64,000 bases of DNA, taken from the NCBI GenBank assembly GCA_017430235.1, contig JAFRNH010000008.1:2173-66172 (forward strand). The letters run 5' to 3'. Each line of letters begins with the position of its first letter. Within the stretch, counting starts at the first letter, position 1. Position numbers and translations under genes: made by a program. Positions 1 through 64,000 of this stretch are shown one piece after another. The notes under the pieces are model-generated. The model was not told where the DNA came from and ran no database searches. It saw only the letters and a list, made by a program, of their open reading frames with translations. This DNA is from Paludibacteraceae bacterium (GTDB lineage Bacteria; Bacteroidota; Bacteroidia; Bacteroidales; Paludibacteraceae).

Positions 1-538
1 AGGTGATACCTAAACCACGGAGAGGTGCTGGAACATTCGAATAGGACAATTTTTCACGAATAGCAGCCAATGCTACAATGGCGATCAACCATCCAATACC
101 TGAACCTAAAGCATACGTGGTAGCTTCACCAATACCATCAAAGTGTCTTTGTTGCATAAACAAACTTGCACCCATGATAGCACAGTTTACAGCGATCAAT
201 GGTAAGAAGATACCCAACGATGCGTACAACGAAGGACTGAACTTCTCCACTACCATTTCCACGATTTGTACAATACCAGCAATAACTGCAATAAAGAGAA
301 TAAAACTTAAAAAGCTTAAATCAACTCCCTCTACAATAGCATTAGGTGCCAACACATAGTTCTCTAACAAATAGTTGATAGGAACAGTCACCAACAACAC
401 GAAAGTGACAGCCGCACCCAATCCAACAGCAGTCTTAACATTCTTCGACACTGCTAAGTAGGAACACATTCCTAAAAAGTAGGCGAAAATCATATTGTCC
501 ACAAAGATGGACTTTACAAATAAACTTAAATACTCCAT
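1..538 (-). CDS. nqrE: Na+-translocating NADH:quinone oxidoreductase subunit E (N-terminal part; the gene runs off the left edge)
   Basis: Absent from the ORF track because it is open at the window edge. The reverse complement from the ATG at 538..536 reads [44 protein letters not shown]..., a typical NqrE/RnfA-type N-terminus. It follows nqrD by 20 nt in nqrABCDE order. Confidence 0.85.
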
Positions 539-558
539 TTCTTTTACTTTATTAGGAA

Positions 559-1194
559 TTAATTACTTTTTTCTTGCAAATCAGGATTCTTTGCACGTTG
601 GAACCAAATGACACAAGCCACAATGATCAATGCCATTGGAGGCAAAACCATCAAACCATTGTTCATATAACCACAGTCATACAGACACTCTGGAATGATT
701 TGGAAGTTCAACAATGTACCAGATCCCAATAATTCACGGAAGAAACCTACAATGACTAAGATTAATGCATAACCCAAGCCACTACCAAGTCCATCCAAGA
801 ATGAATCCCAAGGTTTGTTTGTCATAGCAAACGCCTCCAAACGACCCATCAAAATACAGTTGGTAATGATCAAACCAACATATACTGACAATTGGACACT
901 AACATCGTATGCGAAAGCCTTTAGAACCTGACTTACGATAGTCACCAATGCAGCCACAACCACCAATTGAACGATGATACGGATACGATTTGGAATCGTA
1001 TTACGCAACAATGAGATAACAACATTGGCAAATGCAACGATGATAGTAACGGAAAGTCCCATCACTAAAGCCGGCTCTAATTTAGAAGTCACGGCCAATG
1101 CAGAACATATACCCAACACTTGGACTGCAACCGGATTGTTCAACCAAAGTGGGGATAGAAATGTCTCTTTATTTTTCTTTGAAAATAATTCCAT
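559..1194 (-). CDS. nqrD: Na+-translocating NADH:quinone oxidoreductase subunit D
   Basis: 211-aa polytopic membrane protein with NqrD-like N-terminus ([24 protein letters not shown]). Position in the nqr operon fits. Confidence 0.9.
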
Positions 1195-1205
1195 ACCGTA
1201 CCCTC

Positions 1206-1877
1206 CTATTTATTAAAAAAGTTAGCATATTTAGACAAGCAATCGTGTAGCATCTTATCGACACCCTTTGAAGTGATTGTACCTCCTGAGATACCATCTA
1301 CCTCATAAGATGAGTCTACTACCTTGCCATTCTTAACAACAGAAACCTTCACTGTACCGTTCTCTTGTAAAACCTTACCAGGGAAACGACTTTGGAATTT
1401 CGCTGTTGCGATCTCAGCACCCAAACCTGGAGTTTCACCTTCGTGAGAGAAATATGTTCCATAAACAGTACGCTTGTCACTGTTGAAACTAATATAACCC
1501 CAGATAGGACCCCAAAGACCTGCACCATACAAAGGAGCAACATACTTGGTTTCTCCATCCACCTTGCATACATAGAGAGGAAGCTGATTGTCTATTTTCT
1601 TCGATTCAATAGCAAAACCACCATTTTGAGCAATCACATTACCGTTTAAATCAATAATCTGATCTGCCACAACATATTTACGATAAGCTGATTCTGCATC
1701 TGCCTTCTCTGCATCCGAAACATTCAAAGATGTAAGGATCTGTTTCATTTTATCCAACTCAACATTCTTGTCTTGTCTTCCTTTTAATGAAGAAGAGACA
1801 AAAGCCAAAAGGAATGCAACGATAACCACCATTATCGAAGCATAAATTATAGTATAGCTGTTACTATTTGTATTCAT
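1206..1877 (-). CDS. nqrC: Na+-translocating NADH:quinone oxidoreductase subunit C
   Basis: 223 aa with an N-terminal TM anchor and an FMN-attachment-like motif (GISGGTITSKGV). Lies between nqrB and nqrD. Confidence 0.9.
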   Translation of the reverse strand: MNTNSNSYTIIYASIMVVIVAFLLAFVSSSLKGRQDKNVELDKMKQILTSLNVSDAEKADAESAYRKYVVADQIIDLNGNVIAQNGGFAIESKKIDNQLPLYVCKVDGETKYVAPLYGAGLWGPIWGYISFNSDKRTVYGTYFSHEGETPGLGAEIATAKFQSRFPGKVLQENGTVKVSVVKNGKVVDSSYEVDGISGGTITSKGVDKMLHDCLSKYANFFNK

Positions 1878-1896
1878 AACGATTCGATATTAATGA

Positions 1897-3087
1897 TTAT
1901 TTATTGATTGCAACTCTATTTAATCTCTTCTTAATGTTATGCTGTACGAAGCAGTAGTCGATCAATGCAGCAAATACATTCATTAACAAGATAGCTAACA
2001 TCATACCTTCTGGATAACCTGGATTCAAGCAACGTACTACAATTGCAATAAATCCGATCATAAATCCGTAGATATATTTTCCACACTCTGTTCTTGGTGC
2101 AGTTACAGGATCGGTTGCCATAAAGACAGCACCGAAGCAGAAACCTCCTAAGAAGATATGCTCGTACCAAGGCAAATTCATCACCTCATTAGCACCAATT
2201 GCATTAAACAACAATGCTGTGCATATACCACCTGCGAAAACAGAGAACATAATCTTCCAACTTGCAATACCTGTCCATAACAAGATGATTGCACCGATTC
2301 CAATAGCAATAACACTGGTTTCACCAATTGAACCAGGATAGAATCCTAAGATCATATCCATTGGAGACATACCAGAACCAATTGCGTCAGTCAACTGAGT
2401 AGTAGCGGTAGCTTGACCTAACGGAGTAGCACCTGTAAAGCCATCTACCAAAGCATTTGTACTACCTAAACCACAAATAGGGTCTTGTGAAATCCAAACC
2501 GATTCACCTGACATTTTAGATGGATATGCAAAGAACAAGAATGCTCGCGTAATCAACGCTACATTGAAGATGTTGTAACCTGTTCCACCAAAGACCTCCT
2601 TGGCAAAGATTACTGCAAAAGCTGTTGCAACTGCCAAAATCCACAATGGACATTCAACAGGTACAATCAATGGAATCAACATACCGGAAACCAAGAATCC
2701 CTCTTGAATCTCCTCGCCCTTCCATTGAGCTGCAACAAACTCGATACCCAAACCAACTACATAGGAAACAACGATCTTTGGCAATACAGCCAAGAAACCA
2801 TAGAAGAACGTAGCCAAGAAAGAGGCCTCTTCCCCATGTACTAAATAATGCTGGAAACCAACGTTATACATACCAAACAAAAGTGCTGGTATTAACGCAA
2901 TCACAACCATAGACATCGCACGTTTAGAGTCGATGCAGTCATGAATGTGGCTTCCTCGTTTCGCAACTGTATTCGGAACGAACAAGAAGGTCTCAAATCC
3001 GTCGAAAACAGAACGAAAAGCGTGAAGTTTACCGCCCTCTTCAAATGACGGCTTCACTTTGTCGAGAAAATTTCTTAACGCTTTCAA
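1897..3087 (-). CDS. nqrB: Na+-translocating NADH:quinone oxidoreductase subunit B
   Basis: 396-aa polytopic membrane protein of NqrB/RnfD type (FMATDPVT region). Operon context fits. Confidence 0.9.
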   Translation of the reverse strand: MKALRNFLDKVKPSFEEGGKLHAFRSVFDGFETFLFVPNTVAKRGSHIHDCIDSKRAMSMVVIALIPALLFGMYNVGFQHYLVHGEEASFLATFFYGFLAVLPKIVVSYVVGLGIEFVAAQWKGEEIQEGFLVSGMLIPLIVPVECPLWILAVATAFAVIFAKEVFGGTGYNIFNVALITRAFLFFAYPSKMSGESVWISQDPICGLGSTNALVDGFTGATPLGQATATTQLTDAIGSGMSPMDMILGFYPGSIGETSVIAIGIGAIILLWTGIASWKIMFSVFAGGICTALLFNAIGANEVMNLPWYEHIFLGGFCFGAVFMATDPVTAPRTECGKYIYGFMIGFIAIVVRCLNPGYPEGMMLAILLMNVFAALIDYCFVQHNIKKRLNRVAINK

Positions 3088-3118
3088 TTTTATTTCATTT
3101 TAATTTGTTACACATTCA

Positions 3119-4474
3119 TTAAGCCAACTCCTTGCGCAGATAGTCTAATCCTTCACGCACAATGCGTTGTGTCTCAATCTTTGAAGTACATACGAATTCA
3201 CACAAAGCGAAATCCTCTGGTGCCACTTCATAGATACCCAGCTGCTCCATCTTATCAATGTCTTTTGCTATGATAGCCTTAACCAAGAACTCTGGATAGA
3301 TGTCCATAGGGAATACCTTATCATACTCACCAGACATGATGAAAGCACGCTGACCACCATTCAAATTGGTATCTATATTATACTCTTTCTTACTTCCAAG
3401 TAACCATGAGAAATAAGAACGGCTAACACTGAACTTATTCAAACGAGGTCTGATCCATCCCAACATTTCATCATTCTTATCACCCTCTGGAATAACAGTG
3501 ATTTGAGCATCAAAGGCGCCTAAGAAACCATCAGCAGGGATTTGTGTTCCCGTCAATGGGTTACCACTGATGTAACGCACATTATCACCCACGATGTTGT
3601 TGGCTACAATGTTACTGATGCATTCACCCACAGTCATCTTGTAATAAGCAGGATTCTTAACACCTGCACCATTCAAGACAATTGAACGTGCAAAGCTAAT
3701 CTGACCTGTCTTAAATGCAGCACCAATCATAGCTACATCCAACGCATTGACAGTCCATACGATATCACCCTTATTGATTGGATCAACATGATGAATCTGT
3801 ACACCCACGTTACCAGCAGGATGAGGACCTAAGAACTGATGGATTTCAATACCCTTTGTATGTGTATACAAATTAGAAGATACCTCTGCATTAATACCCA
3901 CGTGAATCTTACCTTTGGTCAATTTAGCCAATGCATCGATTCCCAATTGGAAATCCTCTTCACGACCTACCAAAAGGTATTCGTAATTAGGTGCCAATGG
4001 AGCGGAGTCAAATCCAGAGATAAAGATTGACTTCGGACAATCATTTGGATCTGCGATTACATCATACGGACGTTGTTTAATGAAGGCAAAGAAACCTGCA
4101 TTCAACAATGTCTCTTTCACGTTCTCAGGTGTCATCTCTGAAGGGCGACCCTTAGGAAATGACTCAGAAGTGAACTGACGATCTGATTTCAAACGAATGT
4201 CTAGTACCTTTCGTTTGTCTCCTCTATTCACGGCGAGGACCTCACCGCTGACAGGAGAAACGAATTTTAATTCTGGGTTCGTTTTGCTATAAAACAAAAC
4301 GGTCCCGACCTTCACCGCATCTCCCTCATGGACAACCACTTTGGGTTTTATGCCGTGAAAATCATCAGGTCTGACAGAAAACAAGTCAGAAGCTTCTGCT
4401 TTCGCAGAAACTTCTTGAGCTTTTCCTTTCAAATTGATGTCTAGACCTTTTTTAATTCTAATCACCTCAGACAT
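3119..4474 (-). CDS. nqrA: Na+-translocating NADH:quinone oxidoreductase subunit A
   Basis: 451-aa soluble protein and first gene of the nqr cluster, with an NqrA-like N-terminus (IKKGLDINLKGKA). Confidence 0.9.
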   Translation of the reverse strand: MSEVIRIKKGLDINLKGKAQEVSAKAEASDLFSVRPDDFHGIKPKVVVHEGDAVKVGTVLFYSKTNPELKFVSPVSGEVLAVNRGDKRKVLDIRLKSDRQFTSESFPKGRPSEMTPENVKETLLNAGFFAFIKQRPYDVIADPNDCPKSIFISGFDSAPLAPNYEYLLVGREEDFQLGIDALAKLTKGKIHVGINAEVSSNLYTHTKGIEIHQFLGPHPAGNVGVQIHHVDPINKGDIVWTVNALDVAMIGAAFKTGQISFARSIVLNGAGVKNPAYYKMTVGECISNIVANNIVGDNVRYISGNPLTGTQIPADGFLGAFDAQITVIPEGDKNDEMLGWIRPRLNKFSVSRSYFSWLLGSKKEYNIDTNLNGGQRAFIMSGEYDKVFPMDIYPEFLVKAIIAKDIDKMEQLGIYEVAPEDFALCEFVCTSKIETQRIVREGLDYLRKELA

Positions 4475-4504
4475 AAATATTTATTTAATTGTAAATTACT
4501 CGAA

Positions 4505-5275
4505 TTAGCCTCTGATTATACCCCTTTGTGAAGATTTTATAAAATCAACAATTAAACTTTTTTCATCAGAATCCTCCACATCCGAAATAATTTTCTCTAT
4601 TGCTTGTGTCGTATTCAAATCAGACTGATATACATAACGATAAATACTCTGAATACGATCTATTTGTTCGTTTGTAAATCCACGTCGACGTAGTCCGACA
4701 ATATTCAACCCCACATAATTCAAAGGGTCCCTTCCTGCCGTCACATACGGAGGCACATCCTTACCCACACGAGAGCCACCCTGAACAATCACATGCGCAC
4801 CAATACGGGAGAATTGATGAACCAAGATTCCTCCAGAAAGGATTGCCCAGTCATCAATGACCACCTCTCCTGCAATTTGAGAAGCATTACCTATTATAAT
4901 ATTATTGCCCAACTTACAATCATGCGCAATATGAGAATAAGCCATTAATAAACAATTGGAACCAACAATTGTAGTTCCTTTGGATGCCGTACCTCTGTTA
5001 ATCGTGACACATTCACGCACTGTCGTATTATCACCCACTACGGCAGTCGTCTCTTCTCCTCTGAATTTCAAATCTTGGGGAATAGCCGAAATTACCGCAT
5101 TCGGAAATACACGCACATTCTTACCAATTCTGGCACCACTTAAAATAGTGGCGTGCGCCATAATTAAACATCCATCTCCAATTTCTACATTCTTATCAAT
5201 GTAAACGAACGGGCCAATCTCAACATTGGCCCCGATTTTCGCTTCGGGATGGATAAAAGACATTTCTTGTACCAT
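4505..5275 (-). CDS. lpxA: acyl-ACP--UDP-N-acetylglucosamine O-acyltransferase
   Basis: 256 aa with left-handed beta-helix hexapeptide repeats and an LpxA-type C-terminal helical domain. Lies downstream of lpxC/fabZ. Confidence 0.9.
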   Translation of the reverse strand: MVQEMSFIHPEAKIGANVEIGPFVYIDKNVEIGDGCLIMAHATILSGARIGKNVRVFPNAVISAIPQDLKFRGEETTAVVGDNTTVRECVTINRGTASKGTTIVGSNCLLMAYSHIAHDCKLGNNIIIGNASQIAGEVVIDDWAILSGGILVHQFSRIGAHVIVQGGSRVGKDVPPYVTAGRDPLNYVGLNIVGLRRRGFTNEQIDRIQSIYRYVYQSDLNTTQAIEKIISDVEDSDEKSLIVDFIKSSQRGIIRG

Positions 5276-5280
5276 AACAA

Positions 5281-6666
5281 TTATTTATTTTTACTGACCT
5301 GTGCAAGGAATTCTGCCTCTGCGACTATCTTGTCGGCAACTATGGCATAACCCTTCATATAGGCACAGCCTCTTCTTATATCTGTAAGCAAGTCCAACTT
5401 AAAGATGACAGTATCTCCTGGTTTCACCTTATTTCTAAACTTAACATTATCTATCTTCAAGAAATAGGTGGAATAATTTTGAGGATCATCTAGTCTACTT
5501 AACACTAGAATACCTCCCGTCTGAGCCATCGCCTCTACCAACAACACACCTGGCATAATAGGCTCTCCTGGGAAATGTCCACAGAAAAATGTCTCATTTC
5601 CTGTCACATTCTTCACACCTACAACACCACGCTCCTTCAACTCAATAATCTTATCTATCAATAAGAATGGCCAACGATGTGGCAACAATTCCTTGATTCG
5701 ATTAATGTCCATTAAAGGTTCCTTTGACGGATCATATTCAGGGAAAAGAATCTCCTGTCTCTTTAACGTTTTAAATAATTTCTTTGAAAATTCTGTATTT
5801 ACTTTGTGTCCTGGACATGTTGCAATCACCTGTCCTTTGATAGGTTTGCCTATCAAAGCTAAATCACCAATAACATCCAACAACTTATGTCTTGCTGGTT
5901 CATTTTCGAACATCAAAGGTTTACGTTGCAAATATCCTAATTGAGATACTTGAATATGTGGCATACCAATCAAATCCGTCAAACCATCAATCTCATTTTG
6001 CTCCATTGGTTTGTCATAGATAACAATGGCATTATCCAAATCACCTCCCTTAATCAAATTATTCTTAAGTAGAGCTTCTATTTCACGAACAAAAACAAAC
6101 GTACGGCATCCTGCTATCTCTTTCGGAAAATCAGCTAATGAATCTAACGTTGCAAACTGATTTGACAAGACACATGAAGGATAATCAACATGCACAATAA
6201 CACTAAATTCATCGCTTGGTAAGATTACGATAGATGAACCTCCATTTGGATCCTTATATTCAATTTTCTTTGTGACAACAAAATACTCCTTGTCATAGTT
6301 TTGTTCTTCAATGCCAACCTTTTCTATTTCATTAACAAACAATAATGAACTACCATCTAAAATTGGCACTTCTGGTTGATCCACTTGGATTATACAGTTA
6401 TCTATCTCGAAGGCATACAATGCTGCCATTGCATGTTCGATTGTACCTACTTTCACATCTCCTTTGGCAATAACAGTGCCTCGTGAAGTCTCAACAACAT
6501 TTTCTGCAACTGCATCAATAATTGGTTGCCCCTCTAAATCTATGCGTTGAAATTTGTATCCAGTATTAACAGGCGCTGGATTAAACGTCACTGTCACGTT
6601 CAAACCAGTATGTAACCCCTTACCGGTGAGCGAGAAAGATCCTTTAAGTGTTTTCTGTTTAGGCAT
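5281..6666 (-). CDS. lpxC/fabZ: bifunctional UDP-3-O-acyl-GlcNAc deacetylase / 3-hydroxyacyl-ACP dehydratase
   Basis: 461 aa. The N-terminal LpxC half (KQKTLKGSFSLTGKGLHTG) is fused to a FabZ hot-dog half (LPHRWPFLLIDKI...GHFPGEPIMPGVL). This fusion is typical of Bacteroidota. Confidence 0.92.
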   Translation of the reverse strand: MPKQKTLKGSFSLTGKGLHTGLNVTVTFNPAPVNTGYKFQRIDLEGQPIIDAVAENVVETSRGTVIAKGDVKVGTIEHAMAALYAFEIDNCIIQVDQPEVPILDGSSLLFVNEIEKVGIEEQNYDKEYFVVTKKIEYKDPNGGSSIVILPSDEFSVIVHVDYPSCVLSNQFATLDSLADFPKEIAGCRTFVFVREIEALLKNNLIKGGDLDNAIVIYDKPMEQNEIDGLTDLIGMPHIQVSQLGYLQRKPLMFENEPARHKLLDVIGDLALIGKPIKGQVIATCPGHKVNTEFSKKLFKTLKRQEILFPEYDPSKEPLMDINRIKELLPHRWPFLLIDKIIELKERGVVGVKNVTGNETFFCGHFPGEPIMPGVLLVEAMAQTGGILVLSRLDDPQNYSTYFLKIDNVKFRNKVKPGDTVIFKLDLLTDIRRGCAYMKGYAIVADKIVAEAEFLAQVSKNK

Positions 6667-6672
6667 ATTAGG

Positions 6673-7725
6673 TTATTTTATATTGTTTAATTTTTCTTGT
6701 AATTCTTTCACTTGCTTTTGTAAATCCATCAAATCACGACGGAATGAAGGGAAGTTTCTGAAGCATGCGATTGCTTTTTGATATTGATGTGCATCCATGT
6801 GTGGATATCCATGATAAAATCCGTTAGGCGTTTTGATGTTGTTCGTAACAGCACAACGAGCTCCCATCACTGAATTATCTGCAATGGATAGGTGACCGAC
6901 AACTCCGGCTTGTCCACCAAACATACAGTGTTTTCCAATCTTTGAAGATCCTGCGACACCCGTCAAAGCAGCCATCACTGTGTTATCTCCCACCTCCACA
7001 TTATGGGCAATCTGAACCAAATTATCAATTTTTACTCCTTGTCCAATAACAGTAGCCCCCATTGTAGAACGGTCTATGGTCGTATTGGCTCCAATCTCCA
7101 CATCATCCATAATACGCACAATACCGATTTGTGGAATCTTGTCATATCGGCCATCTTCTGTAGGTGCGAAACCAAATCCATCTGCACCAATCACAGAGCC
7201 AGCATGAATTATACAATTATTTCCAACAACACATTCTTTGTAGATTTTCACTCCTGGATATAATATCACATTATCTCCAATCTGTACATTATCACCAACA
7301 TAAACTTGTGGGTAGATCTGTACATTATTTCCTATTTTGGCTCCTGCCTCAATAACAGAATAAGCTCCGATATAAAGATTCTCCCCTATCGTAGCCTTCT
7401 CTGATATACATGCCAACGATGAAACTCCACTCTTCTTTGGCTTCACACTATCCACCAATGTCAACAAAGAGGCTAATGCATCATACGAATTAGCCACCTT
7501 AATCAATGTCGCCTGAACCTCTTTCGTCGGTTCAAAATCATCATTGACTAAAACAACACTTGCCTTTGTCGTATAAATATAATCCGTGTACTTAGGGTTG
7601 GACAAGAACGTTAGCGTTCCAGGTTCACCCACTTCAATTTTGGAAAAATTAGAAACCTTAATTTCTGGATTTCCAACCACCTTACCTTTTAGGTAATCGG
7701 CTATTTGTTGCGCTGAAAACTCCAT
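6673..7725 (-). CDS. lpxD: UDP-3-O-acylglucosamine N-acyltransferase
   Basis: Hexapeptide-repeat protein. The ORF opens at 7743, but [12 protein letters not shown] at 7725 matches the usual LpxD N-terminus. Confidence 0.88.
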
Positions 7726-7828
7726 AAAAAAATTTTTATACAAAAATAAGGAAAATCAGTGAGCAAGAAAACTTTGTTTTCAGAAATTTTAACTTAAATT
7801 TCACTTTCGTGCTTAAATATGGAATTTC

Positions 7829-9064
7829 TCAAATCAAATCCTTGTCCCTGACATATCCAAAATAATACTTTTTTTCGTGTTTACTCAATAGTGTTAAATT
7901 CAAAATATCCGAGGCATCTGATATGTCCTTCAACTCTCCATTTCCATACAAAACCTTGATTGTATCTGATTTTGGACGATATGTATATGCCGAAACGGGA
8001 TGCAACGTCACCAAATAGCGCGCCTCTTTTTCTGACACGTTCAACGCCTTCGCAAATTTCTTCGCCAACTCAGATTCTTCTTGCTTCAGCGGCTTGTGCT
8101 CCCTCACCTCCATTTTGAACAAACGCCTATCCATCAGATTCCTACACAGAAGAGACAACACCTTATCATCACTCATAGTCCACACCTTAATAGCGCTCAT
8201 AATGTCTGAATCATCAAATAATGCATAATATTTCAATGGTTCACTCTTCTGAATGAAATCCTCTTTTGTTACATCTTGTTTTAAAAAGTAATCAAACTGC
8301 GGAGCTGCAAAAAGCGACTTGCCTCTTCTCGACAACTCTTTTGCTCGTTCCAACGTTTTTATCAACACCTGCTCTGCCGAGACCGATGTCTTATGCAGAT
8401 ATACCTGCCAATACATCATACGCCGCGCAATCAGAAACTTTTCAATGGAGTACACTCCCTTCGACTCTACCACCAACTCATCATCACACACATTCAACAT
8501 CTTGATGATTCGAGCCGCACCAACAGCTCCTTCCACCACTCCCGTAAAGAAACTGTCGCGTATCAGATAATCCAATCGGTCCATATCCAACTGACTGGAA
8601 ACCAGTTGATGAAGGAATTTCTTCGGATACTTATTCTGAAAAATCTGCAAAGCCAAATCCAACGCACCTCCCAGCTCCTTATTGATCTGTTGCATCATCA
8701 ACAAGGATATCTCTTCATGTGAGATTCCCTGCGTAATAGTACTCTCCAAAACATGAGAAAACGGTGCATGACCAATATCATGCAAAAGGATGGCTGCCAA
8801 TACGGCATTCGACTCTTCTTCTGTTATCTCATTTCCTTTGGATCGCAGTTGCGCAATGGTCTCCTCCATCAAGTGCATAGCACCCAATGAATGCTGGAAT
8901 CGGGTGTGCTGAGCTCCTGGGTATACCATAAAACTCATTCCCAATTGCTTGATTCGATTCAACCGCTGAAAATACGGATGCTGTATCAAATCATAATGCA
9001 ACTCACTCGGAATGGTAATGAATCCATGAACCGGATCATTGACTATTTTTTTCTTATTGTACAT
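7829..9064 (-). CDS. HD-domain phosphohydrolase
   Basis: 411 aa with HD motifs (RFQHSLGAMHL and LLHDIGHAPFSH). Confidence 0.8.
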   Translation of the reverse strand: MYNKKKIVNDPVHGFITIPSELHYDLIQHPYFQRLNRIKQLGMSFMVYPGAQHTRFQHSLGAMHLMEETIAQLRSKGNEITEEESNAVLAAILLHDIGHAPFSHVLESTITQGISHEEISLLMMQQINKELGGALDLALQIFQNKYPKKFLHQLVSSQLDMDRLDYLIRDSFFTGVVEGAVGAARIIKMLNVCDDELVVESKGVYSIEKFLIARRMMYWQVYLHKTSVSAEQVLIKTLERAKELSRRGKSLFAAPQFDYFLKQDVTKEDFIQKSEPLKYYALFDDSDIMSAIKVWTMSDDKVLSLLCRNLMDRRLFKMEVREHKPLKQEESELAKKFAKALNVSEKEARYLVTLHPVSAYTYRPKSDTIKVLYGNGELKDISDASDILNLTLLSKHEKKYYFGYVRDKDLI

Positions 9065-9084
9065 TAATGCAATGACGCCTCTTT

Positions 9085-9927
9085 TTATAGGTTCTTTAAG
9101 AATTCAGACATCTGTTGCTGTACTTTTTGCGCTTCTGCACGCGCTGCCTTTGCATAATCTTCTCCATTGGAAGCATACAAAATAGCTCTCGATGAATTCA
9201 CCAATAATCCACATTGGCTATTCATACCATATTTTACAACTTCTGCCAAACTACCTCCTTGCGCACCAATTCCTGGTACCAACAAAAAGTGATTAGGGAT
9301 AATCTTACGAATGTCAGACAACATCTCCGCCTTTGTGGCTCCCACCACATACATCATGTTATCTTCATTACCCCATTTCAACGAAGTCTTTAATACTTTT
9401 TCAAATAGACGATCTCCACTCTCCTTGTCTTCCATAAATTGAAAGTCAAATGCGCCTTTATTGGATGTTAATGCCAACAATGTCACCCACTTACCTTTGT
9501 AATCATCTGTCAAAAAAGGAGATACAGAATCTTCACCCATGTAAGGTGCAACCGTAACAGAATCAACATCCAACGCTCCGAAGAATGTTCGTGCATACAT
9601 GGCTGACGTGTTTCCTATGTCACCACGCTTTGCATCTGCAATAATAAATTGATCTGGATAATTTTTACGAATGTAATCTACGGTTCTTTCTAAAACATCC
9701 CATCCTTGTAGCCCAAGACTTTCATAGAAAGCAACGTTCGGCTTATATGCCACACACAAATCGGCTGTAGCGTCTATGATGTTTTTATTAAACTCAAAAA
9801 TGGGATCTAAATCATCACCATCACGGTCGAAAAGGAACTCTGGAATCTTGTTAACATCCGTATCCAATCCCACACACAAAAAAGACTGCTTGCGTTTGAT
9901 ATTCTCAAACAACTCTTCTCTATTCAT
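9085..9927 (-). CDS. pyrF: orotidine-5'-phosphate decarboxylase (long, type 2 form)
   Basis: 280 aa with LCVGLD near the N-terminus and the [10 protein letters not shown] active-site motif. Confidence 0.88.
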
Positions 9928-10027
9928 ATTCTAAATATTTTTAGTCTACAAATTTACGAGTATTTCCACAATTTGCCAAATTAATTTAGGATGGAGCCTA
10001 CCGCTCTGCTACTCTCGGTTCTTCTCA

Positions 10028-11416
10028 TTATGGCACAATTGTATCTCTCTTTACTTTATTGACTGTATCTTTCTCTTTTGTCACAATAGTATCCTTCTCT
10101 GCTTTGATCTTTTGAACCAATGTATCCACCTTTTTGGTCGTATCCTTTTTTACTGGCACAACCGACTTCACAGGTTCTTTAGAAAGTGCGGCCTTCACCT
10201 GTGAATAGTGATTGGATGCATTCCACAAAATCCATTCATCATATCCGGCATCGTAAACGGCTTGTATCTGGTCTTTGATCTGCTTACTTCCATAGGAGAT
10301 ATGTCCCTCCACCCATGGTGCCGAGAAGCATTGCAACCATGGTCGTACAACAGCTATTGTAGCGGAATCTGGCCTTTTTAATTGCTCCTGCGACAAAAGA
10401 CATGCTTTGTATATCGTTTGATATGGATTTGCATCGGGTACTGGTATGCCAAAGGTTCTTTTTCCATAATGCGATGGATAGATCATCGGACATAGTGCAT
10501 CCGTCATTGTAGCCAATTCTGCATAATTCTGTCCGGTACGTCCCCTGTCAATATCACTGCCAATCACGGTTCCAAACAAATCTGCTCCGTATACGATTCC
10601 TTTGGCATGCAATCTTTTTTGTACATAGGCAAAGAAATCTGACAGACACTGCTCCTTGCTATATGTGGCTAAATCAACCCCATAATCGGCTTTATTGGCG
10701 TCGGTTCCTATCGGAAAACGAACATAATCAAATTGAATCTCGTCAAATCCATCTTTCGTAGCTTGTTCGGCTATACTACAGATATAATCCCACACTTTCT
10801 CCTTATAGGGATTCACCCATGGCAATCCTTTCCCATCTGTCACCGAACTTCCATCCGGCTTGCAGAGTGCTAAATCTTTATCATACTTGGCTAAATAGGG
10901 ATCCTTAAAACAGACGATTCTTCCAATCACATAGATGCCTTGTTCGTGCAATTCCTTCAACAAAGCTGGCATATCGCGCACATATCGTTTACAAGCTCCC
11001 ACTTTTTGCGCCATCGTGTCTTGAATCTTGTAGGTCAAGTCTCCTCCATCGTTTTTTATATCCAGCACGATCGTATTCATCTCTGTGGATGTCACCAACT
11101 CCACCATCTCTTTCATTCGCTTCGTACCGGCTGTCGGTCCCGTCACATAAATTCCCTTCACCTTGACTTGCGGAATGAGTAACGCTCCCTTTTGTATAGG
11201 TGCAGGACGCGTGACTCTCGACACAACATGTCTCGTCGAATCTTTCTGCAATGAAACTACACTATCACCCTGAACTGAGGTGGTATCATCCGTAATCTTC
11301 TCCACCGTGTCCGTTACAACTACATCTTCTTTCAACGGCTTCTTAGGGGATTCGCCAGTCACACATCCCATTAAAATAAATGGCACAAAGAAAAACAAAC
11401 AACTCTTAATTCTCAT
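10028..11416 (-). CDS. putative glycoside-hydrolase-like TIM-barrel lipoprotein
   Basis: 462 aa with a lipoprotein signal (FILMGC) and a long Thr/Val/Lys-rich linker. The core resembles GHL-type hypothetical glycosidases (EIQFDYVRFP). Assigned from memory of the family only. Confidence 0.5.
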   Translation of the reverse strand: MRIKSCLFFFVPFILMGCVTGESPKKPLKEDVVVTDTVEKITDDTTSVQGDSVVSLQKDSTRHVVSRVTRPAPIQKGALLIPQVKVKGIYVTGPTAGTKRMKEMVELVTSTEMNTIVLDIKNDGGDLTYKIQDTMAQKVGACKRYVRDMPALLKELHEQGIYVIGRIVCFKDPYLAKYDKDLALCKPDGSSVTDGKGLPWVNPYKEKVWDYICSIAEQATKDGFDEIQFDYVRFPIGTDANKADYGVDLATYSKEQCLSDFFAYVQKRLHAKGIVYGADLFGTVIGSDIDRGRTGQNYAELATMTDALCPMIYPSHYGKRTFGIPVPDANPYQTIYKACLLSQEQLKRPDSATIAVVRPWLQCFSAPWVEGHISYGSKQIKDQIQAVYDAGYDEWILWNASNHYSQVKAALSKEPVKSVVPVKKDTTKKVDTLVQKIKAEKDTIVTKEKDTVNKVKRDTIVP

Positions 11417-11559
11417 TTTGTCTTGAGGAGTAATTCTCCCAATTTTTACTAATTAATTTAAAACAGTGAACTGATTAAATTCACTTTTAATAATCAAACA
11501 TATCATCAAGGACACCTCATAGTCCCTTTTTCAAATGCAAAAATAATATATTGAATTGA

Positions 11560-11619
11560 GGTGTGTTCTATAAATTCACCGTTTTTACAAAAAAAATAAA
11601 AAAATGTGGGTTAATAAAC
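11560..11619 (+). repeat. 21-bp inverted-repeat box with a partial downstream extension (copy 1)
   Basis: GGTGTGTTCTATAAATTCACC followed by ...AAATAAAAAAATGTGGGTTAATAAAC. About 30 nt further on lies palindrome 11648..11675. Confidence 0.6.
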
Positions 11620-11647
11620 GTTCCGTATTGTTCGTCTGTCGGTAACC

Positions 11648-11675
11648 GAAGAGACGCAATGCATTGTGTCTCTAC
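11648..11675. repeat. REP-like 28-bp palindrome (slightly imperfect copy)
   Basis: GAAGAGACGCAATGCATTGTGTCTCTAC. Same termini and centre as the copy at 21647. Confidence 0.75.
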
Positions 11676-11746
11676 AAAAAAGAAAATTGAAATAATTATT
11701 TGAGGGAAATCTCAAATTTTCTATCTTTACAGAAACAAATAATTAT

Positions 11747-13063
11747 ATGAAACAATATACAGCGGCACCAACCATACATGTCGGCATTCTTTTACGAGAG
11801 AAAATCACATTCAATCTCTACGGAACATTCATTACCGACGACGGAACTGAGGCAACTGGCTCACAGGAAGTCACCCTCTCAAATGGCAAAATCATGTATC
11901 ATGGGAAAGACTATACTTGCTTGTCCTTCACAGCCAAAGATGAGTTGAACAGTTTCGAACTGATGGAGGTTACAATTGGCATACAATTTCATTGGGAAAG
12001 AAAAGAGAATCAACGTTTTAACGGTGATTTAAAATTTGTCATTGCCGACAATAAAATCCAAGCCATCAACATAATTCATGTGGAAAAATATTTGACCAGT
12101 GTTATCTCTTCTGAAATGAGTGCCACCTCGTCATTAGAGTTGTTAAAAGCACATGCTGTCATTTCAAGAAGTTGGTTGTTGAACAAACTGGAAGGAAAGA
12201 AAACGACCAGTTCTGCAAATGAGATGACCATCAGCGAGGACAAAATCATTCGATGGTATGATCACCAAGACCACACTCTTTTCGATGTTTGTGCAGACGA
12301 TCATTGTCAGCGTTACCAAGGCATCACTAAATCTGGCACATTAGCCGTTCAAGAGGCTATTCAAGCCACCTACGGACAGGTGTTAACATACAATGACAAG
12401 ATATGTGACGCACGTTTCTACAAAGCTTGCGGAGGTGCCACAGAACTGTTTGAGAACTGTTGGGAAGAGGTGCATCACCCCTACCTCATCGCAATTGCAG
12501 ATGACAAAGAGGCGACATTACCGAATCTAACCAACGAAGAAGAGGCTGAGCAATGGATCCTTGCCGAACCAAAAGCCTTCTGCAACACGAAAGAGAAAAG
12601 CATCCTCTCACAAGTGTTGAACAATTATGACCAAGAGACTCCTGATTTTTACCGATGGGTGGTAGACTATACACAGGAGGAACTCTCGCAAATAATAGCA
12701 GAAAAAAGTGGCATTGACTTCGGAAAGATTCAAGAACTCATTCCTATTAAACGAGGTGCATCTGGACGAATCATCGAGTTGAAGGTTGTCGGAGAAAAAA
12801 AGACAATGATCATAGGGAAAGAACTTGAAATACGGAAAATATTATCTCGCAGTCACCTCTACAGTTCTGCCTTTATCGTCAGAAAAGAGATTCGAAACGG
12901 CAATATTCACTTTCAATTGAAGGGAGCTGGTTGGGGACATGGTGTTGGTCTCTGCCAAATTGGAGCCGCCGTCATGGCAAGTGAGGGATACAACTACAAA
13001 GAGATTCTGCAACATTATTATCCCAACTCGGTTCTAAGTTCATTGTACGAGAAAAAGAAATAA
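11747..13063 (+). CDS. SpoIID/LytB domain protein
   Basis: 438 aa with SpoIID-type motifs (EMSATSSLELLKAHAVISRSW, CADDHCQRYQG, GHGVGLCQIGA). Confidence 0.8.
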   Translation: MKQYTAAPTIHVGILLREKITFNLYGTFITDDGTEATGSQEVTLSNGKIMYHGKDYTCLSFTAKDELNSFELMEVTIGIQFHWERKENQRFNGDLKFVIADNKIQAINIIHVEKYLTSVISSEMSATSSLELLKAHAVISRSWLLNKLEGKKTTSSANEMTISEDKIIRWYDHQDHTLFDVCADDHCQRYQGITKSGTLAVQEAIQATYGQVLTYNDKICDARFYKACGGATELFENCWEEVHHPYLIAIADDKEATLPNLTNEEEAEQWILAEPKAFCNTKEKSILSQVLNNYDQETPDFYRWVVDYTQEELSQIIAEKSGIDFGKIQELIPIKRGASGRIIELKVVGEKKTMIIGKELEIRKILSRSHLYSSAFIVRKEIRNGNIHFQLKGAGWGHGVGLCQIGAAVMASEGYNYKEILQHYYPNSVLSSLYEKKK

Positions 13064-13099
13064 ATAGTTCCTCGAACGAGATAAAAAGATAGAAGGTAT

Positions 13100-13843
13100 A
13101 TGAAATTAACATTTTTAGGTACAGGTACTTCCACAGGTGTTCCATACATAACCTGTAATTGTGAAACATGTCAATCGAAAGATCCCAAAGACAGGAGACT
13201 TCGTTGTTCTTCGCTGTTAGAGGTGGATGGCAAAAATATATTATTGGATTGCGGACCCGATTTTCGTCAACAAGCATTAAATGTTGGCTTACAAAAGGTA
13301 GATGCTGTTTTACTGACGCACAAACACATGGATCATGTATTAGGATTAGACGATTTGCGTCCCTATGGAAATGTACGCATCTATTCTAACAAAGAGACCA
13401 TAGATGCCATTCACAAAGTATTCTCCTATTGTTTTAACAACGACTACAAAGGGATCCCACAATTAGAGACTCATGTTATCACGCAAGAGCCTTTCGAGAT
13501 TGATGGAATCACCATCACGCCAATTTTGATTTGGCATTACAAACTACCTGCTTTCGGATATAGGATAAAAGATTTTGCATACATAACAGACTATAAGAGC
13601 ATCGACGAGGATCAATTAGAGAAGCTAAAAGGGTTGGATGTATTGGTAATGGATGCATTAAGATGGGAAGAACACTTCTCGCATGCCAGCATAGACGAAG
13701 CGATTGCGATTTCCAAAAGGTTAAATCCGAAAAGGACCTATTTCATTCACATGAGTCATTCGGCAGGACTGCATGAAAAGACACAAAAATTACTGCCTCC
13801 GAATATATATTTAGCTTATGATGGATTGAGCATTGAAATATAA
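13100..13843 (+). CDS. MBL-fold metallo-hydrolase (PhnP-like)
   Basis: 247 aa with the HxHxDH motif (THKHMDH). Confidence 0.8.
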   Translation: MKLTFLGTGTSTGVPYITCNCETCQSKDPKDRRLRCSSLLEVDGKNILLDCGPDFRQQALNVGLQKVDAVLLTHKHMDHVLGLDDLRPYGNVRIYSNKETIDAIHKVFSYCFNNDYKGIPQLETHVITQEPFEIDGITITPILIWHYKLPAFGYRIKDFAYITDYKSIDEDQLEKLKGLDVLVMDALRWEEHFSHASIDEAIAISKRLNPKRTYFIHMSHSAGLHEKTQKLLPPNIYLAYDGLSIEI

Positions 13844-13871
13844 AGGTAGGTCCTATCAATTGGGTGGATTC

Positions 13872-14180
13872 TTATTCTTCAAACAAGAAAATCTCCTCGT
13901 TCGCTCTTTTCATCAAGAATTGTTCACGAGCGAACTTCTCCAAACTTGACATATCAGATTCCAACTGATGCATTTTCTCCTGACTGTCAATGCTTAGTTC
14001 CTTATAGTAAGCGATTTCTCTTTCAATACGATTTTGGGTGATGGACAACTGATAGTAATCCACCAACGTATGAGAGTCGAAAAGTAAGAACCAAAGCACA
14101 GCCACGACACAGGTCAGCAAATACTTGTTGGTAACTATTTTTTTTACGACAACAACAATTTTTTCTTTATTTATTTCCAT
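13872..14180 (-). CDS. septum formation initiator (FtsB/DivIC-like) protein
   Basis: 102 aa with a single N-terminal TM segment followed by a coiled coil. Confidence 0.6.
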   Translation of the reverse strand: MEINKEKIVVVVKKIVTNKYLLTCVVAVLWFLLFDSHTLVDYYQLSITQNRIEREIAYYKELSIDSQEKMHQLESDMSSLEKFAREQFLMKRANEEIFLFEE

Positions 14181-14322
14181 AATCGACAGAAAGGATTTTC
14201 AAGGAATTCTATCAAAAAAACAAATCAGCTACATTAAAAATTCAAAAAAGGGAAAGAAGGGAAACAAGGTATTAATCCTCATTTCCATTCCCTCCATACC
14301 ATATATGAGTTTTAAGGCAATA

Positions 14323-14790
14323 TTACTCTTCTGTATCTTCAAACTTAATCTGCTCCACCTCGTCGTCTTTCATATAAACAACAGAATAACGAGTAGCATT
14401 GGTAGGAGACATGATAGTTATACGATACTCTCCTGAGTCATATTCGTACAAACGAATATAATACTTATTAAGAGTAGAGGTCTCCATACATTCGAAGTTA
14501 ATGTACTTATAATCCTTTTTGGATGTCCATTTTTGCTGTTTGTCATAGATAGTATACCTAGTCTCCTTGTTGTTCAATTGATCCTTAACGATAATTGATT
14601 TTTGCGTAAAGTTCATAGCAAAAATGGTGGAACTTTGTTCCCAAGGGCCCCACACATAGACATCTTTGGACTTAGAAGTCACCATACCTTTTGTTTCTCG
14701 GAAGGAACGGAAGTTCGCATTCTGAGCAGAGACTGAAGTCACTCCCAACAGCAGTCCCAATAGAACTAAATATCTAATAATCGTATTCAT
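14323..14790 (-). CDS. hypothetical secreted protein
   Basis: 155 aa with a signal peptide (LLGLLLGVTSVSAQ). No recognisable motif. Confidence 0.6.
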   Translation of the reverse strand: MNTIIRYLVLLGLLLGVTSVSAQNANFRSFRETKGMVTSKSKDVYVWGPWEQSSTIFAMNFTQKSIIVKDQLNNKETRYTIYDKQQKWTSKKDYKYINFECMETSTLNKYYIRLYEYDSGEYRITIMSPTNATRYSVVYMKDDEVEQIKFEDTEE

Positions 14791-14809
14791 AATATAATTA
14801 CAGTCAACA

Positions 14810-15781
14810 TTAAGGATTTATAATCCAATTTTTATTATGGACCTTTATTTTCTCTTTAGAGAAGTGCAGGTCCTCTTTTTTTGGAATGCGAATAAAGAAC
14901 TCAGTTTGGTTTTTATTCGGCAATTTATTCGTACGCAACCAAGGATTGGCATCTTTCAGCAATTGGTATGAGATACCATAACCTTTTGCAAAATCTGTCA
15001 AATTTACGATGGTTGAATCAACCTTAACGACATCCGACTCCACCATATAGTATAAATCCTCTTTTTTAAGCATAAAGCCAAATTGCTGAGGATTCTCCAT
15101 CACAAATTTCGCCATCATAATTCGAAAGACATAACGATTGGTTTCTTCGCCAAAAAGCATGTCAAAATAGTTGTTGGTTTGTTGCACCTCCATCTGTTTC
15201 AATACTCTTGCACGACCAGAATTATAAGATGCAGCCGCCAAAGCCCAACTTTGCGTCAACTCATACGTACGTTTCAAATATTGGCACGCAATGACAGTCG
15301 CCTTCTCAAGATTGTAACGTTCATCCACATCATCATTCACAATCAAACCACTCTCCTGACCTGTCGTCGCTAAAATCTGCCAAATACCAGCAGCCTTGGC
15401 TGGTGACAATGCCCTCTGATCCAAATTACTCTCTATCAACGCAAGGTATTTGAAATCATCAGGAACACCCTCTCGCTCGAGGATGGGTTCAATAATAGGG
15501 AAAAATTTATTCGCACGTTTAATAATCAGGAACATCTGAGAATGCCAATAACTGAAACTCGTCAGTTCGCGATCAAATCTCTCCCGCATATAATAGTTGG
15601 TTAAATCAACCGTCTCTCCAAAGATAGTAAAAGAATCTGGCATCTGTGGTGCAAAATTATACTGCATCAACGAATCCGCAAACACTTTTACCGGATATTT
15701 CTTTTCTTCAGCATTCGTACAATTCAAAAACATACACACCGCTGCCGCAGAAATGAACAAAATCAACTTATTTTTCATCAC
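14810..15781 (-). CDS. lytic transglycosylase (SLT domain)
   Basis: 323 aa with a signal peptide and a family-1 transglycosylase motif (LALIESNLDQRALSPAKAAGIWQI ... AAASYNSG). Confidence 0.8.
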   Translation of the reverse strand: MMKNKLILFISAAAVCMFLNCTNAEEKKYPVKVFADSLMQYNFAPQMPDSFTIFGETVDLTNYYMRERFDRELTSFSYWHSQMFLIIKRANKFFPIIEPILEREGVPDDFKYLALIESNLDQRALSPAKAAGIWQILATTGQESGLIVNDDVDERYNLEKATVIACQYLKRTYELTQSWALAAASYNSGRARVLKQMEVQQTNNYFDMLFGEETNRYVFRIMMAKFVMENPQQFGFMLKKEDLYYMVESDVVKVDSTIVNLTDFAKGYGISYQLLKDANPWLRTNKLPNKNQTEFFIRIPKKEDLHFSKEKIKVHNKNWIINP

Positions 15782-15800
15782 TCAAAAATCAAAATCACTC

Positions 15801-16910
15801 TTACTTAGCATGGAACACCAACATCGGCGTATTCGTGTGAAAGACAATCTTTCTCGCCATACTTGGATTAAACATTCTCGTCAACAAACTCCTCCTATGA
15901 GTAGTCAACGAAATAACATCCACCTCGTTCGTTCTAATATACTCATCATAGGTCGTCAACAAATCTGGACCCTTCAGCAAATGAGACTTCATATTGATTG
16001 TCGGGAATTGCTCAGAAAAATAATCCTTCAAGCCTCTTAGTTTCACCTCTGCCCACGGATCCTCGTTCGAATCATAATGTATGAAATGAACCATCACATC
16101 CGATGACGCCATCTTACATATTAGTTTTAAAAAGTCTTCGTAATAACTTAAATCTTCATCATCAAAATTAGTCGAACATGCTATCTGCTTCACATTATCA
16201 AACGTGATAAAATGTGTGTTCTCTGGTATCGTAAATACTGGAACATTGGCCCGCTCCATTACCTCCGCAGTAACACTTCCTATCATATCCAAATCCTTTT
16301 GGCTACATCCTCTCGTTCCCATCATAATGGCTAAAGGATTCACCAAATCTGAATACTCCAATATCTGCTCCTCTGGTATGCCCTCCCTTATCACACACAT
16401 ATACTCAACATTCGGCATCTCTCCTTGCGTTATCCGATTATTAATCATCTCACGCAAGCGATTCATCTTCTCGGACGACTCCTTCTCTGCTTGCTTCTTG
16501 TTCTCATCATCCTTCTTCGTCGCATACGCATCTCCTATCGTAGCCATCACGGTCTTCGCTACCGTATACGTATGAAACAAAATCGCTTTCAACCCTAATA
16601 TAGAAGCAACTCTAAAACCAAATTCACATATCTTTATCGAATAATCTGAAAAATCAACAGGCATCAACAAAACCCGCTCTTCATTCAAGGCTTGCGATAC
16701 CGCATCCTCATTCTTCATATTCTCTATAATGTTCAGCGCCTTGTCTAAATCACTTTGACGAATACGAACCCGCACTCCTAACGACATCGCAGGAAGTAAT
16801 GGATTAACATTCTGCATAAAAACATCAATACCATGGATCTCTAACACAGACCGCAATATCTGCGCCTTTTCGTATGTATGTATCGCTACCGTTACTAACG
16901 TATCCTCCAT
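15801..16910 (-). CDS. universal stress protein, tandem Usp domains with an N-terminal small regulatory-like domain
   Basis: 369 aa with two UspA-like halves, ending in the typical Usp C-terminal pattern (ARKIVFHTNTPMLVF). Confidence 0.7.
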   Translation of the reverse strand: MEDTLVTVAIHTYEKAQILRSVLEIHGIDVFMQNVNPLLPAMSLGVRVRIRQSDLDKALNIIENMKNEDAVSQALNEERVLLMPVDFSDYSIKICEFGFRVASILGLKAILFHTYTVAKTVMATIGDAYATKKDDENKKQAEKESSEKMNRLREMINNRITQGEMPNVEYMCVIREGIPEEQILEYSDLVNPLAIMMGTRGCSQKDLDMIGSVTAEVMERANVPVFTIPENTHFITFDNVKQIACSTNFDDEDLSYYEDFLKLICKMASSDVMVHFIHYDSNEDPWAEVKLRGLKDYFSEQFPTINMKSHLLKGPDLLTTYDEYIRTNEVDVISLTTHRRSLLTRMFNPSMARKIVFHTNTPMLVFHAK

Positions 16911-17147
16911 AATACCTTTCTATTTCTATGATCAAATTCCAAGATTTAGTAAATATTTCCCAAATATAGAAATTTAATTTTTAAAATCATATCTTTTGAC
17001 AACAATTTTATTCTTCCCGCTTCTGAGATATGAGGAATTATTTATTTATTTTTGTTCAAATTTTCGATGACATTCTCCTTTTTTTCCCTGAAAGAATTGA
17101 TTTGAAATTATACAAGATATTCATTTTCAATATTTTAAAACAAAATT

Positions 17148-17960
17148 ATGATTTCATTCCCTAATGCAAAAATTAACATTGGACTAAATATCACTGAAAA
17201 AAGACCCGATAATTATCATAATCTGGAAAGTTTCTTCTACCCTATTCCCATCAAAGATATCCTTGAAATTGTCGAATCTCCAAATCAAGAAACGCGCCTA
17301 CATCTTTCTGGCATTACCATTGATGGCAATAGCGAAGACAACCTCATTATGAAAGCGTATCGATTACTTGCTACCGACTATTCTATTCCTTCCGTCGACA
17401 TCTATTTGGAAAAGAAAATTCCTTTCGGTGCAGGCTTGGGTGGTGGCTCCTCCGACGCAGCTTTCACTCTTAAAATGCTCAACGAGATGTTCTCCTTGCA
17501 TTTATCTACAGAAATACTGGAAAATTATGCTTCAAAATTAGGTGCAGATTGTCCCTTTTTCATTCAAAACAAACCTGTATTCGCAACAGGTATTGGAAAC
17601 ATCTTCACTCAAATAGACTTTTCATTGAATCAGGTCTTCATGGTATTGGTTAAACCTGATGTTCATATTTCCACCAAAGAGGCTTACTCCTTGATTAAAC
17701 CTCAAAAAACCGTCATACCTGTATGCGAACGCATCAAACAACCAATGGAACAATGGAAAGATACGATTGTGAATGATTTCGAATATAGCGTCTTTCCTCA
17801 ACATCCTTCCGTCAAAGCCATCAAAGATAAACTATACGAGAATGGCGCTATTTATGCATCCATGTCGGGCTCAGGTTCCTCTGTCTATGGTTTCTTCTCT
17901 CAACCAACTGATCTGAAACACCTCTTCCCAGGTGAATATGTCTTTCAAGGGGGTCTATAA
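17148..17960 (+). CDS. ispE: 4-diphosphocytidyl-2-C-methyl-D-erythritol kinase
   Basis: 270 aa with the GHMP kinase motif (PFGAGLGGGSSDAA) and N-terminal AKINIGLNI. Confidence 0.9.
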   Translation: MISFPNAKINIGLNITEKRPDNYHNLESFFYPIPIKDILEIVESPNQETRLHLSGITIDGNSEDNLIMKAYRLLATDYSIPSVDIYLEKKIPFGAGLGGGSSDAAFTLKMLNEMFSLHLSTEILENYASKLGADCPFFIQNKPVFATGIGNIFTQIDFSLNQVFMVLVKPDVHISTKEAYSLIKPQKTVIPVCERIKQPMEQWKDTIVNDFEYSVFPQHPSVKAIKDKLYENGAIYASMSGSGSSVYGFFSQPTDLKHLFPGEYVFQGGL

Positions 17961-17963
17961 CAC

Positions 17964-17991
17964 GTTGAGACGCACGGCCGTGCGTCTCTAT
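17964..17991. repeat. REP-like palindrome between convergent genes
   Basis: GTTGAGACGCACGGCCGTGCGTCTCTAT, with a perfectly palindromic 22-bp core. It starts 3 nt after the ispE stop and contains the TAG stop of the LRR gene. Confidence 0.85.
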
Positions 17992-19223
17992 CGTTTGGTC
18001 TTTTGTATCTCTTCTTTCACAAATTTTGTACCATCATACCTGATTTGATAGGTAAAGGATTCATTTCGTTCTACTTTTAGATATTCTGGAGCCAGAATTA
18101 TTTCCCCATTCTTTTCATCATAATGAGGTTCATAATACCTTTTCTGATAAGCATCCATAACATTCAACACATAAAACCCATTGATCATTTTATCTGAAAT
18201 GTTCCATACACATTTACATTTAGTTTCGCTATAATATTCCTCACCACTTCTTCCTTCTATTCTCGTATCATGAGAACGGCCATAAGTATATGAATGTTTA
18301 CATATAAATTTTAAAGAATGGGCACTCACCGCTATGAAATATAAATCAGTAAAATTTTCATAAGAATCCCTCGGCCAAGTTATTGGTAAATAGATATCAT
18401 AATTCATTTTTATCATAAAGACCTGTGTAGTATCATTAATATTACCTATCCATTTTTTTTCTAATGTTGGATATCTACCATCGAAAGACAGACTAACGTT
18501 CAATGAATCGATTATAATAATATTAATATTTTCGTCTTGTTCATTATCTTCGGGTTCTTTCAAATAGTATAGACTTAAAAAAAATTGATAATCATGAGGA
18601 TAGCAATAACTAACATTCTCTTTATCTGAGAGACACTCTAGTTTAAAGTTGATGGAATCAGCAATTTGTGTGTTTTCCAACTCTGAAAATTCATAATTAA
18701 AGTTATCCAAAAACCAATCGGGATATGTTCCTTTATAATCATAATGATATAGGAGTTCTTCTTGGAAATCACTATAAGCTATCGACGAAAAATCTTTTGG
18801 TAAGGAGATTGATTTCAATTTATAACATCCTGACAAGGCATGTTCACAAACAATATCGATTTTAGTCTTTTCAGAAAAACAAATTGAATCTAATTGACCA
18901 CAATAATAAAAAGCATAATTACCTATGCGCCTCACACTATCGCCAACTATCAATGTTTTCAATAAAGAATTTGCCATGAAAGCGCTATCTCCTATCTCAT
19001 TCACCTTATATTTTCGTCTTCTTTCCTTGATTATGTTTGGAACCACTACACGACATCCACTCTTTTTTCCATCCACTAACTTTGCTGTACGTGTGTTCGG
19101 ATCTAACTCATACGTAATGCTATCGCGCACTACCCTAAACGAGGCTGCTGTATTCTTCGCCATACACATCATGGAGAGGAGGAGGAAGCATAATAGGGAA
19201 ATGAAACGAACTGTGTTTTGCAT
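17988..19223 (-). CDS. BspA-type leucine-rich-repeat protein, secreted
   Basis: 411 aa with a signal peptide and LRR_5-like repeats (IGDSAFMANSLLKTLIVGDSVRRIGNYAFYYC...). Its TAG stop lies inside palindrome 17964..17991. Confidence 0.65.
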   Translation of the reverse strand: MQNTVRFISLLCFLLLSMMCMAKNTAASFRVVRDSITYELDPNTRTAKLVDGKKSGCRVVVPNIIKERRRKYKVNEIGDSAFMANSLLKTLIVGDSVRRIGNYAFYYCGQLDSICFSEKTKIDIVCEHALSGCYKLKSISLPKDFSSIAYSDFQEELLYHYDYKGTYPDWFLDNFNYEFSELENTQIADSINFKLECLSDKENVSYCYPHDYQFFLSLYYLKEPEDNEQDENINIIIIDSLNVSLSFDGRYPTLEKKWIGNINDTTQVFMIKMNYDIYLPITWPRDSYENFTDLYFIAVSAHSLKFICKHSYTYGRSHDTRIEGRSGEEYYSETKCKCVWNISDKMINGFYVLNVMDAYQKRYYEPHYDEKNGEIILAPEYLKVERNESFTYQIRYDGTKFVKEEIQKTKR

Positions 19224-19247
19224 GTTATATTATTTTGTTATTGATTG

Positions 19248-19275
19248 GTAGAGACGGTGTGCACACCGTCTCTAC
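19248..19275. repeat. REP-like 28-bp perfect palindrome
   Basis: GTAGAGACGGTGTGCACACCGTCTCTAC, between the glnN stop and the LRR gene start. Confidence 0.9.
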
Positions 19276-19284
19276 ATCAAACAT

Positions 19285-21474
19285 TTATTTGGCAAATAAC
19301 AATTCACGATATTTTGGCAATGGCCATATATCATCGTCGATCACCAATTCCAATGCATCAATATGGGTTCTGATTTCCTCCATCGTCGGACGAACTACCT
19401 TATCATAGATAATTGCTTTCTCTTCTTCTGAACCGGACGTATTGGCCGTTCTGCGCTCTTCCGTCATCCGTTTCAACAGCTTCTTAATGGCAGTCACATG
19501 CAATGAGATTTCTCGTATCAGATCTTTACGATCCTCCGACAACTCATCATACTCTGCCTCTGAAAAGAGCTGCTTCAAACCACATAGGTTCTCTATCAAT
19601 CGGTTTTGATAGGCTACTGCCGTTGGAACAATGTGATTCAATGCAATATCTCCTAATGTACGTGATTCAATCTGTACCTTTTTAGAGAATTTTTCATACT
19701 CCACCTCTACACGTCCGTGCAACTCAATCTCGTTGAATATCTTCTCTCCAATCAAAACCTCTTTGGATGATTTATCCAAATACTTTCCAATGGCTTCTGG
19801 CGCACTGGTGATATTCGTCAAACCTCTCTTGGCAGCCTCTTTCTTCCACTCGTCTGAATAACCATCACCTTCAAAACGTACTGCCTTGGATTCTACAATC
19901 AGTTTCTTTAAAACTTGGAAGATGGCTTCATCCTTTCCTTTCCCTTTGGCTATCAAGCCATCCACCTCACTTCTGAACTCATTCAACTGATGTGCCACCG
20001 CTGCATCTAAGGCAATGATGGATGCTGCACAATTGGCTGATGAACCAACAGCACGGAACTCAAAACGGTTTCCTGTGAAGGCAAACGGAGAGGTTCTGTT
20101 TCGGTCCGTATTATCCAACATAATGTCTGGAATACGCGCGATACCCAACTTCAACGCCGTCTTCTCTTCTGGTGTCATCTTACTATCTCCCACCTGGTTG
20201 GCTAAATTATCCAACATCGCAGATAGGTTCTGTCCTAAAAAGACTGAAAGAATAGCCGGAGGTGCTTCATTAGCGCCCAAGCGATAGGTGTTACCAGCAC
20301 TCATGATAGATGCACGCAACAAATCCTGATGTTTGTAAACAGCCGTCATCACATTCACAAGGAAGGTGAGGAAAAGCATGTTTCCTTTTGGATTTTTAGC
20401 AGGTGACAATAGATTGATACCTGTATCGGTGGTCAACGACCAGTTATTATGTTTACCTGATCCATTCACACTTGCGAATGGTTTCTCGTGCAACAAGACT
20501 TGAAAATGATGTTTGCGTGCGATACGTTTCATCAAATCCATCATCAGCTGATTGTGGTCATTCGCCAAATTCGCCTCTTCGTAGATAGGGGCAAATTCAA
20601 ATTGGTTGGGTGCCACCTCATTATGACGAGTTTTCAATGGAATACCCAATTTATGAGCTTCAAACTCCACATCTCGCATATAGGCAGTCACACGCTCTGG
20701 TATGGAACCAAAGTAGTGGTCATCCAATTGCTGATCTTTTGCCGAAGCATGTCCCATCAACGTGCGACCCGTCATACAGAGGTCGGGACGTGCATTGTAA
20801 AGAGCTGAATCAACCAAAAAATATTCTTGTTCCCAACCCAAGTTGGTATTTACCTTCGTAACATTCTTATCGAAATACTGACAAACTGCAACAGCCGCCT
20901 TGTCAACTGCCGAAATGGCCTTCAACAATGGGGTTTTATAATCCAACGCTTCTCCAGTATAGGAGATGAAAATAGTTGGAATACACAAGGTAGAGCCCAC
21001 CACAAATGCAGGAGATGATAAATCCCACGCTGTATATCCACGAGCCTCAAAGGTGTTACGGATACCACCATTTGGGAATGAAGAGGCATCAGGTTCCTGC
21101 TGAACAAGCAATTTACCCGAAAAGCGTTCGATGACATCACCATTTTCATCAAAATCGATAAAGCCATCATGTTTTTCTGCCGTTCCATCTGTTAAGGGTT
21201 GAAACCAGTGTGTATAGTGAGTAGCACCTCTTTCGCGTGCCCATTTACGCATTCCTGTAGCAATCTGGTCGGCTATGTTTCGATCGAACAACACACCTTG
21301 TTCCACCGCTGCAATAAAAGCATTGAAAGCATCTTTAGAAAGATACTCACGCATTTTATCTTTCGTAAACACATTGATTGCAAAATAATCGGACAATCGG
21401 TCAGAGGGTGTTTCAATCTCTCTTGGTCGTCTGCGAGACAACTCTCGCAACGCATTAAATCTCATTATTGCCAT
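19285..21474 (-). CDS. glnN: glutamine synthetase, type III
   Basis: 729 aa. Size and sequence fit GSIII as found in Bacteroides (EVAPNQFEFAPIYEE...). Confidence 0.9.
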   Translation of the reverse strand: MAIMRFNALRELSRRRPREIETPSDRLSDYFAINVFTKDKMREYLSKDAFNAFIAAVEQGVLFDRNIADQIATGMRKWARERGATHYTHWFQPLTDGTAEKHDGFIDFDENGDVIERFSGKLLVQQEPDASSFPNGGIRNTFEARGYTAWDLSSPAFVVGSTLCIPTIFISYTGEALDYKTPLLKAISAVDKAAVAVCQYFDKNVTKVNTNLGWEQEYFLVDSALYNARPDLCMTGRTLMGHASAKDQQLDDHYFGSIPERVTAYMRDVEFEAHKLGIPLKTRHNEVAPNQFEFAPIYEEANLANDHNQLMMDLMKRIARKHHFQVLLHEKPFASVNGSGKHNNWSLTTDTGINLLSPAKNPKGNMLFLTFLVNVMTAVYKHQDLLRASIMSAGNTYRLGANEAPPAILSVFLGQNLSAMLDNLANQVGDSKMTPEEKTALKLGIARIPDIMLDNTDRNRTSPFAFTGNRFEFRAVGSSANCAASIIALDAAVAHQLNEFRSEVDGLIAKGKGKDEAIFQVLKKLIVESKAVRFEGDGYSDEWKKEAAKRGLTNITSAPEAIGKYLDKSSKEVLIGEKIFNEIELHGRVEVEYEKFSKKVQIESRTLGDIALNHIVPTAVAYQNRLIENLCGLKQLFSEAEYDELSEDRKDLIREISLHVTAIKKLLKRMTEERRTANTSGSEEEKAIIYDKVVRPTMEEIRTHIDALELVIDDDIWPLPKYRELLFAK

Positions 21475-21534
21475 TACAACCTAATTTTTTGTTATATTTT
21501 TTTAAGTACCCCAAATTTTTAGGGGTTCACTTTG

Positions 21535-21542
21535 CAAAAATA
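21535..21542 (-). promoter_or_regulatory. candidate -7 promoter box for glnN
   Basis: The minus strand reads TATTTTTG, about 60 nt upstream of the glnN start. Confidence 0.35.
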
Positions 21543-21614
21543 GGTATTTTTTGTGAGTATACCCCTATTTTTTATAGGTATATTTAAAAACAGGACACAA
21601 ATTTTTATTTTTAT

Positions 21615-21640
21615 GAAGACGTATGGCCGTGGAAATGCAC
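21615..21640. repeat. degenerate REP-like copy
   Basis: GAAGACGTATGGCCGTGGAAATGCAC aligns loosely to GAGACGCACGGCCGTGCGTCTC. It lies directly beside an intact copy. Confidence 0.4.
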
Positions 21641-21646
21641 ATCCAT

Positions 21647-21674
21647 GTAGAGACGCAATGCATTGCGTCTCTAC
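21647..21674. repeat. REP-like 28-bp perfect palindrome
   Basis: GTAGAGACGCAATGCATTGCGTCTCTAC, between the glnN promoter region and the 3' end of the WG-repeat gene. Confidence 0.9.
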
Positions 21675-21700
21675 GGTGACCAACAAAAAAAACATTTCTC

Positions 21701-23221
21701 TCAATTTTCTATCAAACCATTTCCCTTTTCATCTATGAAGAAATAACGATTGCCCAATTTTACCCGAAGCAATCCTTCTGAAAAGTAACCGACCTCATCA
21801 GCATCAAATGGCAGGAGCTTTAAACCATCAAACGGCACGGAATTCACTTTCGACTTATCATATTTTCTAAAATAATGACAATTCCGATAGTTGTCCTTAT
21901 CGCTCAATTCTTTCTTATAATTACAAAGCAATTCGACATCAGGCAAATTAGTCATTTTAACAATACCAGCCTTTAAATAATCGGCATACTGAGATGGTAT
22001 AGTATCTCCAGTATCAGTAAGGAACAAACCTCTGAATCCGTTATCGACTCCTATCCCAATATTATTTTGAAAACGTGAATATATATCAAATTGATTCGGA
22101 TAAACAAGTTGTCCTCCTTCGTCTTCCAACTGCCAATATTTCCCATCAACAAAACGCAGATAATTTTTCCCAAATTGAAATCGTGAGACTTCCTTTCCAT
22201 TCAAATCCAATTGTTTAGTCACATTATTTATTTCAGGAATTAAACTTTCGTCACAACCCAATTTTTCACTTATATATTCACTTAAATTCGTATCAATATC
22301 ATAAGCATTAAACAAAAAAATTCCCTTTATTAAGTAATGTTCTGACATCCATGGAAGATGTTCGTACAACTTGCGTCCGTCTTTATAAACATTAATACAT
22401 ATTGGAATTATTTGCAGTCCTCCTAAATCCTCTGAATAAAGACTGACAGAAAGGACCTCTATCAACAAACCATACATTAAACATATTTTATTATCATACT
22501 GAAACGGCACAACAACATTACCTTTCTCATCGACAATTCCATATTTATTTGTCTTATTATCATAAAGAGTAATTAAACCAACGCCATCAAAACTACAATT
22601 CAAAGATGGAGAAACTGTATAGCCATACTTTGTTTCCAATGTTTCCTTTCCTACGAGGTTTCCATCACACAGTTTTTCCAATGAAAAGTAAATTTGTTCA
22701 CAATCTTCAGGATTATTGTAATTCCAATTTGTTACTATTACAGGATATTCATTTTCGTACGATTCCATCTTTATGACAGTATCTTTTTTCACAAAATAAG
22801 TACTATGTCCAGAATCATTGTCAACATACATAACGTCAAAATCTCTAGTTTTATTTATAGTAATACGTTTACCTGAATATAACTCGTTACCATTTTTATC
22901 TATTATGTACGCATTAGAATTTTCTGTTTGAGGTATATAGCATCGTCCATTGTTAAACATAACCTCCTCATCCAGTCTAAACGCTCTTTGATTGGTCGCA
23001 TCCCATTTCATTGGAATCACCAAATCTCCAGACTTGTCGATAAATCCTATTTTCCTATCTTTTACAACAGCAGCAAGACCTTCATGGAAATGACCCACAT
23101 ACTCATACTCCTTAATTTTTTCGTTTAATTTTTTTATACCACTTACAGAAAGTCCATCAGAAGCAATCAAAAGAATACTATGAGTAATAAATAATAATGC
23201 AAAAAGAGTTTTTTTATTCAT
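21701..23221 (-). CDS. WG-repeat (KWG) containing secreted protein
   Basis: Repeated (Y/I)GFIDKSGxxVIP-type units. The likely start is MNKKTLFALLF at 23221; the ORF opens at 23263. Confidence 0.65.
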   Translation of the reverse strand: MNKKTLFALLFITHSILLIASDGLSVSGIKKLNEKIKEYEYVGHFHEGLAAVVKDRKIGFIDKSGDLVIPMKWDATNQRAFRLDEEVMFNNGRCYIPQTENSNAYIIDKNGNELYSGKRITINKTRDFDVMYVDNDSGHSTYFVKKDTVIKMESYENEYPVIVTNWNYNNPEDCEQIYFSLEKLCDGNLVGKETLETKYGYTVSPSLNCSFDGVGLITLYDNKTNKYGIVDEKGNVVVPFQYDNKICLMYGLLIEVLSVSLYSEDLGGLQIIPICINVYKDGRKLYEHLPWMSEHYLIKGIFLFNAYDIDTNLSEYISEKLGCDESLIPEINNVTKQLDLNGKEVSRFQFGKNYLRFVDGKYWQLEDEGGQLVYPNQFDIYSRFQNNIGIGVDNGFRGLFLTDTGDTIPSQYADYLKAGIVKMTNLPDVELLCNYKKELSDKDNYRNCHYFRKYDKSKVNSVPFDGLKLLPFDADEVGYFSEGLLRVKLGNRYFFIDEKGNGLIEN

Positions 23222-23276
23222 ACGTGAATTCAATTTTAAATCAATGAGAATAAGAATCTCCAATCAGAGCTGTCTT

Positions 23277-24173
23277 CTACAATGCATCCGTCGAAGGTTC
23301 TGCATGTATGCTTATCTGTGTTAGCTGTCCATAGTTCTTCCGTAAGGCTTCTTCCACCTGAATGGTAATATCATGTGCGCAGACCAATGTGATTTGAGGA
23401 TCCATCACAACATGCACATCGATGATCACATGTGGACCATTCCGACGGGTCTTTAACTCATGCACATCCTCCACTCCTTCTACCGACTCTATAATCTGCG
23501 TGATCTTCTGCTCTTCTTCTTCGGGCAACGAAGCCTCCAATAATTCCGAAAGTGCAGGCAATGCCATTTTCACTGCCACCACAATAATGAAGATACTTAT
23601 CGCACATCCCACAAGCGGATCCAACAATGTCCACTTCTCACCCAATAAGATTGCACCGCCAATACCGATTGCTGATGCAACAGACGAGAAGGCATCCGTA
23701 CGATGATGCCATGCATTAGCCATCACAACCGGACTTCCCTCCTTACGGCCTGTGCGCCACGTGATTTGATACAGAAACTCTTTAAAAATAATCGATATGA
23801 TTGCCACTGCAAATGCAATCCAACTTGGATGTGACGTTTCCTCTCCTCCTAAAATTTGACATACTGAAGTAATACCTGATGTCATAAGTTTCACTGCCAC
23901 AACAAGCAATATCACACTTACAATCAACGTGGCTAACGTCTCAAACTTTCCATGTCCATACCTATGACTTCGATCATTCTTCTTCGACGAGATGCGAACA
24001 AAACATAACACAATGCCATCACTGATCAAATCGGATAAAGAGTGTATTCCATCTGCCACCATTGCAGCACTCTGTCCGACTACGCCCGACACCAATTTAA
24101 TGACAGTCAAAAACAGATTGATAATCGTCCCCAACAATGTCACTTTAACAATAGATTTTTCCCTACTCTCCAT
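23277..24173 (-). CDS. cation diffusion facilitator family transporter
   Basis: 298 aa with six TM segments, CDF motifs (HSLSDLISD, HHRTDAFSS) and a C-terminal cytoplasmic domain. Confidence 0.85.
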   Translation of the reverse strand: MESREKSIVKVTLLGTIINLFLTVIKLVSGVVGQSAAMVADGIHSLSDLISDGIVLCFVRISSKKNDRSHRYGHGKFETLATLIVSVILLVVAVKLMTSGITSVCQILGGEETSHPSWIAFAVAIISIIFKEFLYQITWRTGRKEGSPVVMANAWHHRTDAFSSVASAIGIGGAILLGEKWTLLDPLVGCAISIFIIVVAVKMALPALSELLEASLPEEEEQKITQIIESVEGVEDVHELKTRRNGPHVIIDVHVVMDPQITLVCAHDITIQVEEALRKNYGQLTQISIHAEPSTDAL

Positions 24174-24177
24174 GACC

Positions 24178-24711
24178 TCACAGATTTCTCAGTTGTTCAA
24201 AAAAGCTCCAAATAACAATACCTGCAGTGACCGACACATTCAGTGAATGTTTTGTACCAAATTGTGGTATTTCAATACACGCATCGGAGAGATCTACCAC
24301 CTCTTGTTGAACACCCTTCACTTCATTACCCAGCACAACTGCATATTTCTTATTCGGATCCAACTGAAGATCGGGCAACATGACACTACCCTCCACTTGT
24401 TCAATGGTGAAGACATAATATCCTTGTGATTGCAGTTCGCGCACAGCCTCCTGAGCTGTTTTATAGGCTTGCCAATCCATAGAAAACTCTGCACCTAAGG
24501 CAGTCTTATGTATTTCAGGATTAGGAGGTGTGGAGGTGATACCACACAGACAAATCTTTTCAACCAAAAATGCGTCGCTCGTACGAAAGACGGAGCCCAC
24601 ATTATACAAACTTCTCACATTATCCAAAACCACCACCAATGGTAGTTTCTTTGCTTTTTTGAAATCATCTGTTGAGATACGATTCAGTTCTGTAACTTCC
24701 AGTTTTCTCAT
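24178..24711 (-). CDS. SpoU/TrmH-family RNA 2'-O-methyltransferase
   Basis: 177 aa with SPOUT motifs (VLGNEVKGV, IPQFGTKHSLNVSVTAGI). Overlaps cobB by 4 nt. Confidence 0.8.
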   Translation of the reverse strand: MRKLEVTELNRISTDDFKKAKKLPLVVVLDNVRSLYNVGSVFRTSDAFLVEKICLCGITSTPPNPEIHKTALGAEFSMDWQAYKTAQEAVRELQSQGYYVFTIEQVEGSVMLPDLQLDPNKKYAVVLGNEVKGVQQEVVDLSDACIEIPQFGTKHSLNVSVTAGIVIWSFFEQLRNL

Positions 24712-25397
24712 GCTTTCACCATCTTGATAAAGTCTTTCATTCCTTCTGAGGCACCTTTTTGAATCATGGTAATCTTTCTCGTTGACGGAACTGGAACGGT
24801 TTTCGGATCGATAATGTATATAGGTGTTTCGTAAGGCACATAATTAATCAGGCCAGCGGCTGGATAGACATTCAAAGAGGTTCCCACAATAAGGAATATA
24901 TCCGCTTGCTGTGCCAACTCGACTGCGGGTTCAAAATTAGGCACCGCCTCGCCGAACCATACGATGTCGGGACGCAATTGTGCACCATCTGAAGCTTTAT
25001 CACCCAAATGAATCTCACAAGCATCATCCGTTAAAGTTGTCACCAAATTAGGATTACGAACCGAGCGCACCTTCATCAGTTCACCATGAAGATGCAAAAC
25101 ACTCTTGCTACCAGCCCGTTCATGCAAATCATCAATATTCTGTGTGACAATGCGCACATCAAAGTCTGACTCCAACTCTTTCAACCCAATATGTCCATAA
25201 TTAGGCTGATGTAGCTGATGTTCTTTTCGCATGTCATTATAGAAGTTCAAGACCAATTCAGGATTTCGTTCGAAGCCTTCTGGTGTGGCCACATCTTCCA
25301 CTCTATATTCATTCCACAATCCGTCAGAATCACGGAAAGTACGTATACCACTCTCGGCACTGATACCAGCGCCTGTAAGGACAACTAATTTTTTCAT
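24708..25397 (-). CDS. cobB: NAD-dependent protein deacylase (Sir2 family)
   Basis: 229 aa with GAGISAESGIRTFR and QNIDDLHERAG motifs. Confidence 0.88.
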   Translation of the reverse strand: MKKLVVLTGAGISAESGIRTFRDSDGLWNEYRVEDVATPEGFERNPELVLNFYNDMRKEHQLHQPNYGHIGLKELESDFDVRIVTQNIDDLHERAGSKSVLHLHGELMKVRSVRNPNLVTTLTDDACEIHLGDKASDGAQLRPDIVWFGEAVPNFEPAVELAQQADIFLIVGTSLNVYPAAGLINYVPYETPIYIIDPKTVPVPSTRKITMIQKGASEGMKDFIKMVKA

Positions 25398-25417
25398 ATT
25401 TCTTCTTGTCTACAATA

Positions 25418-25909
25418 TCAATATTTACGATTAAAAATCTCCGCATAGACAAACGCACGACGCACCTCATCCGTGTCATCAAAGTTCAAATTGATAGGAG
25501 CAATGGTCTCCTCCTCAACAGGTGTCATCACACGATTATTTTTTTCTTTCTTTTTATCTGTCTTCTTTTCTGACAAAGAGGAACCACCCTCTTCTGTAGA
25601 CAAGAAGGCTGTTGTCTTTTGTTCTTTTGGCTTTGGTTTATCTGATTTTTGACTCTTCGTTTGAGTTATAGGCTTGGGATCCGATTGACTCTCAATATAA
25701 TCTTCCAACTTCTTTCGGATTGTATCCAATGGATTAGAAGAGACAATCACGGTACCATCATCAGACTGAGAAATCACCTCTCTTGTCCTTTCCGACATTT
25801 CACGGTCCAACTCCTCCTGTTCTTTCTTTTTGGCTTTTACCATATTTATAAATACGTTATAAATAACTATGCCAATAAAAACAATAATGTATACTAATGT
25901 CTCATCCAT
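25418..25909 (-). CDS. hypothetical membrane-anchored Lys/Glu-rich protein
   Basis: One TM segment followed by a charged, low-complexity tail. Start set at ATG 25909 because a TATATTTG -7 box (25934..25941) lies inside the longer ORF. Confidence 0.55.
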   Translation of the reverse strand: MDETLVYIIVFIGIVIYNVFINMVKAKKKEQEELDREMSERTREVISQSDDGTVIVSSNPLDTIRKKLEDYIESQSDPKPITQTKSQKSDKPKPKEQKTTAFLSTEEGGSSLSEKKTDKKKEKNNRVMTPVEEETIAPINLNFDDTDEVRRAFVYAEIFNRKY

Positions 25910-25933
25910 AATAAACTCGCATTGGTTATAATG

Positions 25934-25941
25934 CAAATATA
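25934..25941 (-). promoter_or_regulatory. candidate Bacteroidota -7 promoter box (TAnnTTTG)
   Basis: The minus strand reads TATATTTG, 25 nt upstream of ATG 25909. Confidence 0.4.
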
Positions 25942-26008
25942 ACGAAATTAACACTTAACCACACAAAAAAATCAAAAAAATTCGAATTCATTTTTCACAA
26001 TTAAAATT

Positions 26009-26016
26009 TATTTTTG
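26009..26016 (+). promoter_or_regulatory. candidate -7 promoter box for vsr
   Basis: TATTTTTG, 10 nt upstream of ATG 26026. This implies a very short leader. Confidence 0.4.
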
Positions 26017-26025
26017 TGTCACGAT

Positions 26026-26553
26026 ATGGATACGATTTCACCAGAAAAAAGAAGTTGGACAATGAGCAGGATTCGTAGTAAAAACACGAAACCTGAATTG
26101 TTAGTTCGTCGATACCTATATGCAAATGGATTTCGATATAGGGTAAATGTTGCCACACTACCAGGCAAACCTGATATCGTATTAAAAAAATACCACACAG
26201 TCATATTCATACATGGTTGTTTCTGGCATGGACATGATTGTTTGAAGGGAAAAACACCGCAAACCAATCCTCTCTTCTGGCAAAACAAATTTAAACGAAA
26301 CAAAGAACGTGATTTAGAGGTAAGAAATCAACTGAAAGATTTAGGATGGAACACATTGGTCATTTGGGAATGCCAACTCAAACCGAAGACACGACAAAAG
26401 ACATTGGAAGAAATCTCCTATTGGCTAAACGAAGCTTATCTCGACACCTTCCGTACAAAGAGACCAGAATATTCTATCTCTGAAGAGGGCTCAACTGTGC
26501 TAGCTGCAGAAAAGAATTCTATCTATTCTTCCTCCACTGATACAGACGAGTAA
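26026..26553 (+). CDS. vsr: very short patch repair endonuclease
   Basis: The Vsr N-terminus (SPEKRSWTMSRIRSKNTKPE) and core (GKPDIVLKKYHTVIFIHGCFWHGH) are present. Start moved to ATG 26026; the track's 26014 is a TTG lying inside the -7 box. Confidence 0.85.
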   Translation: MDTISPEKRSWTMSRIRSKNTKPELLVRRYLYANGFRYRVNVATLPGKPDIVLKKYHTVIFIHGCFWHGHDCLKGKTPQTNPLFWQNKFKRNKERDLEVRNQLKDLGWNTLVIWECQLKPKTRQKTLEEISYWLNEAYLDTFRTKRPEYSISEEGSTVLAAEKNSIYSSSTDTDE

Positions 26554-26570
26554 TTATCATTCATAAAAAA

Positions 26571-26598
26571 ACGGGCAATGCATTAATGCAAAGCCCGT
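26571..26598. terminator. hairpin between convergent vsr and serS
   Basis: ACGGGCAATGCA-TTAA-TGCAAAGCCCGT. The A-run on the plus-strand 5' side gives a T-run after the hairpin for serS on the minus strand. Confidence 0.65.
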
Positions 26599-26635
26599 AT
26601 ATAACACATGCTTAAAAAGCACAGAATAATTCTTC

Positions 26636-27907
26636 TTATCGAATCATATCACATCCCATATAAGGAACCAAGACTTTTGGAATCTTAATACCATCAGGAG
26701 TTTGATTGTTCTCCAATAGAGAAGCAACAATTCGAGGCAAAGCCAATGCGCTACCATTCAAAGTATGACATAGCTGAGCCTTCTTATCAGCTCCTTTGAA
26801 TCTACATTTCAAACGATTTGCTTGGTAGGTGTCAAAATTAGAAACTGAAGAAACCTCCAACCAACGTTTTTGTGCAGCAGAGAAGACTTCAAAATCATAA
26901 CATGTAGCAGCAGTGAAACTCATATCACCACCACATAGATGAAGAATACGATAAGGGAGTTCCAACTTCTTCAACAATCCCTCTACATGATTCAACATCT
27001 CTTTGTGAGACTCTTTAGAATGTTCTGGAGTATCGATACGAACGATTTCTATCTTTGAGAACTCATGCAAACGATTCAATCCACGCACATCCTTTCCATA
27101 AGAACCTGCCTCACGACGGAAGCATTGTGTATACGCGCAATTTTTGATTGGAAGATCCTTCTCATCCAAGATGACATCACGATAGATATTGGTAACAGGG
27201 ACCTCAGCTGTTGGGATTAAATAGAGGTCATCCACTTCACAATGGTACATCTGACCTTCCTTGTCTGGCAACTGTCCGGTACCATAACCTGATGCTTGAT
27301 TTACCACAGTTGGAGGCATGATTTCCAAGTAACCAGCCGCACGAGCTTCATCAAGGAAGAAGTTGATTAATGCACGTTGCAAGCGAGCACCCAATCCCTT
27401 GTAAACAGGGAAACCAGCACCCGTTATCTTAACGCCCAACTCGAAATCGATCAAATCATATTTTTTTGCCAATTCCCAGTGAGGCAAAGCATTCTCTGGC
27501 AAAGTAGGGATTTCATTACCCATCTTCACCACCTCATTATCTTCAGCCGTCTTTCCATCAGGAACATCATCATAAGGCATATTAGGAATTGTATATAATA
27601 TTTTGTTGATTTCTTCTTGTGAAGAATCCATTGAGCTTTGCAAGTCTGCCGTCTTCTCTTTCAATGAAGCGACTTTTTCCTTTACACTCTGAGCTTCATC
27701 TCTCTTACCCTCTTTCATCAATTGACCGACACTTTTCGACAAAGTATTGATCTCTGCCAATACAGCATCCAAAGAGGATTGAGATGCTCTACGGACTTTA
27801 TCTAATTCCAATACTTTTGCAATAGGCTCCTTAGCATCAAAATGCTTTCTTGCCAGTTTTCGGATTACTTCATCCGGATTTTCGGTGATAACCTTTAACG
27901 TCAACAT
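26636..27907 (-). CDS. serS: serine--tRNA ligase
   Basis: 423 aa with an N-terminal coiled-coil arm and class II aaRS motifs (FRREAGS, GSALA). Confidence 0.92.
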   Translation of the reverse strand: MLTLKVITENPDEVIRKLARKHFDAKEPIAKVLELDKVRRASQSSLDAVLAEINTLSKSVGQLMKEGKRDEAQSVKEKVASLKEKTADLQSSMDSSQEEINKILYTIPNMPYDDVPDGKTAEDNEVVKMGNEIPTLPENALPHWELAKKYDLIDFELGVKITGAGFPVYKGLGARLQRALINFFLDEARAAGYLEIMPPTVVNQASGYGTGQLPDKEGQMYHCEVDDLYLIPTAEVPVTNIYRDVILDEKDLPIKNCAYTQCFRREAGSYGKDVRGLNRLHEFSKIEIVRIDTPEHSKESHKEMLNHVEGLLKKLELPYRILHLCGGDMSFTAATCYDFEVFSAAQKRWLEVSSVSNFDTYQANRLKCRFKGADKKAQLCHTLNGSALALPRIVASLLENNQTPDGIKIPKVLVPYMGCDMIR

Positions 27908-27957
27908 ATCTTCAACAATAATTATTTCTTATATTAATATTTCTTTCAAAATAAAAA

Positions 27958-28482
27958 TCACTCTACAAAGGTAATAGAATCCAATTTCATATCATAATAT
28001 AAAGCCGAATATTCTAACACCTTAATTGTATCATTTCCCTTATCTGTGCGATTAATAAATATTTTAAGGGAAGAACCATACATTAAATAGTAAGGAACAT
28101 ACAATCTGTATTTTGACCCCTCATTCATGTGTCGAAGTCCAACATAGAAGGCTTCATTCAAATCCTCCATAGCCGAACGTGAACTATCTGAAATAAATTT
28201 CTTTCCACTCAACACATAGCCATCATAATGGAAAAAGACTGTATCTTTTGGACCTGGTTTCTCCCCATTAGAAGCCTCCAGCTCTCTGTACAGCAATCCA
28301 GAAGGATCTGTTTTAACATTTTCCTCTTTACTTTTATCTCTCAAATAGGCTTCTCCTTTTTCTTTATTCTGCTGTATGATTAATATGTTATCAGTCTTAT
28401 TAACTTCATCCTTCTTGCACGAAACATAAGTAAGGAGAAACAGAGCACTAATCAGCAAGGGGAAAAACTTTATCTTATTCAT
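27958..28482 (-). CDS. FKBP-like lipoprotein (possibly a degenerate PPIase)
   Basis: 174 aa with a lipoprotein signal (LTYVSC) and an FKBP-like stretch (DTVFFHYDGYVLSGKKFISDSS). Confidence 0.5.
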   Translation of the reverse strand: MNKIKFFPLLISALFLLTYVSCKKDEVNKTDNILIIQQNKEKGEAYLRDKSKEENVKTDPSGLLYRELEASNGEKPGPKDTVFFHYDGYVLSGKKFISDSSRSAMEDLNEAFYVGLRHMNEGSKYRLYVPYYLMYGSSLKIFINRTDKGNDTIKVLEYSALYYDMKLDSITFVE

Positions 28483-28489
28483 AACTTCA

Positions 28490-29131
28490 TTAATTATTTT
28501 TTTTCTTAATAAGGGTCATACCATCACGTACAGGAACAATCACTCTTTCAACGCGATCGTCAGTCATGATTAAATCATTGAATTTTTGGATTCCGATGGT
28601 TTGAGCATCTTTTGAATCCTCCAATACATGACCATCCCACAATGTATTATCAGCAATAATCAAGCCACCCAATCGTAATTTAGGGAAAACCGCCTGATAA
28701 TAATCCATGTAATGACGTTTGTTGCCATCCATAAAAACGACATCAAACAAGCCATCGAGCGTTGGAATGATTTGACTCGCGTCACCAATATGAAGATGGA
28801 TTTTCGATGAATATCCGTTAGTATCAAACAACTGAAGCAAGAAATCCTCTAATTCATCATTGATTTCTATCGTATGCAATTCCCCATCTTCTGGCAATGA
28901 TTCAGCCATACACAAAGCAGAATAGCCCGTAAACGTTCCAATTTCAAGAATACGTTTGGCGGACATCATAGAACAAAACATTTTCAGCATTCTACCTTGA
29001 AGATGGCCAGACAGCATACGAGGCTTCAATGTGTGTAAATTGGTGTCTCGTACCAATTTTTTTAAATAATCTGGCTCACTGTCAATGTGAGCCAGAATAT
29101 ATTTTTCCAAATTATCATCCTTCAAATCCAT
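28490..29131 (-). CDS. class I SAM-dependent O-methyltransferase (caffeoyl-CoA OMT-like)
   Basis: 213 aa with a SAM-binding motif (ILEIGTFTGYSALCMAE). Confidence 0.8.
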   Translation of the reverse strand: MDLKDDNLEKYILAHIDSEPDYLKKLVRDTNLHTLKPRMLSGHLQGRMLKMFCSMMSAKRILEIGTFTGYSALCMAESLPEDGELHTIEINDELEDFLLQLFDTNGYSSKIHLHIGDASQIIPTLDGLFDVVFMDGNKRHYMDYYQAVFPKLRLGGLIIADNTLWDGHVLEDSKDAQTIGIQKFNDLIMTDDRVERVIVPVRDGMTLIKKKNN

Positions 29132-29167
29132 ATCGGTTGCAAAGATATAGAATTTTTCAATTAATGA

Positions 29168-30151
29168 TTACCAATATACAACAGGACATGGATATTTTTC
29201 GTGTTTACGTATAATATAGATTAAATTAATTTCATGAGACCATGATCCATTCTTTTTTGCATACGATGTAAACAAATCATATACATAACTAAATTGGAAA
29301 CTACCAAACTGCAAACCTGCCATGAAAGATGGCGTATGCAAATCAGCCAAATCTGATTTAAAGGCCGCACCAATCAACAACGGACTATAAAGAAGTCCGA
29401 CTCCTGCATAAAAGTTCTGGAATTGCTCCTGCATTTGATAATAGACATTAGCAAACAGATAGTTGTTAGAAAGATCCGCACGTCCGAACAATCCATTCTG
29501 CGACTGCAAATCCTTAAAATAACTAACATGCACTGTTAACTTACGTTCCAAAACATTGTCTTGCTTATCAAGGAATCCATTCTTTGGTTCTCCGATGTGA
29601 TATACAGCAGCACCTACAGTCAATAAATTTTCAATCACAAACGAACCTCCAGCAGAGAAATCAACGTAGGTACGAGAATCATTTGTCAAATTTTCAGCTG
29701 TTGGATTCTCAACGCGTCGATAATGTGGATTGTACATATCCTCAAACTCGAAATTGTCACCCATAAAACAGGCAAACAAAGTGGCTTGAACTCCCAAACG
29801 AATGAAATAGTGCTCTTTCAAACGTATCGTATGTGAATACAACAAATCAAACTCATGTTCTTGATAGGCTCCTCCTCCCTTATTGTCGTAGGTGTAGGCA
29901 AAACCCGCAGAACACATCTGCTTGTAAAAGTTTTGATCGTATGATGCACGTAATGTATGAAATTTATTATCCAAGGCTGGCCAGTGCTGTCTATAATTTA
30001 ATCCAAAACGAATGGAATTTGCAGCTCCTGCCAAAGAGGGATTCAATGCAAACGGCATCGTGTTATGGCTCGTCAACGAATAGTCCTGAGCAAAGGTACT
30101 CATCGAAAAAGCACACACAGACATCAATATTCCAATAAAAAATCTCTTCAT
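29168..30151 (-). CDS. type IX secretion system membrane protein, PorP/SprF family
   Basis: 327 aa with a signal peptide and a PorP/SprF-like N-terminal region (PFALNPSLAGAANSIRFGLNYRQHWPAL). Confidence 0.75.
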   Translation of the reverse strand: MKRFFIGILMSVCAFSMSTFAQDYSLTSHNTMPFALNPSLAGAANSIRFGLNYRQHWPALDNKFHTLRASYDQNFYKQMCSAGFAYTYDNKGGGAYQEHEFDLLYSHTIRLKEHYFIRLGVQATLFACFMGDNFEFEDMYNPHYRRVENPTAENLTNDSRTYVDFSAGGSFVIENLLTVGAAVYHIGEPKNGFLDKQDNVLERKLTVHVSYFKDLQSQNGLFGRADLSNNYLFANVYYQMQEQFQNFYAGVGLLYSPLLIGAAFKSDLADLHTPSFMAGLQFGSFQFSYVYDLFTSYAKKNGSWSHEINLIYIIRKHEKYPCPVVYW

Positions 30152-30203
30152 TGTTATTCAATTTTTATAATTGACACAAAACTTTTTCTCTTTCCATCTT
30201 TTC

Positions 30204-30224
30204 GATGAATTGATAGAACTCACC
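30204..30224 (-). repeat. 21-bp inverted-repeat box (copy 2), 53 nt upstream of the PorP/SprF start codon
   Basis: The minus strand reads GGTGAGTTCTATCAATTCATC. The downstream extension is only weakly similar. Confidence 0.55.
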
Positions 30225-30559
30225 TATAGTTTTCTATGTTCATCTTTTTTCTGCACGTTTCGTATATAAGGATCATGACTCTTAGCGCTCCTTTATTGAT
30301 TTTCATGCTAACAAAAATAGAGAAATTTCACTTTGTTTCATACTACTTTCCCTATTCCATTGTCACTACGTTCAACACTTCATACGAACATTCTCCAAAG
30401 ATACATTTAAATCTGAACAATCATAAACTAAATCTCCTTTTTTTTTACATATTTTTAATATTTTTTTTGTGACAATCTAAAAATAGGTCTAAATTTAACT
30501 CTTATCTGTCCCGACACCACTCTTCTTTTCGTTGGAATTTCATCAGCATCTTCCTACCA

Positions 30560-31801
30560 TCACATCTTCCCTTGATAAATTAACGTCGATAATCGGTCTG
30601 CTCGCAACACATCATTCACCACTTCTAAAATCACCGAAGGCGTCACTTCATTCAACTGATTATAAACATATTCCAAGGTCTCAAACTTATTAAAGTAAAG
30701 AAAACTTTTGGCCATAGACAAAACAAGATTTTCTCTGTTCTCTTGCATAATAGTCATTTGTCCGACCATCTGTTTTTTATACTTCTCTAACTGTATTTTT
30801 GTAAATGGAACCTCTCGCAACCGCTTCAGCTCTGCACAAATCAAATCTGTACATTTTTCCCGATTTCGTTCTTCTGTTCCAAAATAAATTGACAACAAAC
30901 CAGAATCTGAATAAGAGGTATAGGTCGATTCTATATTATAAGCCATACCATTTCGCTCACGTAGCAACAAATTCAATCGGCTATTCAACGATGGTCCACC
31001 TATAATGTTATTCAACAAACTCATAGGCAAACGACGGTCGTCAGAAAGATCATACGACGGACAACCCACCATCACATGTGCCTGCGACGTGTGTTTACGT
31101 ACCATCTTATCAAATGGTTCATACGTACTTTTCACAATAGAATTAACCGCACTTCGTTTCTCTTCAATGTCACTTAAATACTTCTCAGCCAAACGTTTTA
31201 CTCTGCTAAATGGTATTTTCCCCAATGAGAAAAAGACAATTTTATCCGTACAATAGGTCCTTCTTACAAAATTGATGGCATCTTGCGTAGTATACTTCTT
31301 TAATCTTTTGGCATCTCCTAAGATGTTTCTTCCTAATGGAGTATTGGCGAAAACAAGTTCTTCGAAGTCATCGTAAATCTGTTCCGAAGGTGTATCTTTA
31401 TACGACTGAATCTCATCTATGATTACATCCACCTCCTTGTCCAATTCTTTTTGTGGAAATGTGGCATGAAATACAATATCCGAACAAATGTCAACAGCTT
31501 TTTCATAATCTTCACATAGGAAATTAGCATACACGAATGTCTCCTCCTTGGTGGTATAAGCATTCAACTCACCACCAACAGACTCCAAACTATTAACTAT
31601 ATGCCACGATTTTCTCCGTTGCGTACCCTTAAACAACGTATGTTCAATAAAATGAGCCATACCCGACTCCTCCGGCAACTCATCTCTCGTACCCACATTA
31701 ATAGCAAAGCCACAATATGCCACAGGTGAATCATCATACAAATGAACAACACGTATGCCATTGGGCATCTCCCAAAACGAAAGATCTTTCGTCAAATCCA
31801 T
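30560..31801 (-). CDS. M16-family (pitrilysin/insulinase) zinc peptidase
   Basis: 413 aa with the inverted zinc motif HxxEH (HFIEHTLFKGT). Confidence 0.85.
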   Translation of the reverse strand: MDLTKDLSFWEMPNGIRVVHLYDDSPVAYCGFAINVGTRDELPEESGMAHFIEHTLFKGTQRRKSWHIVNSLESVGGELNAYTTKEETFVYANFLCEDYEKAVDICSDIVFHATFPQKELDKEVDVIIDEIQSYKDTPSEQIYDDFEELVFANTPLGRNILGDAKRLKKYTTQDAINFVRRTYCTDKIVFFSLGKIPFSRVKRLAEKYLSDIEEKRSAVNSIVKSTYEPFDKMVRKHTSQAHVMVGCPSYDLSDDRRLPMSLLNNIIGGPSLNSRLNLLLRERNGMAYNIESTYTSYSDSGLLSIYFGTEERNREKCTDLICAELKRLREVPFTKIQLEKYKKQMVGQMTIMQENRENLVLSMAKSFLYFNKFETLEYVYNQLNEVTPSVILEVVNDVLRADRLSTLIYQGKM

Positions 31802-31802
31802 T

Positions 31803-32387
31803 TTATCTCTTTATTTTTTCAATTTCCGAAGCTGCTATGCACACCTTCTCATACCACTCTGCACCAAACCTTCTGATTAACGGCTCTTTCAAAAACTGAT
31901 AAACGGGAAGTCCCATCTTTTTTCCTAATTCAAAAGCTGCCTGACACACCTTCCAACGATGAACATTAATGGCCACCGTTCCATTACGAAGATTTTCCAA
32001 TCGAACAGGATATAAATAACAGGAAATCGGTTTGTAAAAATCTATCCTTCCCTCTCGACAAGCCTTTTCAATAGCACACTTACACACTCCTTGTTCATCT
32101 ACATAGGAAAACACACATTCACCACCATTCACAATCGAAGTGACACGATCTCCCTCTATATCAACATACGAGACTCCCTGCTTCTTAATCACTTCTTGCG
32201 ACACAGGAGAAAGATCATCCCATATAACCGGCAATATCTTTTCCAAAATAGGCACCTCCGACTCTTCCAACGGAGCCCCGGAATCTCCTTCTATGCAACA
32301 CTCTCCTTTGCACACAGACAAATCACAACAGAACTGTTTATCAAACAAATCCATCGAGATAATCGTATCGTCAATCTGAATCATCAT
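31803..32387 (-). CDS. Cys-rich DUF3109-like protein
   Basis: 194 aa with a Cys cluster (FCCDLSVCKGECC). Family name recalled, not verified. Confidence 0.55.
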   Translation of the reverse strand: MMIQIDDTIISMDLFDKQFCCDLSVCKGECCIEGDSGAPLEESEVPILEKILPVIWDDLSPVSQEVIKKQGVSYVDIEGDRVTSIVNGGECVFSYVDEQGVCKCAIEKACREGRIDFYKPISCYLYPVRLENLRNGTVAINVHRWKVCQAAFELGKKMGLPVYQFLKEPLIRRFGAEWYEKVCIAASEIEKIKR

Positions 32388-32495
32388 AAGTCTCTATCTT
32401 ATAAAACACTGCAAAGTTAAGGGAACTTACACAAATTACCGATTATATTATTATTTTTTTGCAATTTTCGCATTCGGAATCTAAAAACTATTCAA

Positions 32496-32503
32496 TAACT
32501 TTG
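32496..32503 (+). promoter_or_regulatory. candidate -7 promoter box upstream of repeat copy 3
   Basis: TAACTTTG, 15 nt before the 21-bp box. The box would then sit at about +8 of the transcript. Confidence 0.4.
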
Positions 32504-32517
32504 TACTCAAATCTAAC

Positions 32518-32589
32518 GGCGAGTTCTACAAATTCACCATTTAAATAAAAACTAGTATGAATTGTGGGTCATAAACTATAGAACCCACC
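32518..32589 (+). repeat. 72-bp MITE-like or leader element (copy 3)
   Basis: GGCGAGTTCTACAAATTCACC...GTATGAATTGTGGGTCATAAACTATAGAACCCACC. The ends are inverted repeats (GGCGAGTTCTA / TAGAACCCACC). It ends 15 nt before the ATG at 32605. Confidence 0.7.
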
Positions 32590-32604
32590 TAAAAAGGGAA
32601 TTTT

Positions 32605-34050
32605 ATGAAAGGCATCAGACTTTTACTCATATTAATCTTGTTTTCACAAACAATACTTGCAAAGAAAATTGTGGAAGAGGTAAAGATTGAAGACTCTCAG
32701 TTGGCTGCTCAATTAACCGATACACTCGCCTCTGACTCTGTCTTCTATGAGGAACGTCCTGAAGAGACATACGAAGAGGTTGTATACACACCCAAACAAT
32801 CCGTCTTACACATCCCTATCAGTATCAATGTATCCCTTTTAGAGAGAAAACTAAATGAAAATTTCAACGGATTGTTATACGAAGATGACAATATTGAAGA
32901 CGACAGTTTGATGATCCGTGCATGGAAGGAGAATGACTTTAAAATTGCTTACAACCAAAACATTCTGAATTATAAAATTCCTGTCAAGATATGGATAAAA
33001 AAACGTTTCGGACTTGGTTTCACCCACACCGACCAAGAGATTGAAGGAACCATCAACATGGAAATGCAAACAGCCATCAACTTTTCGAAAGACTGGGGAC
33101 TCATCACCAAGACTGAAATGCTTCAATACAATTGGATCAAAAAGCCCGTCTTGAAACTGGGTATTATCGACATTCCTATCACATCCATCGTCGATAAAAT
33201 TCTGAAAAATAACAAACAACTTCTAAACGAAAGTGTTGACGAGACTGTTAAACAATATGTCCCTCTACAAAGCTACATACAAGAGATATGGGAATCCATC
33301 CAAAACCCTATCGATATATCAACCAGCGGATACAAAGCATGGTTGAAAATAACTCCTAAGAATCTGTACACCACACCGATTGTAGGTAGTCAGGGACAAA
33401 TCAACACAACAATTGGTGTCAAATGCTTGTCTGAAATTTATATGGATGTACCTCCTAAAGCTGGTCAGAAAGAGACAAAAATGCCTCGTTTCCAAATGTA
33501 TACAAACACTGACAAACAGGTAAAAGTAAACTTATTAGCCGATGTTCCTTATACTACTATCGACTCCATTGCCAATGATATCATGAAAAACGAAACCTTT
33601 GGCGAAGGCAGACACACCATCATAGTAGATAGCATGGAAATCTTCGGACAAAAAGAAAAAATGATGATTGGAGTTCACGTACACGGATTCATCAACGGCG
33701 CCATCTATCTAGAAGGTGTTCCTTATTTCGAACAATCCTCCACCTCTATCCGCATCAAGGAGGTGGAATACAAGCTTAAGACCAAAAACGTGCTGGCTAA
33801 AATCGTCAACCTATTTTATAAAAAGGGGTTGAAGAAAATGATTGAGGAAAAACTAATCATCTCCCTTAAAGACGAAATTGCACTCATCAAGGAGAGCAGC
33901 CGAAACGAACTCTTCAACAAAGAGTTGATGGAAGATGTTTACATGAATGGTATGCTTAATCATATCACTGTGGAAGATATATTCCTCACCAAAAACGGAT
34001 TGAAAGTTGGCATCATCTTATCTGGTAAAATCAATGTGAGGGTTGAATGA
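32605..34050 (+). CDS. hypothetical secreted protein (DUF4403-like)
   Basis: 481 aa with a signal peptide. Family name recalled, not verified. The repeat element 32518..32589 lies in its leader. Confidence 0.5.
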   Translation: MKGIRLLLILILFSQTILAKKIVEEVKIEDSQLAAQLTDTLASDSVFYEERPEETYEEVVYTPKQSVLHIPISINVSLLERKLNENFNGLLYEDDNIEDDSLMIRAWKENDFKIAYNQNILNYKIPVKIWIKKRFGLGFTHTDQEIEGTINMEMQTAINFSKDWGLITKTEMLQYNWIKKPVLKLGIIDIPITSIVDKILKNNKQLLNESVDETVKQYVPLQSYIQEIWESIQNPIDISTSGYKAWLKITPKNLYTTPIVGSQGQINTTIGVKCLSEIYMDVPPKAGQKETKMPRFQMYTNTDKQVKVNLLADVPYTTIDSIANDIMKNETFGEGRHTIIVDSMEIFGQKEKMMIGVHVHGFINGAIYLEGVPYFEQSSTSIRIKEVEYKLKTKNVLAKIVNLFYKKGLKKMIEEKLIISLKDEIALIKESSRNELFNKELMEDVYMNGMLNHITVEDIFLTKNGLKVGIILSGKINVRVE

Positions 34051-34204
34051 CACAAGAGACATGACATGCTGTCTTTGCCAACTGACAAACGCTGTCAACA
34101 TGGCATTAATCAATCTAAAAAAAAGAGCGTAATCGTTTAATCTTTGTTAAAAGCCATTCTTTATGGTTAATCTTCTTTAAACTGGGACGATGTCATACAA
34201 TTTA

Positions 34205-34226
34205 TGTACGTTATTTGTACGTTATT
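34205..34226 (+). repeat. perfect 11-bp tandem direct repeat upstream of htrA
   Basis: TGTACGTTATT TGTACGTTATT, 40-60 nt upstream of the htrA ATG at 34266. Confidence 0.9.
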
Positions 34227-34265
34227 TAACAAATAAACTACAATACTAACTTAAATTGAAAAGAC

Positions 34266-35723
34266 ATGAAACATTTGAAAGAATTAGGAATATTGGTAGC
34301 TGTAGCAGCTGTTAGCGCTGGCGTTTCCTGCCTTTACGTTAAACATTATGGAAACAACGAGAAAATAATCATTCAGGAGACACAACAAGCTCCTGTTCAA
34401 TATTCAGCTTACACCCATGATGGTGAACCTGTCGATTTTACATACGCAGCTGATAAATCTGTGAATGCGGTCGTACACGTCATGACCACCTATGAGGTTC
34501 AACAATCTCAGATGAGCGATCCATTTTTAGAGTATTTCTTTGGTGAACGTAACTTTCAGCAAGCACCACAGAAAAGGCAAGCATCTGGTTCGGGAGTCAT
34601 CTTATCTAAGGATGGATATATCGTCACCAACAACCACGTTGTAGATGGTGCGGCACAAGTGAACGTCGTTTTGAATGACAAACGACAATTCAAAGCTCAG
34701 ATTGTCGGCACAGATCCAACAACCGACTTGGCTCTTTTGAAAGTAGATGCAGATGACCTTCCTACCCTACCCATTGGCAACTCAGACAACTTGAAAGTCG
34801 GCGAATGGGTTTTGGCGGTTGGTAACCCTTTCAATCTAACCTCAACCGTCACCGCTGGTATCGTTAGTGCCAAGGCACGTAACATCAATATTCTATCAGG
34901 CGACATGAAGATTGAATCCTTCATCCAAACCGATGCTGCAGTCAATCCTGGTAATAGTGGTGGCGCGTTAGTTAACACCCGAGGCGAATTGGTTGGAATC
35001 AATGCAGCCATTGCTTCACAAACAGGTTCATACACAGGTTACGCATTTGCCATTCCCACCTCTATTATGAGCAAAGTGGTGGCAGATTTGAAAGAATACG
35101 GAACAGTGCAACGTGCATTGTTGGGTGTTCAAATCAGAGACATCGATGCAGATTTTGCCAAAGAGAAGAATTTGGAGACGATGGAGGGTGCTTATGTCGC
35201 ATCCGTAGGCAGTCAGAGTGCAGCGAGCGACGCAGGCATCAAGGAGGGTGATATCATCACTCACGTCTCTGGCAATAAAGTAAAAACAGTATCTGAATTA
35301 CAAGAAAAGATTAGTCGCTTCCGTCCTGGTGATAAAGTTCAAATCACCTTACTAAGGAACGGCAAACAAGAGACTGTTTCCGTCACACTGAAGAACATGA
35401 TGGGTAACACCAATGTGGTGAAGAACTACGACACCAAGCAATTAGGAGCCACACTCACTCCGCTTACCGATAAGCAGAAGAGTAATTTGGGCATCAACTA
35501 CGGACTACAAGTGACAAGTGTAGAAAAAGGTGGTCGTTTCCAACAAGCAGGTATTCCTAAGGGATACATCATCTTACGAATCAATAATCAGAAGGTGACT
35601 TCCACCACAGATGTTGAAAGCATCATCAGCACCTTGAAAGGCGAACAAGAAAAAGCACTCTTCATATCAGGCATTCTACCGAACGGAAAGGTGGTTTACT
35701 ATGCTGTGGATATGAATGAATAA
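34266..35723 (+). CDS. htrA: HtrA/DegQ-family periplasmic serine protease with two PDZ domains
   Basis: 485 aa with the catalytic triad context (TNNHV, DLALLKV, GNSGGALV). Confidence 0.9.
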   Translation: MKHLKELGILVAVAAVSAGVSCLYVKHYGNNEKIIIQETQQAPVQYSAYTHDGEPVDFTYAADKSVNAVVHVMTTYEVQQSQMSDPFLEYFFGERNFQQAPQKRQASGSGVILSKDGYIVTNNHVVDGAAQVNVVLNDKRQFKAQIVGTDPTTDLALLKVDADDLPTLPIGNSDNLKVGEWVLAVGNPFNLTSTVTAGIVSAKARNINILSGDMKIESFIQTDAAVNPGNSGGALVNTRGELVGINAAIASQTGSYTGYAFAIPTSIMSKVVADLKEYGTVQRALLGVQIRDIDADFAKEKNLETMEGAYVASVGSQSAASDAGIKEGDIITHVSGNKVKTVSELQEKISRFRPGDKVQITLLRNGKQETVSVTLKNMMGNTNVVKNYDTKQLGATLTPLTDKQKSNLGINYGLQVTSVEKGGRFQQAGIPKGYIILRINNQKVTSTTDVESIISTLKGEQEKALFISGILPNGKVVYYAVDMNE

Positions 35724-35745
35724 ACATGAATCGATTAATCATAGC

Positions 35746-35786
35746 AAACGAAGGTGTGTCCAAAATGACACACCTTCGTTTTTTGG
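35746..35786. terminator. intrinsic terminator after htrA, possibly shared with the convergent helicase gene
   Basis: AAACGAAGGTGTGTC-CAAAAT-GACACACCTTCGTTT followed by TTTT. Confidence 0.8.
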
Positions 35787-35849
35787 GGGGCTAGTTATAA
35801 TAATCTATATCCATAAATACCGTTTGCAATACACTATGTGTGAAAATAA

Positions 35850-38800
35850 TCAATTATCATTCTTTTTCAAATATAACGCAGGTAGAAATATAGCATACTC
35901 CATATCATCCTCTTTACAATACCACCAAACAACAAAACGAATCTTCGCCTTAAAAGGTGCATAACCCATCTTCTGATATTCTATCAGTTTATCTGAAAAA
36001 GCTTTTGAAAATTTGAGAACTTTATGATTATCTTTCAACAAAAAATCTGCAGAAATATCAAGATTCATACCACTACGGAGTCTGGTAATCTGTGCTTTTT
36101 TATCCTTGAAAAATGCAAGATTGACATCCTTATGTGTCAAAGGAACTACTATTTGTTCTAAACTATCATATTGGGTATTGTCTATGCGAAACTCTGTTGC
36201 AACAGGCTGTAAATTATCCAATGCTGTAGTATTATAATGAATATTGAGATATCTTTTGGCTCTTGTAAAACCAACATATAGTTTACGTTTCTCTTCATCT
36301 GTACTAATACTAGGAGAGTTGAGGTACATATATACTTGATCAAACTCACGTCCCTTAGCTTTGTGTATAGTTGAAACCATGACCGTAGATTTTTCTGTCT
36401 TTATGAAATCATCTATTGAAGATTCATTTAGGAACAGAGTGAAATCAGACATGTATTTCTCCTCATAATTAGAATCAAACGTATTGACGATATCATTAAT
36501 TAAACTTAGGCAAGCGCTCTGCGAATATTGTTCATTCAAAGCACGCTTTGCATCTTCCCATACTTCTTTACTGATTTTAGGAGAAACGATATTTTGCCGA
36601 ATCATTTCCGTAAAGAATCTCAGTTCAGCTATATCAAACAAGTTGAAACCATCATTACTTTGAATCAACTTACATTTTATACCATTACGTTTTAGAATGC
36701 CTAAAATAATAAGTGCCTCATGATTGGTACTCGTTAACACTGCACAAGTATCATCCTTATAGTTCGTTTTTAAATCATTAATCACTGCAGTTTCAAATCC
36801 ACCTCTACAAGAATGTTTAGTCAACACCACCTTTCCATTCGTCTGTTGCTTAGAAACAATTGGCTCTGACTTCATTCTGTTTTGAATCGAAGTGACAAAT
36901 TTATTGGCAAATGTAACAATCTCTTCTGATGAACGATAGTTCTCCAACAACTTATATGCCTTAGCATTATACTTAGTAATCAACTGCTGAAAATAATACG
37001 AAGAAGAACCTCTGAACTGATAAATATTTTGATCATCATCTCCGACTGCAATCACCCGCAGATTATCATTACTCTCCATCAGCGCTTCCACCAAATGGAA
37101 CTCTTCCGCAGTCATATCTTGTGCCTCATCTATAACAAGCACCTTTTTAATAATTCTATTAGGTTCTACATCTTTGTCAAGAATCATTTTTGTTGCCTGC
37201 GGTATCACATCTTTCACATCCTCTATTTTCCCCATTCTGCCAATCAAATCAAAACAATAAGAATGAAATGTTTTAATTTCCAAAAAGCTAATATCATTTT
37301 CCAACAAACTCCTCAATCTGACTTTAAACTCTATAGCGGCAGCACGCGAAAAGGTAAGCATTAGTAACTGTTCGCACTTGATATCCTCCAATAACAACAA
37401 AGATGCTAATTTATGAACCAGCACACGAGTTTTTCCACTACCAGGACCTGCAGAAATAACAATGTGAGGAGACAAATCATCGTCAATTATCTCTTTCTGT
37501 AAAGGTGAAAGGGATTTAAACAATTTATCGTATTTTTTAGGCGTAATATTTCTTCCTATTTGAACAAGCCGTTCCTGAGTGAAATATTTTGAAAGAAACC
37601 GTTTGTAATCCATGAAGAAATAATCATTTACAAAGGTTATTGCCGCATTATAATCCCGCACCATCATATTGGCAAATTCACCTACAATATGTATTTGTTC
37701 TATTTTATGACGATAAAATTCATCTAGTTTACGATAATCTTCTTTAGTATATTGCAAACGTCCATTCTCTTTTATTCGATTAATATTCAGTCCCATATAT
37801 AACACAAGAAAACCACCTTCCAACTTCACCGAGTTAATTTTAGCAAGGAAAAGCAGAGCTTCCTCTATATCATGTACTTCAGCATGATACTCCACAAACA
37901 AATCATTATTGTAACCTTCCAAAAGTTCAATAATCGAAAACAGAATCAAAGGTTCCTTTTTCTGTGAACTTTCAAATCGTTGAGATAGAAACTTCACAAT
38001 AAAATTAGAAACAGAGAGAATTTTTATCTGCTTATTTTTCAATTCATCAATAGTCATTTGAGGAATAACTTCAACCAAATCCTGATTCTCTTGATTAAGT
38101 CTTACATATGACTTTGATTTCCAAAACAGCAAAATGGTTTTAATGTTTTTTACATTCGTTTTTATCGATAATTTTTCGGCTTCCTCATTTAACAATTTCA
38201 AATTCAACAAAATGCCATTGTCCGTCAACTTATCCAAAATAAACATAATAAGTTTTTGAAACGCAACTAAAACTTCGAGTGATTTCTTCGTGGATTCAAT
38301 AAAAGCAGAGATATCTCTATCGTCTTTCAAAATTTTCTCCTGCCTCATGATTTGCACTACGTCAACCACTTCTTCTTTAGTCATACCAAGTATATCTGCC
38401 AAATAATCCACCCTAGACTCAGCAGCCTCTGTATCCTCACGTGTGATATGTTTGCACGATATAAGTGATTTAATGACTCGTTTCGCCCTTGTTTTTGCTT
38501 CTATGCTTAGAAACAATTTTGACGCATCTATTTTCGTCGCTGCCTCTTCATAGTTTTTTGCCAAAATACTTGTAGCATAGACATGTGGAGAGTTCTTACC
38601 TCTTTGAATAAATCCAGCATTTTCTAAAGCTTGTAAAGCCGTTTTAACGCGAGTTTCAACATCGATTACCTCATAATTCCATCCAGCAGTTCTCGCTATT
38701 TCCAAGGCAGAAGAGCAAACTGACTTGCGATTCTTAGTCATGTTTTTTATCGCACGCCATATTTGATTAATCTCCGCACATGATATACGGGTTGAATTAT

Positions 38801-40595
38801 TAAGAATAAAGTGTTTATCTAAATCATTATCAGAATATAACACATAACATTCCGCTTCTAGATTCGGATCACGACCCGCTCGTCCCGCCTCTTGTACGTA
38901 GTTCTCTAACGAGTCTGAAATATCATAATGAACCACCAACTTAACATTAGCTTTGTCCACTCCCATACCAAAAGCTGATGTAGCCACCATTACTTGTACT
39001 GTGTCATTGATAAAATCGTCTTGATGACTTTGCTTTGCTTTCGGATCCATTTTTCCATTAAATGGTAATGCTAATATACCATCATTCTTCAACTGATCCG
39101 ACAACTTTACGGTTTGTTTCGTCCTTGAAACATAGACAATTGTCGGACAATCTTTCGTCTTAATTAATTCACGAAGTTCTAAATATTTTCTTGTTTCAGG
39201 TTCAACTAAACGTACTTGATAACGAAGGTTTGTGCGAGAAGCATTAGAAGCATACAACTCCAGTTCCACTCCCAAATTATCCTTGAAATAATCTTTTATA
39301 TCAGAAATGACTTTCTGCTTAGCTGTTGCAGTAAAACATGAGACAGGTATGTTTTTTATACCTTTCTTCTCTGCCAATTCCCGGATGTACTTGCCTATGT
39401 ATAAGTAATCAACCCTAAAATCTTGTCCCCATGCACTAAAACAATGTGCTTCGTCAATCACAAACCGAGCTATCTGACGAGATAATAAAAGCTTCTCTAT
39501 TGTTTTACTTCTTAATGATTCAGGAGATATATAGAGAATGGAAGCCACACCAGAATCTACTTTTTCTATTGCATTCTGGCGTTCGAGAGGGCTTAATAGT
39601 CCATTGATTGTAACCGCATCTACAATCCCTTTTTTCTCTAAATTGTCCACCTGATCTTTCATAAGAGATTGTAAAGGTGATATAACAACAGTCAAGGCTC
39701 GTTCTGTAATCCCCGAAATTAGCGCAGGAAGTTGGAAAGTTAGACTTTTACCTCCACCTGTGGGGAATATGGCTAGCAATGATTTATTATTAACAGCTGC
39801 ATTTACAGCATTTTCTTGCAAAGGTTCTCCATCATATCTTCTAAAACTCTCAAAACCAAAAATACGCTTAAGATAAATTTGAGGATTCAAAAACTCTTTG
39901 CAGTACAAACATCTATCACCACATGGCGTTCCTCGCAATCTTTTCAATACACGCTCTATCAATGGGAATTGTCGGTGGACCCAATGAGGAATAATAGAGG
40001 TTTTATCATTGGTTGAAATAATCGCAAGAGCGTAAGCTACCTCAATCGGAGCATATCCTACCATTTTTTCTAGTGGTGCATTACTACATATCTTCTTTTC
40101 AAAAAAAGTGGAAATAAGACGAACCGTATCCCCACAAGGTTTCAATTGTATATAATTGAAAAAACCATTGAATTCTGGTTTGTCATAAAGAAGATTAACT
40201 AATATCTGCAAGTATGTCTTATCTAGCTGTTGCAACGCATTTATTTCATCATAAAAGAGTTCCTTTGTTTTAATTGCATCATTAAGTGGATTAGACAAGT
40301 CATCTGATTGTATTTTATCATCTTTCAAAAGACTATGATAAGGTCTTTCTGGAAATAGCAACGGAGAAACATACAATGTATCAATGTAACGGACATTTGT
40401 CGATACATCAAAATAATTTGCATCGTGATGACAAATATTATGTCCACAAATATATTCGAATCCTTCAATAAATTTTTCAAATTCAGTCTTTTGAGATGTA
40501 TGTAATTTAACACCATTGGATTTTATTGCACCAAAATCCAACACTTTTTTTTCTTGAGGATTTACCTCCAGATCTATAAAAACCAAGTCTGACAT
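35850..40595 (-). CDS. 1581-aa fusion of a DnaQ-like exonuclease, a RecQ-family helicase and a UvrD/PcrA-like helicase
   Basis: - aa 1-125: DEDD-like exonuclease (VFIDLEV, GHNICHHD).
- aa 225-232: Cys cluster CGDRCLYC.
- aa 245-590: RecQ core (FPTGGGKSLTFQLPA, FVIDEAHCFSAWGQDFR, ATSAFGMGVDK, YVQEAGRAGRD).
- aa 1026-1455: SF1 UvrD-like core (SAGPGSGKTRV, LVIDEAQD, GDDDQNIYQFRG, LENYRSS, TIHKAKGREFD, YVGFTRAK). Confidence 0.85.
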   Translation of the reverse strand: MSDLVFIDLEVNPQEKKVLDFGAIKSNGVKLHTSQKTEFEKFIEGFEYICGHNICHHDANYFDVSTNVRYIDTLYVSPLLFPERPYHSLLKDDKIQSDDLSNPLNDAIKTKELFYDEINALQQLDKTYLQILVNLLYDKPEFNGFFNYIQLKPCGDTVRLISTFFEKKICSNAPLEKMVGYAPIEVAYALAIISTNDKTSIIPHWVHRQFPLIERVLKRLRGTPCGDRCLYCKEFLNPQIYLKRIFGFESFRRYDGEPLQENAVNAAVNNKSLLAIFPTGGGKSLTFQLPALISGITERALTVVISPLQSLMKDQVDNLEKKGIVDAVTINGLLSPLERQNAIEKVDSGVASILYISPESLRSKTIEKLLLSRQIARFVIDEAHCFSAWGQDFRVDYLYIGKYIRELAEKKGIKNIPVSCFTATAKQKVISDIKDYFKDNLGVELELYASNASRTNLRYQVRLVEPETRKYLELRELIKTKDCPTIVYVSRTKQTVKLSDQLKNDGILALPFNGKMDPKAKQSHQDDFINDTVQVMVATSAFGMGVDKANVKLVVHYDISDSLENYVQEAGRAGRDPNLEAECYVLYSDNDLDKHFILNNSTRISCAEINQIWRAIKNMTKNRKSVCSSALEIARTAGWNYEVIDVETRVKTALQALENAGFIQRGKNSPHVYATSILAKNYEEAATKIDASKLFLSIEAKTRAKRVIKSLISCKHITREDTEAAESRVDYLADILGMTKEEVVDVVQIMRQEKILKDDRDISAFIESTKKSLEVLVAFQKLIMFILDKLTDNGILLNLKLLNEEAEKLSIKTNVKNIKTILLFWKSKSYVRLNQENQDLVEVIPQMTIDELKNKQIKILSVSNFIVKFLSQRFESSQKKEPLILFSIIELLEGYNNDLFVEYHAEVHDIEEALLFLAKINSVKLEGGFLVLYMGLNINRIKENGRLQYTKEDYRKLDEFYRHKIEQIHIVGEFANMMVRDYNAAITFVNDYFFMDYKRFLSKYFTQERLVQIGRNITPKKYDKLFKSLSPLQKEIIDDDLSPHIVISAGPGSGKTRVLVHKLASLLLLEDIKCEQLLMLTFSRAAAIEFKVRLRSLLENDISFLEIKTFHSYCFDLIGRMGKIEDVKDVIPQATKMILDKDVEPNRIIKKVLVIDEAQDMTAEEFHLVEALMESNDNLRVIAVGDDDQNIYQFRGSSSYYFQQLITKYNAKAYKLLENYRSSEEIVTFANKFVTSIQNRMKSEPIVSKQQTNGKVVLTKHSCRGGFETAVINDLKTNYKDDTCAVLTSTNHEALIILGILKRNGIKCKLIQSNDGFNLFDIAELRFFTEMIRQNIVSPKISKEVWEDAKRALNEQYSQSACLSLINDIVNTFDSNYEEKYMSDFTLFLNESSIDDFIKTEKSTVMVSTIHKAKGREFDQVYMYLNSPSISTDEEKRKLYVGFTRAKRYLNIHYNTTALDNLQPVATEFRIDNTQYDSLEQIVVPLTHKDVNLAFFKDKKAQITRLRSGMNLDISADFLLKDNHKVLKFSKAFSDKLIEYQKMGYAPFKAKIRFVVWWYCKEDDMEYAIFLPALYLKKNDN

Positions 40596-40970
40596 ACTTT
40601 TCTTAACTAATCGACAAAAAGAAATATGTTCAATCTACACTATTCTGCTATTTTCTCTTTCTCGTTTCACAAAACTCATATTGCGAAACGTCCTAAGTCA
40701 CAATCTGCGCATCAAAACACAAACAATAGCAAATGTAAGAAATATTCAGAAATCAGAAGGATAATATAATTATATTCCTCAAAATAACATTAAAAACACA
40801 GTCAACCCATACCTCCTCTAAAAATTTATCCCATGCGCAAGGTTGCTTAATAAAAAAAATATAATTTTGGAGCATTAACGTTGATTGAAAATTGACTTCA
40901 ACGGAAAAATAACCAATTGTTATACAATAGGGAGTACTATACTTTTATTTCTCTTTTTAAATTAAAACAC

Positions 40971-41093
40971 ATGAAAAAACTTAATTTAGATTTCATAAAA
41001 AAAGCCGATTATATATTGGTTTTCTTATGTGCCGCCGTAGGTCTTCTTACCACTATAGCAACACAGACGTCAGCGACCTACCCAACCGTCTGA
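40971..41093 (+). CDS. possible 40-aa membrane mini-protein
   Basis: ATG-initiated ORF MKKLNLDFIKKADYILVFLCAAVGLLTTIATQTSATYPTV with one hydrophobic segment. It is locally GC-richer than its surroundings and below the ORF-track size cutoff. It may be a gene remnant. Confidence 0.2.
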   Translation: MKKLNLDFIKKADYILVFLCAAVGLLTTIATQTSATYPTV

Positions 41094-41176
41094 AGAAGGA
41101 AGGCATAGAGGTTAGAATAAGACATTATGAATAAACTAAATGCAAAGCATAACCCAACATTAAAAATATATACAAC

Positions 41177-42697
41177 ATGAAGAAGACAAATTTACTCTTA
41201 TTATTAGCAATCGTATGCTACATTAGTGGTTTTGCCAATGACAGATACTATCTAATCAAAGATGGACGACTCCAAAATGGAGCCACAATCGAACCTTCTG
41301 AGATTTTCCAAGAATTTGCAGAAGGAGATGGTTACGCCACAGTCAAACACACAATCCTTTTTTCAACCGCAAAACTCACAGGTATGCAAGGACTGCATGT
41401 CGGCACTAAAAATCTAATTATAGAGTATGCTGTTGATCCTATAAATCTCTATGGAGAAGAAGAATCCGTTAACAGATTTGATCCAGCTATTATGATAAAC
41501 TGTGTTTCAGACGAGAACTCTAAATTCAACTTAGACGCATATAAGATCATCAATCCTGATGATGCCTCCCAACCAACCACCGTCGAACCATACATGATAA
41601 GCATTAATTACATAGATGCCAAAGGAGAAGGGTGCGACAAAGAATGGAACAAATACGAGGGATTCACATACGCACGAAACAACGAAGAGGTGAAGGCTGT
41701 CTTTGTTTCTTACATGCACGAATACGAGCACTACCCAACAGATGGAGTCCTTAAAATAAAAAATCTGTACTTTGAAACCAATACAGAGGAACATCCTATT
41801 TATGGTTGTCAATTCGATTCTTATGACACATGGACCGAAAAAATGAGCATGAATAGTTATATTTCACGAGTACAAAGAAGAATAGATCCATCTGATTCAA
41901 CTGGGAAAACTTACGTAAAAGATGAAAATGGGAAAATTATCTATGACACATTAGACATGAGAAAACAATATTTCCAGGATGGTCTTGCTCTCACTTGCGA
42001 CAGCTGCCAAATATACTATGAAACATGTTACGTATATGATGAAAAAGTTCTGGAATATGAGAAAAAATATCCCGTGTCTGAATTACGTTCTTCTTTATCT
42101 GTAATGGAAGATTCTAAAACATTATATTTCAAGGATATACCATTGTCTGAAGATGTTATAAAGGCAGGTAAGATAAAAGTATCATGTATCGCAAAAATCA
42201 ATCCTCGATTATTTAACGGTGAACCAGAAAAGGAGAAAGCTAACATCAAGCCAATACCCATCTATCTGAAGTTCGACAACTCGGAAGATGCCGTCGCAGC
42301 ATTTATAGATACAGCTTTTCAATATGTCTGGTCAAAAACATCTGGAGAATTTGAAATTCCTGCAGGAGCAAAGAGCGTAACAGTCGAATTCAGATCAAGA
42401 CCAAATCTCAACTACTTGGTTGACTATTTCTTGATCTCTTATAATGGTTCAGCAAACAATGCTCTTATGACCATCAACAGCGATGGAAAAACAATTTCCA
42501 TCTACCCTAATCCAGTAGATAACGAGATACTTTTCAATAGCAATGAAAAAATTGAAAGCGTAGAAATCGTCTCTCTGAACGGCAAAGTTATGACGTGCAA
42601 AGCAGAGAACAACCGTGTGAACGTTTCTTCATTGGCTTCAGGTGAATATATCATCATCGTCAACAAAAACATCACCAGCAAATTTGTCAAAAAATAG
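41177..42697 (+). CDS. secreted protein of unknown function with a T9SS C-terminal sorting domain
   Basis: 506 aa with a signal peptide and a C-terminal roughly 75-aa Por-secretion-tail pattern (ISIYPNPVDNEILF...GEYIIIVN). Confidence 0.7.
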   Translation: MKKTNLLLLLAIVCYISGFANDRYYLIKDGRLQNGATIEPSEIFQEFAEGDGYATVKHTILFSTAKLTGMQGLHVGTKNLIIEYAVDPINLYGEEESVNRFDPAIMINCVSDENSKFNLDAYKIINPDDASQPTTVEPYMISINYIDAKGEGCDKEWNKYEGFTYARNNEEVKAVFVSYMHEYEHYPTDGVLKIKNLYFETNTEEHPIYGCQFDSYDTWTEKMSMNSYISRVQRRIDPSDSTGKTYVKDENGKIIYDTLDMRKQYFQDGLALTCDSCQIYYETCYVYDEKVLEYEKKYPVSELRSSLSVMEDSKTLYFKDIPLSEDVIKAGKIKVSCIAKINPRLFNGEPEKEKANIKPIPIYLKFDNSEDAVAAFIDTAFQYVWSKTSGEFEIPAGAKSVTVEFRSRPNLNYLVDYFLISYNGSANNALMTINSDGKTISIYPNPVDNEILFNSNEKIESVEIVSLNGKVMTCKAENNRVNVSSLASGEYIIIVNKNITSKFVKK

Positions 42698-42760
42698 TAG
42701 AGACGCACGGCCGTGCGTCTCCACATGGCCGTGCATTTCTATATATCCGTGCGTCTCCAC
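42697..42760. repeat. composite REP-like array (one near-perfect copy plus two partial copies)
   Basis: GTAGAGACGCACGGCCGTGCGTCTCCAC, then ATGGCCGTGCATTTCTAT, then ATATCCGTGCGTCTCCAC. The first G is shared with the TAG stop of the T9SS cargo gene. Confidence 0.85.
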
Positions 42761-42816
42761 AAAATGGAACCGAGCCAAATTCAAATATATTTTTTATTAC
42801 CCCAATAAATAATTGA

Positions 42817-43227
42817 TTATTCTACGATCGTAGCCACTAGTTTTCTTCGACCTCCATAATTACGAAACTCACACAAATAGATACCTTGCCACGTACCTAA
42901 ATTCAGTCTGCCATTTGTAATCGGAATCGAAAGACTCACCCCCACCACCGTTGATTTAGCATGGGCAGGCATATCATCCAAACCTTCCAACGTATGGTCG
43001 TAATAGGTCTCCCCCTCTTTTATCATACGATCAAAGATTTTCGCCATATCCGACCGCACATCTGGGTCTGCATTCTCATTGATGGACAAACCACAACTGG
43101 TATGTTTCACAAACAAATGGAGCATTCCCACTTGTGGCAACGGACTAGGCAAATGCGAGAGGACCTCATTAGTGATCAAATGAAATCCTCTCGATTTTTC
43201 AGACAACGCAAATTCTACTTGTCTCAT
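42817..43227 (-). CDS. yjbQ: YjbQ/UPF0047 family protein (secondary thiamine-phosphate synthase)
   Basis: 136 aa with the conserved HTSCGLSINENADPDV and GTWQGIYLCEF motifs. Confidence 0.85.
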   Translation of the reverse strand: MRQVEFALSEKSRGFHLITNEVLSHLPSPLPQVGMLHLFVKHTSCGLSINENADPDVRSDMAKIFDRMIKEGETYYDHTLEGLDDMPAHAKSTVVGVSLSIPITNGRLNLGTWQGIYLCEFRNYGGRRKLVATIVE

Positions 43228-43241
43228 CTGTTCTGATTCTT

Positions 43242-43895
43242 TTATTCTACATCATTCAGTGCCTTGACCGATTCTGATTTTACCAACCAAGCAACGGCAA
43301 AAGCTGTCAGCATAATGAATTCACAGAACCATGTATATGGAAACCATGCAGGCACCCATGCAAAAATTGGCGTCTTATGCAAAGCCAAGCATACAGCAAA
43401 GACAAATATCACAATGCCACATACCTTATACACAATATTTCTTTGTCTTTTCTTCTCATTATTTACATTGCCAAGCGTAAACAAAAACAAAATATTTACA
43501 GCGAAAGCAAAGAACAAAACCGATGCTGCCACCATGTGAATCGTATGACTAACATTTATCGGCAAATCAAACATACCTACCGTCTCAGGAGCCCCTGGTA
43601 CCCTACAAGGAAAGACAACCACCAACAAACAACACAACGACTGAATAATAGCCATCACCCGATCGCGCCAGTCATACCCTGTATAACACATAAAGAATAC
43701 AGAAGCTGTAAACAGTAATCCAATCATCCATACTTTGGACGATGCATAATACGTGGCACTGACACTCATATACCATCCTTCCATATTATGTTCTGCACCG
43801 AACAATCCAAATAAAAGACAAGCAGGTGCCAATACTCCACAAAGTATTCCTAACATCTTACGTAGGAACAAATAATTTTTTACTTCTTCTTTCAT
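43242..43895 (-). CDS. hypothetical integral membrane protein
   Basis: 217 aa with about six predicted TM segments. No recognised motif. Confidence 0.6.
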   Translation of the reverse strand: MKEEVKNYLFLRKMLGILCGVLAPACLLFGLFGAEHNMEGWYMSVSATYYASSKVWMIGLLFTASVFFMCYTGYDWRDRVMAIIQSLCCLLVVVFPCRVPGAPETVGMFDLPINVSHTIHMVAASVLFFAFAVNILFLFTLGNVNNEKKRQRNIVYKVCGIVIFVFAVCLALHKTPIFAWVPAWFPYTWFCEFIMLTAFAVAWLVKSESVKALNDVE

Positions 43896-43945
43896 TATCG
43901 TTACAATATATTGTATTATTGTTATTTGCCAATATAATCCATAAT

Positions 43946-43966
43946 GGTGAGACTATAAATTCATTT
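43946..43966 (+). repeat. truncated or degenerate 21-bp box (copy 4)
   Basis: GGTGAGACTATAAATTCATTT, followed within about 15 nt by the REP-like array at 43982. Confidence 0.4.
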
Positions 43967-43981
43967 CGATTCCCTTTTTTT

Positions 43982-44066
43982 GTAGAGACACAATGCTTTG
44001 CGTCTTTTTTACAGAAACAATGTACGTTAGTATCTTTTATAAAAACGATGTGCACATCGTCTCTAC
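43982..44066. repeat. composite REP-like array (three degenerate copies)
   Basis: GTAGAGACACAATGCTTTGCGTCTTTTTTAC, a very degenerate middle unit, then AAAAACGATGTGCACATCGTCTCTAC. Confidence 0.7.
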
Positions 44067-44099
44067 AGCCGGAAGCGATAATCACCTAATTTTAATTAT

Positions 44100-45230
44100 T
44101 TATAGAGTCCCTTTAGTCGAAGGCAACTCATATTTATAGATGTCTCGTTTCACCGCCATTTTAATGGAACGGGCCAAAGCTTTAAAGATACCTTCAATCT
44201 TATGATGCTCATTTTCACCTTCAGCCTTAATATTCAGATTCATTTTAGCTGAATCGCTCAACGACTTAAAGAAATGCAAGAACATCTCCGTAGGCATATC
44301 ACCCACATACTCACGCTTAAATTCAGCATTCCAAACCAACCATGGTCTGCCACCGAAATCCAATGCCACAGAGCATAAGCAATCATCCATTGGAAGGCAA
44401 TAGCCATAGCGTTCAATACCTCTTTTATCACCCAATGCTTTTAACAAAGCTTCTCCCAATGCAATAGCCGTATCCTCAATGGTATGGTGTTCATCCACAT
44501 TCAAATCACCCTTCACACGAACAGTCAAATCGCAACCAGAGTGTTTGCCAATCTGTTCCAACATGTGATCAAAGAAACCAAGTCCTGATGAGATCTCGCA
44601 TTTGCCTGTTCCATCCAAATTCACTTGAACAAAGATATCTGTCTCCTTCGTCGTGCGTTGTACCGTTGCCACACGTTCTCCTGCAAATAAGAATTCAGCA
44701 ATTTGATCCCAACAATCAACAACCTTTGCACAAGCGTCGGTCAATTGTTCATCTTCCACCATCTTCCGACCCTCTTCAATAGAAGGAGCTATCAAGATGG
44801 CCTTGCAACCAAGATTCTTTGCCAACATCACATCAGTCAGGCGATCACCAATCACAAAAGAGCGACTCATATCATACGAGCCATCCATATACTCAGTGAG
44901 CATAGCCGTACCTGGTTTACGCGTAGGCTGGTTATCCTCTAAGAATGTCTTATCAATAAATATCTTATCAAATTCGACTCCCTCCCCCTTTAGGGTTTCC
45001 AACAATTTTGATTGAACCGTATCGAAGTTAACCTGAGGATAAATCGGCGTACCCAATCCATCCTGATTCGACACCATCACCAATTCATGCGAAAGTTTCT
45101 GTCGAATAAAATACAAATTACGCATGACCCCCGGAAGGAATGTCATTTGATCCAAGCGGTCCACTTGAAAGGTAACAGGAGGTTCAACTATAAGAGTACC
45201 ATCTCTATCAATAAAAAGAGCCGTTTTAAT
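44100..45230 (-). CDS. hisB: bifunctional histidinol-phosphatase / imidazoleglycerol-phosphate dehydratase
   Basis: The C-terminal IGPD half and the HAD half are clear. The track starts at GTG 45164, but the in-frame upstream codons read [23 protein letters not shown], which includes HAD motif I. The 5' end is therefore extended to the ATT at 45230; see the hisB finding. Confidence 0.85.
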
Positions 45231-45577
45231 ATTTTAAATCATTTTTTAAACATTATCATAAAAGGTCGGAGTTATAAATTCATAATTCTAAGAACTCACC
45301 AGAATTAAGGAATGCAAAAATAATAAAAAACAGCAAACCCAAAAGTTTAAATAAAAAAACGCAACAGATAATTTGAATAAAAATTCAGAACAAAAAGTCC
45401 CACAGGAAACACAAAAAAGTCCTAAAAACAAAGAGTATATCGAGGCAGAAGAGGTAAAAAAAAATTTTTTTCTAATATTTTGTGAATATTTTTTCCATTC
45501 GAAACAATTATTCTTCGCAAAAAAATACGTAAATTTGGAAAATTAATTTAACAAAAAACATAAGCTTAATAGAAAGT

Positions 45578-45841
45578 ATGGAAAAACTTTTTGAATCGCT
45601 CCAACTAATGGTAATTGGATTAACGACCGTGTTCTCGGTGTTACTACTTGTAATTTATTTGGGAAAAGGGCTTATCGCTTTGGTGAACAAAATTGCACCT
45701 GAAGAAGAAAAGCCTAAAGCTGTAGCCAATAATGTTTCTGCGAGCAACGTGGTAGACCCGAACGTGGCACAAGCTATCAATATGGCTATCAGTCAGCTAA
45801 CAGCTGGTAAATCCCAAGCGACAAAGATCGAAAGGATATAA
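45578..45841 (+). CDS. oadG: Na+-translocating decarboxylase gamma subunit (OadG-like)
   Basis: 87 aa with a single N-terminal TM segment, immediately upstream of the alpha and beta subunits. Confidence 0.7.
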   Translation: MEKLFESLQLMVIGLTTVFSVLLLVIYLGKGLIALVNKIAPEEEKPKAVANNVSASNVVDPNVAQAINMAISQLTAGKSQATKIERI

Positions 45842-45927
45842 GAAAATTTAGATATAACTTAAATCTCTTAAAAAAGAATAATTAATCGGGGAAGAGAGCG
45901 CCCCCACCATTAACAATTAATTATAAA

Positions 45928-47760
45928 ATGGCTAAAGAAGTAAAATTTAGTCTCGTTTTCAGAGACATGTGGCAAGCAGCTGGCAAGTACGTACCGCGTG
46001 TTGACCAACTGGTGAAAGTAGCACCTGCCATCATTAAGATGGGATGCTTTGACAGAGTAGAAACAAACGGAGGTGGTTTTGAGCAAGTCAACCTTCTCTA
46101 TGGAGAAAACCCCAACAAAGCAGTTCGTGAATGGACGAAACCATTCCATGATGCTGGCATTCAAACACACATGTTAGACCGTGCATTGAACGGACTTCGT
46201 ATGAGCCCCGTTCCTGCAGACGTACGTAAACTATTCTATCAAGTAAAGAAAAAACAAGGAACTGATATCACTCGTACATTCTGTGGATTGAATGATACCC
46301 GTAACATCATTCCTTCTATTGGATACGCTCACGATGGTGGCATGATTTCTCAATGTTGTCTTTGCATCACTTACTCTCCTATTCACACTGTTGAATATTA
46401 TACAAACATTGCAAAAGAGTTGATTGATGCTGGTTGTGATGAAATCTGCTTGAAAGATATGGCAGGAATCGGACGTCCTGCTTTCTTAGGAGAATTAACT
46501 AAAAACATCAAAGCAATCAAAGATATCACTATTCAATATCACAGTCACGCAGGACCTGGTTTTAACATGGCTTCTATTTTGGAAGTCTGCAAAGCTGGTT
46601 GCGACTACGTAGACGTTGGTATGGAACCTCTTTCATGGGGTACAGGACATGCAGATGTCATCGCCGTACAAGCCATGTTGAAAGATGCAGGTTTCAAAGT
46701 GAAAGAGATCAACATGAGCGCATACATGGAGGCTCGTTCACTCATCATCGAGATGATGGATGACTTCTTGGGATATTACATTCCACCTCGTAACCGTATG
46801 ATGAACTCATTATTGATCGGTCCAGGTCTTCCTGGCGGTATGATGGGATCATTGATGACTGACTTGGAGACCAACCTCGAATCCATCAACAAATGGAAAG
46901 AGAAGAACGGCAAGCCTAAGATGAGTCAAGATGAATTGTTGATCAAACTATTCGATGAAGTTAAATATGTATGGCCTATGATGGGTTATCCTTGTTTGGT
47001 AACTCCATTCTCTCAATATGTGAAGAACATGGCATTGATGAACGTGATGCAAATGGAAAAAGGCAAAGAGCGTTGGACCATCATTGCAGACGAGATTTGG
47101 GATATGATGTTAGGAAAATCCGGAAAATTGCCTGGCCCATTGGCTCCTGAATTGGAAGCTATTGCTAAAGAGCAAGGAAGAGAATTCCATACAGAAGACC
47201 CTCAAAGCAACTTCCCTGATGCACTCGACACCTTCCGCGAGGAGATGAAGAAAGAGAATTGGGATTTGGGACAAGACAACGAGGAACTCTTCGAGTTGGC
47301 TATGCACCCACAACAATATCGTGCATACAAATCAGGCAAGGCAAAAAGAGACTTCTTGGCAGACCTCGAAGAGAGAAAAGCAAAGAGAGCTGCAGTAAAA
47401 GGTGGTGTAGAATTGCCTCAAACCATAGTTGTTGATGTAAACGGAGTGAAGTACAACGTAACAGTCGGAGCAAACAACGGAGAGAATGCCAGCGCACCTG
47501 CAGGTGGATCAGTAGCCATCACTGGTGAAGGAAACGATTTGTTGTCACCATTGGAAGGTAAAGCTTACTTAATAAAGAATGCAGGAGAGGTTCCTGTAAA
47601 AGTGGGCGACACCGTTAAGAAAGGCCAAGTTGTATGTTACGTGGAATCCATGAAAAACTTCAACGCTATTTCTGCTGAAGCTGATGGTGTCATCACTCAA
47701 ATCTGCTTCACAAGCGGTGCTTCTGTAGCCGAGGATGATGTATTAATGAAAATCAAATAA
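45928..47760 (+). CDS. oadA: oxaloacetate decarboxylase alpha subunit (carboxyltransferase plus biotinyl carrier domain)
   Basis: 610 aa with a 5S/PycB-like TIM-barrel N-terminus and a C-terminal biotinyl domain (VCYVESMKNFNAI). Confidence 0.85.
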   Translation: MAKEVKFSLVFRDMWQAAGKYVPRVDQLVKVAPAIIKMGCFDRVETNGGGFEQVNLLYGENPNKAVREWTKPFHDAGIQTHMLDRALNGLRMSPVPADVRKLFYQVKKKQGTDITRTFCGLNDTRNIIPSIGYAHDGGMISQCCLCITYSPIHTVEYYTNIAKELIDAGCDEICLKDMAGIGRPAFLGELTKNIKAIKDITIQYHSHAGPGFNMASILEVCKAGCDYVDVGMEPLSWGTGHADVIAVQAMLKDAGFKVKEINMSAYMEARSLIIEMMDDFLGYYIPPRNRMMNSLLIGPGLPGGMMGSLMTDLETNLESINKWKEKNGKPKMSQDELLIKLFDEVKYVWPMMGYPCLVTPFSQYVKNMALMNVMQMEKGKERWTIIADEIWDMMLGKSGKLPGPLAPELEAIAKEQGREFHTEDPQSNFPDALDTFREEMKKENWDLGQDNEELFELAMHPQQYRAYKSGKAKRDFLADLEERKAKRAAVKGGVELPQTIVVDVNGVKYNVTVGANNGENASAPAGGSVAITGEGNDLLSPLEGKAYLIKNAGEVPVKVGDTVKKGQVVCYVESMKNFNAISAEADGVITQICFTSGASVAEDDVLMKIK

Positions 47761-47768
47761 AAGAAGTC

Positions 47769-49052
47769 ATGGTAGAAATATTAGAAAAAATATATGGCAT
47801 GACGGCGATTGGCAACTTCGTCGAGCAGCCTTTATATATCGTAATGATTCTTTTGGCCTTCGTCCTACTCTATTTGGGTATCAAGAAGGAGTTTGAGCCA
47901 TTGCTTTTAGTACCTATTGCTTTTGGTGTATTGATTGCCAACTTCCCAGGTGGAGGTATGGGCGTATACGCTGCCTTAGATACAACTTACAATGGTGTTC
48001 TCTACCATAATGCTGTGACATTTCCTGATGGCTCTTTATGGTGTGATGCAAATGGCATTCCTTACAACATCTATGAAGTGGGATTACCTCTAATCGCACA
48101 TGACTTAGGTATCATGAACTATCTTTATTACGCATTGATTAAGTCGGGTTTGTTGCCACCAATCATCTTCATGGGTGTAGGTGCGTTGACAGATTTCGGA
48201 CCAATGTTGCGTAACTTGAAGTTGGCTATCTTTGGTGCAGGTGCTCAATTTGGTATCTTCGCTGTACTGATAGTTGCAAGTCAATTCTTCACAATGCAAG
48301 AGGCTGGTTCCTTGGCTATCATCGGTGGTGCTGACGGACCTACCGCCATCTTCACCACATTGAAGTTGGCTCCTCACATGTTGGGTCCTATCGCCATTGC
48401 CGCTTATTCATACATGGCATTGGTACCTGTGATTATTCCATTGGTAGTAAAATTAACATGTAGAGAAAGCGAGTTAAAGATCAACATGAGAGAACAAGAC
48501 AAACTATTCCCTAACAAGCAAGAGTTTAAGAACTTGAGAGTGTTGAAGATCCTCTTCCCTATTGCAGTAACAGCAATTGTGGCTATCATCGTTCCTGATG
48601 CTGTTGCATTGGTAGGTATGTTGATGTTCGGTAACTTGATCAAGGAGATTGGAAACAACACCTCTCGTTTGTTCAATGCAGCATCTAATGGTATCATGAA
48701 TGCAGCAACCATCTTCTTAGGACTTTGCGTTGGTGCTACAATGACAGTAGACGCATTCTTGAATTGGCAGACAATCATGATCGTTGCTGGTGGTTTCTGT
48801 GCGTTTGGTTTCTCTATCTTCGGAGGTATCATGTTAGTAAAGATCATGAATTTCTTCTCAAAGAAGAAGATCAATCCATTGATTGGTGCAACTGGTTTGA
48901 GTGCCGTTCCTATGGCTTCTCGTGTTGCTAATGAGATCGCTTTGAAGTATGATCCACGCAACCACGTGCTCAACTATTGTATGTCATCCAACGTGGCTGG
49001 TGTCATCGGTTCTGCGGTTGCTGCCGGTATCTTGATTAAATTCTTAGGATAA
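47769..49052 (+). CDS. oadB: Na+-translocating decarboxylase beta subunit
   Basis: 427-aa polytopic membrane protein of OadB/GcdB type (IIGGADGPTAIF). Confidence 0.88.
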   Translation: MVEILEKIYGMTAIGNFVEQPLYIVMILLAFVLLYLGIKKEFEPLLLVPIAFGVLIANFPGGGMGVYAALDTTYNGVLYHNAVTFPDGSLWCDANGIPYNIYEVGLPLIAHDLGIMNYLYYALIKSGLLPPIIFMGVGALTDFGPMLRNLKLAIFGAGAQFGIFAVLIVASQFFTMQEAGSLAIIGGADGPTAIFTTLKLAPHMLGPIAIAAYSYMALVPVIIPLVVKLTCRESELKINMREQDKLFPNKQEFKNLRVLKILFPIAVTAIVAIIVPDAVALVGMLMFGNLIKEIGNNTSRLFNAASNGIMNAATIFLGLCVGATMTVDAFLNWQTIMIVAGGFCAFGFSIFGGIMLVKIMNFFSKKKINPLIGATGLSAVPMASRVANEIALKYDPRNHVLNYCMSSNVAGVIGSAVAAGILIKFLG

Positions 49053-49069
49053 AAACAATGACATTCATA

Positions 49070-49102
49070 AGGGAACTGCTCTCTGGGTAGTTCCCTTTTT
49101 TA
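49070..49102 (+). terminator. intrinsic terminator after oadB
   Basis: GGGAACT-GCTCTCTGGGT-AGTTCCC followed by TTTTTTATTTT. Confidence 0.8.
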
Positions 49103-49171
49103 TTTTAACAGACATTTTTCGGCGATTTATAAAATTCTCTTTCTCAGGGATCCTCAATAAAAATACTTCGT

Positions 49172-50080
49172 ATGACTCCCAAATACTCAAATGAAAAATA
49201 TTGGTTTGACTTTGCCTCTCAAAACATCGGGCAACCCATCGACATCTTTTATGTCTACCCGACCATCAACTCCGAGCCTTTGAGTAACCGTGGCAGTGTG
49301 CCCTCCTACACCGACATCAAAAGAGCTGAAGTACGTAACGCCGCACGCAAAAATCAAGCCTATATTAAATCTGTCTATGCTGACGGAGATTTCAACTTTT
49401 ATGCACCCTACTACCGTCAGATGACCACCAAAGTTTTTGAAATGAGTCACACCGAGAGAAACGAACGTGCCAAACTATCCGTGTCGGATGTCAGACGCGC
49501 TTTTCAATATTATATGCGAGAATTCAACAACGGACGTCCCTATATTTTATTAAGTCACAGTCAGGGTTCTCAAATGCTTTTGGAACTACTAAAGCATGGC
49601 ATGACAGACAAGCAGTTCAGTCAAATGATTGCCGCCTATCTGATAGGCTTTGAAATCACTGAAAAAGATTTACAGAAATTCCCCAAAAGAATAATACCTG
49701 CCCAAGGAGAGTTGGACAAAGGTGTTGTGATTTCCTTTAATTCTGCCACCTCCGTTCAGGCTAAATCTCCCCTACTTGCCAACACAGTCGTCTGCATCAA
49801 TCCCCTCAATTGGAAAACAGACGAAACATTAGCACCTGCCTCCATGCACAAAGGAATTATTCGATACGATAAAAAAGCACAAGGATACAAGACCACACCT
49901 GAATTCACAAGTGTGCAAATACAAGACCACCTTCTTGTCTGCAAAGAAGTCGACCCATCCATCTGTTACAACGATAAAATCAAAGCACCGTTTCCATTGG
50001 GCAATTTGCATTTCGCCGACACATGGTTGTATGCCGCTAATTTAAAAGAAAACATGAGGAAAAGAAGTGGGTTATTATGA
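49172..50080 (+). CDS. alpha/beta-hydrolase-like protein (DUF3089-like) with no signal peptide
   Basis: 302 aa with a nucleophile-elbow-like SHSQGS. The reading frame is closed by TAA at 49130..49132, so no N-terminal signal peptide can be encoded. Family name recalled, not verified. Confidence 0.55.
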   Translation: MTPKYSNEKYWFDFASQNIGQPIDIFYVYPTINSEPLSNRGSVPSYTDIKRAEVRNAARKNQAYIKSVYADGDFNFYAPYYRQMTTKVFEMSHTERNERAKLSVSDVRRAFQYYMREFNNGRPYILLSHSQGSQMLLELLKHGMTDKQFSQMIAAYLIGFEITEKDLQKFPKRIIPAQGELDKGVVISFNSATSVQAKSPLLANTVVCINPLNWKTDETLAPASMHKGIIRYDKKAQGYKTTPEFTSVQIQDHLLVCKEVDPSICYNDKIKAPFPLGNLHFADTWLYAANLKENMRKRSGLL

Positions 50081-50101
50081 TTTTAAAGTCTTGTAATTAA
50101 A

Positions 50102-50899
50102 ATGAAAATCATTCATAGAATTGTGTTTAGACCAGACAAGACTCAAAGAAGAGTTTTGCAAGAGATTGGTATTCCTGTACCGCCAAACGAAGACCTTCCT
50201 GTTTTCGAATTTGATGAGGAACACGAAAAACTAATCAGTTTAAAACCTTATATAGACAAATGGCAATTGGTTGATAACGTCAGGACAGAGTTTACAAAAA
50301 AAGAATTAGACGCTGCATCTTTTTTGAGATGGTTTCCTCTATGGATGAACGGTTATCCAATGCCCGATGATGATTTTGGCTATATTGGTACTACATTCCA
50401 AAAACAAGGATATTGTGAAGTGTGTGGAAGCGGGTTGGTTCAGCAATCTTCGTTTAGGTTGAGGAAAGCGCCCAACTGGGGTTCTAAAAAAATTTTTGGT
50501 CTCAATTGGGTTTATGACGAAGTTTTCGTTCGAAAAGATGTATATGAGACCGTTTTTAAGAAATATGGGATAGAATCAATGCCTGTATTGCTTTACAAAA
50601 AAGATGTTATTATTGAAGATACAGTACAATTAATTATACCAACAACAGATGCATATTCAAACTTAGAAGAACAGCCTTATGAAATCTGTAAAACATGTGG
50701 GATGAAGCGATATAATCCCAAAACAAAAGGTTTTTTCCCCTCTTTTAAAGATTCTGTAACTGGGTTGCACTTATTCAAAGGCCGAGAATGGTTCGGAAGT
50801 GGAGCTATGTCATATAAGCAAATCTTTGTCTCACAAGAATTGCGACAGGAAATGATTAAATATCAAATAAAATCAGATTTCGACCCTGTCAATCAGTAA
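50102..50899 (+). CDS. double-CXXCG motif protein
   Basis: 265 aa with two CxxCG motifs, CEVCG (aa 105-109) and CKTCG (aa 196-200). Starts 21 nt after the preceding gene. Confidence 0.55.
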   Translation: MKIIHRIVFRPDKTQRRVLQEIGIPVPPNEDLPVFEFDEEHEKLISLKPYIDKWQLVDNVRTEFTKKELDAASFLRWFPLWMNGYPMPDDDFGYIGTTFQKQGYCEVCGSGLVQQSSFRLRKAPNWGSKKIFGLNWVYDEVFVRKDVYETVFKKYGIESMPVLLYKKDVIIEDTVQLIIPTTDAYSNLEEQPYEICKTCGMKRYNPKTKGFFPSFKDSVTGLHLFKGREWFGSGAMSYKQIFVSQELRQEMIKYQIKSDFDPVNQ

Positions 50900-51405
50900 A
50901 ATATAAGAAGCTCATGCGCAACCTCATCAAGGAGAAGCGCAAGAAGATTGTCGAGATTAAATGAACAATGCCGAGAAAGTGTCTGACTAAATCAATACCA
51001 AAGTCCCCAAATATTCTTTCAAAAAAAAGCATTTATATCAAAATAAATTCGTATCTTTGTAACGTCTATCGCATATCGCTTTTTAAAATTCACAGCACTA
51101 AATTTAAGTGATTTTTTCGATACGGCAAAAATACTGTTCAACACATTGTTGTTCAAGTTTTTACAAGGCGAGTTCCATAAATTCGCTGTTTTGTTATTTA
51201 TTGGCAAAAAAGGGAAAAGTAAGTTGTGTTATTCGAGGGATAATATTTGAATAAGCTTAACGAATCCAAAAAACATCTTGTATCATCACAATGCAGAGAA
51301 ACAAATATGTTGATGTGTTGTGGTTAGACACAAGATAGCGTGTATGTGAGTGACGTGTTAGTAAAATGAGATTTTATGTTTATGTGGCAATTACAGTAAA
51401 AAAGT

Positions 51406-52314
51406 ATGCACAATAGAGGAAGAAATTTTTGGCATTTGATGGCCATTATTACAATGATTTTTTGGGGCACGAGTTTTGTATCAACAAAAATCCTGCTCGA
51501 TTATGGTTTTTCATCCATATTCATTTTCGTCGTACGGTTTATATTCACCTATTTTTTATTGTTGGTGTTATCGCACGACATGATGTTCTCACAAAACAAG
51601 AAAGACGAATTCCAATTGTTTTTAGGCGGACTGATGGGTGGCACGCTCTATTTCTGGTTAGAAAATACTGCACTCTCCCACTCTCCTTCTTCAAACGTTT
51701 CTCTTCTTGTGTGCACGAGTCCGCTGATCATCTTAATCATTGTCAGTCTGATTTTTAAGAAAGAGACATTGAAGAAAAGACAGGTGGCTGGTTCATTGCT
51801 CACCTTTCTCGGAATGGTCCTTGTGGTATTAAATGGACATTTTTGTCTGAAATTATCACCCAAAGGAGATTTATTAGCATTAGGCGCAGCACTAGTATGG
51901 GTTGTCTACTCCATCAGTGTGAAGAGATTGCATAAAAAATATTCCACTCTTTTCATCACAAGAAAAGTCTTTTTCTATAGTTGTCTAACAGCAATACCCT
52001 TGCTTCCATTAGACAACGCCATCATTCCATGGGAAAATTTCTTAATACCCACCGTGATTATAAATTTCCTATTACTGGCAATTTTTTCCTCTCTATTTGG
52101 GTATCTGGTCTGGAACCTTGTACAGAGAGAACTAGGTGCCGTGTTGGCCTCCAACTACATCTATTCGATGCCGTTGATCACAATCATCACAGCAGTAATC
52201 GTATTAGACGAGCAAGTGACATGGGTAGCACTTTTCGGTGCATTCGCCATTGTGACCGGAATGGTATTAGCAGAATATAACGGGAAGAAGAAGCCCGTAT
52301 CAGAAAAGGCGTGA
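51406..52314 (+). CDS. DMT-superfamily (EamA-like) transporter
   Basis: 302 aa with ten predicted TM segments in two EamA-like halves. Confidence 0.8.
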   Translation: MHNRGRNFWHLMAIITMIFWGTSFVSTKILLDYGFSSIFIFVVRFIFTYFLLLVLSHDMMFSQNKKDEFQLFLGGLMGGTLYFWLENTALSHSPSSNVSLLVCTSPLIILIIVSLIFKKETLKKRQVAGSLLTFLGMVLVVLNGHFCLKLSPKGDLLALGAALVWVVYSISVKRLHKKYSTLFITRKVFFYSCLTAIPLLPLDNAIIPWENFLIPTVIINFLLLAIFSSLFGYLVWNLVQRELGAVLASNYIYSMPLITIITAVIVLDEQVTWVALFGAFAIVTGMVLAEYNGKKKPVSEKA

Positions 52315-52589
52315 GGATCTCCATAAAAATCAAACACACCCACCATTTTTGTTTTTTTAGAAATAATTTTGTTTTTTTTAGGTTTATACACAATAATTAC
52401 ATAGATTTGCTATGGTATTAAGAACATGTTTGGGCATAGCAACAAGTAATTTGTGTTAATGATTGGGTGATATGATTTTATGGTGAATATTCACAAACGG
52501 GTAGGTAAATCAGCAGATAGGCAAATGCACTTTTGTTCTTGGCATCTAATGAAATTTAATTGGATATAGATAATATATAATTTGTCATT

Positions 52590-53378
52590 ATGAAGAAAAT
52601 TTCAGCAAAAACAAGATCTCTTATAAGTAAGGGGATTACCTCATTGTTATCAGCAATGGGATTTGTCACGTTGCACGCAGAAGAAAACAAGATTGATCCA
52701 GTCGAGCCTTATGATCGTGACACAATTAAAGAATTCAACTACGAAGACCAAACTGTGTTATTGTATGGCTGTCCATACGCCCACTACAAATTCACAGGAC
52801 ATGTTATTGACAAGGAGGGAAATCCACTAAGCAATGTGGAAATTCTATTTGAAGAGTGTGATAGAGATGGTGTTATAGCAAGCGTAAAAGACACATCAGA
52901 CGAGAACGGAGAATTTAAAGTGGAATACTCATATGCTCCTTGGTGCGATATAAAGATATCAGCAAAGAACGATTTCTCTGCTGCTTATGATTCTATTTCA
53001 AAAGAAGACATTGAAAAAGAAACTGCGACTACACGACAAGGATGGTATTATGGCTTATACAGCAAAGATTTAACCATCATCCTAAATGACAAGGGAGAAT
53101 TAGGCAAAATCATATTCAACAGCACAGCAAACATCGATGATCCGAATGCAGAAAAAGTCCTATTGTTCTCAAACCCAGTAGAAAATTATTTGTGGTTTAA
53201 CATAGACGGCGCAGAAGATGCCAATGTTGCTATTTATAATTTCGCCGGAGAGAAAGTGATGAACGCCATCATTTCAAACGGAAGCAACCTTTACGTAGGT
53301 GATCTTAAGCGTGGAAATTACATATTGACTGTCATTTCCAACGACAAAAAATATGTTGCTAAATTCATAAAAAAATAA
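52590..53378 (+). CDS. exported partner protein of the radical SAM enzyme, with a LYGCP motif, a carboxypeptidase-regulatory-like fold and a T9SS C-terminal domain
   Basis: 262 aa with a hydrophobic N-terminal signal. It carries LLYGCPYAHYKFTGHVIDKEGNPLSNVEILF (aa 57-87) and a C-terminal T9SS sorting pattern (LLFSNPVENYLWF...GNYILTVIS). Confidence 0.7.
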   Translation: MKKISAKTRSLISKGITSLLSAMGFVTLHAEENKIDPVEPYDRDTIKEFNYEDQTVLLYGCPYAHYKFTGHVIDKEGNPLSNVEILFEECDRDGVIASVKDTSDENGEFKVEYSYAPWCDIKISAKNDFSAAYDSISKEDIEKETATTRQGWYYGLYSKDLTIILNDKGELGKIIFNSTANIDDPNAEKVLLFSNPVENYLWFNIDGAEDANVAIYNFAGEKVMNAIISNGSNLYVGDLKRGNYILTVISNDKKYVAKFIKK

Positions 53379-53400
53379 AATTAGCACACATCTTAACACA

Positions 53401-53436
53401 AAGGGTGTATCAAAATATGGATTTTGGTACACCCTT
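53401..53436 (+). terminator. long hairpin between the LYGCP partner gene and radical SAM paralog 1
   Basis: AAGGGTGTA-T-CAAAAT-ATGG-ATTTTG-G-TACACCCTT, giving about 15 paired bases. No T-tract follows. Confidence 0.5.
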
Positions 53437-53458
53437 TCAAATCTATAAACGAAAACCC

Positions 53459-54550
53459 ATGGAGAATCCAAAAAAAATCCCATTAAAAAAGAGACTTGCA
53501 TTTAAATTATTCGATATATATCGTCACAACGTAACCAAAGAGCACAAGCTAAATTATCTTTTCTGGGAATGCACATTACGCTGTTCGTTAAACTGCCTAC
53601 ATTGTGGCAGTGATTGTCGTCAATCTTCAGATGTCAACGACATGCCTGTCGAGGACTTCATCAAAGCCATCAAGCAAATCATGCCCATTGTCGACCCCCA
53701 TCATACCATCATCGTAATCACTGGTGGAGAGGCTCTGGTCCGAAAAGATTTGGAAGAAGCCGGACGTGAATTGTATAATCTGGGGTTTCCTTGGGGAATT
53801 GTCACCAATGGTTATTTAATGACCCCAGAAAGGATGAATTCCCTACTTCAAGCAGGAATGCGTGCTTGCACGGTAAGTCTTGACGGACTGCGCGATTCGC
53901 ACAACTGGTTGCGACAAAACGAACTATCTTTCGACCGCGCCATCAATGCCATCAAAATGCTACCAAAAACAGATCTTGAATATGATGTCATGACCTGTGT
54001 TAATAATCGCAACTTCGACGAACTACCGCAAATCAAACAGATGCTAATCGATTATGGCATAAAGAACTGGAGAATAGCAACCATTTTCCCTGTTGGAAGA
54101 GCTACAAAGAATCCTGAATTACAATTACCTGACGATAAATTCAAAGCAGTGTTCGACTTCATCGAAGAGACAAGAAAAGAGGGCAAAATAAGGACAAACT
54201 ATGGATGCGAAGGCTTCCTAGGGGATTATGAGAGTCGCGTCAGAGACAACTTCTTCTTCTGTCGTGCTGGCATCAATGTGGGCTCCATCCTCGTAGATGG
54301 AAGTATCTCTGCTTGTCCCGATTTAAGAGACCGTTTTATCCAAGGAAACATATACAAAGACAACATCGCCGACGTGTGGGAAAACAGATATCAAATCATG
54401 CGCGATCGCTCATGGACCAAAACAGGCATCTGCAAGGATTGTGAATTCTTCAGTCACTGTGAAGGAAATGGTCTGCATCTACGAAACGCAGAGACCAACG
54501 AAGTGGCATTCTGTCATTTGAAAAGAATGACAGGAGGAAAAATAATGTAA
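53459..54550 (+). CDS. radical SAM/SPASM-type enzyme, paralog 1
   Basis: CX3CX2C motif (CTLRCSLNCLHC) plus C-terminal auxiliary-cluster cysteines (FFFCRAGINVGSILVDGSISAC, GICKDCEFFSHC, AFCH). Start set at MENPKKI, as in paralog 2. The track's GTG at 53405 lies inside a hairpin. Confidence 0.85.
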   Translation: MENPKKIPLKKRLAFKLFDIYRHNVTKEHKLNYLFWECTLRCSLNCLHCGSDCRQSSDVNDMPVEDFIKAIKQIMPIVDPHHTIIVITGGEALVRKDLEEAGRELYNLGFPWGIVTNGYLMTPERMNSLLQAGMRACTVSLDGLRDSHNWLRQNELSFDRAINAIKMLPKTDLEYDVMTCVNNRNFDELPQIKQMLIDYGIKNWRIATIFPVGRATKNPELQLPDDKFKAVFDFIEETRKEGKIRTNYGCEGFLGDYESRVRDNFFFCRAGINVGSILVDGSISACPDLRDRFIQGNIYKDNIADVWENRYQIMRDRSWTKTGICKDCEFFSHCEGNGLHLRNAETNEVAFCHLKRMTGGKIM

Positions 54551-54604
54551 TATGTCACAAATATTCTTTATTTTTGTTTCACAAACAAAAATGCAACTTT
54601 GAAT

Positions 54605-54877
54605 ATGAGAAACTTCATCAGCAAAATATTACTGACCCTAATAGGCATTTTAGGATGTTCTTATTCATCCTACGCATGCCACAAAGAGAAAAAAGACACA
54701 ACTTGCACGCAAAGTCAAGCAAGAGAGAAAATCAACAAGAACGAAAAAATTAATTGTTTGTATGGCGTTCCAAGTTCTGAATTTAAGTCTGTCGAATCGA
54801 AGCAAGACAAAACGGACACCAACAACAAGAAAAAAGATAATTCTGAATCGAAAAAGAAAAGCGAGAATTCAAAGTGA
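54605..54877 (+). CDS. small Lys-rich lipoprotein with a LYGVP motif (second radical SAM partner)
   Basis: 90 aa from ATG 54605, with a lipobox (LIGILGC), CLYGVPSSEFK at aa 51-61 and a Lys/Asn/Ser-rich tail. Confidence 0.6.
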   Translation: MRNFISKILLTLIGILGCSYSSYACHKEKKDTTCTQSQAREKINKNEKINCLYGVPSSEFKSVESKQDKTDTNNKKKDNSESKKKSENSK

Positions 54878-54897
54878 TAAACGCAGCATAGAAAGAG

Positions 54898-55986
54898 ATG
54901 GAAAATCCGAAGAAGATATCTTTGAGAAACAAGATCGCACTGAAGTTATTCGATGCATATCGTCATAATGCAGCAAAGGAGCACAAGCTAACCTACCTTT
55001 TCTGGGAATGCACACTACGTTGCACATTAAATTGTTTACACTGTGGCAGTGATTGTCGACAAATATCTTCGGTGAAAGATATGCCCATAGATGATTTCAT
55101 CAACGCAGTCAAACAAATCATCCCTATCGTAGACCCTCACAAGACAATGATTGTGTTTACGGGAGGAGAAGCACTTGTGCGCAAAGACATTGAACAAGCG
55201 GGCATACAACTCTACCATCTTGGATTCCCTTGGGGTATCGTCAGCAATGGATATCTTCTCACCAAGGAGCGTCTCACATCACTACTCAACGCAGGTATGC
55301 GAGCTTGCACTATTAGTCTCGACGGACTAAAAGAATCGCACAACTGGCTCCGACAGAACGAACAATCGTTCGACCGAGCATTGAATGCCATCAAGATGTT
55401 GCCAACCACAGACTTACGGCACGATGTGGTGACTTGCGTAAACAACAGAAACTTCGACGAGTTACCACAAATCAAGCAACTGCTCATCGATTGTGGAATA
55501 AAAGAATGGAGAATCTTTACCATCTTCCCAGTAGGAAGAGCCGCCAACAACCCCGATTTACAACTATCAGACGAGAGATTCAAAGCTGTTTTCGACTTCA
55601 TTGTGGAGACTAGAAAAGAAGGCAAAATAGACCTTAGTTATGGTTGCGAAGGATTCTTGGGTGGATATGAAGGTCTTGTCCGAGATCATTTCTTCTTCTG
55701 TCGCGCAGGCATCAATGTTGGCTCCATTTTAGTGGATGGCAGCATATCAGCATGTCCCGACTTGCGAAATCGTTTCATACAAGGAAATATCTACAAAGAC
55801 AATTTTGCGGATGTATGGCAAAACAGATATCAAATCATGCGAGACCGGTCGTGGACCAAGACAGGCATTTGCAAAGATTGTGAATTCTACAAACATTGCG
55901 ATGGGAATGGATTGCACTTACGAAATGAAGAAACCAACGAATTGGCATTCTGTCATTTACATAGAATCGTTGGTGGATCTAAATAA
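54898..55986 (+). CDS. radical SAM/SPASM-type enzyme, paralog 2
   Basis: 362 aa, collinear with paralog 1 and roughly 80% identical by eye. It has the same CTLRCTLNCLHC and C-terminal Cys pattern. Confidence 0.88.
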   Translation: MENPKKISLRNKIALKLFDAYRHNAAKEHKLTYLFWECTLRCTLNCLHCGSDCRQISSVKDMPIDDFINAVKQIIPIVDPHKTMIVFTGGEALVRKDIEQAGIQLYHLGFPWGIVSNGYLLTKERLTSLLNAGMRACTISLDGLKESHNWLRQNEQSFDRALNAIKMLPTTDLRHDVVTCVNNRNFDELPQIKQLLIDCGIKEWRIFTIFPVGRAANNPDLQLSDERFKAVFDFIVETRKEGKIDLSYGCEGFLGGYEGLVRDHFFFCRAGINVGSILVDGSISACPDLRNRFIQGNIYKDNFADVWQNRYQIMRDRSWTKTGICKDCEFYKHCDGNGLHLRNEETNELAFCHLHRIVGGSK

Positions 55987-56051
55987 ACAGAAGGGTGCAG
56001 AGACCATCTGTCGGTCACGTCACAACAAGCACGACGCGCCGCAACCCCACC

Positions 56052-56125
56052 GTAGAGACGTGGCGCGCCGCGTCTCTATTGTATGTAAAATGTATGTAAA
56101 AAGACGTGGCAAGCCACGTTCCTAC
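56052..56125. repeat. two REP-like palindromes separated by an 11-bp tandem duplication
   Basis: GTAGAGACGTGGCGCGCCGCGTCTCTAT (56052..56079). TGTATGTAAAA x2 (56080..56101). GTAAAAAGACGTGGCAAGCCACGTTCCTAC (56096..56125). Confidence 0.8.
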
Positions 56126-56139
56126 CGTTTATAGAATAT

Positions 56140-56331
56140 TTATTTATGGCTATCTGTGTCGCAACAAGTACTATCAGCGTCAGACCCACCATGATGAGGA
56201 GTAACATTTCTTTCTTCCCATTCTACATCCTCGTCACCTCCATATTCACACCTGCAAGAAGAGCAAGTGATGCCTAACAATCCCAACAAACTCAACAAAA
56301 GACTTATTTTTAACTGCACTATCTTCTTCAT
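56140..56331 (-). CDS. Cys-rich acidic mini-lipoprotein
   Basis: 63 aa with a signal/lipobox-like LLGLLGITC. The mature part is SSCRCEYGGDEDVEWEERNVTPHHGGSDADSTCCDTDSHK. It converges on the radical SAM genes. Confidence 0.5.
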   Translation of the reverse strand: MKKIVQLKISLLLSLLGLLGITCSSCRCEYGGDEDVEWEERNVTPHHGGSDADSTCCDTDSHK

Positions 56332-56425
56332 AATGGAAATAAAAATTTAAAAATTCAAATTTATTACAATCAAATACGCGACAAAGATAAATGAAAAAAG
56401 TTTAGTTTGTTAGCAATAAAAAAGT

Positions 56426-56433
56426 TATTTTTG
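56426..56433 (+). promoter_or_regulatory. candidate -7 promoter box for the GH9 gene
   Basis: TATTTTTG, 26 nt upstream of ATG 56459. Confidence 0.4.
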
Positions 56434-56458
56434 CATATAGCAAACTAATATACAGAAT

Positions 56459-58264
56459 ATGAAGAAAAAAATAATACCATTTGTGCTCGCCTCAATGAGC
56501 ATTTCAACATATGCTTACGACTATTCATCGTATTCAGCGGGCTATAGTAATTCAGATTATCGTGAAGCCATTAACATGGGCTTGAAATTTTTTGGTGGAC
56601 AGCGTTGTGGAGACAGTCACAACTGGATGCTGGTCAACAACTCAGAGCTTCAAAAGAATAATGAAGTATCTTGTCACACCCAAGATGGCAAAGGTTCTGT
56701 CAATGGTGGCGGCAATGGCAACTACGATTTAACTGGAGGATGGCATGACTGTGGAGACCACATTAAAGTGGGTACGACAATGGGTTATGCCGCAGTATCT
56801 CTGCTTATAGCATACGATGTGTGGCCAGAAGCTTTTCAAGACAATTATGACGAGGCTTACGGAGAGCCCAACCAAATTCCCGATGTGTTGGATGAAGTGA
56901 AATATGCAACCGACTATTTCATAAAATGCTTTCCAAACGACAATACGTTTGTCTATTATGTAGGTTTTGAGGGCGATCACAATGTATGGAAGACGTCTGC
57001 CAGACAATCGAAGGATAAAGTAGAAAATGGTGGTGACCCACGTCCCGTATGGACAGCGAGCGACAAAGGAGGTCCGCAAGCAGCCAACTATGCATCCGCA
57101 TTGGCATTGATGTCACTAAATTATCCAGACCAGTCATACAAAGAGTTGTGCAAGACATACGCCATCAAAGCATATAATTTTGCAAAGAAAAACAAGTCTG
57201 CACATGCAAGCATTCCTATCTTTTATTCCAATCCTAATCAAGAATGGACAGATGAGCTTGCTCTTGCTGCCATTTTACTTTACAGACTGACGGGAGAAGA
57301 GCAGTATAAGAAAGACGCTTTAAGCTACTTAAGTGGAACGTGGGAATCCAATTCTCCTTTAGCATGGGATACAGTGACCGACTTTGCATACTACTATATC
57401 GTAAAGGACGATCCAACAGCTAACAATGGACAAGGAGGAACATATCTAAGTTTCCTAGAAAAAAATGTCTATAAACTGCACATACAAGACCCACAAGAGC
57501 CAAGAAGCGACAAATCCTCTTGCACCAGCAACGGATTCCCATATTACAAAAGCAACTGGGGTACCAACAAGCTAGCACTTGGTGGTGCTGTCGCTGCAGC
57601 TTTATATGCAAAACTTGCAGAAGATGGTGTTATCACAACAACAAAAGACATCAAAAAGGCGAAAAATTTCACCCTCAGAATCATTGATTACGTATTAGGT
57701 AAAAATGAATTCAACCACACCTTCTTACATGGATTTAAGGGTGATATGACCCACAAAATACACCACCGTAATGCCATGGGAAGAAATGACAATCCGCCAA
57801 CCGACGAAAAGAACAAAGCAGAGTTCATGTTTGCCAGTGGCGGTCTGATTGGAGGACCTTCCTCCTATGGTCAATTTGGCAACGTTGTCGAAGGAGGTTC
57901 TAGTTATACGGAAACGGAAGGTGGATGTGACTACAATGCACCATTTGTGGCTGCTATGGCCAGTTTGGTAGCAGAAAAAGATCCTGTAGAATTCGTGGAT
58001 GCACCAACCACGCTATCCGACCACTCATACATGGTCTATCCTACCCTATTCGACGACTATTTCATCATTGACATGATAGAACATGCCTATGAAAAGGAGG
58101 TGATTGCACAAATCTATACAATCGACGGACAACTGATTGACGCATACGATTTGAAGGATAAAATGTCAACCATCATTCGCACAAGCAACTACGCTGCAGG
58201 CTTCTACATTGTAAAGATAACAGCCGATGGAAAGTCAGTTTCGTATAAGTTGGTTAAAAAATAG
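56459..58264 (+). CDS. glycoside hydrolase family 9 endoglucanase with a T9SS C-terminal domain
   Basis: 601 aa with GH9 signatures (DLTGGWHDCGDHIKVG, HHRNAMG, GGLIGGP, DYNAPFVAAMA) and a C-terminal sorting domain. Confidence 0.85.
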   Translation: MKKKIIPFVLASMSISTYAYDYSSYSAGYSNSDYREAINMGLKFFGGQRCGDSHNWMLVNNSELQKNNEVSCHTQDGKGSVNGGGNGNYDLTGGWHDCGDHIKVGTTMGYAAVSLLIAYDVWPEAFQDNYDEAYGEPNQIPDVLDEVKYATDYFIKCFPNDNTFVYYVGFEGDHNVWKTSARQSKDKVENGGDPRPVWTASDKGGPQAANYASALALMSLNYPDQSYKELCKTYAIKAYNFAKKNKSAHASIPIFYSNPNQEWTDELALAAILLYRLTGEEQYKKDALSYLSGTWESNSPLAWDTVTDFAYYYIVKDDPTANNGQGGTYLSFLEKNVYKLHIQDPQEPRSDKSSCTSNGFPYYKSNWGTNKLALGGAVAAALYAKLAEDGVITTTKDIKKAKNFTLRIIDYVLGKNEFNHTFLHGFKGDMTHKIHHRNAMGRNDNPPTDEKNKAEFMFASGGLIGGPSSYGQFGNVVEGGSSYTETEGGCDYNAPFVAAMASLVAEKDPVEFVDAPTTLSDHSYMVYPTLFDDYFIIDMIEHAYEKEVIAQIYTIDGQLIDAYDLKDKMSTIIRTSNYAAGFYIVKITADGKSVSYKLVKK

Positions 58265-58282
58265 GCAAAACATTATAAGAAT

Positions 58283-58969
58283 ATGAAAATAAAGATATTC
58301 ATTATTGTGATTCTACTTCTCCTTATCGGAGGAGGTATCTTCTTCGGAATACGTTACTATTATGTATTTGGCGAAGGAGTGAAAAGTGGAGAATTAAATT
58401 ATGTTGTAAAAAAAGGGTATGTATTCAAAACATACGAAGGAAAAATGATTCAGAGTGGATTCAAGAGTTCCCCAAAAGCTGGTGCTATTCAATCCAACGA
58501 GTTCATATTCTCCATTGAAGACAAAGAAACGGCAGAAAAACTAATGACAATGGGAGGAAGACAAATCGATGTTCACTACAAAGAGTATTTTCATTCCCTT
58601 CCATGGAGAGGCAATAGCGAATTTGTCGTAGATAGTTTCGTCATTAAAGTTGAAAACATATCATTAGACAAAATCAAGTTAGACCTTGTCATCGGCGACA
58701 AAGAGAGACTCGCCGCCTCTGTTTATCCAGAAGATGCATCCAATCAAACAATAAATTGGACATCCTCCAACGACAATATCGTTTCAGTCACATCCGATGG
58801 AAGCATCGTGGCAAAAGCAGACGGCAAAGCCACTATCTATGCATCTGTCGAAAATAAAACAGTTAGCTGCGAAGTGTTTGTAAGCGACAAAAAGAAGGAA
58901 ACAGAATCCCTCGATTGGCATCCACGATCAAGAAGCAATGAACCTCAAGAATATTACGAAGAATATTAA
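58283..58969 (+). CDS. membrane-anchored protein with a Big_2 (bacterial Ig-like) domain
   Basis: 228 aa with an N-terminal TM segment and a Big_2-like segment (LAASVYPEDASNQTINWTSSNDNIVSVTSDGSIVAKADGKATIYA). Confidence 0.65.
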   Translation: MKIKIFIIVILLLLIGGGIFFGIRYYYVFGEGVKSGELNYVVKKGYVFKTYEGKMIQSGFKSSPKAGAIQSNEFIFSIEDKETAEKLMTMGGRQIDVHYKEYFHSLPWRGNSEFVVDSFVIKVENISLDKIKLDLVIGDKERLAASVYPEDASNQTINWTSSNDNIVSVTSDGSIVAKADGKATIYASVENKTVSCEVFVSDKKKETESLDWHPRSRSNEPQEYYEEY

Positions 58970-59040
58970 ACCATTTATCCGTAAAAAAGAGTTCTTGTTT
59001 TTTTCTGATTTTTTTGCTATATTCGTAGCAAATTTATAAA

Positions 59041-59117
59041 GGTGAGTTCTATAAATTCACCCTGAAATAAAAAAAGTATGAATTGTGGGTCATAAACTTT
59101 TCTTTATAGGCCCCACC
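59041..59117 (+). repeat. 77-bp MITE-like or leader element (copy 5)
   Basis: GGTGAGTTCTATAAATTCACC...GTATGAATTGTGGGTCATAAAC...TTTATAGGCCCCACC. Roughly 85% identical to copy 3 by eye. The ends are inverted repeats. It ends 15 nt before the TTG start of the HU gene. Confidence 0.7.
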
Positions 59118-59132
59118 TAAAACTCATATATT

Positions 59133-59408
59133 TTGAACACGAAAGAAATAACATCCGAGATTCGCAAACGTCTGCAGATAGACGCAGAAACTGCAGATGC
59201 TTTGTTTGCTTCATTTACCAACTGTCTAAAAGAGGAAATGTTGAATGGCAATTCGTTGTCCATACCGGGTTTTGGCATTTTTGAGGCTAGAAGAAAGAAA
59301 GAGAGAATATCCATCAATCCTACAACAAAACAAAGGCTACTCTCTCCGCCTAAACAATCATTAGCTTTTAAGGTAAGTGCGATCCTCAAAGACAAATTTA
59401 ACAATTAG
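59133..59408 (+). CDS. HU/IHF-family DNA-binding protein (TTG start)
   Basis: 91 aa with an HU-fold pattern (IPGFGIFEARRKKERISINPTTKQRLLSPPKQSLAFK). The frame opens with TTG at 59133. Confidence 0.75.
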   Translation: MNTKEITSEIRKRLQIDAETADALFASFTNCLKEEMLNGNSLSIPGFGIFEARRKKERISINPTTKQRLLSPPKQSLAFKVSAILKDKFNN

Positions 59409-59413
59409 AAGTT

Positions 59414-61363
59414 ATGAACGAGAAAAAAAGTTTACAGGACATTTTAGGAAATATCGCAGAAGATGCCGGAGTAACGAAAAAACTCTCCGAAAATTTTTTG
59501 CGTACCCTTTTTGAGATAGTAGAAGAAGCCCTCAACAAAGATGGAATTGCAAAAATACCTAACATTGGCACTTTCAAAATCATCGCCATTGAAGAACGTA
59601 AAAGTGTAAACGTTCAGGATGGAAGTGAAATGATTATTCCTGCACACAAAAAAGTCTCGTTCGTTCCTGAAAAAAATTTGAAAGAAGAAATCAACAAACC
59701 TTACGCTCATTTGGAAACCTACGTTTTGAAAGATGACGGACCTGTAGATACAGACACAGATGACGATTACGAAGATGAAGTTGAAGATGAAACGCCTAAC
59801 AGCTATTCCTCTTCACCTATTTCCGTCAACAACACTTCTACAGAGATCCCTTCTCAAAATGTAATCAATACTCCTGTTCAAGAGTCTGTCGTCGCTCCTG
59901 TTCCAGAGCCAATTAGTACTCCTACACAAGAGTCTGTCTACACCTCCACACAAGAGCCAATCAATACTCCTGTACATGAAAAGGCAGAACTCAAAGTAGA
60001 AGAGCACATAAACACACCATTTCAAGAAAACACCAATTCTTCTGCAACGAATGATAAATATGTATCATACATTCAGGAGATACCACTGAATACCAACAAT
60101 TCTAACCTCTCTTCTAATATGGCTGACGAAAACACACTACAAAACAACATTGAATCGAATACGAATCCAACCAACGAGTTGGAAAGTAACGAAACAAAAT
60201 CCGACATCGTGGAAAATCCAATTCCACAAAGTGACCCAATTGTTTCAAATCAACCTGAAGTTCCTTCAAACGAACCAGTTGAAACAATTAACAACAGTTC
60301 ATCTGTCGAACCAGTAGTGAATAATCCTATTGTTGAGCCAACAACAGATGCTCAAACAAATAGCAATAGCCAAACGATTGGTGGAGAATCATCCAACAAC
60401 ATTCAAGAAGAGATTCCAAGTGCAAGCCAGACAAACATCTCAAACACCACAGAAGTACAAGAGCAAAATGTGGTAGAGACAACTCCAGAGGCACCTGCAC
60501 AACAGCCAACAAGCGAAGAGCCACAAGCTCAAAATGTTGCAAACACACAAGAGTCAAAAGAGCAACCTGCAGAAACAAAAGCTGAAAATGCTGATTCTCA
60601 AGCAAAAGAGAATCAGGAAGCTGCTGCTCCTGCACCGAAAACAAAAGCGGAGAGACTCAAAGAAGAGAAGAGACTGAAAAAGCTGAAGAGACAGAAAGAG
60701 AGAGAAGAAATGAACGCTAAGAGTCGCAAATGGATTAAATGGATGTTCATTGGATTAGCCATTGTTTTAGCTCTACTATTCGGAATAAAATATGCAATGG
60801 ATCATAACATATTAGACAATTCCGCTAAAGAGCAAAACACTGAAGCTCCGGTTGAAAACACGCCAACCACAAATGAAGGAGAAAAGGCAATTGCACCAAC
60901 TAGCGAAAACAATAGCAGTGTTGATCAAAGCGGTTCTGTTGCAACCACAGAAAATGAGGATAACACCACCTCACAAGAGGAGAATCAAGAGAGTGCAACC
61001 GAAGACAATTCTCTATTCTCTTCAGATGCAGAGACACATACATTCGATCAAAGACTGATTGATTACATGAAGAAACAACATCCAGAGATCAAATTCCCTT
61101 CTAAGATGAAGATACGAGAGGAATATGTTGTAAAAGAAGGAAGTCGATTAGCACAGATATCAAGAAACAATTTTGACAACGTGATGAACTTCTGGGGATA
61201 CATCTATTTCTTCAATACGGATGTATTGTCAAGTCCAAGTGAGGTGAGATCAGGTATGACATTAAAGATTCCTGATTTAGGAAATGAATTTGGAAATACA
61301 AAATCATCCAAGTGTAAAGCATTGGCTGACGAAATCAATGACTTGGCACTAAAATTCAAATAA
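59414..61363 (+). CDS. HU-domain protein with a long disordered linker, a TM segment and a LysM-like C-terminal domain
   Basis: 649 aa. N-terminal HU-like fold (IPNIGTFKIIAIEERKSVNVQDGSEMIIPAHKKVSF). Pro/Thr/Glu/Asn-rich degenerate repeats. TM segment (WMFIGLAIVLALLFGI). C-terminal LysM-like region (YVVKEGSRLAQISRN...GMTLKIPDL). Confidence 0.7.
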   Translation: MNEKKSLQDILGNIAEDAGVTKKLSENFLRTLFEIVEEALNKDGIAKIPNIGTFKIIAIEERKSVNVQDGSEMIIPAHKKVSFVPEKNLKEEINKPYAHLETYVLKDDGPVDTDTDDDYEDEVEDETPNSYSSSPISVNNTSTEIPSQNVINTPVQESVVAPVPEPISTPTQESVYTSTQEPINTPVHEKAELKVEEHINTPFQENTNSSATNDKYVSYIQEIPLNTNNSNLSSNMADENTLQNNIESNTNPTNELESNETKSDIVENPIPQSDPIVSNQPEVPSNEPVETINNSSSVEPVVNNPIVEPTTDAQTNSNSQTIGGESSNNIQEEIPSASQTNISNTTEVQEQNVVETTPEAPAQQPTSEEPQAQNVANTQESKEQPAETKAENADSQAKENQEAAAPAPKTKAERLKEEKRLKKLKRQKEREEMNAKSRKWIKWMFIGLAIVLALLFGIKYAMDHNILDNSAKEQNTEAPVENTPTTNEGEKAIAPTSENNSSVDQSGSVATTENEDNTTSQEENQESATEDNSLFSSDAETHTFDQRLIDYMKKQHPEIKFPSKMKIREEYVVKEGSRLAQISRNNFDNVMNFWGYIYFFNTDVLSSPSEVRSGMTLKIPDLGNEFGNTKSSKCKALADEINDLALKFK

Positions 61364-61485
61364 AGGTTAAAAAGGTCACAAACCCATTAATTATTGTTAA
61401 CATGGGATTTATGGTAGCAATATATGTTGTAGATTTGGGTTTTGAAGTTAGAAACAAATAAAACAATAAAAATATATTTTGTAAA

Positions 61486-62478
61486 ATGGACCAGATTGAT
61501 ATTAGAACATTGAACGAGAAGATTGAAAAACAAAGTTCTTTCGTGGATATGCTTATGATGGGAATGGATAAAACCATTGTCGGTCAAAAGCATTTGGTTG
61601 AGTCATTGTTAATTGGACTATTGGCTGACGGTCACGTTTTATTGGAAGGTGTACCAGGACTAGCCAAGACATTAGCAATTAAAACTTTGGGTGAATTGAT
61701 TGATGCTAAATACAGTCGTATTCAGTTTACTCCAGACTTGTTGCCTGCCGACGTTGTAGGAACAATGATCTACAGTCAGAAGTCAGAGGAGTTTAACATC
61801 AAAAAGGGTCCTATATTTGCAAATCTAGTACTTGCAGATGAGATTAACCGTGCACCAGCAAAGGTACAGAGTGCGTTACTTGAGGCAATGCAAGAGCGTC
61901 AGGTAACCATTGGTGAGGAGACATTCCAATTGCCAAAACCATTCTTAGTATTGGCTACACAAAACCCTATTGAGCAAGAAGGTACATATCCATTGCCTGA
62001 GGCTCAAGTAGACCGTTTCATGTTGAAAGTGCACATCACCTACCCTAAACCAGAGGAGGAGAAGTTGATTATCCGCCAAAACATCAAAAAGGAGAAGACA
62101 GAAATCAAACCTATTCTCAAGCCAGAAGATATCATAGCTGCCAGAAAAGTGGTTCAAGAAGTCTATTTGGATGAGAAAATTGAAAAATACATTGTTGACA
62201 TTGTCAATGCAACACGTTATCCAGAAGCATATAATCTAAAGGATTTGAAGGAGATGATCTCCTTCGGTGGTTCTCCTCGTGCATCCATCAACTTAGCGTT
62301 AGCTGCACGTGCGTATGCATTTATCAGACGTAGAGGATACGTTATTCCTGAAGATGTACGTGCTATTGCCATGGATGTTCTTCGTCATCGTATCGGACTT
62401 AGCTACGAGGCTGAGGCCAACAACATGACTTCTGAAGATGTTGTCAACGAAATACTGAACGCTGTCGAGGTGCCTTAA
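61486..62478 (+). CDS. moxR: MoxR-family AAA+ ATPase
   Basis: 330 aa with Walker A (EGVPGLAKT), Walker B (LADEINRAP) and MoxR-type C-terminal motifs (GGSPRASI). Confidence 0.9.
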   Translation: MDQIDIRTLNEKIEKQSSFVDMLMMGMDKTIVGQKHLVESLLIGLLADGHVLLEGVPGLAKTLAIKTLGELIDAKYSRIQFTPDLLPADVVGTMIYSQKSEEFNIKKGPIFANLVLADEINRAPAKVQSALLEAMQERQVTIGEETFQLPKPFLVLATQNPIEQEGTYPLPEAQVDRFMLKVHITYPKPEEEKLIIRQNIKKEKTEIKPILKPEDIIAARKVVQEVYLDEKIEKYIVDIVNATRYPEAYNLKDLKEMISFGGSPRASINLALAARAYAFIRRRGYVIPEDVRAIAMDVLRHRIGLSYEAEANNMTSEDVVNEILNAVEVP

Positions 62479-62521
62479 TCGTTTTTTCTTTCAGGACTGA
62501 TTCCTTTAAATTTTATAAGCG

Positions 62522-63451
62522 ATGAAAGATACAAACGAAATATTAAAGAAAGTACGGAAAATAGAGATTAAGACGAAGGGACTCTCCAAAAACATCTTTG
62601 CGGGAGAGTATCATACTGCCTTCAAGGGACGTGGTATGACCTTCTCTGAAGTCCGCGAATACCAATATGGAGACGATGTGAGAAACATCGACTGGAACGT
62701 TACCGCTCGTTTCAACAGACCTTACATAAAGGTTTTTGAAGAAGAGCGTGAAATGACTATGATGTTATTGGTAGACGTTTCTGGAAGTGGTGAGTTTGGT
62801 ACAATCAATCAAATCAAAAGAGACATGATGACTGAATTAGCTGCAACAATAGCTTTTTCTGCCATTCAAAACAATGATAAAATTGGCGTCATCTTATTCA
62901 CCGACCAAATCGAAAAATTCATACCTCCTCAAAAAGGTAAGAAACACGTACTTTACATCATCCGCGAACTGCTTGGCTTTGAGCCTCAAAGTAAGAAAAC
63001 GGACATTCAAGGTGCTCTACAATACCTAACCAATGCTATCAAGAAAAGATGTACGGCATTTGTTATTTCCGACTTTATCAATAGCAACTTTTCTATTTCA
63101 GCTAAGAAGAGTTTCTTTTCAAAGAAATTGTACTACCACAATTATGACTTCTCTCAGTCACTTACAATTGCCAACAGGAAACATGATGTAGTGGCTTTGC
63201 GAGTTTATGACCGAAGAGAAATGGAACTTCCTTCTGTAGGTCTATTGAAAGTGAAAGATGCAGAGTCGGGAGAGGATATATGGATTGATACATCTGATAA
63301 GAAATTACGCAATAGCTATCGTCAGTATTGGGATAACAAAGAAATTCAATTGAAACAATACTTCAATCAAAGTGGTATTGATTTCACTTCCATTGCAACG
63401 GACGAAGATTATGTAAAGGCACTTATGAAGTTGTTCAAACAGAGAGTTTGA
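62522..63451 (+). CDS. DUF58 (vWA-like) protein
   Basis: 309 aa with the conserved REYQYGDDVRNIDWNVTAR motif. This is the usual partner downstream of moxR. Confidence 0.85.
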   Translation: MKDTNEILKKVRKIEIKTKGLSKNIFAGEYHTAFKGRGMTFSEVREYQYGDDVRNIDWNVTARFNRPYIKVFEEEREMTMMLLVDVSGSGEFGTINQIKRDMMTELAATIAFSAIQNNDKIGVILFTDQIEKFIPPQKGKKHVLYIIRELLGFEPQSKKTDIQGALQYLTNAIKKRCTAFVISDFINSNFSISAKKSFFSKKLYYHNYDFSQSLTIANRKHDVVALRVYDRREMELPSVGLLKVKDAESGEDIWIDTSDKKLRNSYRQYWDNKEIQLKQYFNQSGIDFTSIATDEDYVKALMKLFKQRV

Positions 63452-63468
63452 AATAAAATGAAATTATT

Positions 63469-64000
63469 ATGAATTCAATTAAACGATCCATATTTCTTTT
63501 CATTGGTATCCTTATGGGGTGTTCTGCAATGGGTGACGCCATAGAAGTTGCAGCTACACTCACCCCTTCTGAAATGAAAATTGGAGAACATAGTAAAATA
63601 CAACTTGAACTAACACAACCTCAAAGTGCAAGTGTACTTTTCCCTATTTTTTCCAGTGATACACTCATTCCAGGAATTGAAATTCTGAACATTTCAAAAT
63701 TGGATACAACAAAAGAGGGTGGAAATATAAAAGTTTCACAAGAAATCATTATAACATCCTTTGATTCTGGAAGTTATACGATTCCTGCGTTTGTTTTTGA
63801 GAGTAAAGTAAAGAAATATGAGACAGAAAAGCTTTTCTTGGACGTTAAGACCATCGAAGAAGACTTTGCTCATGCTCAAATCAAAGATATAGAAGGCAAT
63901 TACGAGCCTGGAATCAATTGGAAGCGCATCATCTTATACCTATCCATTCTTGCCATATTAGGTGGATTAGGGTTTATTGGTTACATTGTATATCAATATT
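63469..64000 (+). CDS. BatD/DUF4381-like membrane protein of the aerotolerance operon (partial; runs off the right edge)
   Basis: ATG at 63469 with a signal/lipoprotein-like N-terminus (FIGILMGCSA) and a TM segment near the window end. Position after moxR-DUF58 fits. Confidence 0.5.
   Translation, partial: MNSIKRSIFLFIGILMGCSAMGDAIEVAATLTPSEMKIGEHSKIQLELTQPQSASVLFPIFSSDTLIPGIEILNISKLDTTKEGGNIKVSQEIIITSFDSGSYTIPAFVFESKVKKYETEKLFLDVKTIEEDFAHAQIKDIEGNYEPGINWKRIILYLSILAILGGLGFIGYIVYQY

What the first reader, a model, noticed from the sequence alone, without database searches (positions are those of the whole stretch)
35850..40595. A single 1581-aa ORF fuses a DnaQ-like exonuclease, a RecQ helicase and a UvrD-like helicase in an AT-richer one-gene insertion
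**Seen in sequence**
- One uninterrupted ORF carries three modules.
- (i) An N-terminal DEDD-type exonuclease-like module (VFIDLEV, GHNICHHD).
- (ii) After a CGDRCLYC cluster, a complete SF2 RecQ core, motifs 0-VI including DEAH (FVIDEAHC) and QEAGRAGRD.
- (iii) After about 430 aa of unassigned sequence, a complete SF1 UvrD/PcrA-type core (GPGSGKT, VIDEAQD, GDDDQNIYQFRG, TIHKAKGREFD, VGFTRAK), plus a 125-aa unassigned tail.
- By eye the gene is clearly more AT-rich than its neighbours htrA and the T9SS cargo gene.
- It is flanked by a 580-bp AT-rich non-coding stretch, and it converges on htrA rather than belonging to an operon.

**Established knowledge**
- Exonuclease plus RecQ is the architecture of eukaryotic WRN.
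- Standalone nuclease-helicase giants and UvrD-like proteins recur in anti-phage systems such as Gabija GajB and Nhi.
- I do not know of a characterised protein that combines both helicase superfamilies with an exonuclease.

**Inference**
- It is either a horizontally acquired single-gene defence or anti-plasmid factor, or a novel recombination/repair machine.
Basis: partly seen in the sequence, partly recalled or inferred. Interest (0 to 1): 0.75.

Follow-up and report, generated by a model that had tools for sequence, protein, structure and literature searches.

The report
Exonuclease–RecQ–UvrD triple-fusion helicase gene
A real, widespread but unstudied bacterial gene joins a proofreading-type exonuclease and two different DNA helicases in one 1581-residue protein; here it lies in a DNA block recently exchanged between rumen species, and its role (repair or defence) is unresolved.

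Summary
Window 35850-40595 (-) is one intact 1581-aa ORF, identical to NCBI MBR0501819.1 ("RecQ family ATP-dependent DNA helicase", Paludibacteraceae MAG).

**Architecture**
- It has five parts: a minimal DnaQ-like DEDD exonuclease fold, a RecQ-family SF2 core without the RecQ Zn/RQC/HRDC regions, a 430-aa family-specific linker, a UvrD-like SF1 core, and a 125-aa orphan-fold tail.
- The fusion is not an artefact. The middle region marks 904 protein clusters (50% identity) and sits at the same position in every full-length hit listed (about 1570-1880 aa).
- The exonuclease carboxylates and the key ATPase residues of both helicases are invariant in 155 members.

**Origin**
- The gene tree conflicts with taxonomy.
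- About 7.5 kb around the gene is 93-100% identical to a species whose flanks are only 67-79% identical.
- Conspecific contigs have deleted 4.3 kb of the gene.
- The AT-richness is mild (z about -1.7).
- The 581-bp spacer is a deletion scar, not an insertion edge.

**Function**
- No partner gene is conserved, only about 5% of neighbouring genes look defence- or mobile-element-like, the family is essentially absent from phages, and no PADLOC model spans the protein.
- The best guess is an accessory, mobile, WRN-like end- or fork-processing enzyme (0.42). Single-gene defence remains open (0.3).

The parts
35850..40595 (-). Complete 1581-aa ORF (stop codon 35850-35852), identical to NCBI MBR0501819.1, 'RecQ family ATP-dependent DNA helicase', Paludibacteraceae MAG
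40221..40595 (-). aa 1-125: minimal DnaQ-like (DEDD) 3'-5' exonuclease fold. Carboxylates D8, E10, D58 and D106 are invariant. The canonical Exo III His position holds N/S101, and a family-specific H87 is nearly invariant.
   Evidence: AlphaFold model pLDDT 89.7; Foldseek hits to ExoX, ISG20L2, DinG-exo and phi29 exo; hhalign to a DnaQ-like exonuclease; residue conservation in 155 members; no Pfam hit
39876..40220 (-). aa 126-240: helical region with a conserved four-Cys cluster (C170, C225, C229, C232), a putative zinc site that precedes the RecQ core
   Evidence: The Cys cluster is lost in the distant Nostoc and Aliarcobacter homologs.
38796..39875 (-). aa 241-600: RecQ-family SF2 helicase core (motifs 0-VI, DEAH). 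The canonical RecQ Zn-binding, RQC and HRDC regions do not follow it.
   Evidence: Pfam DEAD and Helicase_C; TIGR00614 at 278.9 bits, above the 219.8 cutoff, but covering only model positions 3-343 of 470; TIGR01389 at 307 bits, below the 640 cutoff; K283, D381, E382, H384, Q568 and R572 invariant and R575 in 154/155
37521..38795 (-). aa 601-1025: family-specific linker with two weak winged-helix signals (about aa 647-674 and 730-760) and a highly conserved C-terminal part (aa about 920-1025)
   Evidence: no PDB sequence match; no hhalign similarity to the canonical RecQ C-terminus; 904 clusters carry it, always at about aa 580-1060 in the full-length hits listed (about 1570-1880 aa)
36231..37520 (-). 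aa 1026-1455: UvrD/PcrA-like SF1A helicase core (motifs I-VI)
   Evidence: Pfam UvrD-helicase, AAA_19 and UvrD_C; equivalog models far below their cutoffs; K1055, D1156, E1157, Q1159, D1186, Q1189, R1221 and R1445 invariant in 155/155
35853..36230 (-). aa 1456-1581: C-terminal alpha/beta domain with no detectable relative outside the family (orphan fold)
   Evidence: AlphaFold model pLDDT 90.6; best PDB Foldseek E = 0.37; best BFVD hit E = 5e-3 with rmsd 9.3; no Pfam or PDB sequence hit
35746..35781 (+). Perfect 15-bp inverted repeat followed by TTTTTT. It is an intrinsic terminator for htrA and lies between the two convergent genes.
40596..41176 (.). 581-bp spacer upstream of the gene (GC 0.308). 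It is a deletion scar. Relatives carry 1383 bp more here (a 246-aa MBL-fold gene and a 256-274-aa gene), with the junction at 41045/41046.
35819..40143 (.). Segment missing from two conspecific metagenome contigs (L088, L096). The loss removes codons 152-1581 and leaves a 151-codon remnant.
35600..43000 (.). Approximate extent of a block that is 93-100% nt-identical to a sister species whose flanking DNA is 67-79% identical. This indicates a recent inter-species exchange that includes the gene.

Best explanation
The gene encodes a self-contained, horizontally mobile, accessory DNA-processing enzyme.

**Shown**
- One polypeptide carries a minimal DnaQ-like DEDD exonuclease fold, a RecQ-family SF2 motor, a UvrD-like SF1A motor, a winged-helix-containing linker and an orphan C-terminal domain.
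- The exonuclease carboxylates and the key ATPase residues of both motors are kept across phyla.

**Inferred from the known properties of RecQ, UvrD and DEDD enzymes**
- Both motors translocate 3'->5' on single-stranded DNA.
- The protein loads on 3'-tailed ends, gaps or forked or D-loop DNA and unwinds it.
- The N-terminal exonuclease trims the freed 3' end, as in WRN or DinG.
- The UvrD-like motor adds protein-stripping or second-arm unwinding.

**Likely role**
- The most likely role is auxiliary genome maintenance in gut and rumen anaerobes, processing stalled forks or recombination intermediates.
- It is not a dedicated immune function. It is dispensable and moves between lineages.
For: **All three catalytic modules are under purifying selection.**
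- D8, E10, D58 and D106 are invariant in every member aligned at those columns.
- The Walker A, Walker B and arginine residues of both helicases are invariant, apart from one R575H, in 155 members. The set includes proteobacterial and cyanobacterial plasmid copies.

**The architecture is fixed.** It is the same in every full-length hit listed among the 904 clusters.

**The domains belong to genome-maintenance families**.

**Most homologs are solitary chromosomal genes among housekeeping neighbours.**
- No partner is conserved in 87 loci.
- Only about 5% of 251 neighbours look defence- or mobile-element-like.

**Other support**
- One subclade sits 3-6 bp downstream of a canonical recQ, which looks like an operon.
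- Identity is high across phyla (47-57% over about 1580 aa, linker and tail included), and the main Bacteroidota clade is roughly taxon-congruent. Both fit a conserved DNA substrate rather than a fast-evolving sensor.
- The gene is dispensable, as shown by the 4325-bp deletion in conspecifics.
Against: - No member has been studied, so there is no biochemical or genetic evidence.
- The canonical Exo III His/Tyr is absent (N/S101), so exonuclease activity is not assured.
- The patchy distribution, inter-phylum transfer, presence on plasmids, strain-level loss and occasional placement in defence islands are also what a defence gene would show.
- No SOS-type CTAA-N5-TTAG box occurs anywhere in the window.
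- Two motors of the same polarity have no precedent, so the mechanism is largely inferred.
Confidence: 0.42

Rival explanations
1. It is a single-gene anti-phage or anti-plasmid defence enzyme. The helicases recognise and unwind foreign DNA ends or replication intermediates, and the exonuclease degrades them, by analogy with Nhi, Hna or Gabija.
For: - Domain-level PADLOC hits to DpdF and PsyrT (RecQ part) and to GajB (UvrD part).
- Patchy distribution and inter-phylum transfer.
- A recently exchanged block.
- Deletion and a possible frameshift in close relatives.
- Some homologs lie in defence or variable regions: L154 sits between a 1743-aa DEAD-box helicase with a PF09369 (MZB) domain and PLD/SNF2/SLFN genes; L003 has AbiEii, Fic and YafQ nearby; McrBC and OLD/GajA-like proteins are neighbours in a few loci.
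Against: - No full-length PADLOC model matches.
- Only about 5% of 251 sampled neighbours are defence- or mobile-element-like, and most loci are housekeeping.
- In the window the neighbours are htrA, a T9SS cargo gene and hisB.
- Conservation is high, with no hypervariable region.
- The gene is stably retained within a large Bacteroidota clade.
Confidence: 0.3
2. It is a plasmid or mobile-element maintenance or establishment factor. It would process incoming or replicating element DNA, and the chromosomal copies would be derived from elements.
For: - Twelve plasmids carry a copy covering at least 80% of the query.
- On Aliarcobacter pACIB the gene lies directly beside parA/parB and rep/dnaB-like genes.
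- On a B. finegoldii replicon labelled as a plasmid it lies near ParA/ParG and two ssb genes.
- TraG/TrwB fragments lie near L153.
Against: - Most of the 276 genome hits are on large chromosomal contigs with no element genes nearby.
- The window has no conjugation, integrase or replication genes.
- Only 12 of 72,556 plasmids carry a full-length copy.
Confidence: 0.1
3. It is an artefact or the ordinary housekeeping helicase. Either a mis-assembly or read-through joined separate recQ and uvrD genes, or it is simply the organism's RecQ ortholog.
For: NCBI names it a 'RecQ family ATP-dependent DNA helicase'.
Against: - Hundreds of independent assemblies from several phyla give the same uninterrupted architecture of about 1600 aa.
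- RecQ, UvrD, PcrA and Rep equivalog models score far below their cutoffs.
- The RecQ C-terminal regions are absent.
- A canonical 680-aa RecQ coexists next to it in some genomes.
Confidence: 0.02

Closest known systems
WRN (eukaryotic Werner syndrome protein)
   Same: An N-terminal DEDD-fold 3'-5' exonuclease is fused to a RecQ-family helicase core in one polypeptide. Both activities have 3'->5' polarity (established knowledge).
   Different: - WRN is DEDDy and has the RQC winged-helix and HRDC domains. It has no SF1 helicase.
- Here the Exo III His/Tyr position holds N/S.
- RQC and HRDC are not detectable.
- A complete UvrD-like motor and an orphan tail are added.
- No sequence-level relationship of the exonuclease to WRN was seen.
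DinG of Staphylococcus aureus and Bacillus subtilis (DEDD exonuclease + SF2 helicase)
   Same: - It is a bacterial fusion of an N-terminal DnaQ-like exonuclease to a helicase.
- S. aureus DinG (9ii8) is among the top structural matches of the N-terminal model.
- B. subtilis DinG degrades ssDNA 3'->5' (PMC12525004 abstract).
   Different: The DinG helicase is XPD-like (5'->3', FeS type), not RecQ. It has no second helicase, no linker and no tail.
RecBCD / AddAB / AdnAB
   Same: They follow the concept of two helicase motors plus a nuclease in one DNA-end-processing machine (established knowledge).
   Different: - Those are multi-subunit.
- Both of their motors are SF1, and in RecBCD they have opposite polarity.
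- Their nuclease is PD-(D/E)xK.
- Here a single chain carries one SF2 and one SF1A motor, both expected to move 3'->5', plus a DEDD nuclease.
- NCBIfam recB and addA matches are partial and far below cutoff.
RecQ-like and UvrD-like defence helicases (DpdF, PsyrT/RqlH, GajB; single-gene Nhi and Hna)
   Same: - The best PADLOC matches are DpdF and PsyrT on aa 240-625 and GajB on aa 1027-1462.
- Nhi and Hna show that a single nuclease-helicase protein can confer immunity (my own knowledge).
   Different: - The matches are to domains only, with no full-length model.
- The partner genes (the dpd cluster, PsyrA/RqlI, GajA) are not conserved next to the family and are absent from the window.
Canonical bacterial RecQ and UvrD/PcrA/Rep
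   Same: The helicase cores and all catalytic motifs are shared.
   Different: - Scores are 307 against a cutoff of 640 (recQ) and about 120 against cutoffs above 900 (uvrD, pcrA).
- The RecQ Zn/RQC/HRDC regions are missing.
- The tail does not match any solved structure, so no relation to the UvrD/PcrA C-terminal domain was seen.

Membership tests
RecQ family (TIGR00614 subfamily) | SF2 core with motifs 0-VI including DEAH, scoring above the curated cutoff | tested here: met
   278.9 bits against a cutoff of 219.8, aa 242-598; catalytic residues conserved in 154-155 of 155 members
RecQ ortholog (TIGR01389 / PRK11057 equivalog) | Full-length match including the Zn-binding, RQC winged-helix and HRDC regions, above the equivalog cutoff | tested here: not met
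   307 bits against 640 and 239 against 1015. Coverage stops at model position about 344. hhalign of aa 577-1030 against the canonical RecQ profile gives probability 0.1%.
UvrD/PcrA/Rep SF1A helicases | SF1A motifs I-VI with the UvrD-helicase and UvrD_C Pfam domains | tested here: met
   PF00580 at 107.9 bits, PF13361 at 79 bits, PF13245 at 76 bits; motif residues invariant
UvrD/PcrA/Rep orthologs (equivalog models) | Score above the equivalog cutoff over the full length | tested here: not met
   123 against 965 (uvrD PRK11773), 122.9 against 911 (pcrA), 103 against 951 (rep)
DEDD (DnaQ-like) 3'-5' exonucleases | RNase H-like fold with four conserved carboxylates in Exo I, II and III | tested here: met
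   Confident model. The top Foldseek hits include many DEDD exonucleases, though E is only 3e-3 to 1e-2. D8, E10, D58 and D106 are invariant. Exo III aligns by hhalign.
DEDD (DnaQ-like) 3'-5' exonucleases | Fifth catalytic residue, His (DEDDh) or Tyr (DEDDy), in Exo III | tested here: not met
   The position five residues before D106 holds N (134) or S (17). An invariant H87 nearby might substitute, but this is untested.
DEDD (DnaQ-like) 3'-5' exonucleases | Recognition by the sequence family model (Pfam RNase_T or similar) | tested here: not met
   No Pfam hit at E <= 10 for the query or for four distant homologs. No PDB sequence hit.
Gabija (GajA + GajB) | UvrD-like GajB encoded next to the OLD-family nuclease GajA | tested here: not met
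   The GajB models match only aa 1027-1462. No GajA is in the window. GajA-like neighbours occur in 2 of 145 neighbour proteins.
Dpd / PsyrTA (RecQ-like DpdF or PsyrT) | RecQ-like helicase within the dpd gene cluster, or paired with PsyrA/RqlI | tested here: not met
   Domain-level match only. No conserved partner in 87 loci.
Defence-island gene (guilt-by-association criterion) | Most family members lie close to known defence genes | tested here: not met
   About 5% of 251 neighbours from about 50 dereplicated loci are defence- or mobile-element-like. Clear islands appear only in some loci. The sample is small and the ORF calls are simple.
Mobile-element cargo (integrative element, prophage) | Integrase, tRNA attachment site or flanking direct repeats; presence in phage genomes | tested here: not met
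   No tRNA in the window. No flanking repeats. No integrase among the neighbours. No full-length phage hit. One IMG/VR locus only.

The most novel reading that the evidence does not exclude
The family is a previously unrecognised class of single-chain DNA machine. An SF2 (RecQ) motor and an SF1A (UvrD) motor of the same polarity work on two strands or arms of a branched DNA and feed a non-canonical DEDD exonuclease. It acts as a stand-alone barrier to incoming plasmid or phage DNA, or as a bacterial WRN-plus-anti-recombinase. The orphan tail and linker act as the substrate or partner sensor.
Probability: 0.3. Interest if true: 0.8.

Novelty: new variant of a known kind. Interest (0 to 1): 0.6.

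Why it matters
**No studied precedent**
- I found no studied protein that couples helicases of two superfamilies with an exonuclease in one chain.
- This architecture is nevertheless fixed, catalytically intact and spread over Bacteroidota, Bacillota, Spirochaetota, Campylobacterota, Pseudomonadota and Cyanobacteriota.

**What characterisation could show**
- How two 3'->5' motors cooperate.
- Whether a DEDD fold lacking the usual His/Tyr is active.
- What the two orphan regions bind.

**Annotation**
- The label 'RecQ family ATP-dependent DNA helicase' hides a distinct family of at least several hundred 50%-identity clusters.
- The family is common in gut and rumen anaerobes.

**Local genome dynamics.** The locus is a clean natural example of inter-species block exchange followed by strain-level gene loss.

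Tried and rejected
**Sequence and fold searches that found nothing**
- Pfam, NCBIfam and PDB sequence searches of the N-terminus, linker and tail found nothing beyond two weak wHTH hits.
- hhalign of the linker against the canonical RecQ C-terminus showed no relation.
- Foldseek of the tail against PDB and BFVD gave no credible match. The single BFVD hit, a phage protein named 'DNA polymerase III alpha', has E = 5e-3 and rmsd 9.3 and was not trusted.

**Searches for a system or regulator**
- PADLOC gave only domain-level hits. One is a 'possible alternative Cas3' model (C3a193) that reaches aa 689. I did not follow it up.
- Clustering ORFs from 87 loci found no conserved partner. The only recurrent neighbour cluster is a set of generic ABC ATPases at varying distances.
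- The Bacteroidetes SOS box CTAA-N5-TTAG (PMC8565304) has no site in the window.
- The sigma-70 promoter scan is uninformative (27 sites found, 24 expected). It does not cover the promoter types of other bacterial groups, and Bacteroidota promoters are, to my knowledge, of such a type.
- No flanking repeats or tRNA genes mark an insertion.

**Literature.** Four searches found no paper on this fusion. A bioRxiv hit and the polyvalent-protein paper proved irrelevant.

**Limits of what I could do**
- I recall a 2011 study of three B. fragilis RecQ homologs. It is not in the library, so I did not use it.

Full report
**1. The observation**

The window holds one uninterrupted ORF at 35850-40595 on the minus strand, 1581 aa long.
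- Pfam places DEAD (aa 258-429) and Helicase_C (aa 470-575) in the first half. It places UvrD-helicase, AAA_19 and UvrD_C (aa 1031-1455) in the second half.
- NCBIfam's RecQ-family subfamily model passes its cutoff (278.9 against 219.8 bits). It aligns only to model positions 3-343 of 470.
- The RecQ, UvrD, PcrA and Rep equivalog models all fall far below their cutoffs.
- No model covers aa 1-240, 600-1025 or 1456-1581.
- The exact protein is in public databases as MBR0501819.1, 'MAG: RecQ family ATP-dependent DNA helicase [Paludibacteraceae bacterium]', on a 371-kb contig.

**2. The N-terminal module**

Sequence searches do not recognise an exonuclease. Three other lines of evidence do.
- *Fold.* An AlphaFold model of aa 1-240, built on 18 homologs, is confident (pLDDT 89.7, pTM 0.86). 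It shows a beta1-beta2-beta3-alpha-beta4-alpha-beta5-alpha core within the first 125 residues or so, then helices.
- *Fold matches.* DEDD 3'-5' exonucleases or polymerase proofreading domains make up most of the best PDB matches: ExoX (TM 0.58 on the target), ISG20L2, S. aureus DinG, RNase AS and phi29 polymerase. Probabilities are 0.84-1.0, but E-values are only 3e-3 to 1e-2.
- *Profile alignment.* hhalign against a DnaQ-like exonuclease from a Thiothrix plasmid aligns DTL..FPE.P.H.L. It also aligns NPLNDA with that enzyme's Exo III motif HRALSDA.

Conservation in 155 full-length members:

| Residue | Conservation |
|---|---|
| D8, E10, D58, D106 | never substituted (D8 and E10 fall in alignment gaps in 3 members) |
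| H87 | 154/155 |
| Canonical Exo III His position | N or S |
| C170, C225, C229, C232 | 150-152 of 155 |

The module is therefore a divergent, minimal DEDD domain with all four metal-binding carboxylates and a non-canonical fifth residue. The four-Cys cluster, a likely zinc site, lies between it and the RecQ core.

**3. The other unassigned parts**

- *Linker (aa 577-1030).* It has two weak winged-helix signals. It has no PDB sequence relative. It shows no profile similarity to the Zn/RQC/HRDC part of canonical RecQ proteins encoded beside some homologs.
- *Tail (aa 1450-1581).* It folds confidently (pLDDT 90.6). It matches nothing credible in PDB or BFVD.

**4. The fusion is a family, not an artefact**

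- A homolog search returned the maximum of 8000 hits. The best 120 are nearly all 1578-1611 aa, cover about 100% of the query, and share 54-97% identity.
- A scan of one genome per species confirmed 276 matching stretches in Bacteroidales, Flavobacterium, Puia, Sphingobacteriales, Oscillospiraceae, Ruminococcus, Lachnospiraceae, Tissierellales and Treponema.
- tblastn against plasmids found copies covering at least 80% of the query at 28-52% identity. The hosts are Bacteroides, Phocaeicola, Aliarcobacter, Paracoccus, Thiothrix, Nostoc, Scytonema and Cereibacter.
- A profile of the family-specific linker finds 904 clusters at E <= 1e-3 (283 at E <= 1e-30) among 1.84 billion representatives. In every full-length hit listed it sits at about aa 580-1060 of a protein of about 1570-1880 aa. 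The shorter hits look like fragments.
- The Walker A, Walker B and arginine-finger residues of both helicases are invariant in the 155 members, apart from one R575H.

**5. Composition and local anatomy**

- The gene is only mildly AT-rich. GC is 0.345 against 0.395 +/- 0.029 (z = -1.72), and GC3 gives z = -1.79. Three of the 52 ORFs have lower GC, and its codon usage is unremarkable.
- The neighbours are ordinary: PorP, an M16 peptidase, DUF3109, DUF4403, htrA, a T9SS cargo protein, UPF0047, hisB and a carboxylase.
- No tRNA, integrase or flanking repeat is present.
- A 15-bp perfect hairpin with a T-run (35746-35781) terminates htrA between the convergent genes.
- The 581-bp spacer is a deletion scar. 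Three close relatives carry 1383 bp more at a clean junction (window 41045/41046). That extra DNA encodes an MBL-fold protein and a 256-274-aa protein.

**6. Comparative evidence for mobility and dispensability**

- *Recent exchange between species.* Against a sister species (L001, L011, L078, L091), flanking proteins are 73-91% identical. The helicase, the T9SS cargo protein, UPF0047 and DUF998 are 94-100% identical. In 500-bp windows, nucleotide identity jumps from 0.67-0.79 to 0.93-1.00 between about 35.6 and 43.0 kb. This block was exchanged between species recently, and its left edge coincides with the 3' end of the gene.
- *Loss in the same species.* Two independent metagenome contigs of the window's own species (flanks 93-99% aa) lack window 35819-40143. 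Only the first 151 codons remain.
- *Possible frameshift.* One relative has a 1-nt insertion that splits the gene. This may be real or a MAG error.
- *Absence in more distant relatives.* Contigs with a 70%-identical htrA, one of which also keeps DUF4403-htrA synteny, have no homolog within 10 kb.
- *Gene tree.* In a neighbour-joining tree the window's Bacteroidales clade is sister to a large Firmicutes clade. It is separate from the main Bacteroidota clade, which holds other Paludibacteraceae. The tree has no support values.

**7. Context of homologs**

- Clustering ORFs from 87 loci shows no conserved neighbour. The exception is a subclade (66-69% identity) where a canonical 680-aa RecQ ends 3-6 bp upstream.
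- Among 251 neighbour proteins from about 50 dereplicated loci, only a few are defence- or mobile-element-like. These are McrBC, OLD/GajA-like ATPases, SLFN/AlbA_2, one type I restriction subunit, XRE regulators, two integrases and one IS66.
- Individual loci range from purely housekeeping to a clear defence island.
- On Aliarcobacter pACIB the gene abuts parAB and rep.
- The family is essentially absent from phages.

**8. Interpretation**

*Shown.* The protein is a fixed, catalytically conserved fusion of an exonuclease, an SF2 helicase and an SF1 helicase. It is solitary, accessory and horizontally mobile.

*Inferred.* The inference rests on the known 3'->5' polarity of RecQ, UvrD and DEDD enzymes. 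The protein most likely unwinds 3'-tailed or branched DNA and trims the 3' end, like WRN or DinG. The UvrD-like motor would add protein displacement or action on a second arm.

| Reading | Confidence | Main basis |
|---|---|---|
| Accessory genome maintenance | 0.42 | Housekeeping contexts, recQ linkage in one subclade, high conservation |
| Single-gene defence | 0.30 | Patchy distribution and transfer, strain-level loss, some defence-island loci |
| Plasmid or element function | 0.10 | Plasmid-borne copies, one beside parAB/rep |

The evidence does not settle the choice between them.

**9. Novelty**

No characterised protein, solved structure or defence model with this architecture was found. 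The parts are known kinds and the family already carries a generic database name. I therefore rate it a new variant of a known kind (nuclease-helicase machines), with two orphan regions and an unusual pairing of helicase superfamilies.

Noticed in passing
window about 35600-43000 (compared with L001, L011, L078, L091): A block of about 7.5 kb holds the helicase, the spacer, the T9SS cargo gene and UPF0047. It is 93-100% nt-identical to a sister species whose surrounding DNA is 67-79% identical. This points to recent inter-species recombination with a sharp left edge at the htrA/helicase intergenic region.
   Followed up: yes
window 40596-41176 (junction 41045/41046): The 'non-coding AT-rich stretch' is a deletion scar. 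Relatives carry 1383 bp more, encoding a 246-aa MBL-fold protein and a 256-274-aa protein of unknown function transcribed divergently from the helicase.
   Followed up: yes
L088 and L096, about 11551 (corresponds to window 35819-40143): Two independent conspecific metagenome contigs carry an identical 4325-bp deletion that leaves a 151-codon remnant. DNA left of the junction is 91% identical to the window and DNA right of it is 98.6% identical, so these genomes are mosaics here as well.
   Followed up: partly
window 32388-32604 (between DUF3109 and DUF4403): Relatives (L001, L011, L078) have two extra genes here, a 168-183-aa ORF (called as Por_Secre_tail in L001) and an approximately 865-aa Cthe_2159-family protein. 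The window lacks them, so this is a second indel in the same neighbourhood.
   Followed up: no
window 17988-19223 and 21701-23263: Two ORFs have lower GC (0.326 and 0.321; GC3 0.28 and 0.26) than the helicase gene. They are stronger compositional outliers than the flagged gene. I did not examine them.
   Followed up: no
L003 7953-9995, L009, L012, L085 (also L004): In the 66-69%-identity subclade a canonical RecQ (680 aa, with RecQ_Zn_bind, RQC and HRDC) ends 3-6 bp before the giant helicase gene. This suggests co-transcription of the two RecQ-family genes.
   Followed up: partly
L154 1-24770: One Firmicutes homolog sits in a dense defence-like island. Upstream lie three unknown genes and a 1743-aa DEAD/MZB (DUF1998-type) helicase. 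Downstream lie SNF2 helicases, a PLD-nuclease/DUF3427 protein, NUDIX and SLFN/AlbA_2.
   Followed up: no
L079 (labelled Alistipes) and L025 (labelled Treponema) in the tree: Copies labelled as Bacteroidota and Spirochaetota nest inside the Ruminococcus/Oscillospiraceae clade. This reflects either very recent inter-phylum transfer or MAG binning errors.
   Followed up: no
L078 about 11650 (window about 38940): A single extra T (TT to TTT) splits the gene into ORFs of 557 and 1039 aa in a 94%-identical relative. It could be a pseudogene or a sequencing error. A 557-aa member of the same 90% cluster exists in NCBI and Logan.
   Followed up: partly
L149 8842-14800 (Aliarcobacter cibarius plasmid pACIB): A 35%-identical full-length homolog lies directly beside parA/parB, and about 4 kb from the plasmid's rep and dnaB-like genes. 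That is the maintenance core of a 238-kb mobilizable plasmid.
   Followed up: no

Follow-up and report, generated by a model that had tools for sequence, protein, structure and literature searches.

Unusual partner proteins in two paralogous rSAM/lipoprotein modules point to a Tyr-Gly-x-Pro motif as the probable enzyme target

The region 52590-56331 of the window, by which we mean the whole analysed stretch of 64 kb, carries two TIGR04133 radical SAM/SPASM enzymes, and upstream of each one lies the gene of an exported protein that bears an L-Y-G-x-P motif; all open reading frames given in the preliminary description are present. On the forward strand, partner A (P1, 262 aa, 52590..53378) with its L-Y-G-C-P motif (52761..52775), the candidate modification site, is followed by rSAM-A (53459..54550); next come partner B (P3), a 90-aa mini-lipoprotein (54605..54877) with the motif L-Y-G-V-P (54758..54772), and rSAM-B (54898..55986). 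Both motifs were located by exact search, that of partner A in homolog alignments as well. On the reverse strand lies the convergent mini-lipoprotein P5 (63 aa, 56140..56331), recognized by synteny and conservation, with a terminator-like hairpin (56104..56119, by consensus match only) directly 3' of its stop codon. As context, an EamA-family transporter (51406..52314, forward strand; Pfam EamA, 140 bits) stands beside the A module in the window and at loci L001 and L002; elsewhere it is no constant neighbour of the system.

Both enzymes are full members of TIGR04133, with 559.9 bits for rSAM-A and 565.6 bits for rSAM-B at a cutoff of 425 bits in the NCBIfam profile search, and match Pfam Radical_SAM and SPASM alike. 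They share the N-terminus MENPKKI and align without gaps, 289 of 360 residues being identical (80%, BLASTP), which agrees with the figure of about 80% estimated earlier by eye; of the length of 362 aa given earlier for the two, that of rSAM-B stands, and rSAM-A has 363 aa. The radical SAM cluster motif is C42-x3-C46-x2-C49, with codons at 53582-53605 in rSAM-A and 55021-55044 in rSAM-B, so that the CTLRC-type string reported before holds for its CX3CX2C part and not for the leading C38, a cysteine that is not conserved across the family. The SPASM cysteines of rSAM-A are encoded within 54206-54517. The AF2 model of rSAM-A (pTM 0.78) has a TIM-barrel core and an N-terminal helix (residues 9-28), and an RRE domain is absent from it; the closest structures are SkfB, SuiB, PqqE and anSME, all peptide- or protein-modifying SPASM/twitch enzymes. 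With orthologs 86-91% identical to it, rSAM-B is intact and under constraint. Among distant TIGR04133-like relatives, fusions to M50-like and JAMM-like peptidase domains are seen, as sub-threshold matches with catalytic motifs present.

The system has already been catalogued in NCBIfam by two 'hypoth_equivalog' models, TIGR04133 for the radical SAM/SPASM protein and TIGR04134 for the 'radical SAM-associated putative lipoprotein', and JGI labels the enzyme 'radical SAM enzyme (rSAM/lipoprotein system)'. By profile search this is the Bacteroidales pair of that kind which the preliminary description had mentioned. The family is widespread in Bacteroidota and to our knowledge uncharacterized, with no chemistry known; in the searchable literature we found no experimental evidence of modification in this system. 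The region contains two paralogous copies of the two-gene module, with the order of partner then enzyme and the YGxP motif kept in both. Three oddities are found here, namely the T9SS-tailed partner A, the 90-aa partner B, and the convergent ORF with E-Y-G beside its lipobox; moreover, two modules side by side occur only in the lineage of the window.

Partner A scores 48 bits against TIGR04134 (cutoff 39.8) and 45.6 bits against the T9SS C-terminal domain (CTD) model TIGR04183 (cutoff 23), and in Pfam it matches Por_Secre_tail, with CarboxypepD_reg below cutoff (20.6 bits, cutoff 32.3). It differs from the canonical lipoprotein in having a type-I signal peptide with no lipobox Cys, followed by a variable linker, L58-Y-G-C-P62, a beta-sandwich (64-177) and a T9SS type-A sorting domain (193-262), and its lipid anchor has given way to that sorting domain. 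In the AF2 model residues 1-62 are disordered and the sandwich has pLDDT mostly of 80-90, the YGCP lying in the disordered segment directly before strand 1. Across 20 homologs the signal peptide is conserved, residues 26-57 are variable, and Y59, G60, C61, P62 and A64 are invariant. A structure search with the sandwich gave no informative match. This T9SS-type form is restricted to one Paludibacteraceae clade, and as far as searchable we found no report of a T9SS cargo (type A, TIGR04183 / PF18962) that has a radical SAM enzyme dedicated to it, the CTD of partner A being a bona fide one. A GH9 enzyme 3 kb downstream also carries a T9SS CTD.

Partner B, whose ORF begins mechanically at TTG 54599 and is taken here from ATG 54605, consists of a signal with lipobox, a Cys-containing linker, C-L-Y-G-V-P-S-S-E-F and a tail rich in K, S, D and N. 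It is without the beta-sandwich, and the motif, an export signal and a few cysteines that are conserved make up almost all that it retains; when the four proteins were searched against family models, both enzymes and partner A were recognized, and partner B matched no NCBIfam or Pfam model. Upstream of B-type enzymes it recurs at L001, L002, L083 and L007, each time with the motif (47% identity between the window and L007, motif block intact). The earlier idea of a freshly truncated second substrate has thus to be abandoned, since the mini-partner is a conserved gene in three lineages and not a one-off. The 91-aa protein at L007 and an 80-aa mini-partner at L054 have likewise lost the sandwich, match no model, and keep signal and YGxP, which argues that the motif is more than an element of the fold.

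The third small ORF is real and conserved as well. P5, which matches no model either, has a lipobox Cys23 followed by S-S-C-R-C-E-Y-G-G-D-E-D-V-E-W-E-E-R and a variable acidic tail, and its E-Y-G after the lipobox had been overlooked (E-Y-G-G codons at 56236-56247). Syntenic orthologs are present at L001 (100%), L002 (60%), and L083 and L007 (49%), with the block from lipobox to EWEER invariant. P5 directly adjoins rSAM-B at every B-type locus, and among the ORFs of the whole 64 kb it is the only one in which a lipoprotein signal goes together with YG no more than 15 residues from the Cys. It lacks the motif Pro (EYGG) and is so far known in only three lineages; P5 is a candidate third substrate.

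On the whole, the neighbourhood survey of 80 genome loci shows an exported YGxP ORF upstream and on the same strand for 81 of 81 TIGR04133 genes, so that the preliminary interpretation stands up to its own test on orthologous neighbourhoods. Among them, 68 enzyme genes have one such ORF, 12 have two and one has three, and the stop codon of the partner mostly overlaps the start codon of the enzyme; the identical arrangement is seen in a Chlorobi-labelled MAG. All-vs-all ORF clustering of the 80 loci found no further gene conserved beside the pair, and partner and enzyme form a self-contained module. A divergent T9SS-type partner, P0019 (L084), has no rSAM gene after it on a short contig. As for history, the NJ tree places the two modules in two old sister clades, and at the DNA level they are 75% identical. 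A fresh tandem duplication is rejected on these grounds, and of the duplicated two-gene module proposed before, the two paralogous partner-enzyme units remain. At L007 the B module, with mini-partner and convergent ORF, stands alone at the same chromosomal position, and the A module occurs at other loci in at least 8 other genomes; hence A and B are old paralogs that, on the simplest view, were later brought together.

The second such test, on conservation of the motif among partners, also comes out in favour, Y, G and P being present in 93 of 95 homology-defined ones. In the DNA, the 64 kb contains TTGTATGGCNNNCCA two times only, at 52761 and 54758 as noticed before (0.01 expected), and these letters just spell the codons of L-Y-G-x-P. 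In its longer form the consensus reads E-Y-G-[TCV]-P-x-A-x-[FY]-..-G-x-V, mostly 6-10 residues from lipobox Cys to Tyr. It enters the first beta-strand (A+5, F/Y+7, G+11, V+13), and its conservation is therefore partly structural. Of 92 partners, 19 have tandem repeats such as MYGSP..EYGTP. The residue before Tyr can be E, L, M, A, K, I or Q, and Y and G are constant. One partner paralog at L015 is without YG, and the second copy there retains it. A search for enzyme residues covarying with the one before Tyr showed clade effects only.

Such motif logic matches that of the tyramine "spliceases". The spliceases of spliceotides (PlpX, PcpX, RhaX, RcsX, RasX; TIGR04103) are rSAM-SPASM enzymes which cut tyramine out of X-Y-G and leave alpha-keto-beta-amino acids behind. 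The X of their XYG sites is variable, and a precursor can have several such sites (PMC11414181, PMC9811515, PMC11626197), a published splice tag being PIRPGYGLPI. Binary systems have a leader helix in place of a separate RRE protein, and given a tag the spliceases process whole proteins (PMC11414181, PMC10533398, PMC11626197). As in the window modules with their putative substrates, the enzyme gene adjoins that of the substrate, and TIGR04134-type partners likewise have invariant Tyr-Gly, variable X and multiple candidate sites. The similarity is reciprocal, full-length and collinear, with 6 of 7 TIGR04133 SPASM cysteines aligned, but rSAM-A is rejected as a member of the splicease family (128 bits against TIGR04103, cutoff 725; PlpX against TIGR04133, 148 bits) and is related to PlpX only distantly (27% identity over 332 aa, BLASTP). 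Unlike the spliceases, the window cluster is without a PlpY-like gene, the partners, 90-260 aa long, leave through Sec as lipoproteins or T9SS cargo and are not Nif11/NHLP-leader peptides, and Pro is invariant at +3. The tetrapyrrole-modifying AhbD and NirJ2, and TIGR04053, are as similar to TIGR04133 members as spliceases are, so splicing is not singled out by sequence.

A different precedent is anSME, a SPASM rSAM enzyme common in Bacteroidota, which oxidizes Cys or Ser to formylglycine in sulfatases. It works in the cytoplasm, where it modifies a full-length protein at a short near-N-terminal motif ahead of Sec export. Structurally it is a neighbour of the rSAM-A model (TM about 0.62); its model is absent among the best 25 NCBIfam matches listed. 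Its target is however C/S-x-P/A-x-R instead of x-Y-G-x-P, and anSME genes serve many unlinked sulfatases while TIGR04133 is strictly paired with its partner.

We consider it probable that the enzyme modifies the exported partner at the invariant Tyr-Gly before Sec export. With the same substrate and site, the chemistry could be other than splicing, namely a Tyr-centred crosslink (C-C or C-O, such as a three-residue cyclophane Y-G-x or Glu-Tyr as in PqqE), beta-hydroxylation, desaturation or epimerization. This is a possible though rather less likely case: the nearest folds SkfB, SuiB, PqqE and anSME perform crosslinks or Calpha/Cbeta oxidations, in about 70% of motifs the residue before Y is E, which recalls the Glu-Tyr joined by PqqE, every residue found in the x position (T, C, V, A, S, M, D) offers a Cbeta-H for crosslinking, and the similarity to spliceases is not distinctive. 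Against it, an invariant Gly combined with variation at the position before the Tyr marks splicease sites and not the known cyclophane or PqqE-type ones, and L, M, A or K replaces E in many partners, both window partners included, so that a Glu-Tyr link cannot be universal.

That the enzyme acts instead on a small molecule or cofactor (e.g. a tetrapyrrole, like its relatives AhbD and NirJ), and that the exported partner binds, carries or uses the product extracellularly, seems improbable to us. AhbD, NirJ2 and TIGR04053 do equal peptide maturases in their scores against TIGR04133 members, and the sandwich has no informative structural match, but the pair has no constant neighbour among transporter or other biosynthetic genes, mini-partners without a folded domain retain YGxP and adjacency, precursor-maturase pairs typically show motif repeats and conservation of the signal peptide, and the relatives have peptidase-like fusions. 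It is equally doubtful that YGxP is a structural or sorting element, with the enzyme targeting another partner residue or none and P3 and P5 being functionless decaying remnants. The extension of the motif into strand 1, where A, F/Y, G and V are conserved, the acidic residues between Cys and motif, which resemble the lipoprotein surface-export signals generally known in Bacteroidota, and the low-complexity tail of P3 all suit such a reading; yet the motif is kept about 28 residues past the type-I cleavage site in T9SS-type partners, where lipoprotein sorting is irrelevant, and in mini-partners without the sandwich, and between the window and L007 both P3 (47%) and P5 (49%) are conserved with diverged tails and intact motif blocks, rSAM-B itself being intact and under constraint (86-91% to orthologs).

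Taking modification of the partner at Tyr-Gly as the preferred reading, partner and cytoplasmic enzyme would be co-transcribed in each module, and the enzyme most likely modifies the partner post-translationally, ahead of Sec export. The target would be the invariant Tyr-Gly of x-Y-G-x-P, which follows the export signal in a flexible segment ahead of the first beta-strand, and the signal peptide, conserved to an unusual degree, probably also serves as a recognition (leader) element. Export to the cell surface, as supposed before, is plausible for partners bearing a lipobox or a T9SS CTD; the modified partner would then be displayed there, lipid-anchored in the canonical form, through the T9SS sorting domain in place of the lipid anchor for partner A, and as a short lipopeptide for partner B and possibly P5. 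The unusual partner variants of the window point to the Tyr-Gly-x-Pro motif as the probable target of the enzyme.

The cluster at 52590-56331 contains four genes on the + strand and a fifth gene converging on them, and the ORFs given in the preliminary description are all recovered. The genes are P1 (partner A, 52590-53378, +, 262 aa), rSAM-A (53459-54550, +, 363 aa), P3 (partner B, from ATG 54605 to 54877, +, 90 aa, the mechanical ORF start being TTG 54599), rSAM-B (54898-55986, +, 362 aa) and P5 (56140-56331, -, 63 aa). The two enzymes have 289 identical residues among 360 in a gap-free alignment, both match the Pfam domains Radical_SAM and SPASM, and both belong to TIGR04133 (rSAM-A 559.9 bits, rSAM-B 565.6 bits, curated cutoff 425), covering profile positions 1-349 of 350. 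Their CX3CX2C cluster motif is C42/C46/C49, and the SPASM set C250, C268, C286, C325, C328, C334 and C352 is invariant in 20 TIGR04133 members. The structure model of rSAM-A shows a TIM-barrel core with a single N-terminal helix (residues 9-28) and no RRE domain, and has the anaerobic sulfatase-maturating enzyme (anSME) as a structural neighbour (TM about 0.62). The family pair named in the preliminary description is the correct one, namely TIGR04133 together with TIGR04134, 'radical SAM-associated putative lipoprotein'. The cluster is therefore a real and well-defined instance of a known, functionally uncharacterized system.

Partner A is the TIGR04134-type neighbour of module A, scoring 48 bits (cutoff 39.8; residues 56-166 on profile positions 30-149), with canonical partners at 67-116 bits. 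It has the make-up of a T9SS type-A cargo, with an N-terminal Sec signal and a C-terminal sorting domain (CTD) at residues 193-262 (TIGR04183, 45.6 bits, cutoff 23; PF18962, 29.8 bits, cutoff 27). Homologs of P1 form about 19 clusters, each of about 260 aa. In P1 and all A-type homologs no Cys precedes the motif, a type-I signal (..LHA/EE..) and the T9SS CTD being present in place of the lipobox, and within this subfamily conservation covers the signal peptide and the motif but does not extend to the intervening 30 residues. The AlphaFold2 model of P1 has a confident beta-sandwich at residues 64-177 and a second one, the CTD, at 189-261; YGCP ends the disordered N-terminal segment directly before strand 1, and a structure search with the model matches only generic prealbumin/CarboxypepD_reg-like sandwiches. 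Since two different surface-display routes are found on the same motif-plus-domain, we argue that the partner product works at the cell surface. The use of T9SS by the organism is also shown by a GH9 glycoside hydrolase with a sorting domain at 56459-58264 (+), next to which a Big_2-domain protein is encoded (58283-58969, +); both genes keep their synteny with the B module in the related loci L007, L001 and L002, and have no evident functional link to the rSAM system.

Partner B consists of a signal with a lipobox, a short Cys-containing linker, the sequence C-L-Y-G-V-P-S-S-E-F and a tail of low complexity. Neither P3 nor P5 matches any family model even at E<=10, so both lie outside TIGR04134 and module B has a partner with the motif and no HMM match. 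Equivalents of P3 with 80-108 aa are found in L002, L007 and L054, and because such mini-partners fall outside TIGR04134, rSAM-B would appear as an orphan under standard annotation. The 80-aa Prevotellaceae mini-partner of L054 (3695-3937) has little beyond its signal and KYGMPISKYGMPP. P5 has a lipobox as well and is found, conserved and in synteny, at every B-type locus, an association seen in three lineages; a metagenome scan adds relatives on one contig, from the same lineage as L002. Its invariant block runs from the lipobox through C-E-Y-G-G-x-E-D-x-E-W-E-E-R, while the tail drifts. When the whole 64 kb is scanned strictly for ORFs with a lipoprotein signal and a YG no more than 15 residues from the Cys, P5 is the sole result, and from its sequence it is a credible candidate for a third substrate, though without the Pro.

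We then present an overall view of the partner in 80 loci encoding enzyme relatives at 59-99% identity, the top-scoring 80 among at least 591, which leaves more distant TIGR04133 members outside the set. These loci span Bacteroidales, Marinilabiliales, Lentimicrobium, Prolixibacteraceae and other groups, and a Chlorobi-labelled MAG has the identical arrangement. An exported YGxP ORF lies upstream, on the same strand, of each of the 81 enzyme genes for which 700 nt or more of preceding sequence is available (one such ORF in 68, two in 12 and three in 1), and in most of the 80 loci the stop codon of the partner gene overlaps the start of the enzyme gene. All-vs-all clustering of ORFs of at least 90 aa in these loci shows no third conserved gene, whether protease, transporter or RRE; as no further neighbour is conserved, TIGR04133 and its partner are a self-contained two-gene module. 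Among partners defined by homology alone, 93 of 95 have YGxP. Both the adjacency of an exported partner and the conservation of its motif, as expected at the outset, hold in these loci. The two partners without YGxP are one cut by a contig end and one paralog in L015, where the sister copy is motif-positive. This L015 paralog (3481-3993; TIGR04134-like, 22.7 bits, below cutoff) has CDCIL replacing EYGCP, a natural loss of Tyr-Gly, and the second partner of the same locus retains EYGCP. As a separate case, L084 encodes a divergent T9SS-type partner, P0019, with the motif AYGCP (3001-3801), followed at 3853-4566, where the rSAM gene is expected, by an unrelated lipoprotein gene; the about 0.7 kb left downstream on the contig contains no rSAM gene, and the enzyme might conceivably be sited further away or act in trans.

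The motif itself was derived from 92 non-redundant partners, with the consensus E(67)/L/M-Y(92)-G(92)-[T46 C17 V11]-P(92)-x-A(80)-x-[F64/Y24]-[I/K]-[V/F]-x-G(83)-x-V(70), usually 6-10 residues past the lipobox Cys. In the cluster it appears as LYG in P1 and P3 and as EYG in P5. The DNA string reported earlier as shared between P1 and P3 occurs exactly at 52761 and 54758, but it merely represents the L-Y-G-x-P codons and adds nothing to the protein motif. The residue preceding Tyr varies (E, L, M, A, K, I, Q), even inside one protein, whereas Tyr and Gly never vary. Tandem repeats of the motif are present in 19 of the 92 partners, such as MYGSPxVEYGTP, and two YGxP copies 6-10 residues apart are seen in many partners, those of L026, L052, L060, L064 and L068 among them, for example EYGTPAVEYGTP. 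The partner signal peptides also have unusually conserved positions (K..LK.YN.LI..LL..LGF..C). As for covariation of enzyme residues with the residue before YG, the signal is dominated by the single A+B clade, and independent non-E lineages keep the majority enzyme residues.

The two modules had been described as a tandem duplication, and here the analysis leads to a different history. A recent event is ruled out, with the module copies A and B having 75% identical DNA. In a neighbour-joining tree, the Paludibacteraceae enzymes form three clades with A and B as sisters; clade A has T9SS-type partners, clade B mini-partners, and clade C one or two standard 150-aa lipoproteins. The order in L007 is OadB - DUF3089 - P3 - rSAM-B - P5 - GH9 - Big2, and the window has this same frame with a 265-aa ORF, EamA, P1 and rSAM-A between DUF3089 and P3. 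At least eight further genomes have the A module at a different place, such as the interval separating an amino-acid kinase gene from leuA, and several genomes have A and C modules at separate loci. With separate clades, a B module alone in L007 and A modules at other loci, the tandem layout is most simply read as a secondary juxtaposition of old paralogs. The closest locus is L001, from a rumen 'Bacteroidales' MAG, whose rSAM-A is 99% identical and whose DNA is 97% identical across 9 kb; Paludibacteraceae MAGs from rumen and horse faeces come next in relatedness. The insertion in L002 is as in the window minus the 265-aa ORF (50102-50899, +; two CxxC pairs, no Pfam or NCBIfam match), which is present in L001 and absent from the otherwise syntenic L002, and is hence a lineage-specific insertion beside the EamA gene. 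The sole RNA-element result is a sub-threshold Rfam match to IS605-orfB-I (26.6 bits vs 94.2) on the opposite strand inside this ORF, at 50273-50458. A DUF3089-family gene lies directly before a partner-type gene in three arrangements, namely the window lineage (49172-50080, +), L007 with its mini-partner (2656-3561) and L084 with its T9SS-type partner (2031-2954), and it may point to where the module was ancestrally located.

It is of interest to discuss what the pair might do. The comparisons are as expected of a maturase and its precursor, Tyr-Gly being the putative site: the pairing is strict, no other gene is conserved with it, Tyr and Gly are invariant whereas the position before them tolerates change, the site is repeated in tandem in some partners, and the motif survives in partners without the fold. 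In such a scheme the cytoplasmic TIGR04133 enzyme would modify its partner at Tyr-Gly ahead of Sec translocation; the enzyme is cytoplasmic and the partner exported, so the modification, if the partner is the substrate, must precede export, and the conserved signal peptide would be the obvious leader candidate. It is well known that anSME modifies sulfatases before Sec translocation; however, the partners here are not sulfatases, and their motif is x-Y-G-x-P rather than C/S-x-P/A-x-R. Part of the motif conservation is structural, because the motif reaches into strand 1, and we regard it as unlikely, both cases taken together, that the enzyme acts on something other than the partner or at something other than the motif. 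In the wider clade, a search of 50%-identity representatives reveals a halo of sub-cutoff TIGR04133-like enzymes. Fusion groups among these distant enzymes (P0246, P0249, P0254, P0262; P0304, P0311; P0240, P0303), with 30-37% identity and TIGR04133 as best NCBIfam match, include two rSAM-SPASM units, a C-terminal multi-pass HExxH M50-like part and a C-terminal JAMM-like HxHx7Sx2D part, the M50-like and JAMM-like matches both being below Pfam thresholds. This wider clade lends slight support to the maturase-precursor pair.

As to the chemistry, spliceases belong to the SPASM enzymes and cut a tyramine equivalent out of X-Y-G, with X variable and Y and G required; they often have several sites per precursor, can act on whole proteins, and can do without a separate RRE given a leader helix (PMC11414181, PMC9811515, PMC11626197). 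The present system resembles them in having an adjacent protein with one or more X-Y-G motifs in which Y and G are invariant and X variable, and AVAAMYGVVFP and PIRPGYGLPI are among the published splice tags, the second of them an XYGxP sequence. There is no conserved third gene and no RRE in the enzyme model, and the conserved signal peptide and the modelled enzyme helix 9-28 could take the leader-helix or Y-protein role. The best full-length non-self match of rSAM-A is the splicease family TIGR04103 (128.3 bits; rSAM-B 126 bits), but membership is rejected at its cutoff of 725. Authentic PlpX, obtained via its precursor PlpA3, scores 824 bits with TIGR04103 and has TIGR04133 as fifth-best family (148 bits, full length); it is 27% identical to rSAM-A over 332 residues (BLASTP), and of the seven SPASM cysteines of TIGR04133 six are aligned with PlpX cysteines, C250 lying opposite Asn. 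AhbD, NirJ2 and TIGR04053 score as well as spliceases against the TIGR04133 enzymes. On these alignments TIGR04133 is in the same SPASM neighbourhood as spliceases, and splicing is not singled out. Spliceases are the closest functional analogy, and by that analogy splicing-type chemistry is possible, a reading we hold tentatively; some other Tyr-centred chemistry is conceivable to about the same degree or slightly less. The broader proposal, that TIGR04133 would be a large unrecognized protein-editing branch, splicease-like, with full-length Sec substrates, the signal peptide as leader and tyramine excised at x-Y-G, is slightly more doubtful. Such editing would place an electrophilic alpha-keto-beta-amino acid only a few residues away from the membrane anchor of surface lipoproteins and T9SS cargo.

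Databases have listed the rSAM/lipoprotein pair as a 'hypothetical equivalog' for more than ten years. With more than 6,990 protein clusters (90% identity) at E<=1e-30 and 349 representatives at 50% identity, TIGR04133 and its partner rank, by sequence counts, among the orphan radical SAM systems most widely distributed within Bacteroidota. The sole full-text mention of either accession is in a T9SS review (PMC11611037), where 'TIGR04134' denotes the T9SS CTD of type B, at odds with what NCBIfam defines under that accession and apparently a slip. No link between spliceotides and lipoproteins is found in the searchable literature, which does not cover the splicease-diversity survey of Scott et al. 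(Chem 2022, 8:2659). Lineage-specific variants are present here, namely the T9SS-tailed partner, the mini-lipoprotein partners and the convergent EYG lipoprotein, which jointly point to x-Y-G-x-P as the functional core. The partners in the window are natural experiments, in which the lipid anchor or the whole folded domain is lost while the export signal and x-Y-G-x-P are retained, so that the minimal substrate is likely about 90 aa. The motif logic would tie the system to tyramine splicing and hence to a specific predicted mass change of -135.07 Da, and a long-standing orphan family becomes a directly testable hypothesis. Should the broader proposal be true, the mini-lipoproteins of 90 and 63 aa would count as the first RiPP-like products of this chemistry to carry a lipid anchor, and thousands of Bacteroidota, gut and rumen commensals included, would display backbone-edited surface proteins, potentially protease-inhibiting or chemically reactive, with a bearing, if splicing holds, on host-microbe protease interplay and protein engineering.
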